Of a stretch of DNA of 64,000 nt, positions 1 to 64,000 are shown piece after piece. The DNA is from Balamuthia mandrillaris. Lineage: Eukaryota. Each line of letters begins with the position of its first letter. Positions within the stretch are counted from its first letter, which is position 1. The position numbers and the translations under genes are program-made. The stretch covers positions 1 to 64,000 of the forward strand of contig JAVKOQ020000058.1 of the NCBI GenBank assembly GCA_031835245.2. Direction: 5' to 3'. Below the pieces are notes generated by a model. It saw nothing but the letters and a program-made list of their open reading frames with translations. It was not told the origin of the DNA and ran no database searches.

Positions 1-519
1 TGCACTTATCCTTCTCTCACCTCTCTTTGCCCCTCTCTCCACTCGGTCTCTCTACGTGAAATTGAAAAAAGAACACACACAAAAAAGGGTGTGTTAGAAC
101 AAGAACCAGAGCCAGCTTACCTTGGGATTAAGCGTCTTGGAGGTTAAAAACAAAAATAAAAAAGGCTTTGTCGCGCATGCACAGCAGCCTCTTCTTTCAT
201 CCTTTCCTGCTACGTTTTCTCTTCTTAATTTTTAATTTTAATTTTTTTTTGGCTTGTGATTTTACAAAGTCGAGGGTTGCGGAGTTTGACGTCGGACATA
301 TTAAACTACAGTACCCCTCATGTGTTCTCTCTGACTTACCAACGCGCAATGGTTTGGTTTGGCGGTGGTCCTTGTCGACACTAAATTTTCCCGCTAGAAG
401 TAGCAGGGAAGCTCAGGGACTTGTTTTGCTGCCCTTTTCTCCCTTGCCATTTCTCTTCAGCCAAATGAAAAATACAAAAAAAAAAACGTGAATGTCGACA
501 AAAACACGTGCGCCATTCG

Positions 520-1835
520 CTAGATAAGAATACATCGAAAGCCGCCCACCTTGCTTCTTCCTCGTTTGCTGCCGCTCTGCTCTTGCTCGGCGTCGCCCTC
601 CCCGCGGGCCGCTCTCCTCCGTTCGGCATCGATGGCCCTGGCGACGGCGTGAAAGACCTCCTGCACGTTGACGTTGTTCTTGGCGCTGGTCTCGAAGAAG
701 CCGACCTGCCACCGAGCGGCTTCGGCCTCTCCTTGCTCACGAGTGATCGCTCGTTGCTCTTCTGGAAGGTCACATTTGTTGCCAACTTGTTTGTTTAAAG
801 TGTTAAAGTTGCAGCAAAGCAGATGAGAATACAAGAAAACAAGTAACAGAGAAAGGATAGCAAAAGAAGCAAAAAAAAGTAAAGAAAACATACCAAGAAT
901 CATCGGTATGTTGTCTTTGTCCTGAACCCGTTGGATTTGACGGCGAAAGCTCTGCGCTTCCTCAAAAGTAGCTTCAATGTTGACGGCGTAAACGATCACG
1001 AAACCTTCTCCAGATTGCATGTACTGGAAAAAAAGAAAGAAAGAGAAGAGGGAAGGAAAGGAAGGAAAAATACGACAGGAAGAAGAACAACGTGAGGGAC
1101 ATAGCCAAGAAGAAGAGGAAGAAGAAGAACAATAGCAAGGACAAGGACAAGAGCAAGAAGAGGAAGGACAAGAAAGGAGAGGAAAGAAAAAGAAAAAGGA
1201 AGGACAGAGGAAAAATAAAACGAAAGCAACATAAGAAAGAAGTAACACAAAGAACTTAGTGCCTTGAAATACAATGACGAGAGAAGAGAAAGAGAACAAG
1301 AAGAAGAACAGAAAAAAGACAGGAGAGAACGAACCTCGTCTCTCATAGCACTAAACTGCATTTTTTGCACGTCGTGGCCGTCATTGTAGCTCCATATGTT
1401 AAACACTCAAAAAATAAAAACACAGAAGAGAAGGAAAGAACGAAACGAAAAGAAAAAAATAAAGAAAGAAAGAAACGGCAAGAAAGAAACGACGAACCCC
1501 TTCTTGCCCTGCCGTGTCAAGAATGTCCTATAGGAACAGAACGTTACGAAGACGAAATCGAAAGAGAGAAAAAAAATCGAAACGAACCAAAATGATGCTC
1601 TTTCCGTCCAAATCGATTTGTTTTCTGTACGAGTCCTCTATTGTTGGATCATATTCCTGCAAAAAACAAAAAAAAAAATCAGACGAAAAAAAAAATAAAT
1701 ATAAATAAACAGAAAAATACATACGTCGCTAAAACTTTGGTTGAAGAAACGGAGGGTAAGACAGGACTTTCCTACACCTCCGCTGCCCACTACACATACT
1801 TTGTACATCAACCCGCCGTCGGTAGCTTCCCGCAT
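520..1835 (-). CDS. Ras-family small GTPase (multi-exon)
   Basis: Spliced exons give GSGGVGKS (G1), YDPTIEDSY (effector), DTAGQE (G3), NKCD (G4), ETSAK (G5) and C-terminal CaaX CILI. GT-AG introns. Confidence 0.95.
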
Positions 1836-2796
1836 TTTTTTTGGTTCTTTTGGTGTTCTTCTTTCTTCCTTTCCGGTTGCAGGTTTTATTTTTTGATTTT
1901 TCAAATTTTTTGAATAATAATTGAGTGTATCGATATTTGCAAAACACGATCGAGATTATTCGTCGACAAAACAGTAACCAAATTTATTCATGTCGACGTG
2001 AGTGTGAAATTAAGTTTACGTTGTTGACGTCGTCGTACCAGTGTTTCATGTCGACATCTTACGTTCGCCCTCTCCAGCGGGATCCCTCCTCTCGTTATGC
2101 TACCCTGCTCTTTCTTCCGCTGGTGTTAGGCTCTTCCAAGTCTTCCGCCTTTTCTTCCCAACAACCTGCTCGTCTTTAATTTAATTTTATTGCCACTCCA
2201 GCGACGGCTTTCCCCGATGACCTTCTGCGAACAAAAACCGATTCCAGTACTTTTCCAGTCCCACAAACCAAACCCGCCCGACCCCTCCCGATAAGTCGCC
2301 CGTATGCCCCCAGTCCAAAAACTCATTCTTACCTGTCTCCTTTCCACTCGCTCATTCCTTGCTTTACTCCTGGCGCCAAGTTTCTTCTTCTCTGTGCTTT
2401 CGCGAGAACGCAAAAGAAAAAAGGAACAAAGCCTTGGAGAAGGAGGAGTGGGGATTGTTGTTCTTGGCCTCTGCCTTGGCAAACGTTTATTGCTCACGAA
2501 GAAACGTTTTGTTGGTGAGGGTCGAGAATCGTCCCAACTTTGCGAAAAAGTTTGGCAGTGGACGCCCGCGAACTACTGGTTTGCGGGAGAACACTTTTTG
2601 ATAGCTGGGGTGTGTTCGCTCACCCCTCTCTTTTTACAAACCAAAGACAAACACCTCCTTTTTTTTGGTAAGAGAACACAGATAAAAGGAGCTTATATTC
2701 ACATGTGTATGCATAGAAAGCAAGGAAGAGAAAATGGTCGTATATTGTAGGAGGGAGCTTGTTTGAGCTGTGGGGGGTTCATGATTGCTCCCTGGC

Positions 2797-3627
2797 TCAC
2801 ATTTCTTCTTCATCCGGTCCGTTGTCTCCTCTGTACAAGTATTCGTTTCCCTCCTTTTCATCCTCCTCCTCTTGATCCTCATCAGCGATCAATTCTGCAT
2901 CATCCCACAACTCGTCCGCTTCTTCGTCTTCTTCGAACACAGCCTCTTCGCCTTGTTCGTCACCTTCGTTTTCAGCTTCCCCCTTTTGAACTTCTTCTAA
3001 CTTTACCTCCAACTCCTCTTCCAGCTCTTCCAACTCCTTCAACTCTTCCTCCAACGTTTCATAGTTTTGCTCCGCTGATAGTTTCTGGTCGAACTCCTCT
3101 TCCGTGTCCTTTATCTTCTCCAACACTTGGTTCAACTTCTCTTCCACCTCTACCATTTGGGCGTCCAAGATGTCGTTCATCTCCTTTTCCGCTGGCTCGT
3201 ATTCTTCCAGCTCCAACAGAATCTTTTCTAGCTTCTCTTTCATCTCTTCATATTCTTCTTCCTTTTCTACCAGCTCGGCGAGCTCCTTTTCTAAAGCTTG
3301 TCGGCTTCTCTCGGCTTCCATCCAGGCCAATCGATGCATGCTTACACTCTCTGCCTTGGCGTTGTCAGGCTTGTCTGCATCTTCCGCTTCCTGAAGTTTG
3401 GCGGCGGAGGCCTGGGCCATCCGCTGCTTGAGCAGAAGGTGCCCACGAACGACCTTCATCTTCTCCGCAATGGTCAGATCCACGGGGGAAGGCACTTTGG
3501 CATGCTCCCCGCCGTATCCCTCCGGGAAATCGGGCTTTTTCTTTCGAAACGCCTGTCCAGAGGGAACCAGCACAAGTACAACGCACACCAGGCCAAGAAA
3601 CACCCGCAGTTGCCACAAGCTCGCCAT
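2797..3627 (-). CDS. Secreted or ER-lumenal acidic coiled-coil protein of unknown function (intronless)
   Basis: 276-aa ORF with an N-terminal signal peptide (MASLWQLRVFLGLVCVVLVLVPSGQA), a long E/K/L heptad region and an acidic tail. Confidence 0.75.
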   Translation of the reverse strand: MASLWQLRVFLGLVCVVLVLVPSGQAFRKKKPDFPEGYGGEHAKVPSPVDLTIAEKMKVVRGHLLLKQRMAQASAAKLQEAEDADKPDNAKAESVSMHRLAWMEAERSRQALEKELAELVEKEEEYEEMKEKLEKILLELEEYEPAEKEMNDILDAQMVEVEEKLNQVLEKIKDTEEEFDQKLSAEQNYETLEEELKELEELEEELEVKLEEVQKGEAENEGDEQGEEAVFEEDEEADELWDDAELIADEDQEEEDEKEGNEYLYRGDNGPDEEEM

Positions 3628-3905
3628 AACGATGCAACGCTTTGCTCTTTTCTTCTGTTTAAACAGAAAATAAAAATTTGTTGTTCGAAGCGGCGCCTCT
3701 GCCTTTTCCCGTGGTGACGTGGATTGTTTTTCGTGTCGTCATGATAATATGTTATTTTCGTACCCGTCGTGTCGTCCTTGGAAATTTGATATCTGTCGAC
3801 AAACACACGTCATCCCTTTCTTTATCAGAATATTCGTCGAAAGTATTATCCCGAAGTTCAACCTATTAGGTAACAAACACACACCAAGAGAAGATCGAAA
3901 ATAAA

Positions 3906-4841
3906 ATGGAGTTGTTGGACTTACCAGTGGAGCTGTTGATGGCCATCCTGCAGCATGCCCTCCCCACAGACCTGGTCACCGCCTCTCTCGTTTGCAAGGC
4001 ATTGAAAGACTGTAACTTTCTTTCTTTCTATTTTCTTAGAAAAAAAAATCCTTCCGAAAAAAAACAAATCACATTTACAAAAAAAAAATTCAGGTGCTGA
4101 AGATGAGGTTCTGTGGAAGACGCTGTACGTGGAGCGAGTGGCCTCCACGCCGTCTCCGACGAGGGCCTCTCGTGCGGCCCTTCAACCCATCCCTCCTGCC
4201 TCCCAACTGCCGAAAAGAACGACCACCACCTCCAGCCCGAAGGAGGCGGAGGAGGAAGAAGCGGAGGGAAGCCTCCTCCAAGCATTGGGATGGAAGGAAA
4301 AGGAGGAGGAGGAGGAGCAAAGAATCCATTGGAAGAAAGAGGTGCTGCAAGCGTACCTCAAGGAGAGGCGATATTTTGAGCCTATGCCCGTTCCGCCTAT
4401 TCATGAGATTTCTGGTTTTCTTTTCTTTTCTTTTCTTTTCTTTTAAATTTTTTGTTTCTTTCTTTCTTCTCTGCTTCTCTGCTTCTCTGCTTCTCTTCTT
4501 CTCTGCTTCTCTGCTTCTCTTCTTCTCTTCTTTCTTCAGCACCGCTTTCTTTCTGTTCTTTCTTGTCCTTCCTTGTCGTTTCTTTCTTTCTTTTCGTTTT
4601 TCTCTAAATGGTAGAAAAAAAAAATGAACAGAGATAGATTCAGAGGCGACAAAAGCAGCGAAGCTGGACCAGATCTACTTTCCTAAACTCCTGTGGTATT
4701 GTTTTACTGCTCTTTCTTTCTTGTCGTGTCTTCTTGTTCTTGTTCTTGTTCTTGTTCTTGTTCTTCTTCTTCTTCTTCTTCTTGTTCTTGTTCTTGTTCT
4801 TGTTCTTGTTCTTGTTCTTCTTCTTGTTCTTCTTGTTCTTC

Positions 4842-4875
<34 letters not shown>

Positions 4876-5981
4876 GCTCTCTCACACACACACACACACA
4901 CTCTCTCTCTCTCTCTCCTCTTCGCTTTCTCTTTTCTTATATTCGGTTGAACGCAACACCAAAAAGGGCGACAAGAGAGGGGTATGACAAGATAGCAGAG
5001 AAGATCATCGCCGAGCGAGGCAGCCAAATCGTCAACCTCCACTGGCAAATCATGGACCTGGGCGACCCTGACCAGCGCTATCCGTGGTTCGACCGGACTC
5101 TGTATAGCTCCATTATAGCCTATCAGGACACGTTGCTGCATGTGGCAGCGGCGAGGGGACATGTCGACATGGTTAGGCTGCTGTTGAACCACAAAGCGGT
5201 CGTCGATGCTCTTCCCTCCGATAGGGAAACGCCTCTTTATTGGGCGGCTCGTTATGGCCATGTTGAGGTTTGTAGTTATTATTCTGTTTTCTCTCTCTTT
5301 TGTTAAGTTGTTTCTCTCTTTATCTGTTCTTATCTCTTTCTTTGCTACTTCCCTCCTTGCTCCTCACTTTTCTTCCTTCTCTCAAAACATAACAAAACTA
5401 ACACAAAACAGGTACTCTCTCTCCTTTTGGACAAAGGCGCCTTCATCGACGCTCCCAACACATCCGGCGGCACTCCCTTCCAACGCGCCGTGCGCGAAGG
5501 TCGCGTGCAGGCCGCCTCCTTCCTCATGTCACGCGGCGCCGACACTGCGCGTCTCTCCGGCTTTGTCCCCGTTCTCATCTACGCCCTCCAATGCATGACC
5601 GCAGGGAAGAATTCGGACGGGATGGAGCTCACGCCGCGTGTCTGCCTGGAGATGGTGCGCGTGTTGCTCCAAGGAAGCGAGGAGGTTCGTTTGCGCATCG
5701 ACAGCTTGGCGCAGTATTTCGATGGGCGAGAGCGATGGTCGGACACGGCGCTAAGCCTTGCCGCGAGGGAGCATTGGGAGGAGGTTTGCAAGGAACTCGT
5801 GGAGACGGGAGGTGCGAGCGTGGAGAAGGCGGTGGCTTGCTTGGAGGAGGAGAGGGAGAGGAATAGAAACACAGGGCCTGCCGTCCAGATGCTGAAGAGG
5901 CTGTTGAACGCGGAGAGCGCTTCCTCCGGTTCTCCCTCCTCTTCCTCCTCTGCTTCTGCGAGTGCTTCTATGTCGACATAA
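3906..5981 (+). CDS. F-box and ankyrin repeat protein (multi-exon)
   Basis: N-terminal LLDLPVELLMAILQH...LVCK...DEVLWK F-box. Ankyrin motifs TLLHVAAARGHVDMVRLLL, TPLYWAARYGHVE and TPFQRAVREG. Confidence 0.85.
4733..4920. repeat. Compound intronic microsatellite (TTCTTG)n/(CT)n/(CA)n
   Basis: Directly visible simple repeats inside an intron. Confidence 0.9.
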
Positions 5982-6147
5982 ATATAAAGTTTTCAATATT
6001 TTTGTAATTTTTTAAATCTCTATTACATTTATTGATTGTTATCGATACTTTTAAACCACAACGATAATTGTAATAAACTGCATAATTATTCAAGATTCCA
6101 GATAAATTATTCCAGATCTTGTAAAACAGAACTACCAATTGCAAAAC

Positions 6148-6982
6148 ATGGATGGGCTGTGGACCTTGCTGAAGGTGGCCGTTGCTGTGGGCACCATAGG
6201 GGTTCTCTACTCGTGGTCCCAAAAAAATGACAGCGAACAACAAGGCCAACGAAGACAATCACAACAACCACCCCAACAGCAACAAAAACCACCACCACCA
6301 CAGCCACAACAACTCCAACCAAACCAACGAGCACCACCCCCAGCACCCCAAAAGCCACCACCACAACAAGTTCTGCAATTACAACAACAACCAAAGTCAT
6401 GGGCTCAGGTGGCGGCCACGGGCAATCAAAACCATCAACACCAGCAGCAGCCAAAGCCATATAGCTATAACCCGGCAACAATCCATGAAGAGGATGAAAG
6501 CTACCATGAGGGCGAATACTCTAGCGAAAGTGAATATAGCGAGTATGATGAGTCAAATGAAGGCGAGTACACCGACGACCAGCAAGAAGAAGAGGACGAA
6601 GAAGATGAAGAGGATGACAGCTGTGACTGCGGTCGCCCATATCTGCTTATTCGTGGTGTGCATATTTGTAGATACTATGGCCGGTTCCAAGTTTGTGTTC
6701 TCTTCCTCTTTTCTCCTTTCATTCTCTCGCCCTGCTACTTCTAACAACTGTTCGTTCTTCTGCAAGTGTCAATGTGGCAATCGATGGACCAGTGCATACA
6801 CGTGGAGGGGGGAAACGCAGGGGTGTAGAAGTTGTGGCAGGGCATCACACCCTTGGAAAACGGAGCCTCTCGTTGGTGGCCGTGGTAACAACATTCAAGG
6901 TGCTCATGACAGATCAAGATGCAGCATGTGCCGCCGTTTGGGGATCGACTGCTCTCTTAAGTTTAATGACATTCGGCGCTGA
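6148..6982 (+). CDS. Membrane-anchored 3CxxC-type (ZAR1/RTP-like) zinc-finger protein
   Basis: N-terminal hydrophobic helix, then Q/P-rich and acidic linkers. After intron 6691-6766 it reads YGRFQ|CQCGNRWTSAYTW...QGCRSC...GAHDRSRCSMC, the zf-3CxxC pattern. Confidence 0.8.
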
Positions 6983-7160
6983 TGAAATTGGGTATCGGCA
7001 GTAATGCAACCAACCTAGCAATATGCTTCAAAGTTGTGGGACAAAGGAAGTACAATACTGGCACCAGAATCTCTCTCATTCTCTCTCTCCGACCACCATG
7101 GTTATCGTTGCTACGTGAAAGAATGGGTTTTCTCTCCCTTCTCGATCTTTCTAATAGTGT

Positions 7161-8163
7161 TTATAACATCCAAAAAACTTGCGAGGTGGAAGCAGAACTC
7201 TCTTGACTTGAAGTACTCCCAGAGCCATCCGAGGAGGAACTGCTGTCCTCCAAGCTTGACGTTGAAGAAGAAGCACTTTCTTGTGGTGTACATTCTCCCT
7301 CCGCCACGAAACGAATGGCATTCTCCAGCACTATCCTTTGGAGATCATTAAGCTCTCCTCCTGAGTTTTGGTACAAGAAGTCGTGGTTGATGTGAACCCA
7401 GATGGAGTCGCTCTGGTTGTTGGGACGACAGGAAAGGATGGGGACCTCCGTGGCGGAGGAGTTCTTACTCCACTCGACGTAGGCGATCACCACGGCATCT
7501 TCCTGAGCGATGACTTTGCTGGTACCTCCTTCCAATACCCCTTTGCATTTGTATCGTTAGAGAATAAGAAGTCGAAGGAAAAACGAAGAAGAAAGAGAAC
7601 GCGAAGCAAGAACATGCAAGAAAGAAACGACAAGAAGGAGGAAAGAAAGAATACTTACAGCCATCAGGAAGGCCGTCCAACAAGGGGTGTCCCTCGTAAC
7701 TGATGAAGGTTTGGTTGAAGGGCTTGTAGTCGTAGTCGGAGTCGAAGACTACGGGGCTCATTCCCTCCAGCTCGTTCGTATGACGGTAGATCAACCACTC
7801 GGTGAACACCACGTGCACGCCTCTCAAGCTCAACTCCGTCAACGCCTCAAAGGCTGTTGGGCAGGAGTCTGTTTCACGAAGAAGAAGAAGGTAAGAATGG
7901 ACTTTTTTTCATGTTTTGTTGAGCTGGAGGGAATGCTTACTGTAGTACTCTTCGCCTGGGTACAGCACCACGTCGGCGGTTACGTTCGGCAGTTGAGCGC
8001 AGTCCTCCTTGGCGATGAAGCCTTGGTATTCCAAGCCGGCGGTGCCGTTGAGAAAGGTTTCGTAGGCGTCCCGGTACTGCGCCGCATAGAGGACCACTCG
8101 GATGGACAAGGAGGGCGCCACCAACGCCGCCACCAGCCACAAGTACACAATGTAACGGCTCAT
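7161..8163 (-). CDS. Secreted or surface protein with Ser-rich tail, unknown function (3 exons)
   Basis: Signal peptide MSRYIVYLWLVAALVAPSLS, in-frame GT-AG splicing, N-glycosylation sequons and a Ser-rich C-terminus. Confidence 0.7.
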
Positions 8164-8553
8164 TTTTATTATTATTTTATTATTTTTTTTTAAAGTGATA
8201 AAAGAAAGAAAAGAGAAGAAAATACAGGAACGAAACGTGGTTTATCTATTTGCCTCATTGTTCATTTGGTGGCCATTAAGCGCTTATTAAAAACAACGAT
8301 AACCATTCCTGTCGACGTTGGGGATGGATGAACGAGCGGAACAGCTGCTGCCTGGCCTGGCTTGCTGTGACTTTCATTTGCGGTGCAGAGAACAAGCAGA
8401 AGAACAAGAACATCAAGTATTTGAATACAGTTGCAAAGGCAGACGGTTCGCTTCTGATTTAATTCCAACCAATCCGGAACGCGTTTTCGGTTGATTTTTC
8501 ACCAATCGGCATCGTGCATCACTATAGAGCATTTTTCTTTTTTTTTTATTGAT

Positions 8554-11500
8554 TTATTTAGCGATGCGAGTGTTCAACAACATCAACAGCTGTTGCAAAA
8601 CGGAGCTCTCCACCAACTGATCCAAGGTCAAAGCGCCGTTGCTCGCCGCCACGATCTCCCGCAGCTTTCCAACAAAGAACTGAATGATGTTCACCGAGTG
8701 GATGGAGCTGTTCTTCTCCCCCTCCAACAGCGCGTTCCGTTTGCTCTCCACAAAGTTTCGCTGATCGCTCACCGTCCTCTTGAGGAACGTTTTGTTCTTG
8801 CTCAGATCCTCCACAAACTGAATCAAGCCCAAGCAAACGTGAATCGTCTGCTTCAACTCTTGTACGGAAGAGGAGGGAAAAGTGGAAGAAGAGGAGGTGA
8901 GCAGTATGCAGAGCGCTATAACGGCCTCTTTGCGAGCGTGAATCGATTTCAAACGCTCCCTGCGAACGACCCTCAGCGGCGGTTGCTTTGGCAGGGCGTT
9001 TAACTTGATCAGCCATCGCTCCAGAAATCGTGTTATAATAGAAGAAGAAGAAGAGGCAGAGGAAGAAGATTGTTGTTCCATTTCGGCAAAGAAGCGATGA
9101 AAGAAACTGGCGTTGCGGAGGAGGAGCTGAGCAAAGAGAGAGCAGAACTGGAGGAGGAGATCGGAGTGGAAGTGGTGGCCCTCTCCTGCTTTGCTTTCTT
9201 GTTCGCTGATTGGCGTTTGTAACTTTTTGTTTTTCGTTTTGTGAGAAGAGAGAAGAGCGAAGAGCGAAGAAGAGAGAGAAGCGAGAAGCGAGAAGCGAAA
9301 GGCGAGAAGAGAGAGAGGAGAGAGAAGAGAGAGAAGAGGAACGACAGAGGGGGGAGAGAGAGAGAGAGAGCGAAGAACAGACATAGAGAAAAACAAAACG
9401 TACAATTAAACCAAGAACCAACTCAAAGATCTGATGGTCGTGCAACAGCTGCGGCATTCTCTCAGGATGAAGCAGCATCAACAGTTCCACCACTCTCACA
9501 GCCACCATCACGTTCTCCTCCATTTGCTTCTTCTTCTTCTCGTTCATCATTATCAATGGTTGCTGACTTTGTTGTTGCAGTTGTTCGTTCTTCCTCTGAA
9601 CATATTCCAAGTGTATCTGCAAAACTGCTTTCAACAAACGAACGATCGAAGTGAAATACTGCGAAAGAAAAGAGGCTGGAGATGAAGAAGATGAAGAAGA
9701 AGAGAGAATGAGATAGCATTCCATTATCTTCAAGCAAAGCCCTGTGACGGAGGTCTCCTCCTCCGACAAACTTCTCTCCGCGATAACAAGAACTCGTGGT
9801 AGCTTCATCTCTTGCAATATGTTATCATCCGTCGGCACATAACGCAATATAGTCAACCAGAGACTTAAGCCATCCTCCAAGAAATGAAGTTCAGCAGAAT
9901 CTGCCGAGCTTTCTTCTTGTTGGGAAGAGGAAGAAGCACAGCTGTGATGAAGAACAGGAAGTAGGAAGCGATAGAAATCGGTGCCTTGCGCGTTGAGGCA
10001 CTTGGTGAGGGTGCAGAGAGTACGAACGATGGCGCTGCGTTGAATGTTGTTGTTCTTGGAGCGTTCCCAGAGGACTGAGAGACAATCTAATACTCGTTCT
10101 GTGTATGGACGAATCTGATGACACAAAGTTAAACAAAAGGTTTAAATGAAAGTAAGAACAATAACACGACATTTTAAAAAAAGAAAGCAGAGAGAGAGAG
10201 AGAGAGAGGTACTTTGATGCCCATGTTTTGAATGAGTATGGAGATGATGTCCATGACTTGCAGGTTGGTGTCGCCATCACTGATGTCGGCCACTATACCG
10301 CAAATGCTTGCCACAGAGTCCTCCAAAAACGGTTGAAAGAGTTTCGCGTCAAAGTGTGTATCATCAATCACTATTAGTTTGTACATAATTAACAAATAAA
10401 TGATAATACATTTAAAGCGTTGAGAGAGAGAGAGAGAGAGAGAGAGAGGAATGGAAAGGAGAGAAATAGAGAATACATACAATTCTTCCAAGCAATGGCA
10501 GCATAAAGTCTAACCACGATGCAGGGGTCCCTCATCAACATAATGACCACACGAAAGACATCCGGCATCAACTCCTTCTCTTTGCTAAGATAACGTCCAA
10601 AGCTCTCTATGAAGTGCGCTAGTCTTCTTCTCACAAGTTTGCTCAGCGAAGGGGATGAAGCGTCATCCAAAGAAAACTCTCCTCTCGCTTTCATATTGTT
10701 CAAGTCGTTGAGAATGATGTTGTGGAACAAGTCAGAGGCTTTAAGATAGCCACCGTCTATGAGACGGTCACTTCCGGTAGCTAACGCCAAGTAGATGGCG
10801 TCTTTCTTGAGGTAAAAGCGGTTTCGCTCTTCCAGAGAGAATGTATCAAGTTTTTGTTCGGTTTCCATCACCTGTTTTTCATTTGGTTGGTGAGAAATAG
10901 CGAATTGAGCAGAAAGAGAGAACGAAACCGAAAAGTACACAAAAAAAAAGAAAAAAAAAGAAAAAGAAGAAAAGAAAAGAATAAACGAAAGCAAGAAAAC
11001 AAAAGAAAAAAAGGAAGCAAACGAGAAAAAAAAGACCTCCTGAAGGTGACTCATAAGAATAGGGCAGACAGTAGATTCAAAGGCAGAAACAACAGCAAAG
11101 AAAACTAGCTCAGCGCAGTTCTTCAAGCGTTGCGTCCACTCGCCGTGAATTTCTTCGTTGACGAGAGCCTCTCCCTCTTCCTCCCATTGAACGAGCTCTT
11201 CTTGAGAGGCTACGAAGAAACGAGTGAGGATGGCGGAGAGCAATGCTGTTCGTGCTTCCGTCGTCCAAAACGAACGTACATTTGTAAACGTTCGTTCACT
11301 GTTTTCAAAAAACGGTTTGACGAGATCAGAAAAAGAGACAATAACAAAGAAAGGAACTCACCTGTTTGCTTGCAAAACATAACGAATAAATATAAGGCAA
11401 GGAATGAGATAGTCATCAGGCAAGCCGCTAAGCTGCGTCACGTTATACACGCAAGTCGAAAGGTAAGGAGCCACGAATGGAGAAAACCCGTCCGACACAT

Positions 11501-13132
11501 CATCTTGAGCTCCCACAACCAACTTTCCAATACGATGATAGTACTTATCCAAATATCGAAGTGCTATGGAAGAGGGAGCCTCGTCTTCCTCCGTCGTTCC
11601 TCTTTCATCGTTGTTATTAACAAGCGTCAACCGCATCTTCACTAACTCTCCCCAAAACTGCAAAACTTTGGTCAAAACATCAGACAGCATCTCTCGACAC
11701 TTGTCTTCATTACCAGTTGGTAAAGGAGTTGACAGAGATGACGATGAAGATGGAGACGATGATGAGGAAGAGGATGACGAAGAAGAAGAAGAAGAGTCGC
11801 AACAAAGCTCTAGTAACCCAGCTCGAACAACTAGCACATGCAACATGTTCAACGTCAACTTGATCATCTCGGCAGTGCCTCCATGTTGATCCTGAAATAC
11901 AGCATTCGCTGCTGCGACTTTAGAAGAAGAGGCAACCCCAGAAAGCTGCTGCATCAAAGAGGAAAACAAAGCAGAGGCAGAAGCAAAACAGATGCTGGAG
12001 AGAAAGGGCAGAAGTTCAAGGGCGATGTTATGAATGCGAAGAAAGCGAGTTTGGTGCGTTGGCGAGAGGTGCCGTTTGTGAGGCTTGAGACGAGCTGCCA
12101 TTCGTTTGATGACTAGGTGAAGAACGAGAAGGGCGCGTTGGAGAGGCGAGTGGCGATTGCGTTGGCATTGGTCTGGCTCGTTGCTGCTTTGGCTCTGAAT
12201 GAGCCCTAACAGCTTTGGAAAGAGATCAGGCCTTTTTTTTTGTTTTAATTTGGTTAGTGAAGAAACAAGAAGAAAAGGAAGAGGATGAACAAGAAGAAGA
12301 AGATAAACAAGAATAAGGACAAGGACAAGAAGAACAGCAAGAAGAGAGAAGAGGTGAGAAGAGGAGAGAAGAAGAAGAAGAAGAAGAAGAACAAGAAGAA
12401 CAAGAAGAAGAAGAAGAAGAACAAGAAGAAGAAGAAGAAGAAGAAGAACAAGAAGAAGAACACGAAGAAGAAGAACACGAAGAACAAGAACAAGAACAAG
12501 AAGACAAGCAAGAACAAGAACAACAATGGAGCATGAACAACATGATAACAACGAAGCAGAACAAAAAGACGAGGGGCTCAAGGGCTTTACCAATGAGTGG
12601 GAAAGTCGAGGTCCGCAATGTGGGCCAGAGCAAGCGCCAACTGCAGCGCTATCTTGTCGTTGCCCTCCGCCACCACCTGCAGCAACTGCTCTCTCACTTG
12701 ACTCTTTTCCTCTTCCGGGATGAACTGATCGCTTCTCTCCCACGCACAAGAAAGACGGGATGAGTCATGAGAGAACGATGAAGAGAAGAGAAGGGAAGAG
12801 AATGATTACGTGGAATACGAATAGAGTCCTCTTTTGGCTTCGTCCTCGTCGTCCTCATCGTCGTCGCTGTCGCTCTCCAGCGTGGAGGGGTCAAAGCCCC
12901 AACGACGGGTGACCACGCGCTTGAAGTAGGAGGCGGCCAGGAAACGCAGCGTCAGCTCCGCCTCGGCGTTGAGGGAGAGGCGCAGCAGCAAGGAGGCGAA
13001 GGAGGGGAGGGAGGTGGCGGCCACTTCCAGGTTTTTCAGGGCGGTGGAGCGGGCCACGTTGTCGCTTGGGTTGACGGAGTCTCGCAGGAGGGCCACCAGC
13101 GAGGCCGTAGCCGAGGCGTCGGTGCTCTCCAT
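8554..13132 (-). CDS. IPO11: Importin-beta family karyopherin, importin-11/Kap120-like (multi-exon)
   Basis: IBN_N-like N-terminus (LRFLAASYFKRVVTRRW), AHIADLDFPTHW|PDLFP, ELVQWEEEGEA and LKKDAIYLALA. HEAT-like helical sequence throughout. Confidence 0.75.
12290..12520. repeat. Intronic (AAG)n/(AAGAAC)n microsatellite
   Basis: Directly visible simple repeat. Confidence 0.9.
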
Positions 13133-13308
13133 CCTTCCTTCAAAACACTTTTTTTCCAGTGTTCTGTTTTTAATACAGATTCCGGGACGACATGGTGTTA
13201 AGATCTATATTGTCGACAGATTGCTGTGATCTAGACCTTTTATGGAAAATTTTCGTTGCGTTTTTGATTTTTGATTGGTGCTTTGAAAGTGAATGACGAA
13301 AGAAGCAC

Positions 13309-13353
<45 letters not shown>

Positions 13354-13545
13354 CAAGAGAGGGCAAGAGCGAGTCTTGCAACACCTTTGTGGTCCACCAG
13401 CAAAAAAAGCAAAGATGAGAAGAGCAACGAATAAAAAAAACCTTACTGTTCAAATTAAAAAAAAACCACCTATATATTTCTTATGCACTGGCTCAATACT
13501 TCTCAACGACTGTTCCTTCTCCACGACTTGTGTGTTTCAATTGCA

Positions 13546-15012
13546 TTAATCCTCCTTGACTCCATCCTCCAAAGCGGCAGCACCGGACACGATCTCCGTG
13601 AGCTCCGTTGTGATGATGGCCTGACGCTGTCCGTTGTACTGCAGCCTCAGCCTGCCCAACACGTCGGTGGCGTTGTTGGTGGCGCTGTCCATGCTGCTCA
13701 TACGAGCGCCCAGCTCGCTGGCCTGACTCTCCATGAAGGCCGAGTAGAGCAAGTTGGCGATGGAGAATTGGTAGTAGTCGGTGAGGACCTCCTCGCGGGT
13801 CAGGTCTTCAAAGTCCAGCTCCAAAAAGTTCTCCGGCGCGGCAAAGACAGCGGGACCGGGCAAGGTCCTTCGCTTGACGGTGGAGGAGAGCACGCTGTTG
13901 AAGCGATTGAAGAGGATGGTGATGCGGTCAAAGTCCTGGGCGGTGATCTGCTCAGCCAGCTGGGCAATGTCGGTGAAGGAGGTCTTCTTGTTGCCACCAA
14001 CGTCGGCGGCGACGCTGACGATATCGGAGCCAAACTCCCTCACCAAAGCGGCCTTGGCCTTCTCTCCCACGACAAAGAACTTGCAGTGCTTAGGGTCTTG
14101 GCGGAACATGCGAATGCCAGCCTTGACGACGGCGCTGTTGACGCTGCCACAGAGACCACGATCAGAGGTGACCGGTACGAGAAGGTGCGTGGAGCCGCCC
14201 TCGGGGAGGGGCTGGCCAAAGCCAGAGGGCACGTCCTCGCCCTGAGTGATCTCCTCGCCGGCCTCGTTAACCTTGTAGCGGGGGTACTGCTCCTCCAGCC
14301 AGCGCTGGCTGCTCTCGCCGTAGGGGCGGTGTTCGTTGAGCCGCTGTTGGGCTTTGGTGAGCTTGGCCGCGGCAATCATTTTCATGGAGGTGGTGATCTT
14401 CTTGATGCTGGAAATGGAGGCAATGCGGCCACGAACTTTGTGTGTATAAAAATAAAAAAGAGAAGAGTAACAGAGAGAGGTAATGAAAAAGGAGAGCGTG
14501 CGAAGGAATAAGAAAAGGTGAAAGAAGGTGTTGGTATAGGACACGAGTAAGTGAATGAGAAGAGCAAAAAAAAAAGAAGGGAGGGTAGCAGAGAGTAGAA
14601 GAGAAAGAGAAAAGGGCATGCAGAGAGAAGAAACAAAGAGGGAGGCGGAAAGAGAGACAGAAGAACGAAGCAGCAAAGGGGCGGGAGGAAAGAGAGGTGA
14701 AAACGTACGTTCTTTCAAACCACCGCCAGGGTAGTGGCGGACGCCCATGGGGCTCAACATAACCAGGTCATTGCTTTGGGGGAAAACAATGAATGACAGA
14801 GGAGAGAGAGAGAGAAAGAGAACGAAACAGGTCATGCAAACGATCAAACAAAAGAGAGAAGAAACAAGAGGTGAGCGGAGAGAAGCAGAGGGATTGGGTT
14901 ACTTGAGTTGACCGGAGAGAAGTGAGGAGCCCTGGATGGGGTGGGCCTTCCGGGAGGAGGCGCGGAGGAGAGAGGAGCTGCGGAGGGCGGTTGAGGAGGA
15001 AGAAGCCATCAT
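13546..15012 (-). CDS. ATP3: Mitochondrial F1-ATP synthase gamma subunit
   Basis: RIASISSIKKITTSMKMIAAAKL, TSDRGLCGSVN, SELGARMSSMDSATNNA and RQAIITTELTEIVSGAAAL. Ser/Arg-rich presequence in exon 1. Confidence 0.97.
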
Positions 15013-15040
15013 TTTTAATCTGCTCGTGCGGGTTTTTTTT

Positions 15041-15083
<43 letters not shown>

Positions 15084-15248
15084 AAATCGAAAGAAAGAAA
15101 GAAAAAGGATCAGCGCTACTGCTGCTACCAAAAAAAAAGATCACTACCCAATCCATCACAGGACAAACCACATTTCAAAAAAAATACTAATAAAAGGGGG
15201 GAAAAACACGAACAAGAAAAAAAAAGGAGGGGAAAAAAAAACCAAACA

Positions 15249-15301
<53 letters not shown>

Positions 15302-15689
15302 AAATCGAAATCACCGCACCTTCGCCTCTTACTTTTTTTTTTGATTTTGTGGCCCTTTCTTTCCTCCTCTCTTTTATTTTTTTTTCTTCGGTGACCAAAA
15401 CAAATTGAAAACTCTTTTAAGATTTTCAACCAAAATGAAAATATAAACTCGCTGATGTCATCCTGTGTCGACGATAAACGCCGTTCATGGTGACCTCGAC
15501 GTCTTCAGCATTGCTGCACACGAAGGGCCTTAAAATGGAACGCCTTAATAAAATTCTCCGAGGAAATGCCCTATTTCCCCGGCCTCTACTTTTTTTTTTT
15601 GGTGCATTTCAAACGAAAAGAAAAGAAACAAACGCACTTCACGCCGCTTTGAAACGGAAAAGGTGTGTATGTTCCCCCCATTTCGATTT

Positions 15690-15735
<46 letters not shown>

Positions 15736-15924
15736 CTCTCTCTCCCCTCTCCCTCTCCCTCTCCCTCTCCCTCTCTCATCTCTTTCTTCATTGTGTATGC
15801 CCACTCTCTGCTCTCGCTCTCTCTCGCGCGCGCGCTCTCTCTCCTCGCTAAAGTGTGCACTCATCTTGCTACGCTTTTTTTTTTGTGCTCTACAAAAAAA
15901 TCGGTAGAGATTTTGATTTTAAAA

Positions 15925-17906
15925 ATGCAGCAGAGACAAGCCGCACACCGATTGGCCGTTTTGGCTGACCATCTGTCCGCCGCTGGCGCTGCCTCCGGCC
16001 CTTCCCCCCTCGAGACCGGTTTCACTGCCGCCACCTCCCAAAAGTGCCCTGATGACATTGTGATCGTGAAGTACCGTTTTCTCCTCCTCCCTCTCTCACA
16101 TTTCTCTCTCCCTTCTCCTTTCTCTCTTCTCTCTCTCCTCCCTCTTTTGTCTTTCTAATCATTTTTACCCACTCCCTCTTCATCTCAAAACAATAAAAGG
16201 TCTGTTCGCACAGCCGTCGGCAAAGCTGGCCGCGGCTCCTTCAAGGACACCGCTCCCGACAACCTCCTCGCCCCTCTTCTCAAGCACGTCCTGGAGACCA
16301 CCCCCCAAGTCAAGCCCGAGCAGATCGGCGACGTGGTGGTCGGCATGGTGCTCCCCAAGGGAGGCCAAGGCGCCACTGAGGCCCGCATTGCCTGCCTCCT
16401 CGCTGGCATCCCTCAGGAGGTTCCCGTGACCACTGTCAACCGTCAGTGCTCCTCTGGCCTGCAGGCTATCGCCAACGTGGCTGCCGCCATCAAGGCCGGC
16501 TTCTATGAGATTGGCATTGCTGGTGGCGTGGAGTCCATGTCCATGAACAGCATGGGCTGGGATGGAGCCGTAAATCCCGAGGCCTTGAAGCATGACCTCG
16601 CCAAGAACTGTTATTTGCCTATGGGCATCGTATGTTTGCACTTTTTCTCTCTTTCGTCGTTCTCTCTCTCTCTCTCTCTCTCTTCTTTTGTTGCTCTCCT
16701 GTTTTAAAGTTACAATTCTCATTTTTCCATTTTTTTTGTGGTGTACAAAGACATCTGAGAATGTGGCAGCCAAATATGGCATCTCGAGGGAGAAGCAGGA
16801 TGCCATGGCCGCTGACTCCCACCGCAAGGCCGCCGAGGCCATCAAGAGCGGGCGATTCAAGGACGAGATCGTGCCCATCACCATCAACGTAGAGGACCCC
16901 AATACCAAGGAAGTCAAAACTATCACCGTCTCTCAAGGTATATTTCTTTCTTTATTGCACTTTCTTTGTTTTGTGTTTTCTTTTTCTTTTTTTCCCTTCT
17001 CTCTTTCTCTCTCTCTTTCAAAGATGAATTGAACGAATGAAAGATTCACATTCACAAAAACACATGATTATAACCAAATCATCGCTGCGTTCTTTCTGAT
17101 AACTTTTTTTCCTTGCTCTTTTTTTCTTGTTTTTATTCTTTCCATCCTTTTTCACTTTCTTTCTTTTCCTTCTATGTTTTATTTATTCGATATTTTCTTT
17201 GAACCAATTCAGACGAAGGCGTTCGTGAAGGCACCACCGCGGAGAAGCTGGCCAAGCTCCGCCCCGCCTTCAAGCCCGACGGCGGCTCCACCACCGCTGG
17301 CAATGCCAGCCAGCTCAGCGACGGCGCCGCCGTGGCCCTCCTCACCAAGCGCTCCACCGCTGAGCGGCTGGGCCTTCCCATCCTCGGCACGCTGCGCAGC
17401 TTCAGCGCTGTGGGCGTGGACCCCGCTGTGATGGGAATCGGACCGGCCGTGGCCATTCCCGATGCCGTCCGCCGGGCGGGCCTGAGGTTGGAGGACATCG
17501 ACGTCTATGAGATCAACGAGGCCTTTGCCTCGCAGGCCACCTACTGCGTGGAGAAGCTGGGCCTGCCCATGGAGAAGGTCAACCCGAACGGAGGAGCCAT
17601 TGCTTTGGGACATCCTTTGGTTTGCTTCTTTTCTTTCTTTCTTTCTTTCGCTTCCTCTTTGTGGTGTAGTTTTTTCTAACTTTTCTCTCTTTTTAAAAGG
17701 GATGCACTGGCGCCAGAATGACTGCCACTTTGCTTCACGAGTTGAAGCGCCGCAAAGCGTACGCTTCCCTCTCCTTTGTCTTTGTCTTTTTCATTTCTGA
17801 TTTTTTTCTTTTTTGATTACAAAACAACAACAGCCGTTATGGAGTGGTGTCGATGTGCATCGGAACTGGCATGGGCGCTGCTGCCGTCTACGAAGCTGAG
17901 CTCTAA
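15925..17906 (+). CDS. ACAA1: Peroxisomal 3-ketoacyl-CoA thiolase
   Basis: PTS2 [19 protein letters not shown] (catalytic Cys), [23 protein letters not shown] and [11 protein letters not shown]. Confidence 0.96.
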
Positions 17907-17964
17907 TAACCTATACAGTACAAGAAACAAAGATCACCTTTTTCGAATTTTGATTTGTAAATGT

Positions 17965-17984
17965 TCTCTCTTCTTTCTTTCTCC

Positions 17985-18083
<99 letters not shown>

Positions 18084-18372
18084 CTTCTTTCTTTCTCTTC
18101 TTTCTTTCTCTTCTTTCTTTCTTTCTGTCTTTCTCTTCTTTCTTTCTTTCTGTCTTTCTCTTCTTTCTTTCTTTCTTTCTTTCTCTTCTTTCTTTCTTTC
18201 TTTCTTTCTTTCTCTTCTTTCTTTCTTTCTGTCTTTCTGTCTTTCTTTCTCTTCTTTCTTTCTTTCTTTCTTTCTCTTCTTTCTTTCTTTCTTTCTTTCT
18301 TTCTGTCTTTCTGTCTTTCTTTCTCTTCTTTCTTTCTTTCTCTTCTTTCTTTCTCTTCTTTCTTTCTTTCTT
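17965..18372. repeat. About 400-bp degenerate (CTTT)n polypyrimidine tract, intergenic
   Basis: Directly visible. Confidence 0.95.
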
Positions 18373-18570
18373 TATTTTGAAATACCCTCCCCATCATTGA
18401 TTTCGATTCATTTTGCCAAGAGGCCACGTTCCCACTTGTAAAAGCAACGAAACCGATAGATCGCTGTCGCGCGTTGGAGGGAGAGGGAGAGGGAGAGGGG
18501 AGGGAGAAGAAGAAGATAAAACAGGGGATTGAAAGGTTTTTTAAAAGAGACAATTGAAAAAAAAAAAGAA

Positions 18571-20964
18571 ATGACGGACATACACCTCTCCTCCTCCGCA
18601 ACTGCAACCGCCACAACCCCCACAAAGCCCAAGCCATGGAAGGTCACCGGAGAAGAACGTCATTGCAACCCATCGCCCTCCTCTCCGCCGTTCTTCGAGT
18701 CCTCTGTTGTTGTTGCTCAAACCGACCACTCGGAGGAAGAGGAGTGTTTGTTTTTGTGGCTGCCCGACGAGCTGCTGTGCTACCTCTTGGGGATGCTTCC
18801 CAAGAGCCACGTGGCCGCGGCGGCAAGGACCTGCCGCAGGTGGTATGCCTGCAGCCCTCCTCACCTTCGACAGAGGCTCTCCCTGGAGTGGGCTGGTAGC
18901 TCTCGCGCTACCATGCGGTGGGCACGCCTTCATAACCCAGGCCTAACCCGGGACTCGACTAAAATATGCACCGCAGCCGCTGCGAGTGGCAACTTGGACC
19001 TGTTGCAACGGGCCAGAGATAATGGATATAGCTGGGACCAGGCGACGTGTGCTGCAGCAGCGCGGAACGGCTATTTGGAGGCGTTGAGGTGGGCCAGAGA
19101 GAACGGATGCCCTTGGAACATCAAGGCTTGTACTGCAGCTGCGGCGCATGGGCATTTGGAGGTGTTGCAGTGGCTCAGAAAGAAGAGATGCCCTTGGGAC
19201 AAAGAGGTTTTAGTTGCAGCTGCAACAAATGGCCATTTGGAGGTGTTGAAGTGGGCCAGAAAGAACGGGTGTCCTGGGAGTCGGAAGGCTTGTGCTGCAG
19301 CTGCACAACACGGCCATTTGGAGGTGTTGAAGTGGGCCAGAAGAAAGGAGAAATACTTGGATGAAGAGACATGCGCTGCTGCTGCAACAAACGGGCGGTT
19401 GGGGGTATTGAAGTGGCTCAGAAAGAATGGATGCCCTTGGGACTGGAACACTTGCGCCAGGGCCGCACTACATGGCCATCTGGCGGTGTTGAAGTGGGCC
19501 AGAGAGAGCGGATGTCCTTGGAATGAATGGACCTGCGCTGCAGCTGCAACGAATGGCCATTTGGAGGTGTTGAAGTGGGCCAGGGCGAATGGCTGCCCTT
19601 GGAATGTTGGTACTTGCAGGGCAGCTGTTAAAAATGGCCATTCGGAGGTGTTGCGGTGGGCCAGAGAGAACGAGTGTCATGGGGAATGTGAAGGAAAAGC
19701 ACCGAGCTGGGCCAACTTTGTTCGTGTCCCCTGGAACGAACAGAGCGGCTTGAATGAAGAGACGACGTGTGCTGCAGCCGCAGCAAGTGGGCAGTTGGAG
19801 GTGTTGAGGTGGCTCAAAGAGAGAAAATACAGGTGGGATGCACGGACTTGTGCTGCTGCAGCGTGGAACGGCCATTTGGAGGTGTTGAAGTGGGCCAGGG
19901 CGAATGGCTGCCCTTGGAACCAAGGGGTTTGTGTCGGTGCTGCACAGAATGGCCACTTGGAGGTGCTGAAGTGGGCCAGAGCGAACAGGTGCCCTTGGGA
20001 GCGGAAGACTACTTGCACGGCGGCCGCGCAACATGGCCACTTGGAGGTGCTGAAGTGGGCCAGAGCGAACAGGTGCCTTTGGGACAATGAGCTTTGTACT
20101 GTAGCAGCGCGGAACGGCCATTTGGGAGTGCTGAAGTGGGCCAGAGAGAATGGATGTCCTTGGAACGAAGAGACTTGTGCCGCAGCAGCAACGAATGGCC
20201 ATTTGGAGGTGTTGCAGTGGGCCAGGGAGAATGGCTGCCCTTGGGACGAGGAGACCAGCGAGGCAGCTGCCATGAACAGACATCCAGCCGTGTTGAAGTG
20301 GGCCAAGGAGAACGGATGCCCTGCGGACGAACGCTATTGGGTGTACTGCGCTGCGATGAGGGACGATTGGCCAATGGTGAGGTGGTTGATAGAGAATGGA
20401 TGTCCTTGGATACCGCAAGTTTGCGCCGCTGCCGCCATGAAGGGTGACCTTGACGTGCTGCAATGGGCCAGAGAGAACGGCTGCCCTTGGAGCAAAGACA
20501 CTTGTTGTGCTGCTGCAGAGGGCGGGCATTTGGAGGTGCTGCAGTGGGCCAGAGCCAACGGATGCCCTTGGGATAGGTGGACTTGCAAGTCAGCAGCGAT
20601 GAATGGCGAGTTGGAGGTGTTGCAGTGGGCCAGAGAGAATGGATGTCCCTGGGACAAAGAAACCTGTTGTGCTGCTGCAGAGAATGGATATTTGGGGGTG
20701 TTGCAATGGGCCAGAGAGAATGGATGTCCTTGGAACAAGAGGGTTTGCAAGTCCGCAGCAATGAACGGCTATAAGGGGGTGCTGCGGTGGGCCAGAGAGA
20801 ATGGATGCCCTTGGACCAAAGCGGTCTGTTCCGTGGCCGCAAAGAATGGTTATTTGAAAATCTTGAAGTGGGCCAGAGAGAATGGATGCCCTTGGGACGA
20901 GACAACCCGCAAATTAGCTGCAAAGTACGGGTATGTAGAAAGTGGTCAAGTGGGCAACGAATAA
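18571..20964 (+). CDS. Intronless F-box protein with many ankyrin-like 'WARENGCPW' repeats (giant-virus-like family)
   Basis: F-box LPDELLCYLLGMLP...AARTCRRW followed by over 20 copies of a roughly 25-aa unit TCAAAAxNGHLEVLKWARENGCPW. Confidence 0.92.
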   Translation: MTDIHLSSSATATATTPTKPKPWKVTGEERHCNPSPSSPPFFESSVVVAQTDHSEEEECLFLWLPDELLCYLLGMLPKSHVAAAARTCRRWYACSPPHLRQRLSLEWAGSSRATMRWARLHNPGLTRDSTKICTAAAASGNLDLLQRARDNGYSWDQATCAAAARNGYLEALRWARENGCPWNIKACTAAAAHGHLEVLQWLRKKRCPWDKEVLVAAATNGHLEVLKWARKNGCPGSRKACAAAAQHGHLEVLKWARRKEKYLDEETCAAAATNGRLGVLKWLRKNGCPWDWNTCARAALHGHLAVLKWARESGCPWNEWTCAAAATNGHLEVLKWARANGCPWNVGTCRAAVKNGHSEVLRWARENECHGECEGKAPSWANFVRVPWNEQSGLNEETTCAAAAASGQLEVLRWLKERKYRWDARTCAAAAWNGHLEVLKWARANGCPWNQGVCVGAAQNGHLEVLKWARANRCPWERKTTCTAAAQHGHLEVLKWARANRCLWDNELCTVAARNGHLGVLKWARENGCPWNEETCAAAATNGHLEVLQWARENGCPWDEETSEAAAMNRHPAVLKWAKENGCPADERYWVYCAAMRDDWPMVRWLIENGCPWIPQVCAAAAMKGDLDVLQWARENGCPWSKDTCCAAAEGGHLEVLQWARANGCPWDRWTCKSAAMNGELEVLQWARENGCPWDKETCCAAAENGYLGVLQWARENGCPWNKRVCKSAAMNGYKGVLRWARENGCPWTKAVCSVAAKNGYLKILKWARENGCPWDETTRKLAAKYGYVESGQVGNE

Positions 20965-21079
20965 GCCGACAAAGGAGAGCGAGAGAGCGAGAGAGCGAGA
21001 GAAGCGAGTGGGCAACGAACAACTGTAACAAAAACAAACAAACAAAAAAAAAGAAGAAAAAGAAAAACAAAACTTGCCT

Positions 21080-23610
21080 TTAAAAGTAAAATGAAGAACC
21101 TCCGCCACCTCCTCCATGATGATGGCGATGATAACGTGGGCCACCTCCACCACCACCAAATCCACCACCAAACCCTCCGCCTCCAAATCCTCCACCACCA
21201 CCAGAGAAGAAGACGTTGAATATGTCGTTCACGTCCATGCCTGCCCCGCCAAATCCACCTTCATGTTGCAAATCCATGGTGTCAGCACCTTGGTCGTATC
21301 GCACTCGTTTCTTCTCGTCGGAGAGAACGCCATACGCTTCGCCTACGTCTTTGAACATCTCTTCTGCCTTTTGTTTGTCTGCTTCGGAACCTTGGTGACG
21401 ATCTTTTTTTTTTTGTTTGTTTGTTGTTTTTCGTTATAAGAAAGAAACAGAAAAAGACAGATGAGATGAAAGTAAGGAGAGAGAGAGAGAGAGAGAGAGA
21501 GAAGAAAATACCAGGATGCCACTTGAGAGCTAATGAGCGATAAGCTTTCTTAATTTCAGCATCGTCAGCGTTCTTTGGCACCCCCAAAATCTTGTAATAG
21601 TCTTTTCGTTGTGACTTTTTCAACTCCAGTTTCGCCTCTCTTAAACTGTTTCTAATATCTGTGTTTCATTGGTTCGTTTACACAAGAGAAAGATTTAGGG
21701 TCAGCATAAAACAACAAAAGAAAATATTGACGGAATAAGAACGAAGAAAGAACCTCTGTTTTCGGGATCCAACTTTTTGGCCGATTCATAGTCCCTCACC
21801 GCCTCTTCATATTTCTCAGTGAGGGTGTACAACGTCGCCCGACGAAGAAATGCTTTTGTGTATGTGTTATCCAAATCCAACGCCCTCGTGCAGTCCCTTA
21901 TAGCTTCCTCATATTGTCCCAACTTATGAAAGAACAAACAAATCGAGCAGAAATGAGAAAGTGAAGCAACAAGGCAGGAAACATAAGGAGAGGGCAACAA
22001 AAAAAAGCGGAACGAGCAAGAAACGATAAGAAAGTAGAGACAATAACAAACCTTAGTACCAGCAGCAGCCCTGTTACAATAGAGCTGCGCATTCGTGGTT
22101 TTATTGTCCGGATCCACTTGCAGTGCCTCCGAATAGGCATCAAAGGCTTCCTGATACCTGCCCGCTCCAAAAGCGTCGTTGCCTTCCTTCTTCTTTCTCT
22201 CCAATGTCCGAACCATCTTCAGCTCCACTCTCGCTTTGGCAAAGTCTGGATCAAGTTTGAGGGCTTGGGTATAGAAGTTGAGGGCTTGAGCAAAGTTGCC
22301 AGAGAAGTAGAACGCTTTGCCTTTGATGAAGAGCGCTTCTACGTTGTGTGGATCTTGTTTTAACACTTGGCTGAAAGAAGAGAGAAGCAAGAGTAAGAAC
22401 AAAGACAAAGCAAAACGCAAAGAACAAACGAAAAGGCAGTCAGACGTCTGGAAATAACACCAGAAAGAGAAAGGAAAAGCGTCATGAAAACAAACCTTGC
22501 AAGCTTTGTAGCGATGCTGTATTGCTGCAAGCCAAGCAAAGCGTTGGCTTTCATCATCAAAATAGGATTCGACTCCTCGCATTCGTCCAATACTCCCTCA
22601 AAGATGTGGAGAGCAGCTCCGAATTGTTTTTCTTTGAGAGCTTTTTTGCCCTCTGAAATTTTTTGTTTTATAGTTGTTGCAAGTTTCAGCTGTTTGTTTG
22701 TTTGAAAGTGAGATATGCGTGTTCCTTTGATAAGAAGGAAAGAAGAAAGAAGAAGACGAAAGAACAACGAAGGAAAGAACGAGAGAAACAAACGTCTTTC
22801 TTGGCTTCAACGTTGTTGGGCTCCAAGTGTAAGGCCTTTTCGTATTGTAACTTGGACCGAGTAAAGTCTCCCAGTCTTAAATAGCATTTGCCTGCCCGTA
22901 AATAGCCCTAATAATAAAAAAAATAATGAATAAAGTGGAAAAAAGAAAACAAAAAAGAAGAAAGCCACAGAGGGAGAAGAAAGACCTTGGTGAAGGAAGG
23001 ATCCTTGGCGGTGGTGACCAAGGAGTCATCGAGGGCGGCTCGCCAGTCTCCCTCCATAATGTAGGCCGCTGCTCTGTTTCCATAATAGGCTGCTGTGTCT
23101 GGCGAAAACTCTGTGCCGAGGCAAGGAGGGAGAGTGAGCAGAAGAAGCACAATAAATAAACAACAGTGTGAAACGAGGAAGCAAAGAGAAGAGCGGACGA
23201 GAGAATGAAAGAAGAGAAAACGAAAGACAAGAGAACGAGAGAGAGAGACGAGAGAGAAGGAGGAGAGCAGCGAAGCAGAGGAAGAAAGAAAACGAAAGAG
23301 AAATTGAAACGGACCGATGGCTTTTGAGTAGAAGGCGACGGCTTTGCGGTAATTACCGGCCAAGTACTCCGTGTTGCCCAACTGTTTGAATCGCAGTGCC
23401 TCTTTCTCCTTTTCTTCCGTTGTCAGTTCTTTCGGACTTGATTTTTTTTCACGCATAGAGAGAGAGTGTAACAAGTCAGTGAACTGAGATTTTTTTTGGT
23501 AAAAAAGGCACGGAAAAAAACGTGGGAGAGGGGAGGAAAAAAAAAACGAACGCTTGTTGTTGTTGAACCACCTCTTCCTCTTGCATCGCTTCTCGTTCAT
23601 GCCCGTCCAT
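21080..23610 (-). CDS. DNAJC7: TPR-repeat J-domain co-chaperone (DNAJC7/Tpr2)
   Basis: Multiple TPRs ([30 protein letters not shown]), then [10 protein letters not shown]...LKWHP|D and a G/F-rich tail. Confidence 0.93.
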
Positions 23611-23872
23611 CGTTAGTTCCGTTTGCAACAACAAAAGATCTGATTTCTTCTTTTCTATTTTTTCTTTTTTTTCCTTTCTTTTTTTTTTGTTTACGAACCG
23701 AGGGTTCGTTTAGGTTGAAATGACATCATCCAAGAATTTAAAGAATTTGTCGACATTTCATTAATAATCACTACAGACGTCATTCGTCCCCAGAAAATGT
23801 CGACATGATGTAACATTAAAGATCAAAAATTTTAAGAATGTGTCGACAAATTTCCAACTTACGTCAGCAAAA

Positions 23873-23880
23873 TTTCCCGC
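23873..23880 (+). promoter_or_regulatory. E2F-type motif TTTCCCGC upstream of SPC24
   Basis: Exact match to the TTTSSCGC consensus about 120 bp upstream of a kinetochore gene. Confidence 0.35.
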
Positions 23881-24000
23881 CTTTTTTAACACTCACCCGT
23901 AATCCCAGCGACAACAAACGGTCTGTTTTATATCTATATTTTCCGGTTTTTTTGTGGGGAAAAACAAAAAGAAAAAAAAAACGATACGGGGGGGGGAGGA

Positions 24001-25000
24001 ATGAATTTAAACCTGAAGGAAGCCACTTCGATCTTGAGCGAGCTCACGGCGGTGTTTCAGGACGCCAAGGATGAGAAATGCCTCGCCACCATTTTGGACC
24101 TGGAGATGGAGTTGCGGAGGAAAGCGGAGGCGAGACAACGGGGTTTCAAAGAGCTCATTCGAGGTGAGTTTTTGTCTCCTTTCTTTTTGTTTGATTAAGT
24201 AATCCAACCGATCTCATCTTGCTACTCTTTTTTTGTTGATAGCTTTGACTTCGGAGGTGGATAAAGCCGAAGACGAGGCGAATGATGACGAGCTGTCCGT
24301 CAGCCAGTTACACCGCATGGATAGACTTAAACAGGAAAAGAATTTCGTGGAGCAGAACCTGAAGGCTCTCGATAAGCAGATGAAGTATATCTTTCTCTCC
24401 TCTTCTCTCCTCTCCTCTTTACCCCTTCTTTTCTCTCCACTCCTTTGTTCTCTCGCACTCTCTCTTCTCTTGTTCTCCCTTTGCCTCTTATGCCTCCCAT
24501 GCCTCCCTCTTTGTTCATTTCTCACCTTTCTCTTCTCTCTGTCACACGTGTACACTCATTCTTACTGTTGTTGCACCTTGCTTCATGGTTGATCTTTCAG
24601 GAGTCTTCGGCTAGCCTCTCAAGAGATAAGCAAAGCGGAAGTACAAATCAAAGCTAAGGAGGTTGCTGTAGATCAGGAAAGTCGTGTGGAGATCCCCCGA
24701 GTGAGGCATCTGCTCAGCCTTTACGACCAGATTACCAAGCTCCGATGGGATTATGACTCCAAACACATCAAAGGATGTACGTTTACCTCCTTCTCCTTTT
24801 CTTCTCTTTTCGCTTGCTCTCTTGTTCTCTGTCTCTTCTCGCTCTTCTCTATTCCGCCTATTCAAACACTTTCTTAAAACTACACAGTCGTTTCCTTGCC
24901 CGATGACCTTCGTCCATTCGACATCGACCCCGCTAAACACTCTCGCCAGGCCATCGCCGACCACCTTTGGGATCTCATGGATGAAGACAACAAACTGTAA
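24001..25000 (+). CDS. SPC24: Kinetochore Ndc80-complex subunit Spc24 (4 exons)
   Basis: N-terminal coiled coil, then LSLYDQITKLRWDYDSKHIKG|FVSLPDDLRPFDID...SRQAIADHLWDLM, typical of the Spc24 C-terminal domain. Confidence 0.8.
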
Positions 25001-25253
25001 AAAACGAATTGAGTTGGAGCAAGAATAAAAAGGAGGACGGAAGGGAAGAAGGTAACGAACTTAAAGAACAGCAACACAAAGGAGAGAGAAGAGGATTCTT
25101 TCTTTTTGTTGATGAAGAAGAACGAAACAGAACAGCAACTTAAATAAGAAACATATTTTTTTTAAAAAAACAATATATAAAACTGTACAGCTACACTTTA
25201 ACACTATCCCTCTTTCTTCTCTCTTCTCACTTCTTCTGTTGTTGAAGCCCTTT

Positions 25254-25847
25254 TCAGAAAATGGTGCACTTGCCGCTCTTCTTCTGCTTGGTCTTGGCCA
25301 CAGGGGGGTTCAACACGATCCGGATGGCCTCGTCAAAGACGGACTTGAGGCCTTGCTGCGTAAGAGCGGAGCATTCCAAGTACTTTGCCGCTCCGATCTC
25401 CTTCCTCATCTGCTCGGCCTGGGCCACGCTCACGGGGGCCATCCTCTTGTCGGCCAGCCTCTCCAGGGTGTCCTTGTCCTCCCTCAGGTCCACCTTGGTG
25501 CCGACCAGCAGCTTGGGGGAGGTGGGGCAGTGGTGGGTGATCTCCGGGTTCCACTTGGCGCGCACGTTCTCGAAGGAGGGCGGGGAGACGATGGAGAAGC
25601 AGAGCAGGAAGACGTCGGTCTGGGGGTAGGAAAGCGGGCGCAGCCTGTCGTAGTCCTCCTGGCCGGCCGTGTCCCAGAGCCCCAGGTTGATGGCCTTGTT
25701 GTCCACCATGACGTTGGCCGAGTAGTTGTCAAAGACGGTGGGGATGTACTCTCCGGGGAAGGCGTTGGTGGTGTAGGAGATGAGGAGGCAGGTCTTGCCG
25801 ACGGCTCCGTCGCCGACCACCACGCACTTGATTGCTTGCATCGCCAT
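25254..25847 (-). CDS. rac: Rac-type Rho GTPase (intronless)
   Basis: [40 protein letters not shown]..., [22 protein letters not shown], polybasic tail and CTIF. Confidence 0.97.
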
Positions 25848-26581
25848 GGTTTGGTTGTGTGATTCTTGTTGTTTTGTCTGGTTGGAGTAAGAAAGAACAG
25901 TGGTCTTGTTCTTGTTTTTGGGTTGGTTGGTTTGTTTTGTTTGGTTGAGGGGAAGAAGAAGAAGAACGAAAAGGATCCGCTATTTATACAAAGGAAATCT
26001 TGGATAAAGAAAGTTGAAGAGATCTATTTTTGAAGAATGGTTCAAGCAAAAAGTATATGCTATTTGTCGACTTTATCATAACGTTCCATGAACCGCGTCC
26101 TGAACTTGCAACCAATCCAACGCCCCGACCAAAGCGGAGCAATGAATTTTTGTCGACGTGAAAGATCTCTGCTAGAGATGAGACAAAGAAAAAGACAACA
26201 GAAAATGGCCTTTTTATGGTAAGATAAAGCCTCTGTTTTGATTTTTGATTGGTGGTTTGAAACTTTCAGTAACCGATCGAAGCCGCTTTTCCGCCCCGAC
26301 AACACAATATACTTTTTGTGGACATGCCACGTCAGATGTCGACAATTAAGAATCCTAATACGGTCATCCGACGAAGATTATTGGTTGGAAATCAAAAGTG
26401 TAGATTAGATGATCTAAGTAAAATAATGCAGTTCACGGAATCAAAAAAAGTTGGAAGAAGAAAAAGAAAGACAGCAAAGAGAGAGGGAGACACGGTAACG
26501 TAGCGGCTACTTTTTTTCCTTCCTTCCTTGCTTCCTTCTTTCGTTCATTCCCTCCCTCGTATTCCATCCTTTCAGGTAACC

Positions 26582-27393
26582 ATGTTGGACGGTTCGTTGC
26601 AAGAAAAGACCGGCGAAGCAGAACTGTCCGTTCGATGCCAGTTGCGTAACACACCCCACCCATATTCTTTGTTGGCTTTCGTGCAGCGCATCCTTTTTTT
26701 TTGTTAAAATACGTAGTGTTGAGATGATGACTGAAACTGATTTTTTTTCATTCTTTTTCTTTTCTTTGTTTTTGTAGTCTCTCCCAAAAACCCAAAGGAG
26801 AAGTCTACGTTGTGCTATACGTTCCCACCTATGGCCATGACTCTTGGCAAGAGCTGGATCGCAGCGAAGGACTCAAGTTTGGTTTTTTCCCTTCTTCTTC
26901 TCTCTCTTTTTTCATTTTTTTGCATTTTTTTTTTGCATTTTTCTTTTTTTCTTTCTTTCTTTTTTTTCTTTTTTTTCTTTTTTTCTTTTTTTCTTTTTTT
27001 CTTTTTCTTTTTTTCTTTTTTCTTTTTTTCTTTTTTTCTTTTTCTTTGTTTTATTTATTTATGTTTCTTTTGGTTGTTTCCATCTTTCTTGCTCTGTTAT
27101 TTTATTTCTGCTACTATCTCTTCTTTGAGCTGACTGACCCATATATGAATGAACTGCAAACAAAACAGAGACAGCAGCGTGGATCTATCATTCGTTCATG
27201 GCTTCGTTACGGACTATTACTTCAACGTGGTGCAGCCGCTAAAGTTCTCGCTCTACCAAGGCAATGCGCACGACATGGGTGCTGCTACGACTTCATCCTC
27301 GTCTTCAAGCTCTCAACGTGTTCTCCTTGGTGAGATCGTATGTAGTTGCCTTCTCTATTCTGCCTTCATTCTTCTCTCCTCTCCTCACACACA

Positions 27394-27426
<33 letters not shown>

Positions 27427-30400
27427 ATTACGTTGCCCACTAACGTAATTTGATGGCAGCGAGCGAACTTGGGAGAAATTCTAGGTAACGAAGGCCAATG
27501 TTTGCAAAGAGAACTAAGGTATCTTCTTCACTGCCTCAAGTCTTGTCTCCTTTTTGCTCTCTTCTTCCATGTTTCACACTGCTTAAACGCTTATTACAGC
27601 GGGGGCATGCTGCAAGGCACAATGGCCATTCTGGCTGAAGAAATGACCGAAGACGAAACTGAGACCGCCATGGAAAACGTTCTTGAGTAAGCTCGCTGCC
27701 TCTTTCTTCTTCTTTTGCTTCCTCTTTTCTCACTTGGCAAACAAAATGTAAGTTTACACATATGGGCAGCTAAGCTACACAAACATTCAAAGTTTAGCAG
27801 TGCAAATCCATATCTCGTCATTTCTCGTCTCCGTGAAGACGGACAAAAAGTTCCTGTCTACCAGACGGAAGTCAAGAAAAAGACTGTAGACCCCAATTGG
27901 AATCCTTTTACCGTTGCTCTCAATCGTCTTTGTAACGGCGATAAGGATCGGCCCATCCACTTTGATGTATTTTCCTCCAAACGAAAGAAAGTAGACCAAC
28001 CTATGGGCAGTACTTCGGTTAGTCCTTTTCTCTTGTTTTCTTTTGTTTTCTTTTGTGGTGACCAAGAAAAAAAAAAAGGCAACCATACGACAAATATGTG
28101 ATGAGCGCAAGAGAGACCTTCCTCTCTTTCTTGATAGCCACAAGAAAGGTTCTCGTATTCAGGTATTTCTTTACCTTTGCCATCTTTTCTTTTTTTACTT
28201 TTTTTTTTGGCCTTCTTCTCTCAACCCGTAAAACTAAATCTCCCTTTTATTAAAAAGACGGGAGTATTAAAAATAGCAGATGTAAATGAACGAGTTCAAG
28301 AAAGAGGAGAGCACAACGTCATTCCAAAGAATTACATTAAACACACTACTGCTTACAAACAGTATCACAACTCTCATAGCTTTATGGAGTATCTCGCTGG
28401 TGGCTGCGAGATATCTCTCATAGTAGCGATTGACTTTACAGTCAGCAATGGGTTTGCCTTTCTAATGCTCATTCTATCAAATTTATGCTTATCGTACTTC
28501 CTTTCCAACTTCACAACAATAACCAACACTTCTTCAGAAATCCAACGAGTCCCTCATCGCTTCACAACATCACAAATCCATTCGAGCCAAACGAATATGT
28601 AAAAGCTATAACTGCAGTAGGAGAGATCCTCGCCAATTACGACAAGAACAAGCTGTTCCCAGTTTATGGCTTTGGTGGAAAGATGCCGCCTGGAAGCCCT
28701 GTCTCTCACTGCTTTCCACTTACTGGCGATCCTTCTCATGTATGTTTCTTTCTTGCTTCTATCTTTGCGCTTTTCTTTTCTTCTTTTTTCATACCTTTTC
28801 TATTTTAACAGCCGGAATGTAGAGGCGTAGAAGGCATTCTTTCAACTTACTGGTACATTTCTCTTCCTCTCCTTCCTCTCTCTCACTCTCTCTAAACTTC
28901 TATCAAAATACAATGAAACGGAATAACAGTAATGCATTGAACGTTATCGAGTTGTCTGCGCCAACTACTTTCACCGACGTTATCAAACATGCCGCCTCCA
29001 AAGCTTCCGAATACATCACGCAAGACCACCAAAAGTACTTTGTGTTGCTTTTGCTCACTGATGGCGCAATTACAGATATCCTTTTCTTTCTTCTTTCCTT
29101 CTATCTTCTTCGTTCTGTTTGTTACTTCAATGTTTTCTACTCTTTTTTTCCCCCCTCTTTTTCCTCAGTTTTTTCTATATTGCTTTCCTTTTCTTTCTCC
29201 TTGACCAAAACGTGAACAGGGAAATGGAACAACGTATCTCGAAGAAACAATTCGTGAAATACTTCTCATCTGCCGCTTTCTATAGTGATAGTGGGAGTTG
29301 GCAACGAGAACTTTGATCAAATGGAGTTGTTAGATGCCGACAAAACTCCCTTAGTTACTTCTTCTGGTGATGTGGCAGACAGAGACATTGTTCAGTTTGT
29401 GCCGTTTAGAGAGTACAAGAACCAATCCCCACAGGGTACTTTTCTTTTTGTTCATTTCAAACTGTTTAAACGTGGCTAACTCTATTTAAATATATTTAGT
29501 GTTGGCAAGGGATGTGTTGGGAGAGATTCCAAACCAACTGTTGACGTTCATGGCATCCAGAGATATCAAACCGAATCCCAAGATCCGCCACACTGTACTC
29601 TCTCCTCTCCTCTTGCTTCCATGCTCTCATTCTCTCTCCCTCTCTTTTGTTATTCGACGTTCTTATTCTTTGTATGTTGTTAAAAAGGTAACAATTACAA
29701 CGACAACGTACAGTGCGGCATCGTCCTCGTCATCTGGTCCTTCCACAGCAGCACCATCATGGACCACTGGAGGAAGTGGAATTCAGCAACAGCAACAACC
29801 TCTGCACCAACAACAATTTCAACAACAGCAACCATATTACTACCCTCCACCAGCTTCTCACATGCAACAGTTTTATCCACAACAATATCCACCTTATTAT
29901 CCTCCTCATCAACAACCACAACAGCAAGGACCGGGTAGCAATGAAAAAGGAGGAAGTGGAATTCAACAACCACCACCAACAACAACTACATGGACACCGT
30001 TCCCCCAGCAGCAACAGTATTTGCCGCAACAATACCCACCACAACAGTATCAACAACAAGGAAGTGGAAGCGGAAGCGGGGGTGGAAGCGGAAGTGGAAT
30101 TGGAGGTTCTTCAGGAGATTTACTCTCTGTTCCTGGCTATCAACAGCAACAAGCACCGCTTTCGCCACCGGGAAGCGGTGGTAGTGGATATTACAATCCA
30201 ACAACAACTTCCGTGTCCAACACAGATACCTCAAACAATCCATTTTATACCGCGTCTCCATCACCTACAACCTCTCCCCATCATTCGGGCAGCGGAAGTG
30301 GTAGCGGCAGCGGACCAACTCCTTTCTTTCCCTATCCACCATCACAACAGCCACAACAAGGGGGAGTGAGTGGAATTCAGCAACAGCAACAGCAACAAGC

Positions 30401-31465
30401 TCCTTATTACATGCCTCCTCCTTCTGGGTATTTCCAACAACAACCTTTTCCTCAACAACAATTTTCTCCACAGCAGCAACAACAGCAACAAAGTGGAACT
30501 CCTTTCTCCTATTATCCCTCTCCACAACAGCAACAGCAACAGCAACCACAACAGGGAGGAGGATCCTATTATCCTCCTTCTCCCTTCGTCCCTCCTTCCC
30601 TTCCACAAACTTCTCCCACTTCCTCTTTCTCTTCTTCATCCTCCTCCTCCTCCTCGTCGTCTTCTTCTTCGTCCTCCTCCTCTTCTGCTTCCTTCATTCC
30701 ACAACAACAGCAAGCACCAGTTGGCAAAAACGGGCTTCCTATCATCGATAAACGTATTACCACAACTACTTCATCTTCTACCTCCTCTACAGCTGCTTCT
30801 TCTCCGGTCGTTTGGTCATGGATGGGAGACGATGGGGGATGGATTCCCTATGACACTTGGCAAAGTCAGGACATCGAGGCAGCCTACCAGAAGAGGGCAA
30901 GCGGAACGGGCAGAGTGCAGGTGGACTCGCAGCGATTCGTGGACTTGAATGCCCTCGTGCAAAAGCGTTACGATGACTCGAACGGTACAGGAAGAAAGGT
31001 CAAGAGAGAAGGGGGTGGAGGCAGTGCCTCTGTTGGCCAGGTCATCAGTTCTCTTTCCCAGCTTTCTGTTCATGATGGTAAGTTTTATCTTCTTTTTCAT
31101 TTTCTCTTTTCTTTTTCTTTTCTTTTTTCTTTTTTCTTTTTTCTTTCTTTCTTTCTTTTTTTCTTTTTCTTTTTCTTTTTCTTCTAACAACAAACAAACA
31201 AACAAAAGATCCACAACTCAGAAGAGACAAACAAACCTACAAAAGCCAACTGGAAAAGCTGGAGATGATGGGCTTCACCGAAGCCAAGCTCTGCTGCCGC
31301 GTCCTCAAGGGGGTGAGCGGCTCCGTCGAGCAGGCGCTCGACCGACTGCCTGCCTTGCAGCAGCTCAACGCGATGGGCTTCCAGGACGTGGACAAGAACA
31401 TCCGTGTGTTGGCGGAGTGTAAAGGGGACGTGCAGGCTGCCATTGCTAAACTTATTGGCGGATAA
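26582..31465 (+). CDS. Copine (C2A-C2B-vWA) with Q/P/G low-complexity linker, WWE domain and two UBA domains
   Basis: C2 exons ([27 protein letters not shown]) and vWA motifs ([70 protein letters not shown]). [17 protein letters not shown]...IEAAY, then two MGF-containing UBA units. Confidence 0.88.
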
Positions 31466-31536
31466 TTGTTTTTATAAATGATAAAACGGAGTATAAAGTG
31501 AATAAGGTGGAATAAATAAAGAGAGAATCTTTCAAA

Positions 31537-32907
31537 TCACTCTGCTTTTTCGTCTTTCTTCTTGGCGGCCTCCTGCTCCTCCGCCAACACCTCCTTGACC
31601 ACCCTCATCACCTCCTCGTGGATCTTTCCGTTGGTGGCCACCACGCCCTGGTTCCTGCTCAACGTCCTGCCCATGCCAAAGTCCAGCTTCTCCCCCTTCA
31701 AGTCGCAGACCTCTCCGCCGGCCTCCTTGACGATGACCACCCCGGCAGCGTGGTCCCAGATCTTTTCCTGGTAGTTGCTGCTGCTGAGGCGCAGGTAGAT
31801 GGAGGCCTCACCGCGGGCGATCAGCGCGTACTTGCACTGGCTGTCGATGCGGATGGGCTCCTTGGAGACTTGGAGGCGCTTGGCGATCTCGGCAGAGGCG
31901 CCGTGGCTGGAGTGGCTGCTCTCGAAGCTTTCGGTGAAGTTGGCTTCGGCGGTGGAGGTTATGTCGCTGGTGTGGATGGCGTACTCTTCCTGTTTTGTTG
32001 TGGTGGTATTTGTTTGTAAGAGAAAAAGAGTGAAGAGTGAAGAGCGAGAGGAAGAAAAAGAAACGAGGAAAGAGAGAAGCGTACATCAGAATCGAAGTCA
32101 CGAATGAAAGCGCCTTGTCCACGAACAGCAACCAACAGGCAACCAGTCTTTTCCTCGCCTTCTTCTTCCTTGTTGCTTTCCTGTTGCTGTTCAGAGGACG
32201 ATGAGCCCTCCACTTCTTTGCCCTTTCCTTCTTCTTGTTCTGTTGTGTTTTCTTTTTTGTTGGCGGCAGCAGGACGACGGAAGGACAGATTGGGGCAACC
32301 CAACACGCCGAGCACTGGCTCGTTGTCTTCCATCAGAGCCAAACACACGGCGTACTGTCCCTTTCGAAGGAAGCCCAATGTTCCATCTGTGTTTTTTTGT
32401 GTGAAGAAAAGAGTGAGTGAAAGAAAGTAAGAAAGAGAAAGAGAGGAACAGAAACGAACCAACGGGATCAATCGTCCACCACAACTTTGTGTCACTGTCG
32501 ATCTTCTTGTTCTTGCCCTTGTCAATGGTCTCAAGCAGCTTCTCCTCCTCCAGGTAGGGCAGGACCTGGTGGACATGGCTCCACACTTTCCTCCTGAGGT
32601 CCTCTTGCTCGGCCAAGGCCTTGCTGTTCTCCTCCGCGATGAAGGGGTACCTGGGGAAGGCTTTGGTGAGCTCGCTGATGATGACCGCCTGGGCGGCAAA
32701 GTCAGCCACCGTCACGGGGGAGCGGTCCTTCTTCTCGATGGTCTCCTCGGAGACGAGGCTCTCCTGCACCTTACGGCAGAGAAGGCTGGCCTTGAGGACG
32801 GCTCGGATGGCGGCGGCCCTCTCCTCAGCGTACTCCCTCAGGTCCTCGTCCAAGACCTTGGTGGGGAGGCCCTCGGCGCGCATGCAGTTCTGAATGGTGT
32901 TTCCCAT
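31537..32907 (-). CDS. MET22: 3'(2'),5'-bisphosphate nucleotidase (MET22/HAL2/SAL1 type)
   Basis: KKDRSPVTVADFAAQA, WTIDPV|DGTLGFLRKGQYAVCLAL, GVLGCPNL, RIDSQCKYA and EKIWDHAAG. Confidence 0.95.
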
Positions 32908-33579
32908 GGTGAATATGCTTCTTCTTCTTCTTTGCAACAACAACAACAGTGCTCCTCCTGCTCCTGGTAGTGGTCGTGGTCGTGGAAGGGATGAGAAGAG
33001 GAAGAGACGTCTCGTCGTTTTTGCTTTCTTTTCTTTTTCTTTCGTGCTACGCTTTTTTTTTTGGTGAATTTCTAAATCCCAAAATTTCCAAATTTAGAAG
33101 AAATCTCATTAGTTTTTACCTTAATTGTGAAGTGACCACGTCATCAGTGATGATGTCAGCAGTACGAAATTTCACTTCATCCACGTTTTTCTTGAATTAT
33201 TATCGTAACAATCGATAATTTTATTGAGATGAAATTATCGATTGCAATGATCCGATAATTTTATTGCAATGAAATAAACCACAGCAAGTCTCAGTATGGG
33301 AGAGTATGGGCGGCGCGAAGCGATAAAAGAGCGGTGGATCAAGAAGAGATAGAAAAGAGAGGAGAGCAGACCGCAAGAGAAAGATGAGGCGAAGAGGCGG
33401 GTATCCAGTGGAGAGCAAAAAATAAATAAATATTAAAATAAAATAAATAGATCAGCGCAACAGGAAAGGAATCACTGATTTGAGTCGCGTTTGCTGCTCG
33501 CTCTTCGAAGTGGAAAAGCGGTCTCTTAAGGGTATGTGAGGTGAAGCAGTATTGGTATTAGAATAAACATATTGTATCA

Positions 33580-36042
33580 TTAATGGGAAGCTTTGTCCTC
33601 TTTCAACATTTTGATGATATCTTTGAAGGATGGTCTTGTTGAAAAAAAGAAAAGTCAATAAACGTTAGGCATGATCATTTGAGGAAGAGGTTGAAACAAA
33701 AAAGTACCGTTGTTGAGGGTCAAACTGGAAGCACTGAGCGGCGATGCTTCTCAACACTTCCGGCGCATTCTCATCAAGCTTCAACACTTCTCCTGGAGAT
33801 AAACAATTTCGTTCAGCGAAGGTAAAAGAAAAAAAAAAAGAAAGAACAAAAAAAAAAAGAGAGAAAACAATGAACAAAAGCAAAGTACCATTAAGCACAG
33901 CCGTGATGACTTGTTCGCTTGTCATTTTGCTGTATGGCATTTGCCCAAAGTTCACTATCTCCCACAACAACACGCCATAACCTTCATTGCAGCAATCATC
34001 GATGTACCGGTCAGAAGAAGGAAGAAACAAGAATGTTTTTCAAAAAAAAGCACGTACTCCAGACATCGGCTTTCTTGTCAAAGGTTCGTTTGGAGAAAAA
34101 TTCGGGTGGTGTCCAACGAATAGGAATGGTTTGGGCCATCTCTTCATCGCTTTCTAACGTTGACAACCCGAAGTCTTATCATAGCGTTTTTAGTTTAAAG
34201 AGAAGGAGAAGGAGAAGGAGAAGGAGAAGGAGAAGGAGAAAGAGAAAGAGAAAGAGAAAGAGAAAGAGAAAGAGAAAGAGAAAGAGAAAGAGAAAGAGAA
34301 AGAGAAAGAGAAACTACGAAAGAGAACGAACCAGCAACTTTGACTGTAAAGTCACCAGTTAAAAGAATGTTTCTTGCGGCCAAGTCTCGATGGACGATGT
34401 TCTCTGAATGCAAATGATGCATTCCAGCTGCGATCTCTCGGGCCATTCTCACGGCCATCTTCTTGAACACTTCGTCTCCTGCTTGTTGTTTGCCTTTGAG
34501 GTTTTGGAGAAACTGAAGAAGATTACCAGCAGCAAGGAACTCCGTGACCAAACACCATGGCGTGCTTTCTTCCATGGACACTCCGAACAGTTGTGTCACA
34601 TTCGTGTGTGGTCTCAAGTTTCTGATGTGACCAAATAAACGGGTTAAATGAGAAAAGCAGAGGAGGAGGCGAACAAGAAGAAATGAGAGAAGTTACTTCA
34701 TGATTTCACTTTCGGCCTTGAAGTTGGCTTTAGAAGTCTTGGAATCCATTATCGAGTTGAACTGTTTTAACAACAACAATTAAAAAAAAAAACAGTCAAC
34801 CAAGCATGAACCATCAACAAAGCCCAACAAGCATAAAAATGGAAACAAACCATCTTGATGGCAACTCTGGTTTCTCTCCATGTTCCTCGCCATACTGTCC
34901 CAAAGCATCTGACATTATGAAATGAGCCATTTGAGAAAGAAAGCAGAAGAGAAAGAAGAAGCTGTGTTACCCTTGTCCTATCTGTTCATCAAATTCGAGC
35001 TCCGAGAAGGGAATCTGCCATTGCAAGCTGCCGTTGTCTTTTTCGTTCTTCAACTCGGTTCTGTTCCTGGCATTATTTGAAGCAGCTCCAACAGCATTAA
35101 GGTCTCCCGTTGCATACAGCTCCATTGAATCTTCTTTCGCATTCATGTCCTCATGTTGTCTCTCCAGACGGGCTCGTTTCTTCCTCCTTCGCAACAGCAC
35201 CAAAAGAATGGCCAATCCCACCAACAAAAGCACAATGGGAACACCCAAACCAATGGCCAAACCTATGGGAAGAGCCATGTTGCTGTCGCTTTCCGAATTG
35301 TTCTTGTCTTGTTGCTCTCCATCGCCGGCTCCATTTGAAGATGTGGAAGAGGAAGGCGTGTCTCCATCCACTGCATCCACTTTATGAAGGAACAAACAAA
35401 GAGGCTTATTAATGAAATAAAGAGCAAGAGAAAGAAGGAAACGATAAAGCACAAGAAAAGGAGAAGGAGCGATGAGAAATGAAAGAAGAGAAGGCAAAGA
35501 AAAAAAGCGCAAAACAAAGAACAAGAACAACGTGGCATTGAACGAACCGTGAAGGAAACGCAAAGATTGTTGAGCCACGGGATTGGAAAGGCTGTTCAAA
35601 AAGTCGCTGTGACAGCTGATAGTAATGTCCAGCCCTCTCAACCTTGGATCCACTCTGGCCAACAACTCTCTCGTTGTGGAAACGTCGTGCCTCAGGTTCT
35701 CAAAATTACATTCCAACAATCGAGTTCCTGCAGAGGGACCCAAATCTCGACAGGCAGCAGCAGAAGGAAGAAAGGTGAGCAAGATAGCATCACCTCCGCT
35801 GAATTCCAGCCCACAGGTCACATTTCTGGTGTGAGAAGGGTACTTGTCGTTTGTGGCTTGAAACAAGTCTGGCATTAACAACAGAAACATCCACACCCAC
35901 GCCTTCCAATTCTTCCACCAGGCGTTGGGTTGGTTGGGCTGATGGACTGGAAGGTGAAAGCGGCGTCCACAATCACCACGAGATCGCCATACAGCACGAA
36001 GAAGAAGCAGAGGAGAATGTAGAAGAAGAATAGAGTTCTCAT
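33580..36042 (-). CDS. Single-pass receptor protein kinase with tyrosine-kinase-type motifs (multi-exon; 5' splice structure uncertain)
   Basis: Signal peptide, TM helix [27 protein letters not shown] followed by [32 protein letters not shown] and IPIRWTPPE. Confidence 0.85.
34200..34312. repeat. Intronic (AGAAGG)n/(AGAAAG)n hexamer microsatellite
   Basis: Directly visible. Confidence 0.9.
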
Positions 36043-36326
36043 TTAAATTGCGTGCAACGCAGCAAGAAGGAAAGCAGCTGGTTGTGTGTTGATAGTCGCA
36101 CTTGTTCTATTCGTTGTAGTTGCAGGAATCCAAACTTGGTGGCACCGGTGCGGAGCGTCGACGTGCATTTACGGAGTTGGAGCTCCAATGAAGCATTCAT
36201 TATACGCCGGAGACTGCATAGCATGAACCTCCATGTATCTCGCTTCTTTCCTTCCGGCCCCAACGAATAGCAGACATCCAATTTACGTTTAACGACAACA
36301 AAAAAGAAAGATAGCGTACGGTAACG

Positions 36327-36398
36327 GATGCAGGCACCTGCTTGTGGGCCGCTCACTGGAAGGTGCTGAAATGGGCCAGAGCGTGCGGATGTCCTTAG
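36327..36398 (+). pseudogene. Decayed single 'WARxxGCPW' repeat remnant
   Basis: Reads DAGTCLWAAHWKVLKWARACGCP*, with TAG where the intact repeats have TGG. Confidence 0.6.
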
Positions 36399-36519
36399 AT
36401 AGCAGGAGCGGGATCATCCATCAAATGTTATTTTTGTTGACCATGGAAGAACAAAGACAGAGAAAACGTAAGCAGAGAGGAGAAGGAGCAGAGAGGGAAA
36501 TAGGTTTTTGGAAGAATGT

Positions 36520-38657
36520 TCAAACAAAAGCAAGGGTGATGTCCATGCCACAGCTGATACCAATGCAGCGCTTGTTATTTGGCAATTGCAAGAGTCTAGG
36601 TTCCTTCTCGTTGCGGGCTTCAGGAAAACCAAGTGTGCCATGCTAGTTTTGTTTTTTGTTCGTACGTTGGTTTTGTTGAGAGAGAGAGAGAAGTGCGCGC
36701 TAAGGAAACGTAAATAAGAACTGACGTACCTGACCAAAGCCCCAAGTGTAAACATTTCCGTCCTCTACGTATCACTTGTTAGTAAAATAGGACCAACAAA
36801 ACAGACAACCCCAAACCAGTCAATAAACAAACCTGTTCGAACAGCAGCATGATCAGTGCCACAGGACACCTCACACACCCGTTTCTCTTTGTCAAACAAA
36901 GGAATACGGCGCGGCCGTAGTATATCTTCTTTGACATCTCCCAAACCCGACTTGTCGTCTTTAACGCTTCCCCACACGTAAACTTGTTGTTTGTTGAGAA
37001 GAATAAGAAGAAAGAAGGAAGAAATAAGAAATAAGAAATAAGAAAGTAGAAGTACGAAAGAAAACGAAGGAAGGAGAAGACAAACCTTCTCTTGAATCGC
37101 GAGTAAGTGCCAACGAATAAGAACCGCCACAAGAGACCATGGCCACGGGCTGGTCCGCAAGGGCTTCAACTAATCGTGGAAGTATGACGCTCTCTTCCTT
37201 CGTCCCAATCCCGCATTGGCCATGCAAGTTGCTGCCCCATGCATACACTTTTGTGTTAAACAAAGCAAAGAAACATAAGTGGAGAGATGTTGTATTAAGT
37301 AAAGAGAAAAAGTGAGAAAAGTAGACGGATGAGGAAAGGAGAGAAGTACCTTTGGATCCAACTAACATCAGGCTATGCCCCCAACTGCATGAAGTCGAAA
37401 CATGTAACATTCGCTTAAGCCGGACATAAATACAACAACGACATCAAGAAAGAGTTACCATACCCACAAGCGATATGTTGTAGGTCTCCCGCGTCCTCCA
37501 TGATAGCCGACACTTTCTCCATCAACTTAGGGCGGAACACATCCTCCGGGGATGTTGATGATGACACATCAAGCTTCTTCCTATTGCCAAAGCCAAAAAC
37601 GCCTTCCTCGGTGGCTACTATGCTAAAGTCATCTCCTGCTGCCATTCCTTTGATCCGTTTGCCGCGAAGGGCCTCCACTTCAGTCGGTTGGAGCGTGTCC
37701 TCCGTTGTGCTGAGCCCGGTTTGGCCTCTCATCCCTCTTCCACAGCTGTACACTCTGTCATCTTTGTGCAAGAAGAAGCGAGGAACACGCAGACAAAGAC
37801 GAAAGAAGAAGACGAAGATGAAGAACAAGAAGCAGAAGTTAGAGGAAGAAGAGGAAGAAGCAGAAGAAGAAGCATAACGAGAGCAGACGCAAAAAAACAA
37901 ACCAGAAGCAAATAAGGCATGATTGCGACCAAGAGCTATGGTGCGAAGGCGCCCCCTCTCCTTGACGGGCCAGCGCCAAGAGGAGGCCTCCCCCCAAAAC
38001 CGCTTTTGGCGGTCCCCAAGGCCCAGTTGTCCTCTGTCGTTGTTGCCCCAACTCACCACCTCTAAAAGAAATATTCAGCATAACAAAAAGAAGAAAACGA
38101 AGAACAAGAAGGAGAAGGAGAAGGAGAAGGAGAAGGAGAAGGAGAAGGAGAAGGAGAAGGAGAAGGAGAAGGAGAAGGAGAAGGAGAAGGAGAAGGAGAA
38201 GGAGAAGGAGAAGGAGAAGGAGAAGGAGAAGGAGAAGGAGAAGGAGAAGGAGAAGAAGAAGAAGAACAAGAACGAGAAGGAGAAGGAGAAGGAAAAGAAG
38301 GAGTAGGAGGAGAAAAGAACCTTGCTCAGTGCCATCCTCGTTCTCGTAGACCACCACCATAAAGTCCCCTTGCGATAATTGCACGCTCTTGTTACTACCA
38401 CCGCACAGTTCGCTCGCTCTCTTGCAAGCAGAAGAAGATGAAGTAGAGGCCAAGTGAGGCGAAGGCAGGTCAAAACATCGCGGCGTGGCGTCCATCACGC
38501 CGGGCTGCTCCAATCCCATGCCCCACGCGTAGACCTCCTTCTTCGCAGCGGCTGCCGCGGAAAACCGCCGACGTCGCCCTGTGGGCAGAGCAAAGGAGCA
38601 GCGCCAACCGTTTGTGCCGTGTGCTGCATGCGCCGTTGCCGTTCCTCTTCGCAACAT
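36520..38657 (-). CDS. RCC1-repeat protein with probable mitochondrial presequence (RCC1L-like)
   Basis: Arg/Ala-rich N-terminus. Repeats VSWGNNDRGQLGLG, VYSCGRGMRGQTG, VYAWGSNLHGQCG, VSCGTDHAAV and VYTWGFGQ|HGTLG. Confidence 0.88.
38109..38295. repeat. Intronic (GAAGGA)n microsatellite
   Basis: Directly visible, over 20 units. Confidence 0.95.
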
Positions 38658-38936
38658 CTTTTTTCTTTTTCTTTTGTTGCTCACACCTGGATTCGAACCG
38701 GCGCGCCACTATCGATAAATTATCCAGATTTCTCGGAAAATATCGCGGATTATCTTCTCATATCTGATATATGGAAATTATCGTCTCTGTGGTTGAAAGT
38801 TTACATTGGTACCAATTATGTCCAAAATTGAGAATTTTTCGAAAAATATTGTAGATTATCCGCAAGCCGATTATTACACTTTTTTTTTTGTTTTCTTTTC
38901 ATTTTTTTTAAAAGAAGAATGAAGAAACAAAAGAGC

Positions 38937-39488
38937 TCAAGTCCATCGACTCCGTCGGCGACCGGCTGGTGATGGTGGTGGTTCTGTGGAGAGTGATGGC
39001 TTCTCGTCCAGGCATTGGTGGTGCCATAGCATTTGCTTTGGCTGGGGCGTTGTGCTTCCATCCAAGTTGTGTTTCTCACTCATCCACCAAATCTTAAACT
39101 CGAATAACGTTTCACCATCTTTTTTTTTTGTTATGTTATAAAAAGAAGAAAGAAACGACATCAAAGACACGATAAGAGAGAAAGAAAGAACGCAGACCTT
39201 TATGCCGTTGGTTCCATTCACGACAAATAAAGCGACCAAAGGCCAGCCTTATCTTGTCATGAGCCACGTGACTGTTCAGCTGCTCATAAAACTTGTACCA
39301 ACGATGACTCTTATATGTGGGCGCAAAGGGGGAAGGCTTGGACCAATCGCCCAAGGGATTGCCTTGCCACCGTTGCATGCCTTCGTTTCGGTGAAGCTCT
39401 ACGGTGGATCCATTTACGAGCCATGCCTGTTGTTTGGTAGGAAAGGGAGAGAGGAAGAACATGACAGAAGGAAGAGGGGCGAAGGAAG

Positions 39489-39526
<38 letters not shown>

Positions 39527-42235
39527 GAAATTCATCCACCAAAGAAAGAAATGGTGATAGAAGCAGAAATAAGAAGCAGCTCAGAAAATCGAGAATTTTG
39601 TTCAACAGTTACGTTATTGTGTCATGTGAACGGTTCTTCCAGAGGATGAATGAAGTTTACATGATGTTACCCACATAACATATTCTTTTGACATGGTCTC
39701 ATCATTATTTTGGAAATAAAGATGGAAGCAAGAAGCGAAAATAAAGCAGAAGAAAAGAGAGAAGAAGAAAGAGTACAAGAAGAGGAGGAGAGGAGAAAAA
39801 ACGAACCTCGATAATGTACCACCAATCATAGTCAGGAGGGTCTGGAGAGAACATGTTCCAATTTTGGTCCAACCGCAACGTGTAGACCAATGGATGATAG
39901 TTCAACGGTGTTGTCCACGTGTAAACAGCGATGTTTCCCATGTTCCACGTGAAGACCAGCAAAAGACATCCAATACAAAAGCAAAACTTTGTCCAACGAA
40001 GTAAATATCCCAAAACACGTTCCACCGATAACGAAGAGTAAAATGAAGTAGGGGAAGAAAAAATAGAAAAAGATGAAGAAGAGAAAGGAGATGGGGATGA
40101 AGATGGAGAGAGTGAAGTAGAAGTAACAGTTTGTTGTCCGAGCTCTAGAGTTGTAGCACTTACTTTCTTTTGCTGATAACGTGCAGCAATCCGCCTTTCT
40201 CCCTCTTCTCCAAGAAAGAGAATAAGCGATAGGTCCTTCAAAAAGGTGAGCACTGCTCCTATCCTTAGGAGAAGAGGGTACAAACGTTTCTGACGAGAGA
40301 GGAAAGAAAGCAGCCATGCTATAGGCCAAAGCAGCGGTGACTCAGCGAAAATGCATGTGAAAACTGCTACTGGATCCGTTAGTAGACGGCCATTACAAGG
40401 ATCGATGACTGCTATTCCGGTGTTTGTGGAAGAGGAAGAAGAAGGAAGAGACAGGACTTGAGAATCGGGTAAAAGGCAAAAGTTGGCGATGATATTGGCA
40501 AGAATCTCCCACCGAGCATCCAACCACAAAGACCAACAATTGTTAGTAATTCGTCGTCCACCACCCAATGCCTTTCGCTCCTCTTTAGAGAAGTAGATCG
40601 TCAATCCTCTTCCTTTCCGTCCTTTCTTTCTTGCGCCTCCTCTTGATTCCTCAATGTCTACTTCATCTTCGTCATTCTGTAGCTGCATTTGTTGTTGCCA
40701 ACGTCTTTTCCTTACCTGATTGCGAAAACGACGCAAACAGGGCAAAACGAGTCCGTCCCAGAAGAAAGCTGGCAGCAAAGCTGTAAGTGCTGCAATAGAG
40801 ATCCAAAAAAAGGTTCCCAGACGAAGACACAACGCAAATCCCAGGTGCATCATCATGTAACCAAACACCGCAAAGGTTCTTATCCCGCCATCCCCTTCCT
40901 TCGCCCATGCCACATTTTCCGTTTCCTTTTCTTCTCTCTCCGCTTGGTCCTCCTGTCCCTCTTTCGCTTTTTCTCTTTCTTTCTTCTCCATCTCATCTTG
41001 TTCTTGTTCTGCACGCTGAGAGAACATTGTTCTCCTGATAACGGTTGTTAGCTTCTCTTCGTCCTCATCATCATCGCTTCTGTTGGTGTGCCGTTGTTTC
41101 TTGTCCTCATCAACGCTTCTCCGCCACTTATTCTTTCTTGTTGTTGATACTTGTCCTTCGCGTTGATGATTAGTGAAACAGCAACAGCACAAGAAGGTTA
41201 TGAAGGAACCAAGGAGAGGAGGAAAGAAGAGCAGAACCCCGCCCAACCATTCCCACGTCCACACCGCACTAGTTAACCATGGTAACCAAGTAGGATGCAA
41301 CCAGTACAACAAGAACTCGCCCAGCGGCATTCGAAAGTAGTCCAACTGAAGAGCGTAGAACGTAGCCGTGCCTTCCTCCATCCACGTCTTGCCTGACTTG
41401 TGATGGACAGAAGTAATGTACATGATCGCCACTTGTACCGTCATCGCAAAGGTGCCTGCTGACAAAACAACATAATGACTCTGACTCTTTCTTCCATGTT
41501 CCTTGCTTTGCGCATGTGGTTTTGGATTCTGAAGCATCCTCACGATTGAGTCGAGAGCGTAGCAACTACTCAATGGTAGAAACATGGCCCAGAACAAGCA
41601 CATTCGTAGGTACACATCGCCTGCATGCAGCACCAACACGTTGCGAGCGTGCAGGGAGCAGGTCATCAACCACAACCCAAACGTGGAGAGCGCGGTGCGA
41701 CGACCCACAAGCAGCAGGCAGGCCAGCCAGGCATGCACTAGGAAGAGCATGGCCTGGAACCACAGAGCGCCGCTCATGTTGTGGAAACAAAAGGTGGTGG
41801 CATCCACAAGGCTGCCAACAGCAGCGACTGCGGTTCCTCTGGGAGCAGTAGGGTCGACCTCTTCAGCAAGGTTCTCGCTGCCGCTGCTCCCCAAGGCGGT
41901 GCTGCGTGGGAAGACGCCCAGGTCGGTGTAGTGGTAGCGCAGGTCCATGGAGCGGTCCAGAAGGTCGCCTAGCACGGTGAGCGCCAAGCAGACCCGGAAG
42001 AGGGCGTAGCTGCGGAGGTCGCCGCCGAGGCTGAGGTAGAGCCATCGCCGGAGGAACCGAAGGAGGTGAGTCAAGAGCCGTGGGACTTTTCTTCGTCTCT
42101 ATTCATTTTTAAAAGTGAGTAAAACGGCATCAAGTCACAGTAGGACAGAAGAGATTAGAAAAGAAGAAGAGCGAGGGATCCAACCTTTGGCCAGAACAAG
42201 CTTCGGCCATGCTGCGAGGTGGCTGATGGCCGCAT
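38937..42235 (-). CDS. HTTM-domain multi-pass membrane protein (vitamin K-dependent carboxylase/SdpB-related) with C-terminal QNWxMFxPxP domain
   Basis: DLRSYALFRVCL, HYTDLGVFPR, RNVLVLHAGDVYLRMCLFWAMFLPL, QVAIMYITS...K..W..GTA.FYAL.LD, MHLGF and LDQNWNMFSPDPP. Start inferred through a short 5' exon. Confidence 0.8.
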
Positions 42236-42282
42236 TTCTTTCCTTTCACTTTCGCGACTTCACGGCCATTGTTGCATTCGTC

Positions 42283-42463
42283 GGTTCGAGGCTCGACTTT
42301 AACAAAGTTCGTTTTTAATATGATTTTGTCGACTACGCGAGTTCGACGCCCACCGCATTCAGATCAATCAATTTTTGTGGAAAACGCGAGTTCGACGCTC
42401 GACTGTTACAAGGTTGGTTTTTAATATGATTTTGTCGACTACGCGAGTTCGACGCCCACCGCA
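42283..42463. repeat. Imperfect direct repeat with 106-bp period in a divergent promoter
   Basis: GTTTTTAATATGATTTTGTCGACTACGCGAGTTCGACGCCCACCGCA at 42311-42357 and 42417-42463, with similar upstream flanks. Confidence 0.9.
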
Positions 42464-42571
42464 CTCAAATATTTTGGTGTAATTTCGGGGGATATGGGTT
42501 CGACGCCGGTTGGTGTCAATGATATTTTTCGGCAAAAAAAAAAAGAAAGTGAGAAAAGAAAAAGAAAAGAG

Positions 42572-42776
42572 ATGGACAACTACCGGCAGCACGACCGCAG
42601 CAGCAGCGGCAACAGGAACCACGACCCCAGAAGGAACGCTCACAAACAGATCGACAACGAGCTGCTTTCCTACCTTGAGCATGTGCAACAACTTTTTGAC
42701 AAGAACGAATTTGAGGATGACGAAGGTACTTTTGATTTTCCTCTTTCATCGGACTTTATCTCTCTCTTCTCTCTCT

Positions 42777-42807
<31 letters not shown>

Positions 42808-45122
42808 GCCCTCCCTCTCTCATCGAAAAAATAAAATAAAATAATAGAACGAGACATCTTGATAAACAATGTGTTCTCGGAGATGAGGGGCAAAGAGTTC
42901 AACCTCGCCATGCACCATAGGGTCAGCCGGATCGTGGAGAAGCTCATGCCCGCGTTTCCGCTCTCTTATCTTCGGCTTTTCTTCTACAGACTTGGAGACA
43001 AGTGAGCCTCCTTCCGTTTCTCCTCGCTCTTGTTCTCCCTTCCCTCTCTCCTCCTTCTCCTTCTCCTCCTCCTTCTCCTTCTCCTTCTCCTTCTCCTTCT
43101 CCTTCTCCTTCTCCTCCTCCTTCTCCTTCCGTTCTCCTCCTCTTCTTCTCCCTTCCCTCTCTCCTCCTTCTCCTTCTCCTCCTCCTTCTCCTTCTCCTTC
43201 TCCTTCTTCTCCTTCTCCTGCTTCTCTTGCTGCTTCTGCCGCTCCTGCCTCTCTTCTCCTTCTTCTCCTTCTTGCTTTCTTCCTAACTGTATTTGTGTCC
43301 CTTTCGAAATAGAATATTGCAACTATGTTTCAGTTGCAGCGGCTCTCACATCGTCGAACAACTCCTCCGTTTGCTCTTGTCTAAACTCTCTCAAGATGGC
43401 AACACTTCTTCTTCTTCTTCTTCTTTCTTTGAAGACCGAAGTGGCACTTCGTCTTCTTCATTCGATCATCAAGAAGAATACGATGAAAGCTATGAAGCAA
43501 ACAACGAAAGAGGAGTCGAAGAAGAGGCTTATAACGCTCCTTCCGCCGAACAACTCATTCTTCGCTTTGCACAACAAGTCTTTGCGAATTGGGGAGACCT
43601 TATCACCGACAACTACGCCAGTCACGTCGTCCGTACTCTGTTTTACACGCTTCGTGGTCGTTTACCTCCTTCTCCATCTTCTCCTTCTCACTCCGCTTCA
43701 ACGGAAGAAGAAAAGCAGAAACAAAAACAATTAACATCTTTTCGAGTGCCGAAAACGTTCCGAGCAAAGCTGGTGGAAATAGTGGAAGATATGTTGAGGG
43801 CAGGACCAGATGCAGACTATAACGTTGTCGGACTTTGCTTCGAGCCGAGTGCGTGCCTCGTGTTTCAAGTGATTGTTGATGTTCTCGTTGACGATGATAA
43901 AGATGAAAACGAAGAAGAGGAGGAGGAAGAAAGCAATGAACTAAAGTTGTCAGACTTAAGAGCTCGATTCGTGGCGAGAGCGCTGAAGATGGAAGAAAGT
44001 GATGATGATAAGAAGAACAAAAAGAATGATAGCGGAAAGCAGAAAGAGGAGGATGCGATGGTAACGGCTCAGAAGGCACACGTGAGAAGCATGGTAAAAA
44101 ATAATATTGCCAGCCATCTTGTTGAGAAGATCTTGGAGGTTACTTATCTTTCCTTGTTCTTCTTTCTCTTTGTTTTCCTTTTTTTTCAAAGTTCGGTCTG
44201 ACCTTTTTTTTTTTCCTGCAACAAGACTTCAAGCACAGAGCTTTACACCAAGTTATACACAACCCACTTCAGAGGACAGTTGATGGCTCTCTGTTGTGAC
44301 AATGTTTCAAATTTCGTGATACAACAGCTCATAGCTTCTGCTCACAATGCTGTTCATCTCCAACTTATTTTTCAAGAGTTTTACGAGAATAACACTTCGT
44401 TCAAACAACTGTTTGGTAAGTCGTTTCCTTGCTGTCTGTCATTGTTCTTTTCTCGTTTTCCTCCTTTTCTCTAATATTGATAGAAAACAAAGGCATGGGG
44501 AGAGGAGGAGTGATACTTAAACTTGTGGAAGGTTACGCCAAATCCAAAGCAGTTGGCGAAGATGAACGAAAGAAGCTGGTCAAGTTTTTGATAGAGTCTG
44601 TAACTCAGATATCTTCTCCTCATAACAAATCAACAAAAGACGAAGAGGAGGAAGAGGAAGAAGGACAAAAGAAGCAAAAGAAGCAAAAGAAAGGAAACTC
44701 GTTCGAGGTGAAGGCTTTGTTGGAGCTATCTTCTTCTTTTGGTGATGGAGGAAGAAGAGAACAGAATCGTGGCAACCAAAACTTTAACAACAAGAAGAAA
44801 CGAAAAGGAAGAGGAGCACCGGCTTCCGCTTATTCTTCGGTTGGGTGTCTGATCGTCAAGTCATTGTTCTCTTTCCCTTTCAACTACGTCAATGTTGTTA
44901 TCAACAGGTAACTCTGCATTCTTTCCCTGTCCTTTTCAATGTTCTTACTTGCTTTCTTTCTTAGTTTCGCGAAACTAGATAAAGAGTATTTGTTGACGAT
45001 GGCGAAAGACGTTATAGGCAGCAGAGTGGTAGAAGCCTTCTTGGTTGAAACAAGTTCCGCTCCTCCAAAGAAAAAACTTCAAGTTGCTGAAGCTTTTGCT
45101 GGCTATTTTGCTGAGGTAATTT

Positions 45123-45169
<47 letters not shown>

Positions 45170-46114
45170 TCGTTCGCTCCCTCCCTTTGTGCGTTCCTTG
45201 CTATTCTTGTTTTCAAGCGCTAATATGAGTGTACTCTTCTGTTACACTTAAGCTTGCTGCCCACAAATACGGAAGCCACATTGTGGACAGTTGTTACAGA
45301 AACACGACGGTTGAAATCAAGGTACAATTCCTCTTTCTTCTCCGCGTTCTTCCGTACTCCTTCTTTAACTCTTTTTGTTCATCCTTTTTTAAAGGAAATG
45401 ATCGCAAAAGAATTGCTGGCAGCAGAGAAAGAACTCGACAAAGAGCATTACGGCCGCATGGTGCTGTACAACTGCAAGATCGGACAGTACAAACTGAAAC
45501 AGGACGTTTGGTTGCAGAACGTTGCTGCCAGCCAACGCAAACGACAAATGTTTGCCGACATCTTGACGGAAGCCGCTGAGGCAGAAGCGGAAGCAACGGC
45601 AAAAGCAGAAGAGGAAAAGGAGCAAAACTCGAAAGCGAGCGCAGTGAACAAAAAAAGTACTCGCTCTTTTCATCTCGCTGTTCAATTTTCAATGCTTCAC
45701 TCGTTCTCTTCTTCCCCTCTCCTTCCTCTCTTTCTCTTCTCCCTTTCTATCTTCTTTGCTTATGTTCTCTATTTGCTTCTCTCTTCATCAGCCAAAAACC
45801 AAACAAAAGAGAAAAAAGCAACAAAGAAGAAACCAGCTGCAGATGACATGATGAGCGTGCTCGGCTTCAGCCACAAAGAAAAGGCCTCCTCCAATGGACG
45901 AGACGAGAAGAAAAGAAAGCGAAAGCGAGCTGCCGCGGATGAACAAGAAGAAGAAGAGGACGACCAAGAGTCGCTCAACTTTATAATGGACGCTATAGCA
46001 GCCACGAAACAAACCACAAGCGAGAAGGAAGCGACAAACGAGGCCAAAAAGAAGCAGACAAAGAAGCCAAAGAAACCAACAAAGAAACAGAAAAAAGCAA
46101 AAGCACAACAATAA
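42572..46114 (+). CDS. NOP9: Nucleolar protein 9 (Pumilio-like repeats)
   Basis: SRIVEKL, GSHIVEQL, DNYASHVVRTL, ASHLVEKIL, SNFVIQQL, GSRVVEAFL and YGSHIVD PUF-like repeats, with a Lys-rich tail. Confidence 0.85.
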
Positions 46115-46642
46115 ACTTACCACAACGGTTGGCTTTAAGAAAAACTCAGCATTCGTTTACTTGTCACTTGGGTGCAACGTGTGGGAAGGGGCCGGTGGAG
46201 GCAGCTCTGGCTGCAACACAACAGCTCCCACCACAACGAAACCAAAAACAAAAAAAAAAATCATCACCTGCGAGAGTCGAACCGCGCGGGTTCAGATCGT
46301 TGCGCTTCGGAGGCGGAAAATTACCCAGCGGGTCAGGCGGTCCCAAGCAGGACAGATCGCCACGCATTCCCGCCACCGACCACCCCCTTTCGGAAAAGCG
46401 AAAAAAGAAGAAAGTCGAACGAAGTTTGCTCTCTCTTCTCTCTCTCTTCTCTCGTGCTCCCCTCTGTATCAACGGTAACCGACCACCAGTTCCATGCGGA
46501 AGGAATAAGCAGATTATTATCATTATTTTTATTTCTGTAGTGTGGTGCAAGTGCAGCCCCGTAGCCATCCCTCTCATTTTTATATTTAAAAAAAAAGAAT
46601 TGTTGAATCTGAAGAGAGAGAGAGAGAGAGAGAAAAGTAGAA

Positions 46643-47446
46643 ATGCAAAGCGAACGGAGCAAGGCACAAAGGCGCAAGGCGGAGGAGGCGCGTCAGAAGC
46701 GCATGCAGGAGCAGCGGGAGAGGATGGAGCAGCGACAAAAGGCCGCTCGCGACCAGTACCTCAGCGACATGGCCCGCAAGGTGGCGCACTACCGAGCGGA
46801 CGTCCAGCAGGAGGTCCTTGCCAGACGACCCGACTGGGTGCCCGACTCCAAGGCTCCCCATTGCATGGCCTGTTCTGCCAAGTTTGTGCCCGTCTTTCGT
46901 CGGGTACTCTTTCCTTACCCGTTGTTGCTCCTAGACCCATCTCCCTTTCTCATCTCTTCTCTGCTCACTTGCAAAAAAAATAAACAAAAGAGGCATCACT
47001 GTCGATCCTGTGGCAGAGTGTTGTGCAAGCAGTGTTGCTCCAACTGGAAGGTGCTGCCCGAGCTCGGCTACTTTGCCACCCCGGTGCGCAGCTGCAACGA
47101 CTGCCACAGACAAAGGGAGGGCACCCCGGGCTCGGCCTCTGTCTCCACCCAACCAGCGCTGCAACAGCTGGCACAGAGCACTGGCGGTGCCCCAACAGCA
47201 ACCTCCAAAAAGGAGACTGCTGCTGCTGATTCTTCTTCTTCTGCTTCCTCTTCTGCTTCCTCTTCTTCATCTTCACGGGCCAATGCCAATAGCAACAGCA
47301 GCAATAACAAAGGGAAGGGAAAGGAGGAACACCATGAGGAAGATACCGGCGCTGGTATGAGGATGCAAGTGGTAGCGGCCAACTCCGAGGAGCAGAACTT
47401 TTCATCCTCCTCTGCCACGGAAGGAGAAGAAGAAAAGTTGGGTTGA
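46643..47446 (+). CDS. Small FYVE zinc-finger protein
   Basis: WVPDSKAPHCMAC...FRR|RHHCRSCGRVLCKQCC...VRSCNDC after an N-terminal coiled coil. Confidence 0.92.
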   Translation: MQSERSKAQRRKAEEARQKRMQEQRERMEQRQKAARDQYLSDMARKVAHYRADVQQEVLARRPDWVPDSKAPHCMACSAKFVPVFRRVLFPYPLLLLDPSPFLISSLLTCKKNKQKRHHCRSCGRVLCKQCCSNWKVLPELGYFATPVRSCNDCHRQREGTPGSASVSTQPALQQLAQSTGGAPTATSKKETAAADSSSSASSSASSSSSSRANANSNSSNNKGKGKEEHHEEDTGAGMRMQVVAANSEEQNFSSSSATEGEEEKLG

Positions 47447-47646
47447 GGAACCGAATATTTTCTGGAAAATAAGGAGAGAGAGGAGAGAGAGAAGAGAGAC
47501 GAGAGACGAGAAGATGAAGAAGGAATGCATGCGGGTAAGCAACCTAACAAGCTCGCTGTTAACAAGAACAAAACAATAGCTGTTAGCATTAAATGTACTT
47601 CAATACCATTTTCCATTGCTTCTCTCCTCTCCTCCTCTTCTCTACC

Positions 47647-48612
47647 TTAGCCAGGAGGCCAGTTCATCTGCCTACCACCCAACACGTGAATGTGCAACCA
47701 ACGAACGGACTGCTGACCCAACAGACCATCGTTGATGACTACACGATAGCCTGAACGGTGAAGTCCTTGCTTGCGGGCTTGTTCCTTTGCCACATGCAGC
47801 AGATGACCCAACAATGCTTCGTCCTCATCTTTTGCATCCGACAAACCTTGCAAATAGAAGAGCAGTAGGTTAGAAGAGGAACAGAGAGAAGAAGAACAAG
47901 AACAAGAACAAGAACAAGAACAAGAACAAGAACAAGAACAAGAACAAGAACAAGAACAAGAACAAGAACAAGAACAAGAACAAGAACAAAAAGGAGAAGA
48001 GAAGGAAAGAACGAAAGAAGAGGAAAGAAGCAAGCAAAACGAGGAGAAATCAAATAGAAGAGGAACGGTAAGTAAAACAGAAGGCATACTAGCAATGGGC
48101 TTTTTAGGGATCACCAGAAAGTGGAGTGGGGCCTTGGGGGCGATGTCCAAGAAGGCCATGCACCGGTCATCCTCGTAGAGAATATCTGCGTTCACCTCTT
48201 TGGCCAGTATCTTGGCAAACACTGTCTCATGTGGTTCTAGCTTCAGCTGGGCGTGAGAGAGAGAGAGAGAGAGAGAATGAGTTTTTGTTGGTTTGAGCCA
48301 AACGAAAAAGAGTGAGTGTTGTTTTGTTTTTACAGCTGCTTTGGTGGCAGCAGCCTTGCTGCCTTCCTTGTCATTGCTCCACAACGACCGGGTGCTGCTG
48401 AAAGAACGTAGCGGCAGGAGCAAAGGTGCATCCGACCGACGACGGCAAGCCCTCAACGCAAACGTGCTGGTGGTGGTTGTTGAGGCAGCTCTACTGCTAC
48501 TATGCCGGAGTGCCGAAAGACGTTGGGGTGATGAGGACGCCACGGAAGAGACCTCCCACAGGCCTTGCCAAGTGCCTGGTCCTCCACAACGCAAAGCGCT
48601 TCTTTGGAGCAT
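47647..48612 (-). CDS. HINT: Histidine triad nucleotide-binding protein (HINT2-like, mitochondrial presequence)
   Basis: TVFAKIL.KE...ILYEDDRCMAFLDIAPKAPLHFLVIPKK, GYRVVINDG..GQQSV and HIHVLGGRQMNWPPG. Confidence 0.93.
   Translation of the reverse strand: MLQRSALRCGGPGTWQGLWEVSSVASSSPQRLSALRHSSSRAASTTTTSTFALRACRRRSDAPLLLPLRSFSSTRSLWSNDKEGSKAAATKAAVKTKQHSLFFVWLKPTKTHSLSLSLSHAQLKLEPHETVFAKILAKEVNADILYEDDRCMAFLDIAPKAPLHFLVIPKKPIASMPSVLLTVPLLFDFSSFCLLLSSSFVLSFSSPFCSCSCSCSCSCSCSCSCSCSCSCSCSCSCSCSSSLCSSSNLLLFYLQGLSDAKDEDEALLGHLLHVAKEQARKQGLHRSGYRVVINDGLLGQQSVRWLHIHVLGGRQMNWPPG
47893..47990. repeat. Intronic (AAGAAC)n microsatellite
   Basis: Directly visible. Confidence 0.9.
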
Positions 48613-48882
48613 CTCTCTGCTGTTTCTTTCTTTTATGTGGTGATCGGATCTTTTTGAGGGTTTTGATTTTTGATTGATGTTCCAAATTTTTGTCGACGAA
48701 GTGATCTCATATCTTTCGATTTTCGGTTCGTGATTTGAAAGGTCATGTGATCGTTTGATAAACCAACAAAAAATCAAAGTTCATTATCGATCGAGATCGT
48801 AATGATAAGGATTACAGCACAAACTGAGGAGATTTTGAGCACCGCAACAATTAACAAAAAAAAAGAAAAAGAAAAGAGAAAG

Positions 48883-49629
48883 ATGGATTTGCTGCAACGG
48901 CCGAGCCATGTCATCACGGACGTTACCGATGACACCCTGCAAGACCCTCTCATCGAACGTATTTTACAGAGAGTGCGTATTGCTCTCCTGTAGGTGCACT
49001 TTTTTTTTTTTTTTTTGTAAAGCTTATTGTGCCAATTCTTCTCATAAAAAAAGGCGTTTGTGCTCTCTGGAATCTCTGGCAGCGAAGTGCTGGTGTTGGT
49101 CTATGTCCGGGGAAGCCTTCGCTGCTTTGCCTCTCGCAAGCTGAAACCCATGTTGGATGACAAGGGAGGACGCACTATGATCGGCACTCTGCTCGTCAAG
49201 AAAGAAGAGAACAAGGAGGACAAAGACAAAGGCGACGTCGTCGAGCAAACAACAACCACAGAACAAAAAAAGGAAGAGGGAGAGAAGGAACCAGAACTAT
49301 CCGCAGAGGAAAGGGAGAAGTTTGAGAAACACAGAGAGAAACTGCTGGAAGGCTTCGAGGAGGAGGACCTGGAGAAAGTCTCCTTCATCCAACAGCCCGA
49401 CCAGAGAGAAAAGGAGTTCAAGGCTCGCCTGGCCGCCCTGATGCAAAAGCTGAGGGACATCTCCGTCCAGTCCTCCCTCCCGGACGCCCTCTACAAGGCC
49501 GAGGTCTTGCTGCTGGTCGCCACCCCATCGCACCAGGTGGCCACGATGGCCACCCCGAAGCTCAAGCCCATCATCACCACCGAGCAAGGCAAGAAGCTCA
49601 TCACCACGCTGCTCAACTCTTCCATCTGA
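48883..49629 (+). CDS. Protein with two tandem degenerate SRF-type MADS-box domains (2 exons, about 221 aa)
   Basis: Intron 48973-49053. Both halves align by eye with the SRF/Mcm1 core: ILQR|AFVLSGISGSEVLVLV...CFASRKLKPML and LMQKLRDIS...AEVLLLVA...TMATPKLKPIITTEQGKKLITTLLN. Confidence 0.75.
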
Positions 49630-49875
49630 TAAAATATCAATAATTATTTTTATCGACCACTTTTTGTCGATTATTAATCCTTTTTTTCCTCGATTATTCA
49701 ATTTTTGCCGATTATTACATATTCTAGAGGAAAAATTTACCCTTATTGGTCAAAATTTTGCGAAATATCGACAGAAAATGGATTAATAAAGAGAAAGATA
49801 TCTCTTTGGTGAACTTTGTACAGAAAATTATAAACAACAAGGAAGGAGAGAGGAAGGAGAGAGGGCACCTCTCAT

Positions 49876-50459
49876 TCAAGCCTTGCCAGCCATCTTCCTG
49901 CCCAAGTCCTTCATCCTGTCCATGAAAGACGCCAACGGCGCCGCCATGGTGTTCCAGGGCGGGGTGTTGGGTGCGCTGGGGTGAGGGTGCGTCGGGGCCA
50001 TGGGCTTCAGCGTCTCGATCAGGGAGCCCATGTCCTCCAGGTCCTGCGCTCCCATCCTCTGCTTGAGCACCTCAAAGACCTCCCCTTCCTCCTCCTCGAT
50101 GTGGTGGAGGGTCTCCTCCTTGAGCTGCTTGAAGGTGGCCATGAACTCACGGTCCCCCACCCGGTCGCTGGGCGTCTGGTCCAGCTTGTAGAGCGCGTCC
50201 TTCATTCTCTGGTGCTCCGTCAGGGAGCGGTCGGCCAGGTCGGGCTTGCCGGAGATGTTGCGGAGGGCCGGGTAGAGCACCTGCTCCTCCAACTCGGCGT
50301 GCTTGCTGAGGTTTTCCACCAGCAGCTGCAGGTGCTTGGAGATCTCGTTCTGGTCTTTGGCGTTCTCGATGCTGGAGAACAAGCGTTTGACTGGGCATGT
50401 TTGGTTGGGCGGAGTTCTTTCAGCCTAAAGAGCATGGAGAAGAAGAAGAGGAGAGAGAA

Positions 50460-50502
<43 letters not shown>

Positions 50503-50669
50503 ATCTACACAGAAACAAACCAACCTTCTTTGTGGTCATGAGTGAGGACGTCGACGGCGTTGGCGTAGCCGCGAGAAGAAGAGGCCAAAAAGGCCATGCG
50601 GTGGGGTGTGGGGGCCACCGCTGGCCTCACACAAAGCAAACTGCCTCTCTGAAGCGCTGTGCGATACAT
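49876..50669 (-). CDS. Hemerythrin-like (HHE) cation-binding protein with probable mitochondrial presequence
   Basis: DVLTHDHKE|V, HAELEEQVLYP, EHQRMK, HHIEEEE and APTHPHP. N-terminus MYRTALQRGSLLCVRP...SSRGYA. Confidence 0.88.
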
Positions 50670-51067
50670 TTCTTTTTCCTCTTTTTGTGTGTTTTATTAT
50701 TATTGCAATCTCCTTCCACAAACTCGGCTTTTTGTAGTTGGCGGAAGAAAACATGCGGAGAAGCCAAAGGCAAATGGCTCCATGGGGGGGGAAGGGGACC
50801 AGTTGTACTACTTTCGTTGTGCTTTCTCAGGAAATGAAGGCCGCGTGCCATCGACTTGCTGCTGATTTTCTTGCTGCCTTTGAATCATCAGCTCTTCACC
50901 TTTCCCTTTTTTTTTTGTCGAACAAAATGGTCGGCATAAATGCTCCAAGTTTCCGTCGACAGTAATGTGTCCGCAACAAATAAAATTCTGTCGACGACCC
51001 GCTACCTCGTAGCCGGTTCAATCGATCTATTACGTTGCAAACAGAAGGAAAGAAAAAAAAATAAAAA

Positions 51068-52689
51068 ATGCAACGAAGAACGACCACACGCCGACAAAGA
51101 CGTAGCAGCGATGCTGCGCAGGTGCTCATACGATACGAAGAAGAAGCAGAAGAGGAGGAGGAGGAAGTGGTGGTGGAGGAGGAGGAGGAGGAAGAGGGCG
51201 TGAGTGATGGTTCGGACTTTGAATGGGGACACGAAAACCGAAAACGCGCCACAACGACTGCGCCCAGACGAAGAAAAAGTTGGCCACAACAAAAGAGGCC
51301 AAAACGGAGTAGCAGCAACTCCAGGAAAACCAAAGTCAAGAAAGGAGCAGCAGAGAAGGGAGAAGAAGAAGAAGAAGAAGGAACGGCTGTGGATGAGACC
51401 CTTCTTCGGTGGGATGGTTTGGAGGGTGCAGCTGCAGCGGAGGCCCATCGGGGCGTGCATGCGGTGCTTGTGGGGCTGTATGGCAGGCCGGAGCCCCGGC
51501 AGGACCCAGAAGGAGGGAGCAGGAGCAGCGCCAATTGTTGTGGGCGCAAAGAAACGGTGTTGGAAGCGCTCATCAGCATCGTTCTCTCCCAAAACACTTC
51601 GGATCGCAACAGCAGAGCGGCTTATCGTGGCCTAAAGACCCGTTTCCCATCTCCCGCTGGCAACGAAGAAGTGAAAGAGGAAGCAAAAGGGAAGACCAGC
51701 GATGCGACCGCTAATGCCAACCAAGCAAAGAAGAAACGACTCCTCCCTGTGAAGAAGGAAAAGAAAGAGGATGGCGAAAGCGAGAACTACACAGAAACTA
51801 AAATAAAGGAAGAAGAAGAGGAGGAAGATGACAAACGGAAGGTGAAAGTGAAACAAGAAGCAAGCACAACGATCGACATGGAGGCCGTTCGCCTGAGCAA
51901 GGTGGAGGACATAGAGGACGCCATTCGTCCTGGAGGTTTGGCCAAGACAAAGGCCAGACGCATCAAAGCGTTGCTGCAGCAGATCCATGAAGAACGTGGA
52001 GGAAGTACCAGCTTGGAGTTCCTGAGGGACATGCCAACGGAGGCGTTGAAGGAGTACTTGCGGAAGTTTGATGGAGTTGGGCCAAAGACCATTTCTTGTC
52101 TATTGTTGTTCACGCTATGTCGAGACGACATGCCGGTGGTAAGTTATCCTTTCTCCTGCCGTCTATTATTCATCTGTTTTCATCGTTCCTCTTACTCCAT
52201 TATTCTTTATTTTCGTTCTTCTTCATTCCTTCTCCCACTCCTTCTCCTTTATATTACTGTTTCTATCTTCTTCGTTGTTATCAACAGGATACTCATGTGG
52301 CAAGGGTTTCTCGGCGATTGGGGTGGGTCAAACACAATTCCTCTCGAGAGGGCACCTATGAGCATCTAAACCGACACATGCCCGATGAGCTAAAATACGA
52401 CCTTCACAACCTTCTAATTGCTCATGGACGAAAGCTGTGCAGGTCGTCTAATCCTATTTGTGAGCAATGCCCTTTAAGGCAACAACATTGCTTGTATTAC
52501 AAGCACGCTATCGAAGGAAAGAACGACAACAGCTCAAGAAAAAAGTCACAAATGATACGACTGGATGAGAACTACTTCAGGTCTGCTTTGGCACAGATTG
52601 AAGAAAAGCTTGAAGACGAAGAACTGAAACGCAATAAGACCACGACCGTGAAGAAAGAGAGGATAAAACGAGAGAAGAAAGACGCATGA
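51068..52689 (+). CDS. HhH-GPD DNA glycosylase / endonuclease III-like with 4Fe-4S motif
   Basis: LISIVLSQNTSD, IRPGGLAKTKA, FDGVGPKTISC, PV|DTHVARVSRRLG and LIAHGRKLCRSSNPICEQCPLRQQHC. Confidence 0.93.
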
Positions 52690-53060
52690 TAGATAAATTT
52701 TAAGTACGTTTATCTTATCCCCTCTGTTTTTTTAGAACAAACAAAAACTTTCATTCTACACAACTGACTCACTATCGCGTTCATTCGTTAGCCCTTGTCT
52801 TTATCCTTAGCTTCAACAGTTGAAGCAAAAAACTGCGATAGAGTCGCATGCTCCTTCTTGCACCTTCTCACACGATCTTCTTTTTGTGTGGTGGTTTGAT
52901 CCCAAAATATCAGGAACAATCGTAAACTTTTGCATTTGTTATGAATTATCAGAGGATATTATCAATTTCCCATTTTTTTGATTGTTTCTTGGAAATATTT
53001 AAAATATATGAAATAAAAAAAAGCAAAAAAAAAAAATAATCGAAGGCAACACCACACAAG

Positions 53061-53163
53061 ATGAATGCACGCGAGCGGCTCAAAAAGAAAATAGCTGGCA
53101 AAGGCGGCGCTTTGAAGCAGTTTAGTTTTTTTTCTCTCTCTCTCTCTCTTTTCTGTTTGTTCT

Positions 53164-53204
<41 letters not shown>

Positions 53205-54739
53205 ATTAAACGAAGCGTAACGTTTGATGATGATGATTACAGAGCGCGAGCGCAAGACGGCAAGCAGCTTTGTGTCAAGTGCAAAAAACCGACCGCGTGC
53301 TTCTTGCCGCTCATCTCCACTGCCGCCTGCAAGAACTGCCAGAAGGAACACAAGGAGCTGCAAACCATCAGCCGCAGCGCCGCCAAGAAGGAGCTCCTCG
53401 CCACGGATGCCGTTCTCGACGAGCTGCCCTCTTCCGACAAGCCCAACCCTTACAACCCGAAAGGTGCTCCCATGAAGACCTACATGAGGTCCGTCGCTCT
53501 ATCTATCACCTCGTTTCTTTTTTATGTTTTCTTTTTGTGTTGTTGCTGTTGACTCTGTGGACCCACAAAACAGACAAGAGGTGGAAAAGGCCATGATGAG
53601 AGTGTATGGTGGACGAAAGGCTTGGAAAGCAGCTGTCCTCAAAGCCCAGTCCAAGTCTGCTTCCTCTTCTGCGTCTTCCTCCTCTTCTGCTTCCACTCCT
53701 GCCATGAAAGGTCCGACTCCGATTCTCTACTTCTCGTGCTTCTCTCTCTTCTCCCTTGGTCTCACATTCTCACTTCTCTCTCTCTCCTTTATTTTGTCTC
53801 TCATTCTCTTTCTCTATGTTTGTTTCATCCTAAACCTCTGGTTTTTAAATACAGAGGCAAATCCTCAACCAAAAGAAGTTTCGTTTTGCTCTTCCAAAGA
53901 CCGACCCTATGGCTGTTTCTCCAACTCTTCCGCCCATCCCATTACGCTCCACGACAAAGAATGGCCTACCGTGGTTTGCTCCTCTCTGCCTTCTGCCTTC
54001 TGCCTTCTTCTTTCTTGCTCTTAAAATGAAAAACAAACAAACAAACAAAAAAAAAAGGAGCATTACCTACAAGCCCAAAAGTTTGCAGGTTTACCAATGG
54101 AAGAGCAGATACGCGGTGCCATCAGCGCCAAAGAAGCAAAGAGCTTGGGATCCACCAAGGAAATCCCCAAACGTCGTGATTGGGATAGGGTCAAGGATAA
54201 CGTGCTCTATGAGGCCGTGCTGGCAAAATGCAGGCAACACAAGGACGTGTCTCGTCTTCTGCTGTCCACTGGCAATGCACCTATACACTATTGTTCTCCG
54301 GATGGTCCTTTTCATTTTGCTTCTTGCCCTTTCTCGTTTCTTTCTTCTCTTTCTCATCCTTGCCTCATCGTCAACAGATGCTTATTGGGGAAATGCAGGC
54401 GATGGGACTGGAAGAAATCAGTTGGGCAAAACGTTGGAGATAGTCAGGGGCAAGTTGAGACGAGAGGCAGAGATGAAGGCCATGAAAAAGAAGCACTCTT
54501 CTACAGGAAAGAAGAAGCGGTATCGAAGTGATGATGATGAAGAGGAGGAGGAAGAAGAAGAAAACGGCGTTGAAGGTAGCGAAGACGACGAAGCAGAATA
54601 CAGGGAACGGCAGCCACGAAAGAAAAAGCTTAAGCAGCAGCAAGACAACGGCAAAGCGAAAGAAAGCAAGCAGAAAGAGAAGGAGCAGGCAGAAAAGAAG
54701 CCAACGCTGAAGGAGTTTGACATTAGCGATGTACTGTAG
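53061..54739 (+). CDS. XPA-like Zn-finger/XPA_C domain fused to NADAR (YbiA-like) domain
   Basis: CVKC...CKNC...TISRSAAKKELL..D..L.......PNPYNPKGAPMKTYMR|QEVEK....VYGG. Then FSNSSAHPI....WPTV|EHYLQAQKF...RRDWDRVK...LLLSTG...D|DAYWG..GDGTGRNQLGKTLEIVR. K/E-rich tail with NLS-like KKKR. Confidence 0.85.
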
Positions 54740-55430
54740 CAAAAACAAAAAACAATCGCCTGCAGCCTCTCGCCTCTCTCTTTCCTCCAGTGAGAGTTAA
54801 CAGTAGGGCTGCCTTTCGACCGTCGCTTGGATGGCTTCCCAACTGGAGGAGACGGTGCGCCAACTGAGAGCGCAAGTGCACATGTTGGAAGAACCTGCGG
54901 AGTGCCCTCTCGTGGGCCCGTTCTAGCGCTAAGGAGCAAACAACAACAGAACAGTGTGAAAGGAAACTTGGTACGGTGGGATACGACGAAGAGTTTGTCT
55001 AGTTGGATGCTTCTTTCTTGCGCAGCGGCCGCTACGTTTTTCTTTCTGCAACCAAAGCTGCCACTGCTGTTTTCGATAAAAAAAAAAAAACAAAACATTA
55101 TTGATGGAAAAGGCGCATAAACACAAATAATTTTCGAAATTTAATTAACCTATTTCCCTACAAGGAAAGTCACAATCCAATGTATGATTTTCCATTGGGC
55201 AAGAGAAAAAAAGATTCCAAAAATAACGAAGCGGAGCGAAATTCCAAAAATAAAAAATAATAGGGAGGAAGCTGGGAAACTTGTTACACGAAATGTAGCA
55301 ACCAAACACCTCTCTCTCTCCCCTTGGTACACGACGAAAAACCTTTCGCTTCAGTGCCTTGCATATATATCTTTGTTTCCAGTTTGCAAGACTCTGTGCG
55401 CAGCTCACTCCCCCGGCACCAAAAACAAAC

Positions 55431-56893
55431 ATGGAGAAGAGGGAAGGAGAGAGACTGCCGGGCTACCTGAGCGACGACTTTGACTGGTGCTGCCTCCGCA
55501 TCGCCCAGCTCCAAAAGGAGACGGGCGGGGTGGCGCTGCCGCTGGTCCGCTGCCCAGAGAACGACCACTCCCATGTCACCAACTTTCGCGCCTTTTGCAA
55601 GTACGGGCTGTTGAGGAAAGTGAAAGAGATGGTCACCTGGTGGAACGAGCAAGGGAAAGATCAAACGCTGCTCTTCGGGGTTGGCAACCGTTTTGGAGAG
55701 ACCGCATTGATGCTGGCCGCCAAATACGCGCAGTTGGAAGTGGTCGACTACCTTTTGGCATTCAAAGGCAGTTGTGACCCAAACTTTAGCGCCATCACCC
55801 CACGGAGAACACGCGACCAGCTGCCCCTGACCAGCGCCTGCAAAAGCTACAGCCGTGCTTGCTTTGCCAGAAAGCAAACGCGTCACATAGAGACCGTTTT
55901 GAGCCTTTTGGAAGCAGGAGCGAGAAGCAGCGTCAACGACCCTTCGGACCTGACGCCGGCTCTTCGTGCCGCATCCTGGACGGGGTCACAGACCTTGCTG
56001 AGACTGTTGTTGTGTTATCAGGTCGCGGAGAACTCGCGGAAGAAACCTACGTTGGCGGAGGCGATGGACTGGATCGAGCAGTTAAAGGATTGTCAGGCGG
56101 TTGCTGTGCCGAAAAGTACCATGGGGAAAGAAATTTTTCGTTTGAAAGGACGAGCCCATCACGCAAGGCACCTCCTTTTAACACGAAGAAGGAGAGAAGG
56201 AAATGAAATGGAAGCAGAAGAAAACGAAGAGGAAGCTGAAGAGTTTGACGCAAACGAGGAACAAGACGAAGTGCAGAACGGCCGCTACAGAATATCACCG
56301 TTAGAGTTTGCATGCAGAGAAGGATATTGGAACGTTGTGACTGTCATGTTAGCGAAAGAGTCCATCCGAGCACGTATGCAACAGGACCAAGTCAAATGGA
56401 TCCAAAGACGTCGCCCGCATATGACCCCTTTACATTTCGCGTGTTTGTACGATATCCTCTCTCCCTCTCTCTTCTCGTTCTCTCTTGTTTTACCACTTTA
56501 TGCTTGCTTATGCTTGTTTCACCGTAGAGTTATTCTTGTTGTCGTTGTACTTCTTGTTGTTCTAGTTCTTCTTTATTCGGCGCCATGAACTGACGATTGT
56601 TGCGAAACAGAAATGACCACCTAGTAAACCAAGGCACACTTATAGAGCAGTTAGTCGAAGCAGGAGCCAGTCTTTGGATACCCAACAAAAAGGGACAGCT
56701 GCCGTTCGACCTTGCCAGCAAACCAACCACCAGGCGCATCTACCACGTGGCCATCACTTTGTGGGCTGGTTGGAGGCGGAGCTGGGAGGACCCAGAGACA
56801 CACCCCGATTGCCCTTTGGGCATGCTGCCAAGAGAGATGGTAGCCCTCATCCTCGGTGCAGCACTGCGAATGGAGCACCACCACAAGTTTTGA
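55431..56893 (+). CDS. Ankyrin repeat protein with C-terminal F-box-like motif
   Basis: GETALMLAAKYAQLEVVDYLL, SPLEFACREGY, TPLHFAC and NKKGQLPFDLA. Ends LGMLPREMVALILGAAL. Confidence 0.82.
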
Positions 56894-57035
56894 GAGTCCT
56901 ACTATCCTTTGTACACACACACACACACACACCTCTAGCTATTTGCTTTAAAAGAAAAGAAAGTAAAGTTGTTTTTTTTTTTTCAGTTTTCTTGAAAACA
57001 CATAGGGAAACAAAAACTGGCTGCAACAACAGAAG

Positions 57036-58664
57036 ATGAAAGCAGCAGCAGCAGCACCAAGAGTGGGCATCATAGGCACCGGTTGGGGCCTCCAGGTAGG
57101 CCTTTATTCTATTCACCACCCCCAACTGTTGTGTTTTATTTTTTTAAAAAAAAAACCACCACTTTTACTGTGCTTTGGTGACCGACCAAACAACAACACA
57201 AACCACCATCACCATCACCACCAAGGTTCAAGTACCAGCCTTTCGAGCTGCTGGATGGCAAGTGACCGCCTTGTGCGGTCGTGGCAAGGAGAAAACGGCA
57301 GAGCTGGCCCAGAAGAACAACATCCCTTTCTACACTTGCGACCCTGAGGAACTCATTCGCCATGAAAACGTTGTTTAAAAAAAAAACCACACCCCCACCT
57401 GCTGCTTTGGTTGCTTTCTTTCCCTGACGCAAAGTGTTGATTTGTGCAGGTCGACTTGGTGAGTGTGGTGTACCCTCCCAACGCTCACGCGGAGCTGTCC
57501 ATGGCCGCTCTCAAAGCTGGCAAGCATGTGCTTTGCGACAAACCCACCGCACTAAACGCCAAAGAAGCTGAGCTCATGTTTGAGACCGCGAAGGTTTGTG
57601 TTTCTTCCGGCTCAACATAATGCCACCTGCCTTTCTTGCTTCTTGCTTCTTGCTTCGTTCTTCGTTCTTCGTTCTCCTTTCTCCTTCCTTCTTCTCCTTC
57701 AGCTTCTTCATTTTCGTCTCGTCTCCTTCGTTCTTCGTTCTTCGTTCTTCTTGTCATTGCTCTTGTCCTTGCTCTTCTCCGTCATCTTCTTTTTATACTT
57801 CGATTCTTTCTTTCTGATCACACCACATTACAGGCCCATCCAAGCCAACTCTCCCTCATCGACCACGAGCTCCGCTTCCTCCCCAGCCTCCGTCGCGCTC
57901 GACAGGTCATCCAAAGCAAGCAGCTAGGCGCCGTCAAACACGTCCACTGCGAGTTCTTCAGCTTCCTGAACGTCAACCCGGCGTGGCACTGGTGGTGGGA
58001 CCGAGAGTTGGGAGGAGGCTTGATGGGTGCCATTGCCTCTCATATCATCGACAATGTCTCTTGGGTGCTCGGTCATAGAGCCAAAGCCGTCAACGCTCAC
58101 CTTCGTACTCTTGTTAAGCACCGTGGTGACTCTTCCTCTGCCGAACAACTGGACCACGAAGTAACGGCAGATGACTCTGGAGCTCTCCATTTGAGGTTCG
58201 AGGATGACCTCCGTTGTGACATCTCGTTGGAAATGTATGCCACTGGAGCAGCTCCCAAGAGGAAGAAGGAATGTAGATTCATCTGCGAAGGAGGAGTGCT
58301 GTACTTTGACATCGACTCTGGCGTGTTGGAAGGCTACTTGAATGCTATGCCTGGCTTCAAGCCCAGCGCTTCTTTAGGAGAAGGACTTTCTCACAGCGAT
58401 CCTTTCCTGCGAGTGGAACTGAACGAAGAGGCGGATGAAGGGGAAGAAGCAAAGAAGAAGGTGGAGATACCAGAGGCTGTGTCACCGAATCCGTTCAGCT
58501 ATGGAACGTGGAGGATGGCGCTTGCACTGAGGAAAGCTCTCGAGGAGGCCTCCTCGCTGGAGGACGCAGCCACCTTTGCGGATGGGCTGTACGTGCAGAG
58601 GGTGTTGGATGCTGCTCGTCGCAGCAGCGACCAGGGAAGCGTTTGGGTGAACATCGACCACTAA
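57036..58664 (+). CDS. Gfo/Idh/MocA family NAD(P)-dependent oxidoreductase
   Basis: VGIIGTGWG, PPNAHAE...ALKAGKHVLCDKP, DHELRFLP, GGGLMGAIASHIID and ATFADGL. Confidence 0.93.
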
Positions 58665-58894
58665 ACCCAACCCTCTCGAAGAGCATGTTTCCTGCGCGAG
58701 AGGCCATACAGTAGGTAACACAGCAACGCAAAAGAATTTAGGAAAAGTTCACAAAAGAAAGAGGAGAATGAATGAGCACTGGAGAAAGAAAAAAGAACGA
58801 GGAGAGAGAAAACTCCTTTTTTTTTTTCATCTTCTGAGAGAATGACCAACACAGAAACCCCTCCGTTTTCTCTTGCTCTTTGTTTTTTGCCAGA

Positions 58895-60307
58895 ATGACG
58901 AACAACAAGCAGAGCGGTGGGGCTTCGCTTCTTCCGGACGAGCTGGCGCTTCTGGTGCTGGAGGCCCTGCCCGAAGAGTGCGTGGCATTGGCGGCCAGGA
59001 CCTGTCGGCAGTGGTATGCTTGCAGCCCGCAGTCACAGCGAGACCGCTTGTACTTGGCTGCGTTGCTGAGCGGCAGGCCTGCTACGGACTTTGAGGCGCT
59101 GTTGGACTGGGCCGTCGACAATGGTTGCTCTTTCGACGAGCAGTTTTGCGCAGGCCTTGCCGCTGCTGGCCACCTGGAGGCTCTGCAATGGGCGCGGTCA
59201 AAGGGGTGCCCTTGGAACGAAGAAACCTGCACCAAAGCCGCTCGGCATGGACACTTGGCGATCCTGCGGTGGGCCAGAGAGAACGGATGTCCTTGGGATG
59301 AACTTACTTGCAGCGCTGCCGCAGGCGGAGGCCACGTTGAAGTACTAAAGTGGGCTCACGAGCAAGGCTGCCCTTGGGATAAACACACCTGCAGCGCTGC
59401 TGCAGGAGGAGGACACTTGGAACTGCTTTGCTGGGCCAGAGAGAGAGGCTGCCCTTGGAACGAAGAGACCTGCCACAATGCTGCGATGCGTGGCCATCTC
59501 TCCGTGCTCAAGTTTGCCATGACCAACGGCTGCCCTGCAGACGCCATGCTGGTTAGCCGCAAAGCCGCCCAAGGAGGACAGTTGAACGTTTTGCGGTGGA
59601 TGCAACACAACGGTTTGCCCACAGCCCCTTTGCATGTGTGCAACTCAGCCGCTCTTGCTGGTCGTCTCTCTGTGCTGCAGTGGGCGTGGGAGAATGGGGT
59701 TTGCGCATGGTCGGTCGTCACCTCTTCCGACCGAACATGCCTCAACGCAGCCCGAGGAGGACACTTGGAAGTGTTAAAGTGGGCTGTGGAGAGAGGATGC
59801 CCCCTGGACGAGAGGACCAGCAAGGCCGCAGTTCAAGCCGGCTATTTGCAGGTGCTGCAATGGCTCGCCGACAACGGGTGTCCTCTGGCAGAGCCTCAAC
59901 TCTGCCAGCTTGCTGCCGCAGCGGGGCATTTGGAAGTGCTGCGATGGGCTCGCGAGAAGAAAGGATGCCCTTGGGATGAGCTCGTTTGCAGTGCGGCTGC
60001 AGAAGGGGGACACCTGGAAGTGCTGCAGTGGGCCAGAGAGAACGGATGCCCTTGGAACGCTCTCACCTGCAAGAAGGCAGCCCATCGTGGCCATTCGGAG
60101 GTGCTGCGGTGGGCGAGAGAGAATGGGTGCCCATGGGACGAGGACGCCCTCAGCCACGCCAAGCTCGAAGCGATTCTCGCGTGCGGGCCAAAGGAGAACG
60201 CCCTCTGCCATCCATCCACCGCCACCGCCTCCGCTGCCGCGAAAGAGAAGGACGGGACGCGAGGGGACATAAAAACGACCCACCGCGCCACCTGCCTTCT
60301 CAGCTGA
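58895..60307 (+). CDS. Second intronless F-box protein with 'WARENGCPW' ankyrin-like repeats
   Basis: LPDELALLVLEALP...AARTCRQWYACSP followed by more than a dozen GHLEVLxWAxExGCPW-type repeats. Paralog of 18571-20964. Confidence 0.92.
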   Translation: MTNNKQSGGASLLPDELALLVLEALPEECVALAARTCRQWYACSPQSQRDRLYLAALLSGRPATDFEALLDWAVDNGCSFDEQFCAGLAAAGHLEALQWARSKGCPWNEETCTKAARHGHLAILRWARENGCPWDELTCSAAAGGGHVEVLKWAHEQGCPWDKHTCSAAAGGGHLELLCWARERGCPWNEETCHNAAMRGHLSVLKFAMTNGCPADAMLVSRKAAQGGQLNVLRWMQHNGLPTAPLHVCNSAALAGRLSVLQWAWENGVCAWSVVTSSDRTCLNAARGGHLEVLKWAVERGCPLDERTSKAAVQAGYLQVLQWLADNGCPLAEPQLCQLAAAAGHLEVLRWAREKKGCPWDELVCSAAAEGGHLEVLQWARENGCPWNALTCKKAAHRGHSEVLRWARENGCPWDEDALSHAKLEAILACGPKENALCHPSTATASAAAKEKDGTRGDIKTTHRATCLLS

Positions 60308-60544
60308 GAAGGGCAACGACTCTTGGTTGTGTGTAACGCTCCGCATGAAGAAACAAAAATGAAAATAACAAGAAAACCAGAAGCAACTCGACGTAGAACT
60401 GCTGTTCTCAACCATAGCAGTCCCCATTTTTTTTTTTTTTTAAAAAAAAAAAAAACAGCTGACCAACAAGCAAGCACAAGCAAAACGAAAACAACAACGT
60501 CTGGCTGACACGAACGAAACAAAACAAACAAAAAAAAAACATAA

Positions 60545-61183
60545 ATGAAGAACGAAGAGGCGGTGGAGCAAAAGTCATCCAAAGAGTTGAAGGAGGAGGC
60601 CGTCGAATCGGGGGAGAGGCTCAAGGCCCTCATCCAAGAGGAGCAAGGCGGGGCGGGCAAGGGCTGCACCCTGTGGATGGTCGGCTTCGACGGCAGCCCG
60701 CAGAGCTTCGAGGCGCTCAGCCACTGCCTCCACCTGGCCGACCCCGAGCGGCGGGACCGCATCAGCCTCGTCTCCGTGCTGGAGCGGCACAGCAAGACCA
60801 GCCGGGAGAACCTCAAGCCCCAGGTGGACAAGGCCAAGGAGATGGTGCGGGAGTGGGCCAGCAGGCGGCAGCCCAACGACCCCTCCGAGGCGGAGAACAG
60901 CGTGGAGTACCTCTACGACGAGTACGGGGAGAGGCCCGAGGTGGGGCTGTGCAGGATGGCGCAGAGCCTCCGGGCGCACTACCTGGTGATCGGCAAGGGG
61001 GACAAAGCGGGCAAGGTCGCCCAGCTGCTGGTCGGCTCCATCAGCGAGTACGTGGTCAAGCACTCGCCGTGCCCCGTGCTGGTGGTGCGCGGCCAGAACA
61101 AGAACCTCAACGAGGAAGCTGCCGAGGCTGCCGCCACCGCCACCGCCGCCACCACCACCACCGCCGAGACCAAAACAGATTAG
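60545..61183 (+). CDS. Universal stress protein (UspA domain), intronless
   Basis: MVGFDGSPQSFEAL...LVIG......LLVGSISEYVVKHSPCPVLVVR. Confidence 0.92.
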   Translation: MKNEEAVEQKSSKELKEEAVESGERLKALIQEEQGGAGKGCTLWMVGFDGSPQSFEALSHCLHLADPERRDRISLVSVLERHSKTSRENLKPQVDKAKEMVREWASRRQPNDPSEAENSVEYLYDEYGERPEVGLCRMAQSLRAHYLVIGKGDKAGKVAQLLVGSISEYVVKHSPCPVLVVRGQNKNLNEEAAEAAATATAATTTTAETKTD

Positions 61184-61343
61184 ATCTGTTTTTTTTTAAA
61201 AGTTTTTTTTTGTTTATATGTTTCATTCATACAAGTTCCATCCGGAGCTTCATAACTTCATCCTTTTTCTTTCTTCCTTGCTTTCGTTCTTTCTTCCTTT
61301 CCTTCCGTCCTTTCTTTCATCTTCTTTTGTTGTTGTTGTTCTG

Positions 61344-63225
61344 TTAGATGGCACTAAGGGCTTGGTCAGCGTAGAACTTGACGTCGCGGTCCTTGTCCTC
61401 GTGCAGCTTGGTGAGGCAGGGCTTCACTTTGCTCTGGATGGTGTTGCTGTCGAGGTGTTTGAGGAGCTTGTGGAGGGTCTTGGCCACGTTGAAGCGGATG
61501 TTGGGGACGGGGTCCTCCGCCATTCTCAGCACCAGCGGCAGCATGCTGTTTGTGACCACCTCCGCCTCCTTCATTCCTTGCACCTCTGATAACACCTGTT
61601 TCAGAAGGTAAAGAGATGAGGTTAGTTTAGAAACACAACAGAAATAAAATAACTAGAAGAAGAAAACCGAGAGAACATACCCCAATGGCAAACAGAGTGG
61701 TCATGCGATAGAGATAATTAGGATGAGTGTGCAGGGCCAAGACCTTGGGGATGATGTTGTTCTGGGCCCACTCCACGCCAAACACCTCCGTCAGCTTCTT
61801 CAGATTCATGGTGGCCGCATCACGAATGGAGAACACCGAGTCGCCCAACCAGCTCATGCAGAGGCTATCCAGCTTTTCGTCAAAGAACTTGACGCCCAGC
61901 TGGGAGGCCAGCAGGGGGATGTACTCGATGATGGCCAGGCGCACGCGCCACTGTCGGTCCTCGGCAAGCTCCACGATGGCCGGGAGGAGCGATTGGGAGA
62001 GCATCTCCACGCCGATCACCTTGTTGACCTCGTCCAGCTTGGAGATAATGTTGAGGCGAACCTCGGGGAAGTCGTCTTTCAGCAGCTGCAGGAAGAGGTC
62101 CAGCAGGTGCTCCAGCGTTTTCTCCTTGCCAAACACAGGGGCCAATCCCATTATTACAGAAGCCAATGCAGCTAATTTTTTTTAAGGTTTGTTGGTAAAT
62201 AATAGATAGAAAAAAAAGCAAGAAGAGGAGAAGAGGAATGCAAAAAGGAAGGAAAGAAACCTCTAGCGTGCTGTGAGCCATCTGAAACGAGTTCCTTGAT
62301 GCAGGGAAGGATATGTTTAATAGATACTTCCACGGGCAACTTTTTGCAAACGCCGGTAACCTTGAAGGCACCCGCCGTCCTGACCTCTGCCTCTGTGTCC
62401 TTCAACAAACGCACGAAAGCGGGCACGAGTTCTGCCTCTGTTGTCTCCGGTCCCAAAGCATCGCACAACTGTAATGCAGTTTACAAAGATTAGAAAGAAT
62501 TGTTCTGAGTTTCAAATATGAACAAAAAAATATAAAAACAAAACAAAACAAAAGTTAAATAACACTTGCCTCGACAAACTTCTCGGCCATCATGTAGCGA
62601 ACTCGCCATGATCGGTCAGTGGCACAGGCACGCACGATGGGAAGTACGTATGTGCTCCTCTCCTCCGCGTTGAACAGCTTGCCCATAGAGACGCAAGTCT
62701 CAACGACGAGCAAGCGGACAGAGTCCTGCTCGTCTTTGGCAAGTTTATGGAAGATCGGCACCAGCTCCTCAATAATGTGTTCTTTGGATGCAGCAGGTAC
62801 AAAGTTCTAAGAGATATTTAAAAGTTAGAACATCAAAAGCAATTAAAAAGAAAGAGAAAAGGAAGCAAAGGAAAGATAGAAAAAATATATACCTTCAAAG
62901 CAGAAGAACTTGCCCGGCGGACCATTGGTGTTTCATCATCGCTTAATTTTTTGAACAGAGCGCGCATCTCCTTCTGGATTGCAGGGTCAGAAATGCGGGG
63001 ATAGGCAGAGGCAAAGAGACCGCAGGCAGAGGTGCGGCAGGTGAACCAATCACCAGTGGCCAAACGTTTGATAAGGGGGATAAAGTCCGAGTTGAAACGT
63101 GCGTCTGGCAAAACCTCTTCCACCAAGCAAAGTGACTCTACAGCCTACAAAAATAAATAAACAGAAACGGAATAAGTTCATGGCATTTGAGGAAGTGAAC
63201 AGGAAAAAGAGGGACTGGAGGGAGG

Positions 63226-63265
<40 letters not shown>

Positions 63266-63943
63266 GAGAGAGAGAGGGAGAGATGAAGAGAAGAGAAACT
63301 TACTTTTTCTCTTACAACAGTCTCTTCCACAGTGGCAAGCGTTTCCAATGGCGTAAGAAGGCAATAAGCTTCCTCAGGTCCTCCCACCAAGTCTACAAAC
63401 TTGCCCAATTCCTCCGCCAAAGCCAACAAAACCTCGTCTTCATCATCCACACAGTCTTTTTGTTTTTAAAGGAAGGAACAAAAAGCAGAAGGAGAATAGA
63501 TACCGAATTACGTTAATGAATTGACATTTAAAAAAGCAGACGGAAAAGGAACAAAGAAGGAGAGGAAAAGGAAAGAAAAGAAAGAGAGAGGAGACGAGGG
63601 AGGAAGAGAGGAGGGACGTAGAAGAAAGAGGAAGAACAAGGGGGAAAATAAAAATCTGTTGTTGGGTTGTTGATAAGAAGGAGAAAGAAAGTACCGTTTG
63701 TCAGGTAAGGAAGCAGCTCCGAGCGAGTCCGTTCGGGACCCAAGGCGCGGGCAATGGAGCCCAGACGATGGATGGAGTTCAGTCGGAGTTGGATGTCCTC
63801 ATTTTTAAGTTCGTCTATCAACAGCTGAATGGGAAGGAGAGAGTCGTCCCCTTTTTCGGCTGAGCAGTCGATAAATAGAACGGTGGAGAGGTAAGCGAAG
63901 CACCGACAAATTAAAAAAGAAGGGAAAGAATAACAATAGTACC

Positions 63944-63984
<41 letters not shown>

Positions 63985-64000
63985 CAACGCAACATACCGC
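61344..64000 (-). CDS. PPP2R1A: Protein phosphatase 2A scaffold subunit A (HEAT repeats); 5' end runs off the window
   Basis: [69 protein letters not shown] and [12 protein letters not shown]. Confidence 0.97.

Follow-up and report, generated by a model that had tools for sequence, protein, structure and literature searches.

MADS domains are seen as DNA-binding dimers of two chains. According to passages of PMC10810270, the MADS domain of SRF also binds partner proteins, for example the B-box of SAP-1, while those of PMC10178880 describe R3 (R143 in SRF numbering) as a minor-groove contact and K23 (K163) as a guanine contact. In passages of PMC3640940, the four MADS genes of Dictyostelium are ordinary SRF- or MEF2-like factors; dictyostelids have four to six such genes, and no tandem form is noted in those passages or in excerpts of PMC6873476. 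Literature matches for two MADS domains in one protein gave a single almond gene (PMC9601849, in part) and a remark on dimers (PMC3017862, in part). Neither 'tandem' nor 'multiple MADS' occurs in the main text of a eukaryote-wide MADS survey (PMC10484287), and no description of a tandem family like the one presented here appeared in the titles and abstract openings of the literature matches listed, in a search of journals outside subscription. The portions of the Balamuthia supplementary text and preprint main text that were searched do not mention MADS or SRF. Here we describe a gene of Balamuthia mandrillaris, lying in a 64-kb stretch of DNA (the window), which encodes two eroded SRF-type units in one chain.

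Gene structure and SRF-type homology of the two units

The first-pass annotation had proposed a tandem MADS gene at 48883-49629, and its coordinates were borne out, from the ATG at 48883 through a GT-AG intron at 48973-49053 to the terminal TGA. Joining 48883-48972 to 49054-49629 gives exactly the 221-aa protein P0003, which NCBI holds as two B. mandrillaris deposits (KAL6061044.1 and KAL6068892.1), both labelled hypothetical protein. The features of the gene are as follows.

48883..48972, + strand: exon 1, codons 1-30, with the N-terminal tail and the shortened alpha-I of unit 1; ATG at 48883; model helix 22-38
48973..49053, + strand: intron, 81 nt, GT-AG, phase 0, at the site equivalent to SRF K171|A172
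49054..49629, + strand: exon 2, codons 31-221 plus stop (TGA)
48946..49197, + strand: unit 1, residues 22-78, across the intron; half-length alpha-I, beta-hairpin and kinked SAM-type helix, without N-terminal arm
49198..49374, + strand: acidic linker, residues 79-137, mostly of low model confidence, with a single predicted helix at 114-128
49375..49620, + strand: unit 2, residues 138-219; full alpha-I with an acidic or neutral DNA face, 7-residue insertion, beta-hairpin and kinked SAM-type helix

Read without splicing, the frame meets a stop after 36 codons. The putative splicing of the intron rests on the NCBI model, on relatives whose transcriptome sequences are intron-free and on the conserved intron site. 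An alternative in-frame acceptor at 48993 was rejected, as it runs into a stop at 49018-49020. RNA-seq fed a published Balamuthia annotation (PMC10471605, in part), from which KAL6061044.1 and KAL6068892.1 may or may not derive. A 219-aa Balamuthia copy, 95-96% identical, carries the name 'putative Serum response factor'. Two Balamuthia versions, P0003 and P0004, differ at about ten positions, seven of them within the linker, and may be alleles, strains or paralogues.

Several other genes were recognised around the locus. A HIT-domain gene (47647-48612, - strand; Pfam E 1e-20) stands head to head with the MADS gene, their likely starts about 270 bp apart; its N-terminus is rich in R, S and A and looks like a mitochondrial presequence, and one of its introns contains an (AAGAAC)n array near 47890-47990. 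On the other side, a hemerythrin HHE-domain gene (49876-50424, - strand; E 4e-18) lies tail to tail at a distance of about 250 bp. Further out are a FYVE zinc-finger gene (46613-47446, + strand) and an HhH-GPD DNA glycosylase gene (51065-52369, + strand). No second MADS-like frame was found within the 64-kb window, which contains four CArG boxes against 3.6 expected, none of them near the tandem gene.

Each half of the protein matched SRF and MCM1 separately among 177,635 PDB sequences, in agreement with the earlier view that the 221-aa product holds two units of SRF/Mcm1 type. With exon 2 as the query, unit 2 matched SRF (1hbx_A, E 9.9e-8) and MCM1 (1mnm_A, E 9e-7), the next match lying at 0.061. 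The 49-aa exon-2 part of unit 1, searched alone, matched SRF at E 8.8e-5 and MCM1 at 0.054, and just three sequences were returned at E 10. The two units are 38% identical to each other over 39 aa (pairwise E 2e-7), and a profile of the family gave E 4e-18 for MCM1 and 2e-17 for SRF, with SEP3 and MEF2 at 2e-4 or weaker. A MEF2-type second helix was not found, as the SRF matches extend through the SAM helix and the MEF2 chains rank below SRF in fold searches. By these results both units have SRF-type MADS-core homology.

The Pfam SRF-TF profile (PF00319), which the first-pass annotation had put forward as a check on each half, scored unit 2 alone, and its 13 bits fall below the cut-off of 26. 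This profile is a weak test of the protein; 10 of the 36 rows of the family alignment described below matched it at E 1 or better, the best at E 1.5e-6. Since the family lies below the cut-off, it would probably be overlooked in surveys of MADS evolution which rely on the Pfam profile. Weak Pfam matches, Phage_tail_APC among them, were rejected as below cut-off, and Pfam found no separate DNA-binding domain in the window protein.

An amoebozoan family and its duplication history

A phmmer search over 1.84 billion representatives gave 151 matches at E 0.001 (the best 150 of 151 being listed), and three word-index searches gave 5, 9 and 28. Of 158 proteins, 36 without the canonical motif and similar to the window protein, some of them fragments, were placed in an alignment (A2). 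Two query pieces, the canonical single-domain proteins, the short fragment P0142 and the tandem proteins P0038, P0043 and P0051 were excluded from it. Six of the 21 rows that were looked up carry an organism name and 15 are environmental sequences. The named members come from Balamuthia (two), Pellita catalonica (Discosea), and Arcella intermedia, Flabellula baltica and Rhizamoeba saxonica (Tubulinea). As the Arcella, Flabellula, Rhizamoeba and Pellita members are each a single Trinity transcript ORF, a single message carries both units in these four species. The architecture, which the earlier annotation had suggested seeking in other protists, is thus present in relatives from both Tubulinea and Discosea, and the gene belongs to an old family across two amoebozoan phyla rather than being a local oddity. 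Acanthamoeba, Dictyostelium and Entamoeba gave no named match, in searches too insensitive and incomplete for this to mean absence.

A metagenome scan reduced 411 pattern matches to three confirmed, near-identical loci (L001-L003); a scan with the subgroup of P0009 gave 29 pattern matches, none of which was confirmed. In the ESM Atlas no cluster of the tandem family was found, the best for P0003 being unrelated bacterial clusters at 0.89, with structure rows below the bar; the relative P0018 reached SRF-TF clusters at 0.81-0.83, which serves as a lead only. A viral structure library gave nothing at E 0.001. At L002, the one locus checked of the three, the neighbours (821-1387 and 3331-3849, both - strand) encode a PB1+ZZ protein (p62/NBR1-like) and a nucleotidyl transferase, and no synteny with the HIT and hemerythrin genes of the window was found there.

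We built a tree of 57 units over 73 columns, made up of 18 first units, 18 second units, 17 of 115 canonical sequences (thinned at 86% identity) and four units from two other tandem proteins. First units formed one side of a branch with support 99/98 and second units with 95/97, values to be read with the few columns, long branches and unsettled bootstrap in mind. Similar subgroups recur in the first-unit and second-unit parts of the tree, one of them containing the three Tubulinea species. A tree constrained to unite the two units of the window protein was not rejected (p-AU 0.063). A leave-one-out profile test is clearer than the tree on the separation of the units: over the shared hairpin-coil-SAM part, each unit scored higher with the profile of its own kind, in 18/18 first and 18/18 second units.

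The introns bear on the same history. L001-L003 each carry a pair of GT-AG introns (phase 0, 55-56 nt), one per unit and both at the site of SRF K171|A172; their junction peptides were constrained by the relatives, and GT-AG ends were then found there. In unit 1 of the window protein the intron lies at this same position; unit 2 is intronless. Among the 188 proteins collected, six canonical SRF proteins have an insert at K171|A172, with V first and K or Q last, and these inserts resemble an unspliced phase-0 intron, as we infer from the protein sequences. The shared site in both units of L001-L003 points to one old gene-level duplication. On the simplest reading of these sequences, an intron-bearing SRF gene would have been duplicated at the DNA level before Tubulinea and Discosea parted.

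The long branches, and the p-AU value for the window's own units, could also be expected of a decaying duplicate or of a gene model that fuses neighbouring SRF fragments. A probable fused model does occur among the matches, namely the yeast protein P0051, which looks like a fusion of ARG80 and MCM1, neighbouring genes in S. cerevisiae. For the window gene, however, this explanation is largely refuted by the family and is almost certainly incorrect: a single exon encodes unit 2, the linker and the greater part of unit 1, four other species have the tandem as one transcript ORF, and the same unit-specific pattern recurs in 18 proteins with both units.

Loss of DNA-contact residues, retained core and predicted fold

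In order to compare the units with canonical SRFs, residues were tallied at ungapped offsets in 115 canonical sequences, 19 first units and 35 second units, P0004 being dropped as a near copy. The residue numbers are those of SRF, and they agree with the structural alignment of model residues 132-219 to SRF 141-221. The canonical set was chosen by its motif at 167-175, and its positions 167, 170 and 171 are therefore fixed by design. R143 is kept in 110/115 canonical sequences, 1/9 first units and 2/35 second units, and the corresponding counts (canonical, first, second) are 113/115, 2/19 and 0/35 for K154, 115/115, 0/19 and 3/35 for T160, and 113/115, 2/19 and 2/35 for K163. K165, present in 115/115 canonical sequences, is kept in 0/19 and 0/35, its substitutes being mostly I, F, V and L. 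In the window protein, units 1 and 2 have D and E respectively in place of R143, and P and A in place of K163. The median net charge over 142-171 falls from +9 (7 to 12) in canonical sequences to -1 (-8 to 0; nine complete) in first units and -4 (-7 to +1) in second units.

The acidity extends beyond the units. The linker of the window protein, 63 aa long with a net charge of -10, is acidic as had been noted earlier, and the poorly conserved linkers of its relatives (27-63 residues) are net negative in 30/30 measured. The isoelectric point lies at 4.7-5.7 in 17/17 full-length family proteins. The earlier statement that the DNA-contact residues are largely lost and the dimer core kept thus holds for the sequence, the family-wide counts and the models alike. 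From the residues concerned, binding to CArG boxes has very probably been lost. Being SRF-derived and yet failing the defining DNA-contact features, the protein is not classed by us as a MADS transcription factor.

A transcription factor of changed specificity, one using unit 2 to read half a site or DNA other than CArG boxes, or one recruited to DNA by a partner, would nevertheless account for some of what unit 2 retains: a full alpha-I, R157 in 35/35, a K or R gained at 162 in 29/35, and R164 in 10/35, the window protein included. One dimerisation domain of NRF1 does contact the DNA backbone (PMC10810270, in part). We consider this highly improbable, since no second unit keeps more than three of the six basic contact sites and 14/35 keep none, against all six in 114/115 canonical sequences, and since the arm is acidic, the linker is acidic in 30/30 and no separate DNA-binding domain accompanies the units. 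Residual contact with nucleic acid through R157 and the K or R at 162 is possible.

The beta-I strand, the coil and the SAM helix are SRF-like in both units: cells identical to the canonical consensus number 57/129 and 114/192 in beta-I, and 101/198 and 152/288 in the coil at 199-207, in first and second units respectively, and L219 is kept in 20/21 and 28/32. The conserved hydrophobic residues may serve folding only.

The erosion is unequal. Unit 1 has lost the N-terminal half of alpha-I, with R157 in 0/19 and a modelled helix beginning near position 163, and unit 2 has the full helix with its basic face lost. Unit 2 of the window protein retains F150-I151, R157 and F161, position 161 being F or L in 35/35 second units. 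Between alpha-I and beta-I, 31 of 34 second-unit rows carry 1-8 extra residues, and the other three are intron read-throughs. Each unit also has positions of its own. In unit 1 these are D or E at 208 (20/22) and K or R at 212 (23/23), and in unit 2 an I-E-D..R..F-K patch, P190 (18/33) and K193 (22/33). T196, Q203 and Q216, polar residues of the SRF cofactor groove, are poorly kept (3/22 and 9/32, 0/22 and 5/32, and 0/21 and 4/32, in first and second units).

AlphaFold2, run without templates on the 36-row alignment, gave the window protein a pLDDT of 81.8 and a pTM of 0.77 (79.5-81.8 over five models), and the Flabellula protein, 24% identical, a pLDDT of 84.5 and a pTM of 0.78. Each unit is modelled as a helix, two strands, a short helix and a helix (unit 1 by DSSP: H22-38, E41-48, E51-56, H62-65, H67-78). 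In both models, both units have a helix, a beta-hairpin and a kinked SAM-type second helix, the arrangement given for the SRF type in passages of PMC10484287. A short hydrophobic-acidic stretch (residues 9-15; 48907-48927, + strand) precedes alpha-I of unit 1. It is common to the closest relatives (P0014, P0033 and L001-L003) and absent from the wider family; two of its residues are modelled as a strand at low confidence, and it could fill an edge strand.

Foldseek ranked SRF and MCM1 chains first to ninth for the window model, with TM by target of 0.77-0.84 and E from 1.4e-3 to 7.7e-3, none reaching 0.001 and the aligned range being unit 2; they made up eight of the top nine for the Flabellula model. 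VIA-align likewise placed SRF first (Z 6.6, rmsd 3.9, 81 aligned; second model Z 7.7, rmsd 6.6, 81 aligned; common-range values), followed by NRF1 and MEF2.

The first-pass annotation had supposed an intramolecular pseudo-dimer, and the prediction agrees to the extent that both units lie in one frame. Unit 2 accounts for less than 40% of the chain, yet pTM is 0.77 and 0.78, which suggests that the units are confidently placed relative to each other. Some of the structural alignments run across both units: the helical hairpins of 1ec5_A (46 residues, rmsd 1.5, model 21-167, Z 3.0) and 8bct_D (47 residues, rmsd 1.8, model 27-139, Z 3.9) span both alpha-I helices, and MHC-like platforms align over residues 38-221 (Z 3.0-3.2). 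We use these solely as a sign that the models pack the units together. AlphaFold2, with alignments of 36 rows, may have copied the SRF and MCM1 dimers of its training by likeness, and the ESM Atlas model of P0003 is poor (pTM 0.36). When unit 2 (132-221) and unit 1 (18-82) were modelled as a complex of two chains, the score was 0.01 against a mark of 0.34, in a run where the alignment went unused and the fold of the partner was uncertain; we weigh it neither for nor against pairing. No single-chain two-unit MADS structure is listed among 48,161 PDB representatives, which is not proof of absence. On the models, a one-chain pseudo-dimer is nonetheless probable.

Single-chain models of this kind place both units in one frame and do not speak to oligomeric state, and they would look the same for within-chain and swapped pairing. 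The units could then pair between chains, as head-to-tail dimers or longer chains, and the poorly conserved linkers of 27-63 residues would allow it. Against this, the shortest of the 30 linkers has 27 residues, as would be expected for spanning a three-layer fold, and we give pairing between chains a slim chance.

Proposed role and comparison with known systems

We propose that the protein is a conserved amoebozoan pseudo-dimer, an eroded SRF-type dimer in one chain, which serves the SRF network as a scaffold or decoy that binds proteins away from DNA; on present predictions we would give this reading a probability of roughly 45%. Within the chain unit 1 would pair with unit 2, the alpha-I helices running antiparallel, the four strands forming one sheet and the two SAM helices lying on top. 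From known dimer geometry, the short alpha-I of unit 1 would adjoin the loop insertion of unit 2, and together they may lock this single pairing. The change from lysine to hydrophobic residues at 165 may help to keep the helices folded in the absence of DNA. A partner, most simply one that canonical SRF also binds, would attach to the conserved surfaces of the coil and the SAM helix, and that partner could be held or presented without promoter occupancy. We favour an off-DNA scaffold or decoy because the surfaces that are kept face away from the DNA and SRF itself binds partners through its MADS domain. The poorly kept polar residues of the cofactor groove weaken the case for a strict decoy, and they allow for a partner other than an SRF cofactor.

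The same pseudo-dimer could also work outside transcription, as a structural or adaptor subunit which meets a partner unrelated to SRF through its family-specific surfaces. This is consistent with conserved positions that differ from SRF (208 and 212 in unit 1; the patch, P190 and K193 in unit 2), with the acidity of the proteins and with the loss of the basic arm and the groove polar residues. We regard it as somewhat unlikely, as the coil and SAM helix have stayed SRF-like in both units over long branches, which is simplest if the partners are common with SRF, and no domain or gene neighbour indicates another pathway.

Scaffold, decoy and dominant negative had been offered side by side in the first-pass annotation, and from what has been described they would not be equally likely. 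Id proteins have lost their DNA-binding residues and kept their dimer surface, and the same combination is found here, with beta-I retained and the basic region gone. An Id-like dominant negative would require one or both units to open and heterodimerise with canonical SRF, giving dimers unable to bind CArG boxes. However, both models hold the units in one confident frame, which suggests that the dimer surface is occupied, and a tethered partner should outcompete a free one. The complementary divergence of the units is fixed, with half of alpha-I missing from unit 1. A closed one-chain dimer without a free surface for a heterodimer makes the dominant negative less likely, and we consider it decidedly unlikely.

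Returning to the off-DNA scaffold or decoy, its fullest form would be a family dating back at least to the split between Tubulinea and Discosea, in which an obligate MADS dimer was fused, made asymmetric and stripped of DNA binding to yield a module dedicated to binding proteins, and which holds SRF cofactors off DNA so as to regulate SRF signalling. On the models, we put this forward tentatively. A conserved family with the dimer fused and DNA binding dropped would indicate that the MADS fold can be kept for another purpose, and would offer a natural protein that separates the protein-binding role of MADS domains from their DNA-binding role. An asymmetric single-chain MADS dimer of 21-25 kDa would also be a handy scaffold for structural work and for one-chain MADS heterodimers. 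The finding settles no long-standing question, and its functional side is inferred.

Among described proteins, SRF, MCM1 and Arg80 and the SrfA and SrfB of Dictyostelium resemble the family in the alpha-beta-beta core and kinked SAM helix, in giving the best sequence and fold matches, and in the intron site. Compared with SRF, MCM1 and Arg80, the family has two units per chain and only half of alpha-I in unit 1, and it has lost the basic arm and K154, K163 and K165; its proteins are acidic, lack a long activation region and fall below the Pfam cut-off.

Two MADS domains in one reading frame are known elsewhere. Almond PdMADS15 is described as one such protein (PMC9601849, in part). Tulasnella P0043 and Paradermamoeba levis P0038 share this arrangement with the window protein, but their own units group together (98/85 and 94/84), which indicates that they were duplicated separately and more recently. 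P0043 retains the majority of the DNA-contact residues, and erosion in P0038 is far milder than in the tandem family. P0038 is a second, apparently independent tandem SRF-type protein of Discosea, and could represent an early step along the same route. In fungi, P0043, P0187 and P0188 (Tulasnella sp.) and P0051 (S. cerevisiae) each contain a pair of near-canonical MADS domains.

A single dimer surface is left free in Id proteins and plant microProteins, which act on a partner, whereas in the tandem family that surface is predicted to be filled from within, and there is no homology between them. In double histone-fold proteins, likewise not homologous, an obligate dimer has been fused into one chain. 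For the use of the fold, a likeness is offered by the dimerisation domain of NRF1 (8k4l), a MADS-like fold which serves chiefly for dimerising (PMC10810270, in part) and which ranked second against both models (Z 4.7, rmsd 2.2, 74 aligned; Z 5.8, rmsd 2.3, 75 aligned). NRF1 dimerises from two chains, has its DNA-binding domain apart and, according to passages of the same paper, shows no evident evolutionary kinship with SRF, whereas the tandem family is SRF-derived, single-chain and without any other domain. By analogy, NRF1 may be taken as a precedent for a MADS-like fold used mainly to dimerise.

What the first reader, a model, noticed from the sequence alone, without database searches (positions are those of the whole stretch)
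53061..54739. XPA-like DNA-damage-binding domain fused to a NADAR (YbiA) hydrolase: candidate nuclear system for sensing or removing DNA ADP-ribosylation
Seen: one spliced gene carries a C4 zinc finger, an XPA_C-like segment (ISRSAAKKELL..D..L...KPNPYNPKGAPMKTYMR.EVEK...VYGG), a complete NADAR domain and a basic NLS-like tail. Established: XPA binds damaged or junction DNA in nucleotide excision repair. NADAR proteins are N-glycosidases; YbiA acts on riboflavin intermediates and the DarT1-partner NADARs remove ADP-ribose from guanine in DNA. Inference: this fusion targets a NADAR module to DNA, possibly to counter DNA-ADP-ribosylating toxins from ingested bacteria or viruses. I do not recognise this architecture from characterised proteins.
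Basis: partly seen in the sequence, partly recalled or inferred. Interest (0 to 1): 0.85.

Follow-up and report, generated by a model that had tools for sequence, protein, structure and literature searches.

The report
Amoeba XPA-NADAR fusion lacking catalytic glutamate
This is a real, spliced amoeba gene, shared by Balamuthia, Acanthamoeba and Luapelamoeba, that joins an XPA-type zinc DNA-repair fold to a NADAR ADP-ribose-removing fold; the Balamuthia copy has tyrosine in place of the glutamate that NADAR enzymes need, so it likely binds a modified base on DNA rather than erasing it.

Summary
Six exons (53061-54739) encode 389 aa, identical to a Balamuthia mandrillaris NCBI protein. One spliced contig joins exons 2-6, so both domains lie on one transcript.

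Residues 26-126 match the whole XPA/Rad14 zinc-plus-XPA_C core (profile E 2e-12; Z 11.4). Residues 158-297 are a YbiA-type NADAR (Pfam E 1e-31). The same fusion, with shared end motifs, occurs in Acanthamoeba castellanii, Luapelamoeba hula and unnamed records (38-44% identity for the named two), and was not found elsewhere.

The interpretation needs correcting. The last-strand catalytic Glu is Tyr265 here and Tyr in two other lineages; it is Glu in 197 of 203 single-domain NADAR hits, and substitutions inactivated characterised NADARs. The pyrophosphate-binding Arg is lost in all four lineages. XPA's strand-wedge aromatic (W175/F262) is Gly. Only Luapelamoeba keeps the Glu.

Best reading: a likely nuclear DNA-tethered NADAR that mainly binds, not erases, its target. 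An active eraser or an enzyme with changed substrate remain rivals. The architecture was not found in the papers searched. No activity was tested.

The parts
53061..53119 (+). Exon 1 (aa 1-19): start codon and conserved basic N-terminal motif (M-x-ARERLKKK)
   Evidence: equals NCBI model P0001; motif shared with Acanthamoeba and Luapelamoeba proteins; junction not seen in reads (repeat-masked)
53243..53488 (+). Exon 2 (aa 20-101): C4 zinc finger and most of the XPA_C-like subdomain
53271..53339 (+). C4 zinc-finger motif C30-x2-C33 ... C49-x2-C52
   Evidence: aligns with the XPA zinc ligands; both CxxC pairs kept in P0246 and P0155; zinc binding inferred
53259..53646 (+). XPA/Rad14-type core, aa 26-126 (spans intron 2)
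   Evidence: profile vs PDB E 2e-12; model pLDDT 88; Foldseek E 2e-6 to Rad14; VIA Z 11.4, rmsd 3.0, 100 aligned
53463..53465 (+). Gly94, at the position of the strand-wedge aromatic Rad14 F262 / XPA W175
   Evidence: alignments; role of the wedge from PMC7038936 passage
53574..53710 (+). Exon 3 (aa 102-147): last XPA-like helices and Ser-rich linker
53855..53973 (+). Exon 4 (aa 148-187): start of the NADAR domain
54058..54304 (+). Exon 5 (aa 188-269): NADAR core with E188, K195, K215, S219, W229, K233, Y265
53884..54460 (+). YbiA-type NADAR domain, aa 158-297 (spans introns 4 and 5)
   Evidence: Pfam PF08719 E 1.4e-31; E. coli YbiA 2B3W E 4e-29; Foldseek rmsd 1.6 over 145 columns
54289..54291 (+). 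Tyr265 (TAT) at the last-strand catalytic Glu position
54378..54739 (+). Exon 6 (aa 270-389): end of NADAR (D270, W273), charged tail with basic clusters, stop codon
   Evidence: tail predicted disordered (pLDDT about 45-50)
54713..54736 (+). Conserved C-terminal motif E-[FW]-D-I-[SC]-D-[VI]-L (T-W-D-I-T-T-R-M in Luapelamoeba); partner unknown

Best explanation
This gene, conserved in centramoebid amoebae, fuses an XPA-type zinc core to a YbiA-type NADAR domain whose catalytic glutamate is replaced by tyrosine, and it likely works in the nucleus as a DNA-tethered binder (reader or adaptor) of a modified base rather than as a standard guanine-ADP-ribose eraser. Shown: one spliced transcript, both folds, conservation across four lineages, the Glu-to-Tyr and Arg-to-Ser/Glu changes, and loss of the XPA wedge. 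Inferred steps: (1) basic clusters take it to the nucleus; (2) the wedge-less XPA core holds it on DNA through backbone contacts without prying strands apart; (3) the NADAR pocket, which keeps E188, K195, W229, D270 and W273, docks an N-ribosylated or ADP-ribosylated base but hydrolyses it slowly or not at all; (4) the conserved end motifs recruit partner proteins. The Glu-bearing Luapelamoeba ortholog would be the member most likely to be catalytically active.
For: Spliced contig across exons 2-6. XPA core by profile and fold. Same architecture with matching termini in the A. castellanii cluster (44% over 323 aa), L. hula (38% over 317 aa) and unnamed JGI records. Purifying selection: 15 of 17 coding differences taken are synonymous. 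Position 265 is Glu in 197 of 203 single-domain NADAR hits but Tyr in 3 of 4 fusion lineages. Mutating that residue inactivated SCO5665 and impaired E. coli C7 NADAR. Position 219 is Arg in 162 and Lys in 7 of 203 hits but S, E, E, E in the fusions. Position 233 is Lys or Arg in 203 of 203 hits but Gln in two fusions. Both positions contact the pyrophosphate in 8BAU. The rest of the pocket is kept in all four lineages, as expected for a binder. Precedent for a eukaryotic nuclear NADAR protein with a non-toxin role: nematode SNA-3 (PMC9303266 passages).
Against: L. hula keeps the Glu, so the family is not uniformly inactive. Losing R79 would weaken ADP-ribose binding as well as catalysis, so the bound ligand may not be ADP-ribose. 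NADARs tolerate Asp or His at this site, and Tyr has not been assayed in any paper I read. The XPA globular core alone binds DNA poorly without residues 220-239 (PMC7038936); the matching stretch here is a Ser-rich linker with 2 K/R, so DNA binding itself is not assured. NCBI lists isoforms without the zinc finger (P0004, P0005) or with intron 5 retained (P0002, P0006, P0158).
Confidence: 0.45

Rival explanations
1. It is an active DNA-targeted eraser of guanine (or cytidine) ADP-ribosylation. The XPA core would supply the DNA affinity that bare YbiA domains lack, protecting the amoeba from DNA-modifying toxins.
For: E188, K195, W229, D270, W273 are kept. All wild-type NADARs tested in the papers read hydrolysed guanine-ADP-ribose. 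A DNA-binding extension was suggested to explain the higher activity of DarT1-linked NADAR. L. hula keeps the Glu. Pierisin/MTX homologues are reported in Amoebozoa, and an A. castellanii protein is listed among ART sequences (supplement Table S3).
Against: Tyr265 replaces the acid whose E-to-Q or E-to-D change abolished activity in SCO5665. R79 is lost in all four lineages. No compensating acid is common to the three Tyr lineages (position 219 is Glu in two, Ser in Balamuthia).
Confidence: 0.22
2. It is an N-glycosidase with a changed substrate: it cleaves a damaged, ring-opened or adducted purine from DNA and acts as an unorthodox repair glycosylase.
For: [quoted passage not shown] These are ring-opened GTP derivatives that resemble formamidopyrimidine lesions (own knowledge). 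The changed positions include pyrophosphate contacts, which a DNA lesion would not need. E. coli ybiA lies in a LexA-controlled operon with dinG. Tyr is shared by three lineages at under 50% identity.
Against: No NADAR glycosylase activity on DNA lesions appears in the papers read. The XPA wedge that could open a duplex is absent. The lost Glu contacts the ribose next to the cleaved bond, so any N-glycosidase activity may need it.
Confidence: 0.12
3. It is simply these amoebae's XPA: a nucleotide-excision-repair scaffold that carries an incidental NADAR domain.
For: The zinc finger and XPA_C subdomain occur together with XPA spacing. The best structural matches are Rad14 and XPA. The zinc motif is XPA's RPA70AB contact.
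Against: The wedge aromatic is Gly in Balamuthia and Acanthamoeba, and the hairpin is 8 residues shorter in L. hula. No GGF string in the four proteins checked (the ERCC1-binding GGGF motif is recalled). No counterpart of XPA 208-239. XPA-like folds also occur outside NER, in giant-virus proteins and SLC30A9. Whether a canonical XPA exists elsewhere in the genome could not be tested (no genome held).
Confidence: 0.12
4. It acts on RNA or ribonucleoprotein in the nucleus or nucleolus, like nematode SNA-3, and the XPA-like module is a generic nucleic-acid or protein binder.
For: SNA-3 is a nuclear multi-NADAR trans-splicing factor. NADARs act on guanine-ADP-ribosylated RNA. Among the hits, multi-NADAR proteins often lack the Glu (17 of 60 domains keep it).
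Against: No RNA-binding domain was detected. The solved relatives of the N-terminal core are DNA-repair proteins.
Confidence: 0.09

Closest known systems
E. coli YbiA (PDB 2B3W; YbiA subfamily of NADAR, PF08719)
   Same: Same fold (rmsd 1.6, 41% identity over 145 columns). E48, K55, W89, D130 and W133 equivalents are kept (numbers counted from the alignment). No DarT1-type N-terminal extension.
   Different: E125 is Tyr, R79 is Ser; fused to an XPA core and charged tail; intron-containing eukaryotic gene.
Phytophthora nicotianae NADAR (PDB 8BAU) and DarT1-linked NADAR (DarG1)
   Same: E43, K50, K75, W89, D130, W133 equivalents are present and R93 is Lys.
   Different: The catalytic E125/D171 position is Tyr and R79 is lost; more distant (22% identity); no transferase gene among the neighbours checked.
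XPA / Rad14 DNA-binding core (PDB 1XPA, 1D4U, 5A39, 5LCL)
   Same: C4 zinc finger plus XPA_C subdomain over about 100 residues, Z 8.7-11.4 for 1XPA, 5A39 and 5LCL, 24-26% identity.
   Different: No W175/F262 wedge, no basic 208-239 extension, no GGF string, and a NADAR domain where XPA has its C-terminal region.
XPA-like proteins of giant viruses (Clandestinovirus, Catovirus, Pandoravirus, Fadolivirus, Klosneuvirus)
   Same: Same predicted fold, Foldseek E 3e-6 to 3e-4; nearest Atlas cluster (score 0.84, lead only).
   Different: 14-24% identity. No NADAR fusion seen; two low-sensitivity viral contig scans found no relative. Direction of any exchange is unknown.
C. elegans SNA-3
   Same: Eukaryotic nuclear NADAR protein with one degenerate domain.
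   Different: Three NADAR domains, nematode-specific, works in trans-splicing, no XPA core.

Membership tests
NADAR superfamily (PF08719) | Profile score above the curated cut-off over the whole domain | tested here: met
   110.4 bits vs cut-off 35.1; profile 2-163 of 163
NADAR superfamily (PF08719) | YbiA fold | tested here: met
   model pLDDT 95-98 over the domain; Foldseek 2B3W E 8e-12, rmsd 1.6
NADAR superfamily (PF08719) | Conserved Glu (E43/E88) and Lys (K50/K95) | tested here: met
   E188 and K195 in all four fusion lineages
YbiA subfamily | Catalytic glutamate in the last strand (E125) | tested here: not met
   Tyr265; also Tyr in P0246 and P0254; Glu only in L. hula P0155. Defining role stated in PMC11125620.
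DarT1-associated (BC4488/DarG1) NADAR | Catalytic Asp, basic N-terminal fold extension, adjacent darT gene | tested here: not met
   Tyr at the site. The neighbours scanned are a hemerythrin, an HhH-GPD glycosylase, an ankyrin protein and an oxidoreductase.
Active guanine-ADP-ribose hydrolases | Hydrolysis of guanine-ADP-ribose in vitro | not testable with these tools
   needs an assay; residues predict loss in Balamuthia
XPA/Rad14 domain family (PF05181 plus zinc finger) | C4 zinc finger followed by XPA_C with the XPA fold | tested here: met
XPA/Rad14 domain family (PF05181 plus zinc finger) | Pfam XPA_C gathering score | tested here: inconclusive
   20.3 bits in P0001 (cut-off 25); 25.4 in P0246; 25.0 in P0256; no hit in P0155
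XPA orthologs (NER scaffold) | Beta-hairpin wedge H171/W175 (Rad14 H258/F262) | tested here: not met
   Y90/G94 in Balamuthia, Met/Gly in Acanthamoeba, hairpin shortened in L. hula
XPA orthologs (NER scaffold) | ERCC1-binding Gly-Gly-Gly-Phe motif (recalled) and basic C-terminal helix 208-239 | tested here: not met
   no GGF in P0001, P0246, P0155, P0256; linker 127-153 has 2 K/R; alignment ends at XPA 207
XPA orthologs (NER scaffold) | Sole or reciprocal-best XPA gene of the genome | not testable with these tools
   no genome held

The most novel reading that the evidence does not exclude
Centramoebid amoebae have turned a bacterial-type NADAR into a dedicated chromatin-scanning module. An XPA-derived zinc core carries the pocket along DNA, where it reads ADP-ribosylated guanine, or excises ring-opened guanine lesions with a rebuilt Tyr active site. 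It would be the first eukaryotic reader or repair factor for base ADP-ribosylation built on NADAR, with natural active (Glu) and reader (Tyr) versions in sister amoebae.
Probability: 0.2. Interest if true: 0.85.

Novelty: new variant of a known kind. Interest (0 to 1): 0.6.

Why it matters
The physiological targets of eukaryotic and stand-alone NADARs are stated to be unknown (PMC11125620; PMC11543638). A NADAR fused to a DNA-repair fold and kept across amoeba families gives a direct, testable pointer to DNA as a target in a eukaryote. The Glu/Tyr pair (Luapelamoeba versus Balamuthia and Acanthamoeba) is a ready-made experiment on eraser versus reader function. It also shows the XPA core reused outside canonical excision repair. 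NADARs are absent from mammals, so an essential role would be of interest in two opportunistic pathogens, but essentiality is unknown.

Tried and rejected
1. First intron guess was off by 1-2 bases at four junctions; corrected.
2. Separate genes or an annotation artefact: rejected by the spliced contig and by the L. hula transcriptome protein with the same order.
3. Chance XPA resemblance: rejected.
4. A widespread fusion: not seen. Among the best 150 of 9610 representative hits, only P0008, P0013 and P0017 besides Balamuthia matched the N-terminal part. (92 hits) added P0159; (10 hits) added P0246-P0248 and one XPA_C-only protein. Lower-ranked or divergent fusions may be missed.
5. DNA of relatives: two metagenome scans and two viral scans found nothing; exact-peptide patterns and introns make these weak, so synteny was not tested.
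6. Origin of the NADAR domain: a FastTree of 258 domains (fragments under 115 aa and 18 duplicate fusion records left out) grouped the five fusion rows, with support 0.19 (0.80 with stand-alone P0143). No donor can be named.
7. No listed holder of the stretch is on record as RNA; evidence comes from the lays only.
8. Atlas: whole Acanthamoeba protein gave no usable hit; the N-terminal hits scored under 0.9.
9. Rfam: no match in 50000-58000.
10. Three look-ups of earlier findings returned nothing.
11. Literature: 'XPA'+'NADAR' gave 3 unrelated papers; 'NADAR'+'Acanthamoeba' gave 31, 20 listed, none on this gene by title or abstract start; 'ACA1_156210' gave 0. Supplements of three NADAR papers do not list this protein. 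De Souza and Aravind 2012 and Frelin 2015 were not read and the former may mention the architecture; bioRxiv supplements were closed.
12. No complex prediction was sent, since no binding partner is claimed.

Full report
1. Observation. The + strand carries a six-exon gene from the ATG at 53061 to the TAG ending at 54739, with five GT-AG introns (53120-53242, 53489-53573, 53711-53854, 53974-54057, 54305-54377). It translates to 389 aa without an internal stop. A search with exon 2 returned one protein, P0001, 389 aa, named by NCBI a NADAR domain-containing protein of Balamuthia mandrillaris. It is identical to my model. NCBI holds a second, 97% identical copy on another contig, and isoforms that lack the zinc finger or retain intron 5.

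2. One transcript. Record 1 of run X1 (1041 nt) lies on exons 2 to 6 in order with contiguous coordinates. GT..AG joints are called for introns 2, 3 and 5. Raw RNA-seq run X4 shows the intron 3 joint, which links the XPA side to the NADAR side, in 2 reads and the intron 5 joint in 1 read. Caveats: X1 is RNA only by the tool's guess, read depth is very low, introns 1 and 4 border masked repeats, and a few X3 reads lie inside introns 4 and 5. Introns 1 and 3 could be read through in frame. Of 17 coding differences I took, 15 are synonymous. I left out differences in the low-complexity Ser linker and in introns; the contig has 24 differences in all, of which 14 were among the 17.

3. N-terminal module. 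Pfam XPA_C scores below its cut-off in Balamuthia (20.3 of 25 bits), but phmmer finds Rad14 at E 8e-6 and XPA at 1e-4. A four-sequence profile finds XPA at E 2e-12 across the zinc finger and XPA_C subdomain. The predicted domain (pLDDT 88) matches Rad14 at Z 11.4, rmsd 3.0 over 100 residues, with unrelated folds at Z 3.7 or less. The fold is therefore real. However, Rad14 H258/F262 and XPA H171/W175, which wedge between DNA strands (PMC7038936, passage), align with Y90/G94. The basic C-terminal extension that XPA needs for DNA binding has no counterpart. Similar folds occur in giant-virus proteins.

4. NADAR domain. Residues 158-297 match PF08719 at E 1.4e-31 and E. coli YbiA at rmsd 1.6. The full-length model has two confident domains and pTM 0.54, consistent with a flexible link, and a low-confidence tail. 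I mapped the residues named for the P. nicotianae ADP-ribose complex (PMC11543638 section 12) through the alignments. Kept: E43 (E188), K50 (K195), K75 (K215), W89 (W229), D130 (D270), W133 (W273); R93 is K233. Changed: E125 is Tyr265 and R79 is Ser219. Among 204 single-domain NADAR rows from my searches, 203 have a residue at 265 and 197 are Glu. One of the six exceptions is a fragment of the fused gene's own JGI cluster. These rows are top hits to this query, not a random family sample. E167Q and E167D abolished activity in SCO5665 (PMC12945103 sections 9 and 10), and D171A/N removed efficient activity in E. coli C7 NADAR. The last-strand Glu is also the stated mark of the YbiA subfamily (PMC11125620, first three of six parts read).

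5. Relatives. The same order of N-terminal motif, zinc finger, XPA_C, NADAR, charged tail and C-terminal motif occurs in a cluster that includes Acanthamoeba castellanii ACA1_156210 (P0246/P0250) and in Luapelamoeba hula (P0155). A set of unnamed, N-terminally incomplete JGI records (P0017, P0159, P0247, P0254, P0256) shows the second CxxC, XPA_C, NADAR, tail and C-terminal motif. An unnamed intron-read-through prediction (P0248) has insertions at the positions of Balamuthia introns 2, 4 and 5, which suggests shared introns and vertical descent. Balamuthia is in Centramoebida; that Acanthamoeba and Luapelamoeba are too is recalled (the Luapelamoeba look-up failed). Position 265 is Tyr in Balamuthia, Acanthamoeba and the JGI lineage and Glu in L. 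hula. Position 219 is S, E, E, E and position 233 is K, Q, Q, K. No fusion from outside this group appeared, within the limits given under Tried and rejected. A domain tree did not resolve the donor.

6. Mechanism. I commit at 0.45 to a nuclear, DNA-tethered NADAR pocket that binds a modified base and recruits partners, with little or no standard hydrolase activity in the Tyr lineages. Shown: transcript, folds, conservation, residue changes. Inferred: nuclear location, DNA binding, ligand identity, loss of catalysis, partner recruitment. Rivals: active eraser as first proposed (0.22, higher for the L. hula ortholog), N-glycosidase for damaged bases (0.12), the lineage's XPA with a passenger domain (0.12), and an RNA-related role like SNA-3 (0.09; PMC9303266, passages).

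7. Comparison and novelty. The protein belongs to the NADAR superfamily and has an XPA-family domain. It fails the defining residue of the YbiA subfamily and the tested features of an XPA ortholog. Databases already hold the sequences under a generic NADAR name. I found no paper describing the fusion in the searches or in three supplements. The A. castellanii accession in one supplement is an ADP-ribosyltransferase entry, not this protein. De Souza and Aravind 2012, the main survey of NADAR architectures, was not read. Other papers seen only as passages: PMC11833690, PMC3969565, PMC8383183, PMC9266487, PMC12697723.

8. Verdict. Real feature; new variant of a known kind; interest 0.6. The architecture is new and conserved, and the natural Glu/Tyr pair makes the open question of what eukaryotic NADARs do directly testable.

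Noticed in passing
window 51068-52690 (+): The gene just upstream encodes an HhH-GPD (endonuclease III-like) DNA glycosylase (Pfam E 4.5e-5 on the first exon), with one intron near 52139-52287 seen spliced on separate contigs. It ends about 370 bases before this gene. A DNA-repair neighbour may be chance; synteny was not testable.
   Followed up: partly
window 53120, 53489, 53711, 53974, 54305: All five splice donors have a pyrimidine at +3 (GTTTAG, GTCCGT, GTCCGA, GTTTGC, GTCCTT), whereas the upstream gene's donor is GTAAGT. Three of these donors are supported by called joints.
   Followed up: no
window 53061-53090 and 54713-54736: Short motifs at both ends (ARERLKKK; [FW]DI) are conserved across otherwise divergent, low-confidence termini of the orthologs; partners unknown.
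   Followed up: partly
proteins P0007, P0014-P0016, P0018-P0021, P0031: Tandem-NADAR proteins, some named from fungi or protists, include fusions to cyclic-nucleotide-gated ion channels with EF hands, to protein kinases and to a 5'-nucleotidase domain. Only 17 of 60 domains in 28 multi-NADAR proteins keep the catalytic Glu (18 Phe, 8 Tyr), suggesting that NADAR pseudo-enzymes are common in such proteins.
   Followed up: partly
protein P0143 (unnamed Logan record): A 187-aa stand-alone NADAR with Tyr at the catalytic position and basic termini falls next to the fusion group in the tree (support 0.80).
   Followed up: partly
window 49876-50424 (-), 55431-56450 (+), 57621-58664 (+): Neighbouring genes: hemerythrin HHE-domain protein, ankyrin-repeat protein, GFO/IDH/MocA oxidoreductase.
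   Followed up: no
BFVD hits for window 53259-53646: Ten giant-virus proteins, several from viruses of protists, share the XPA zinc-core fold and most are unannotated.
   Followed up: no
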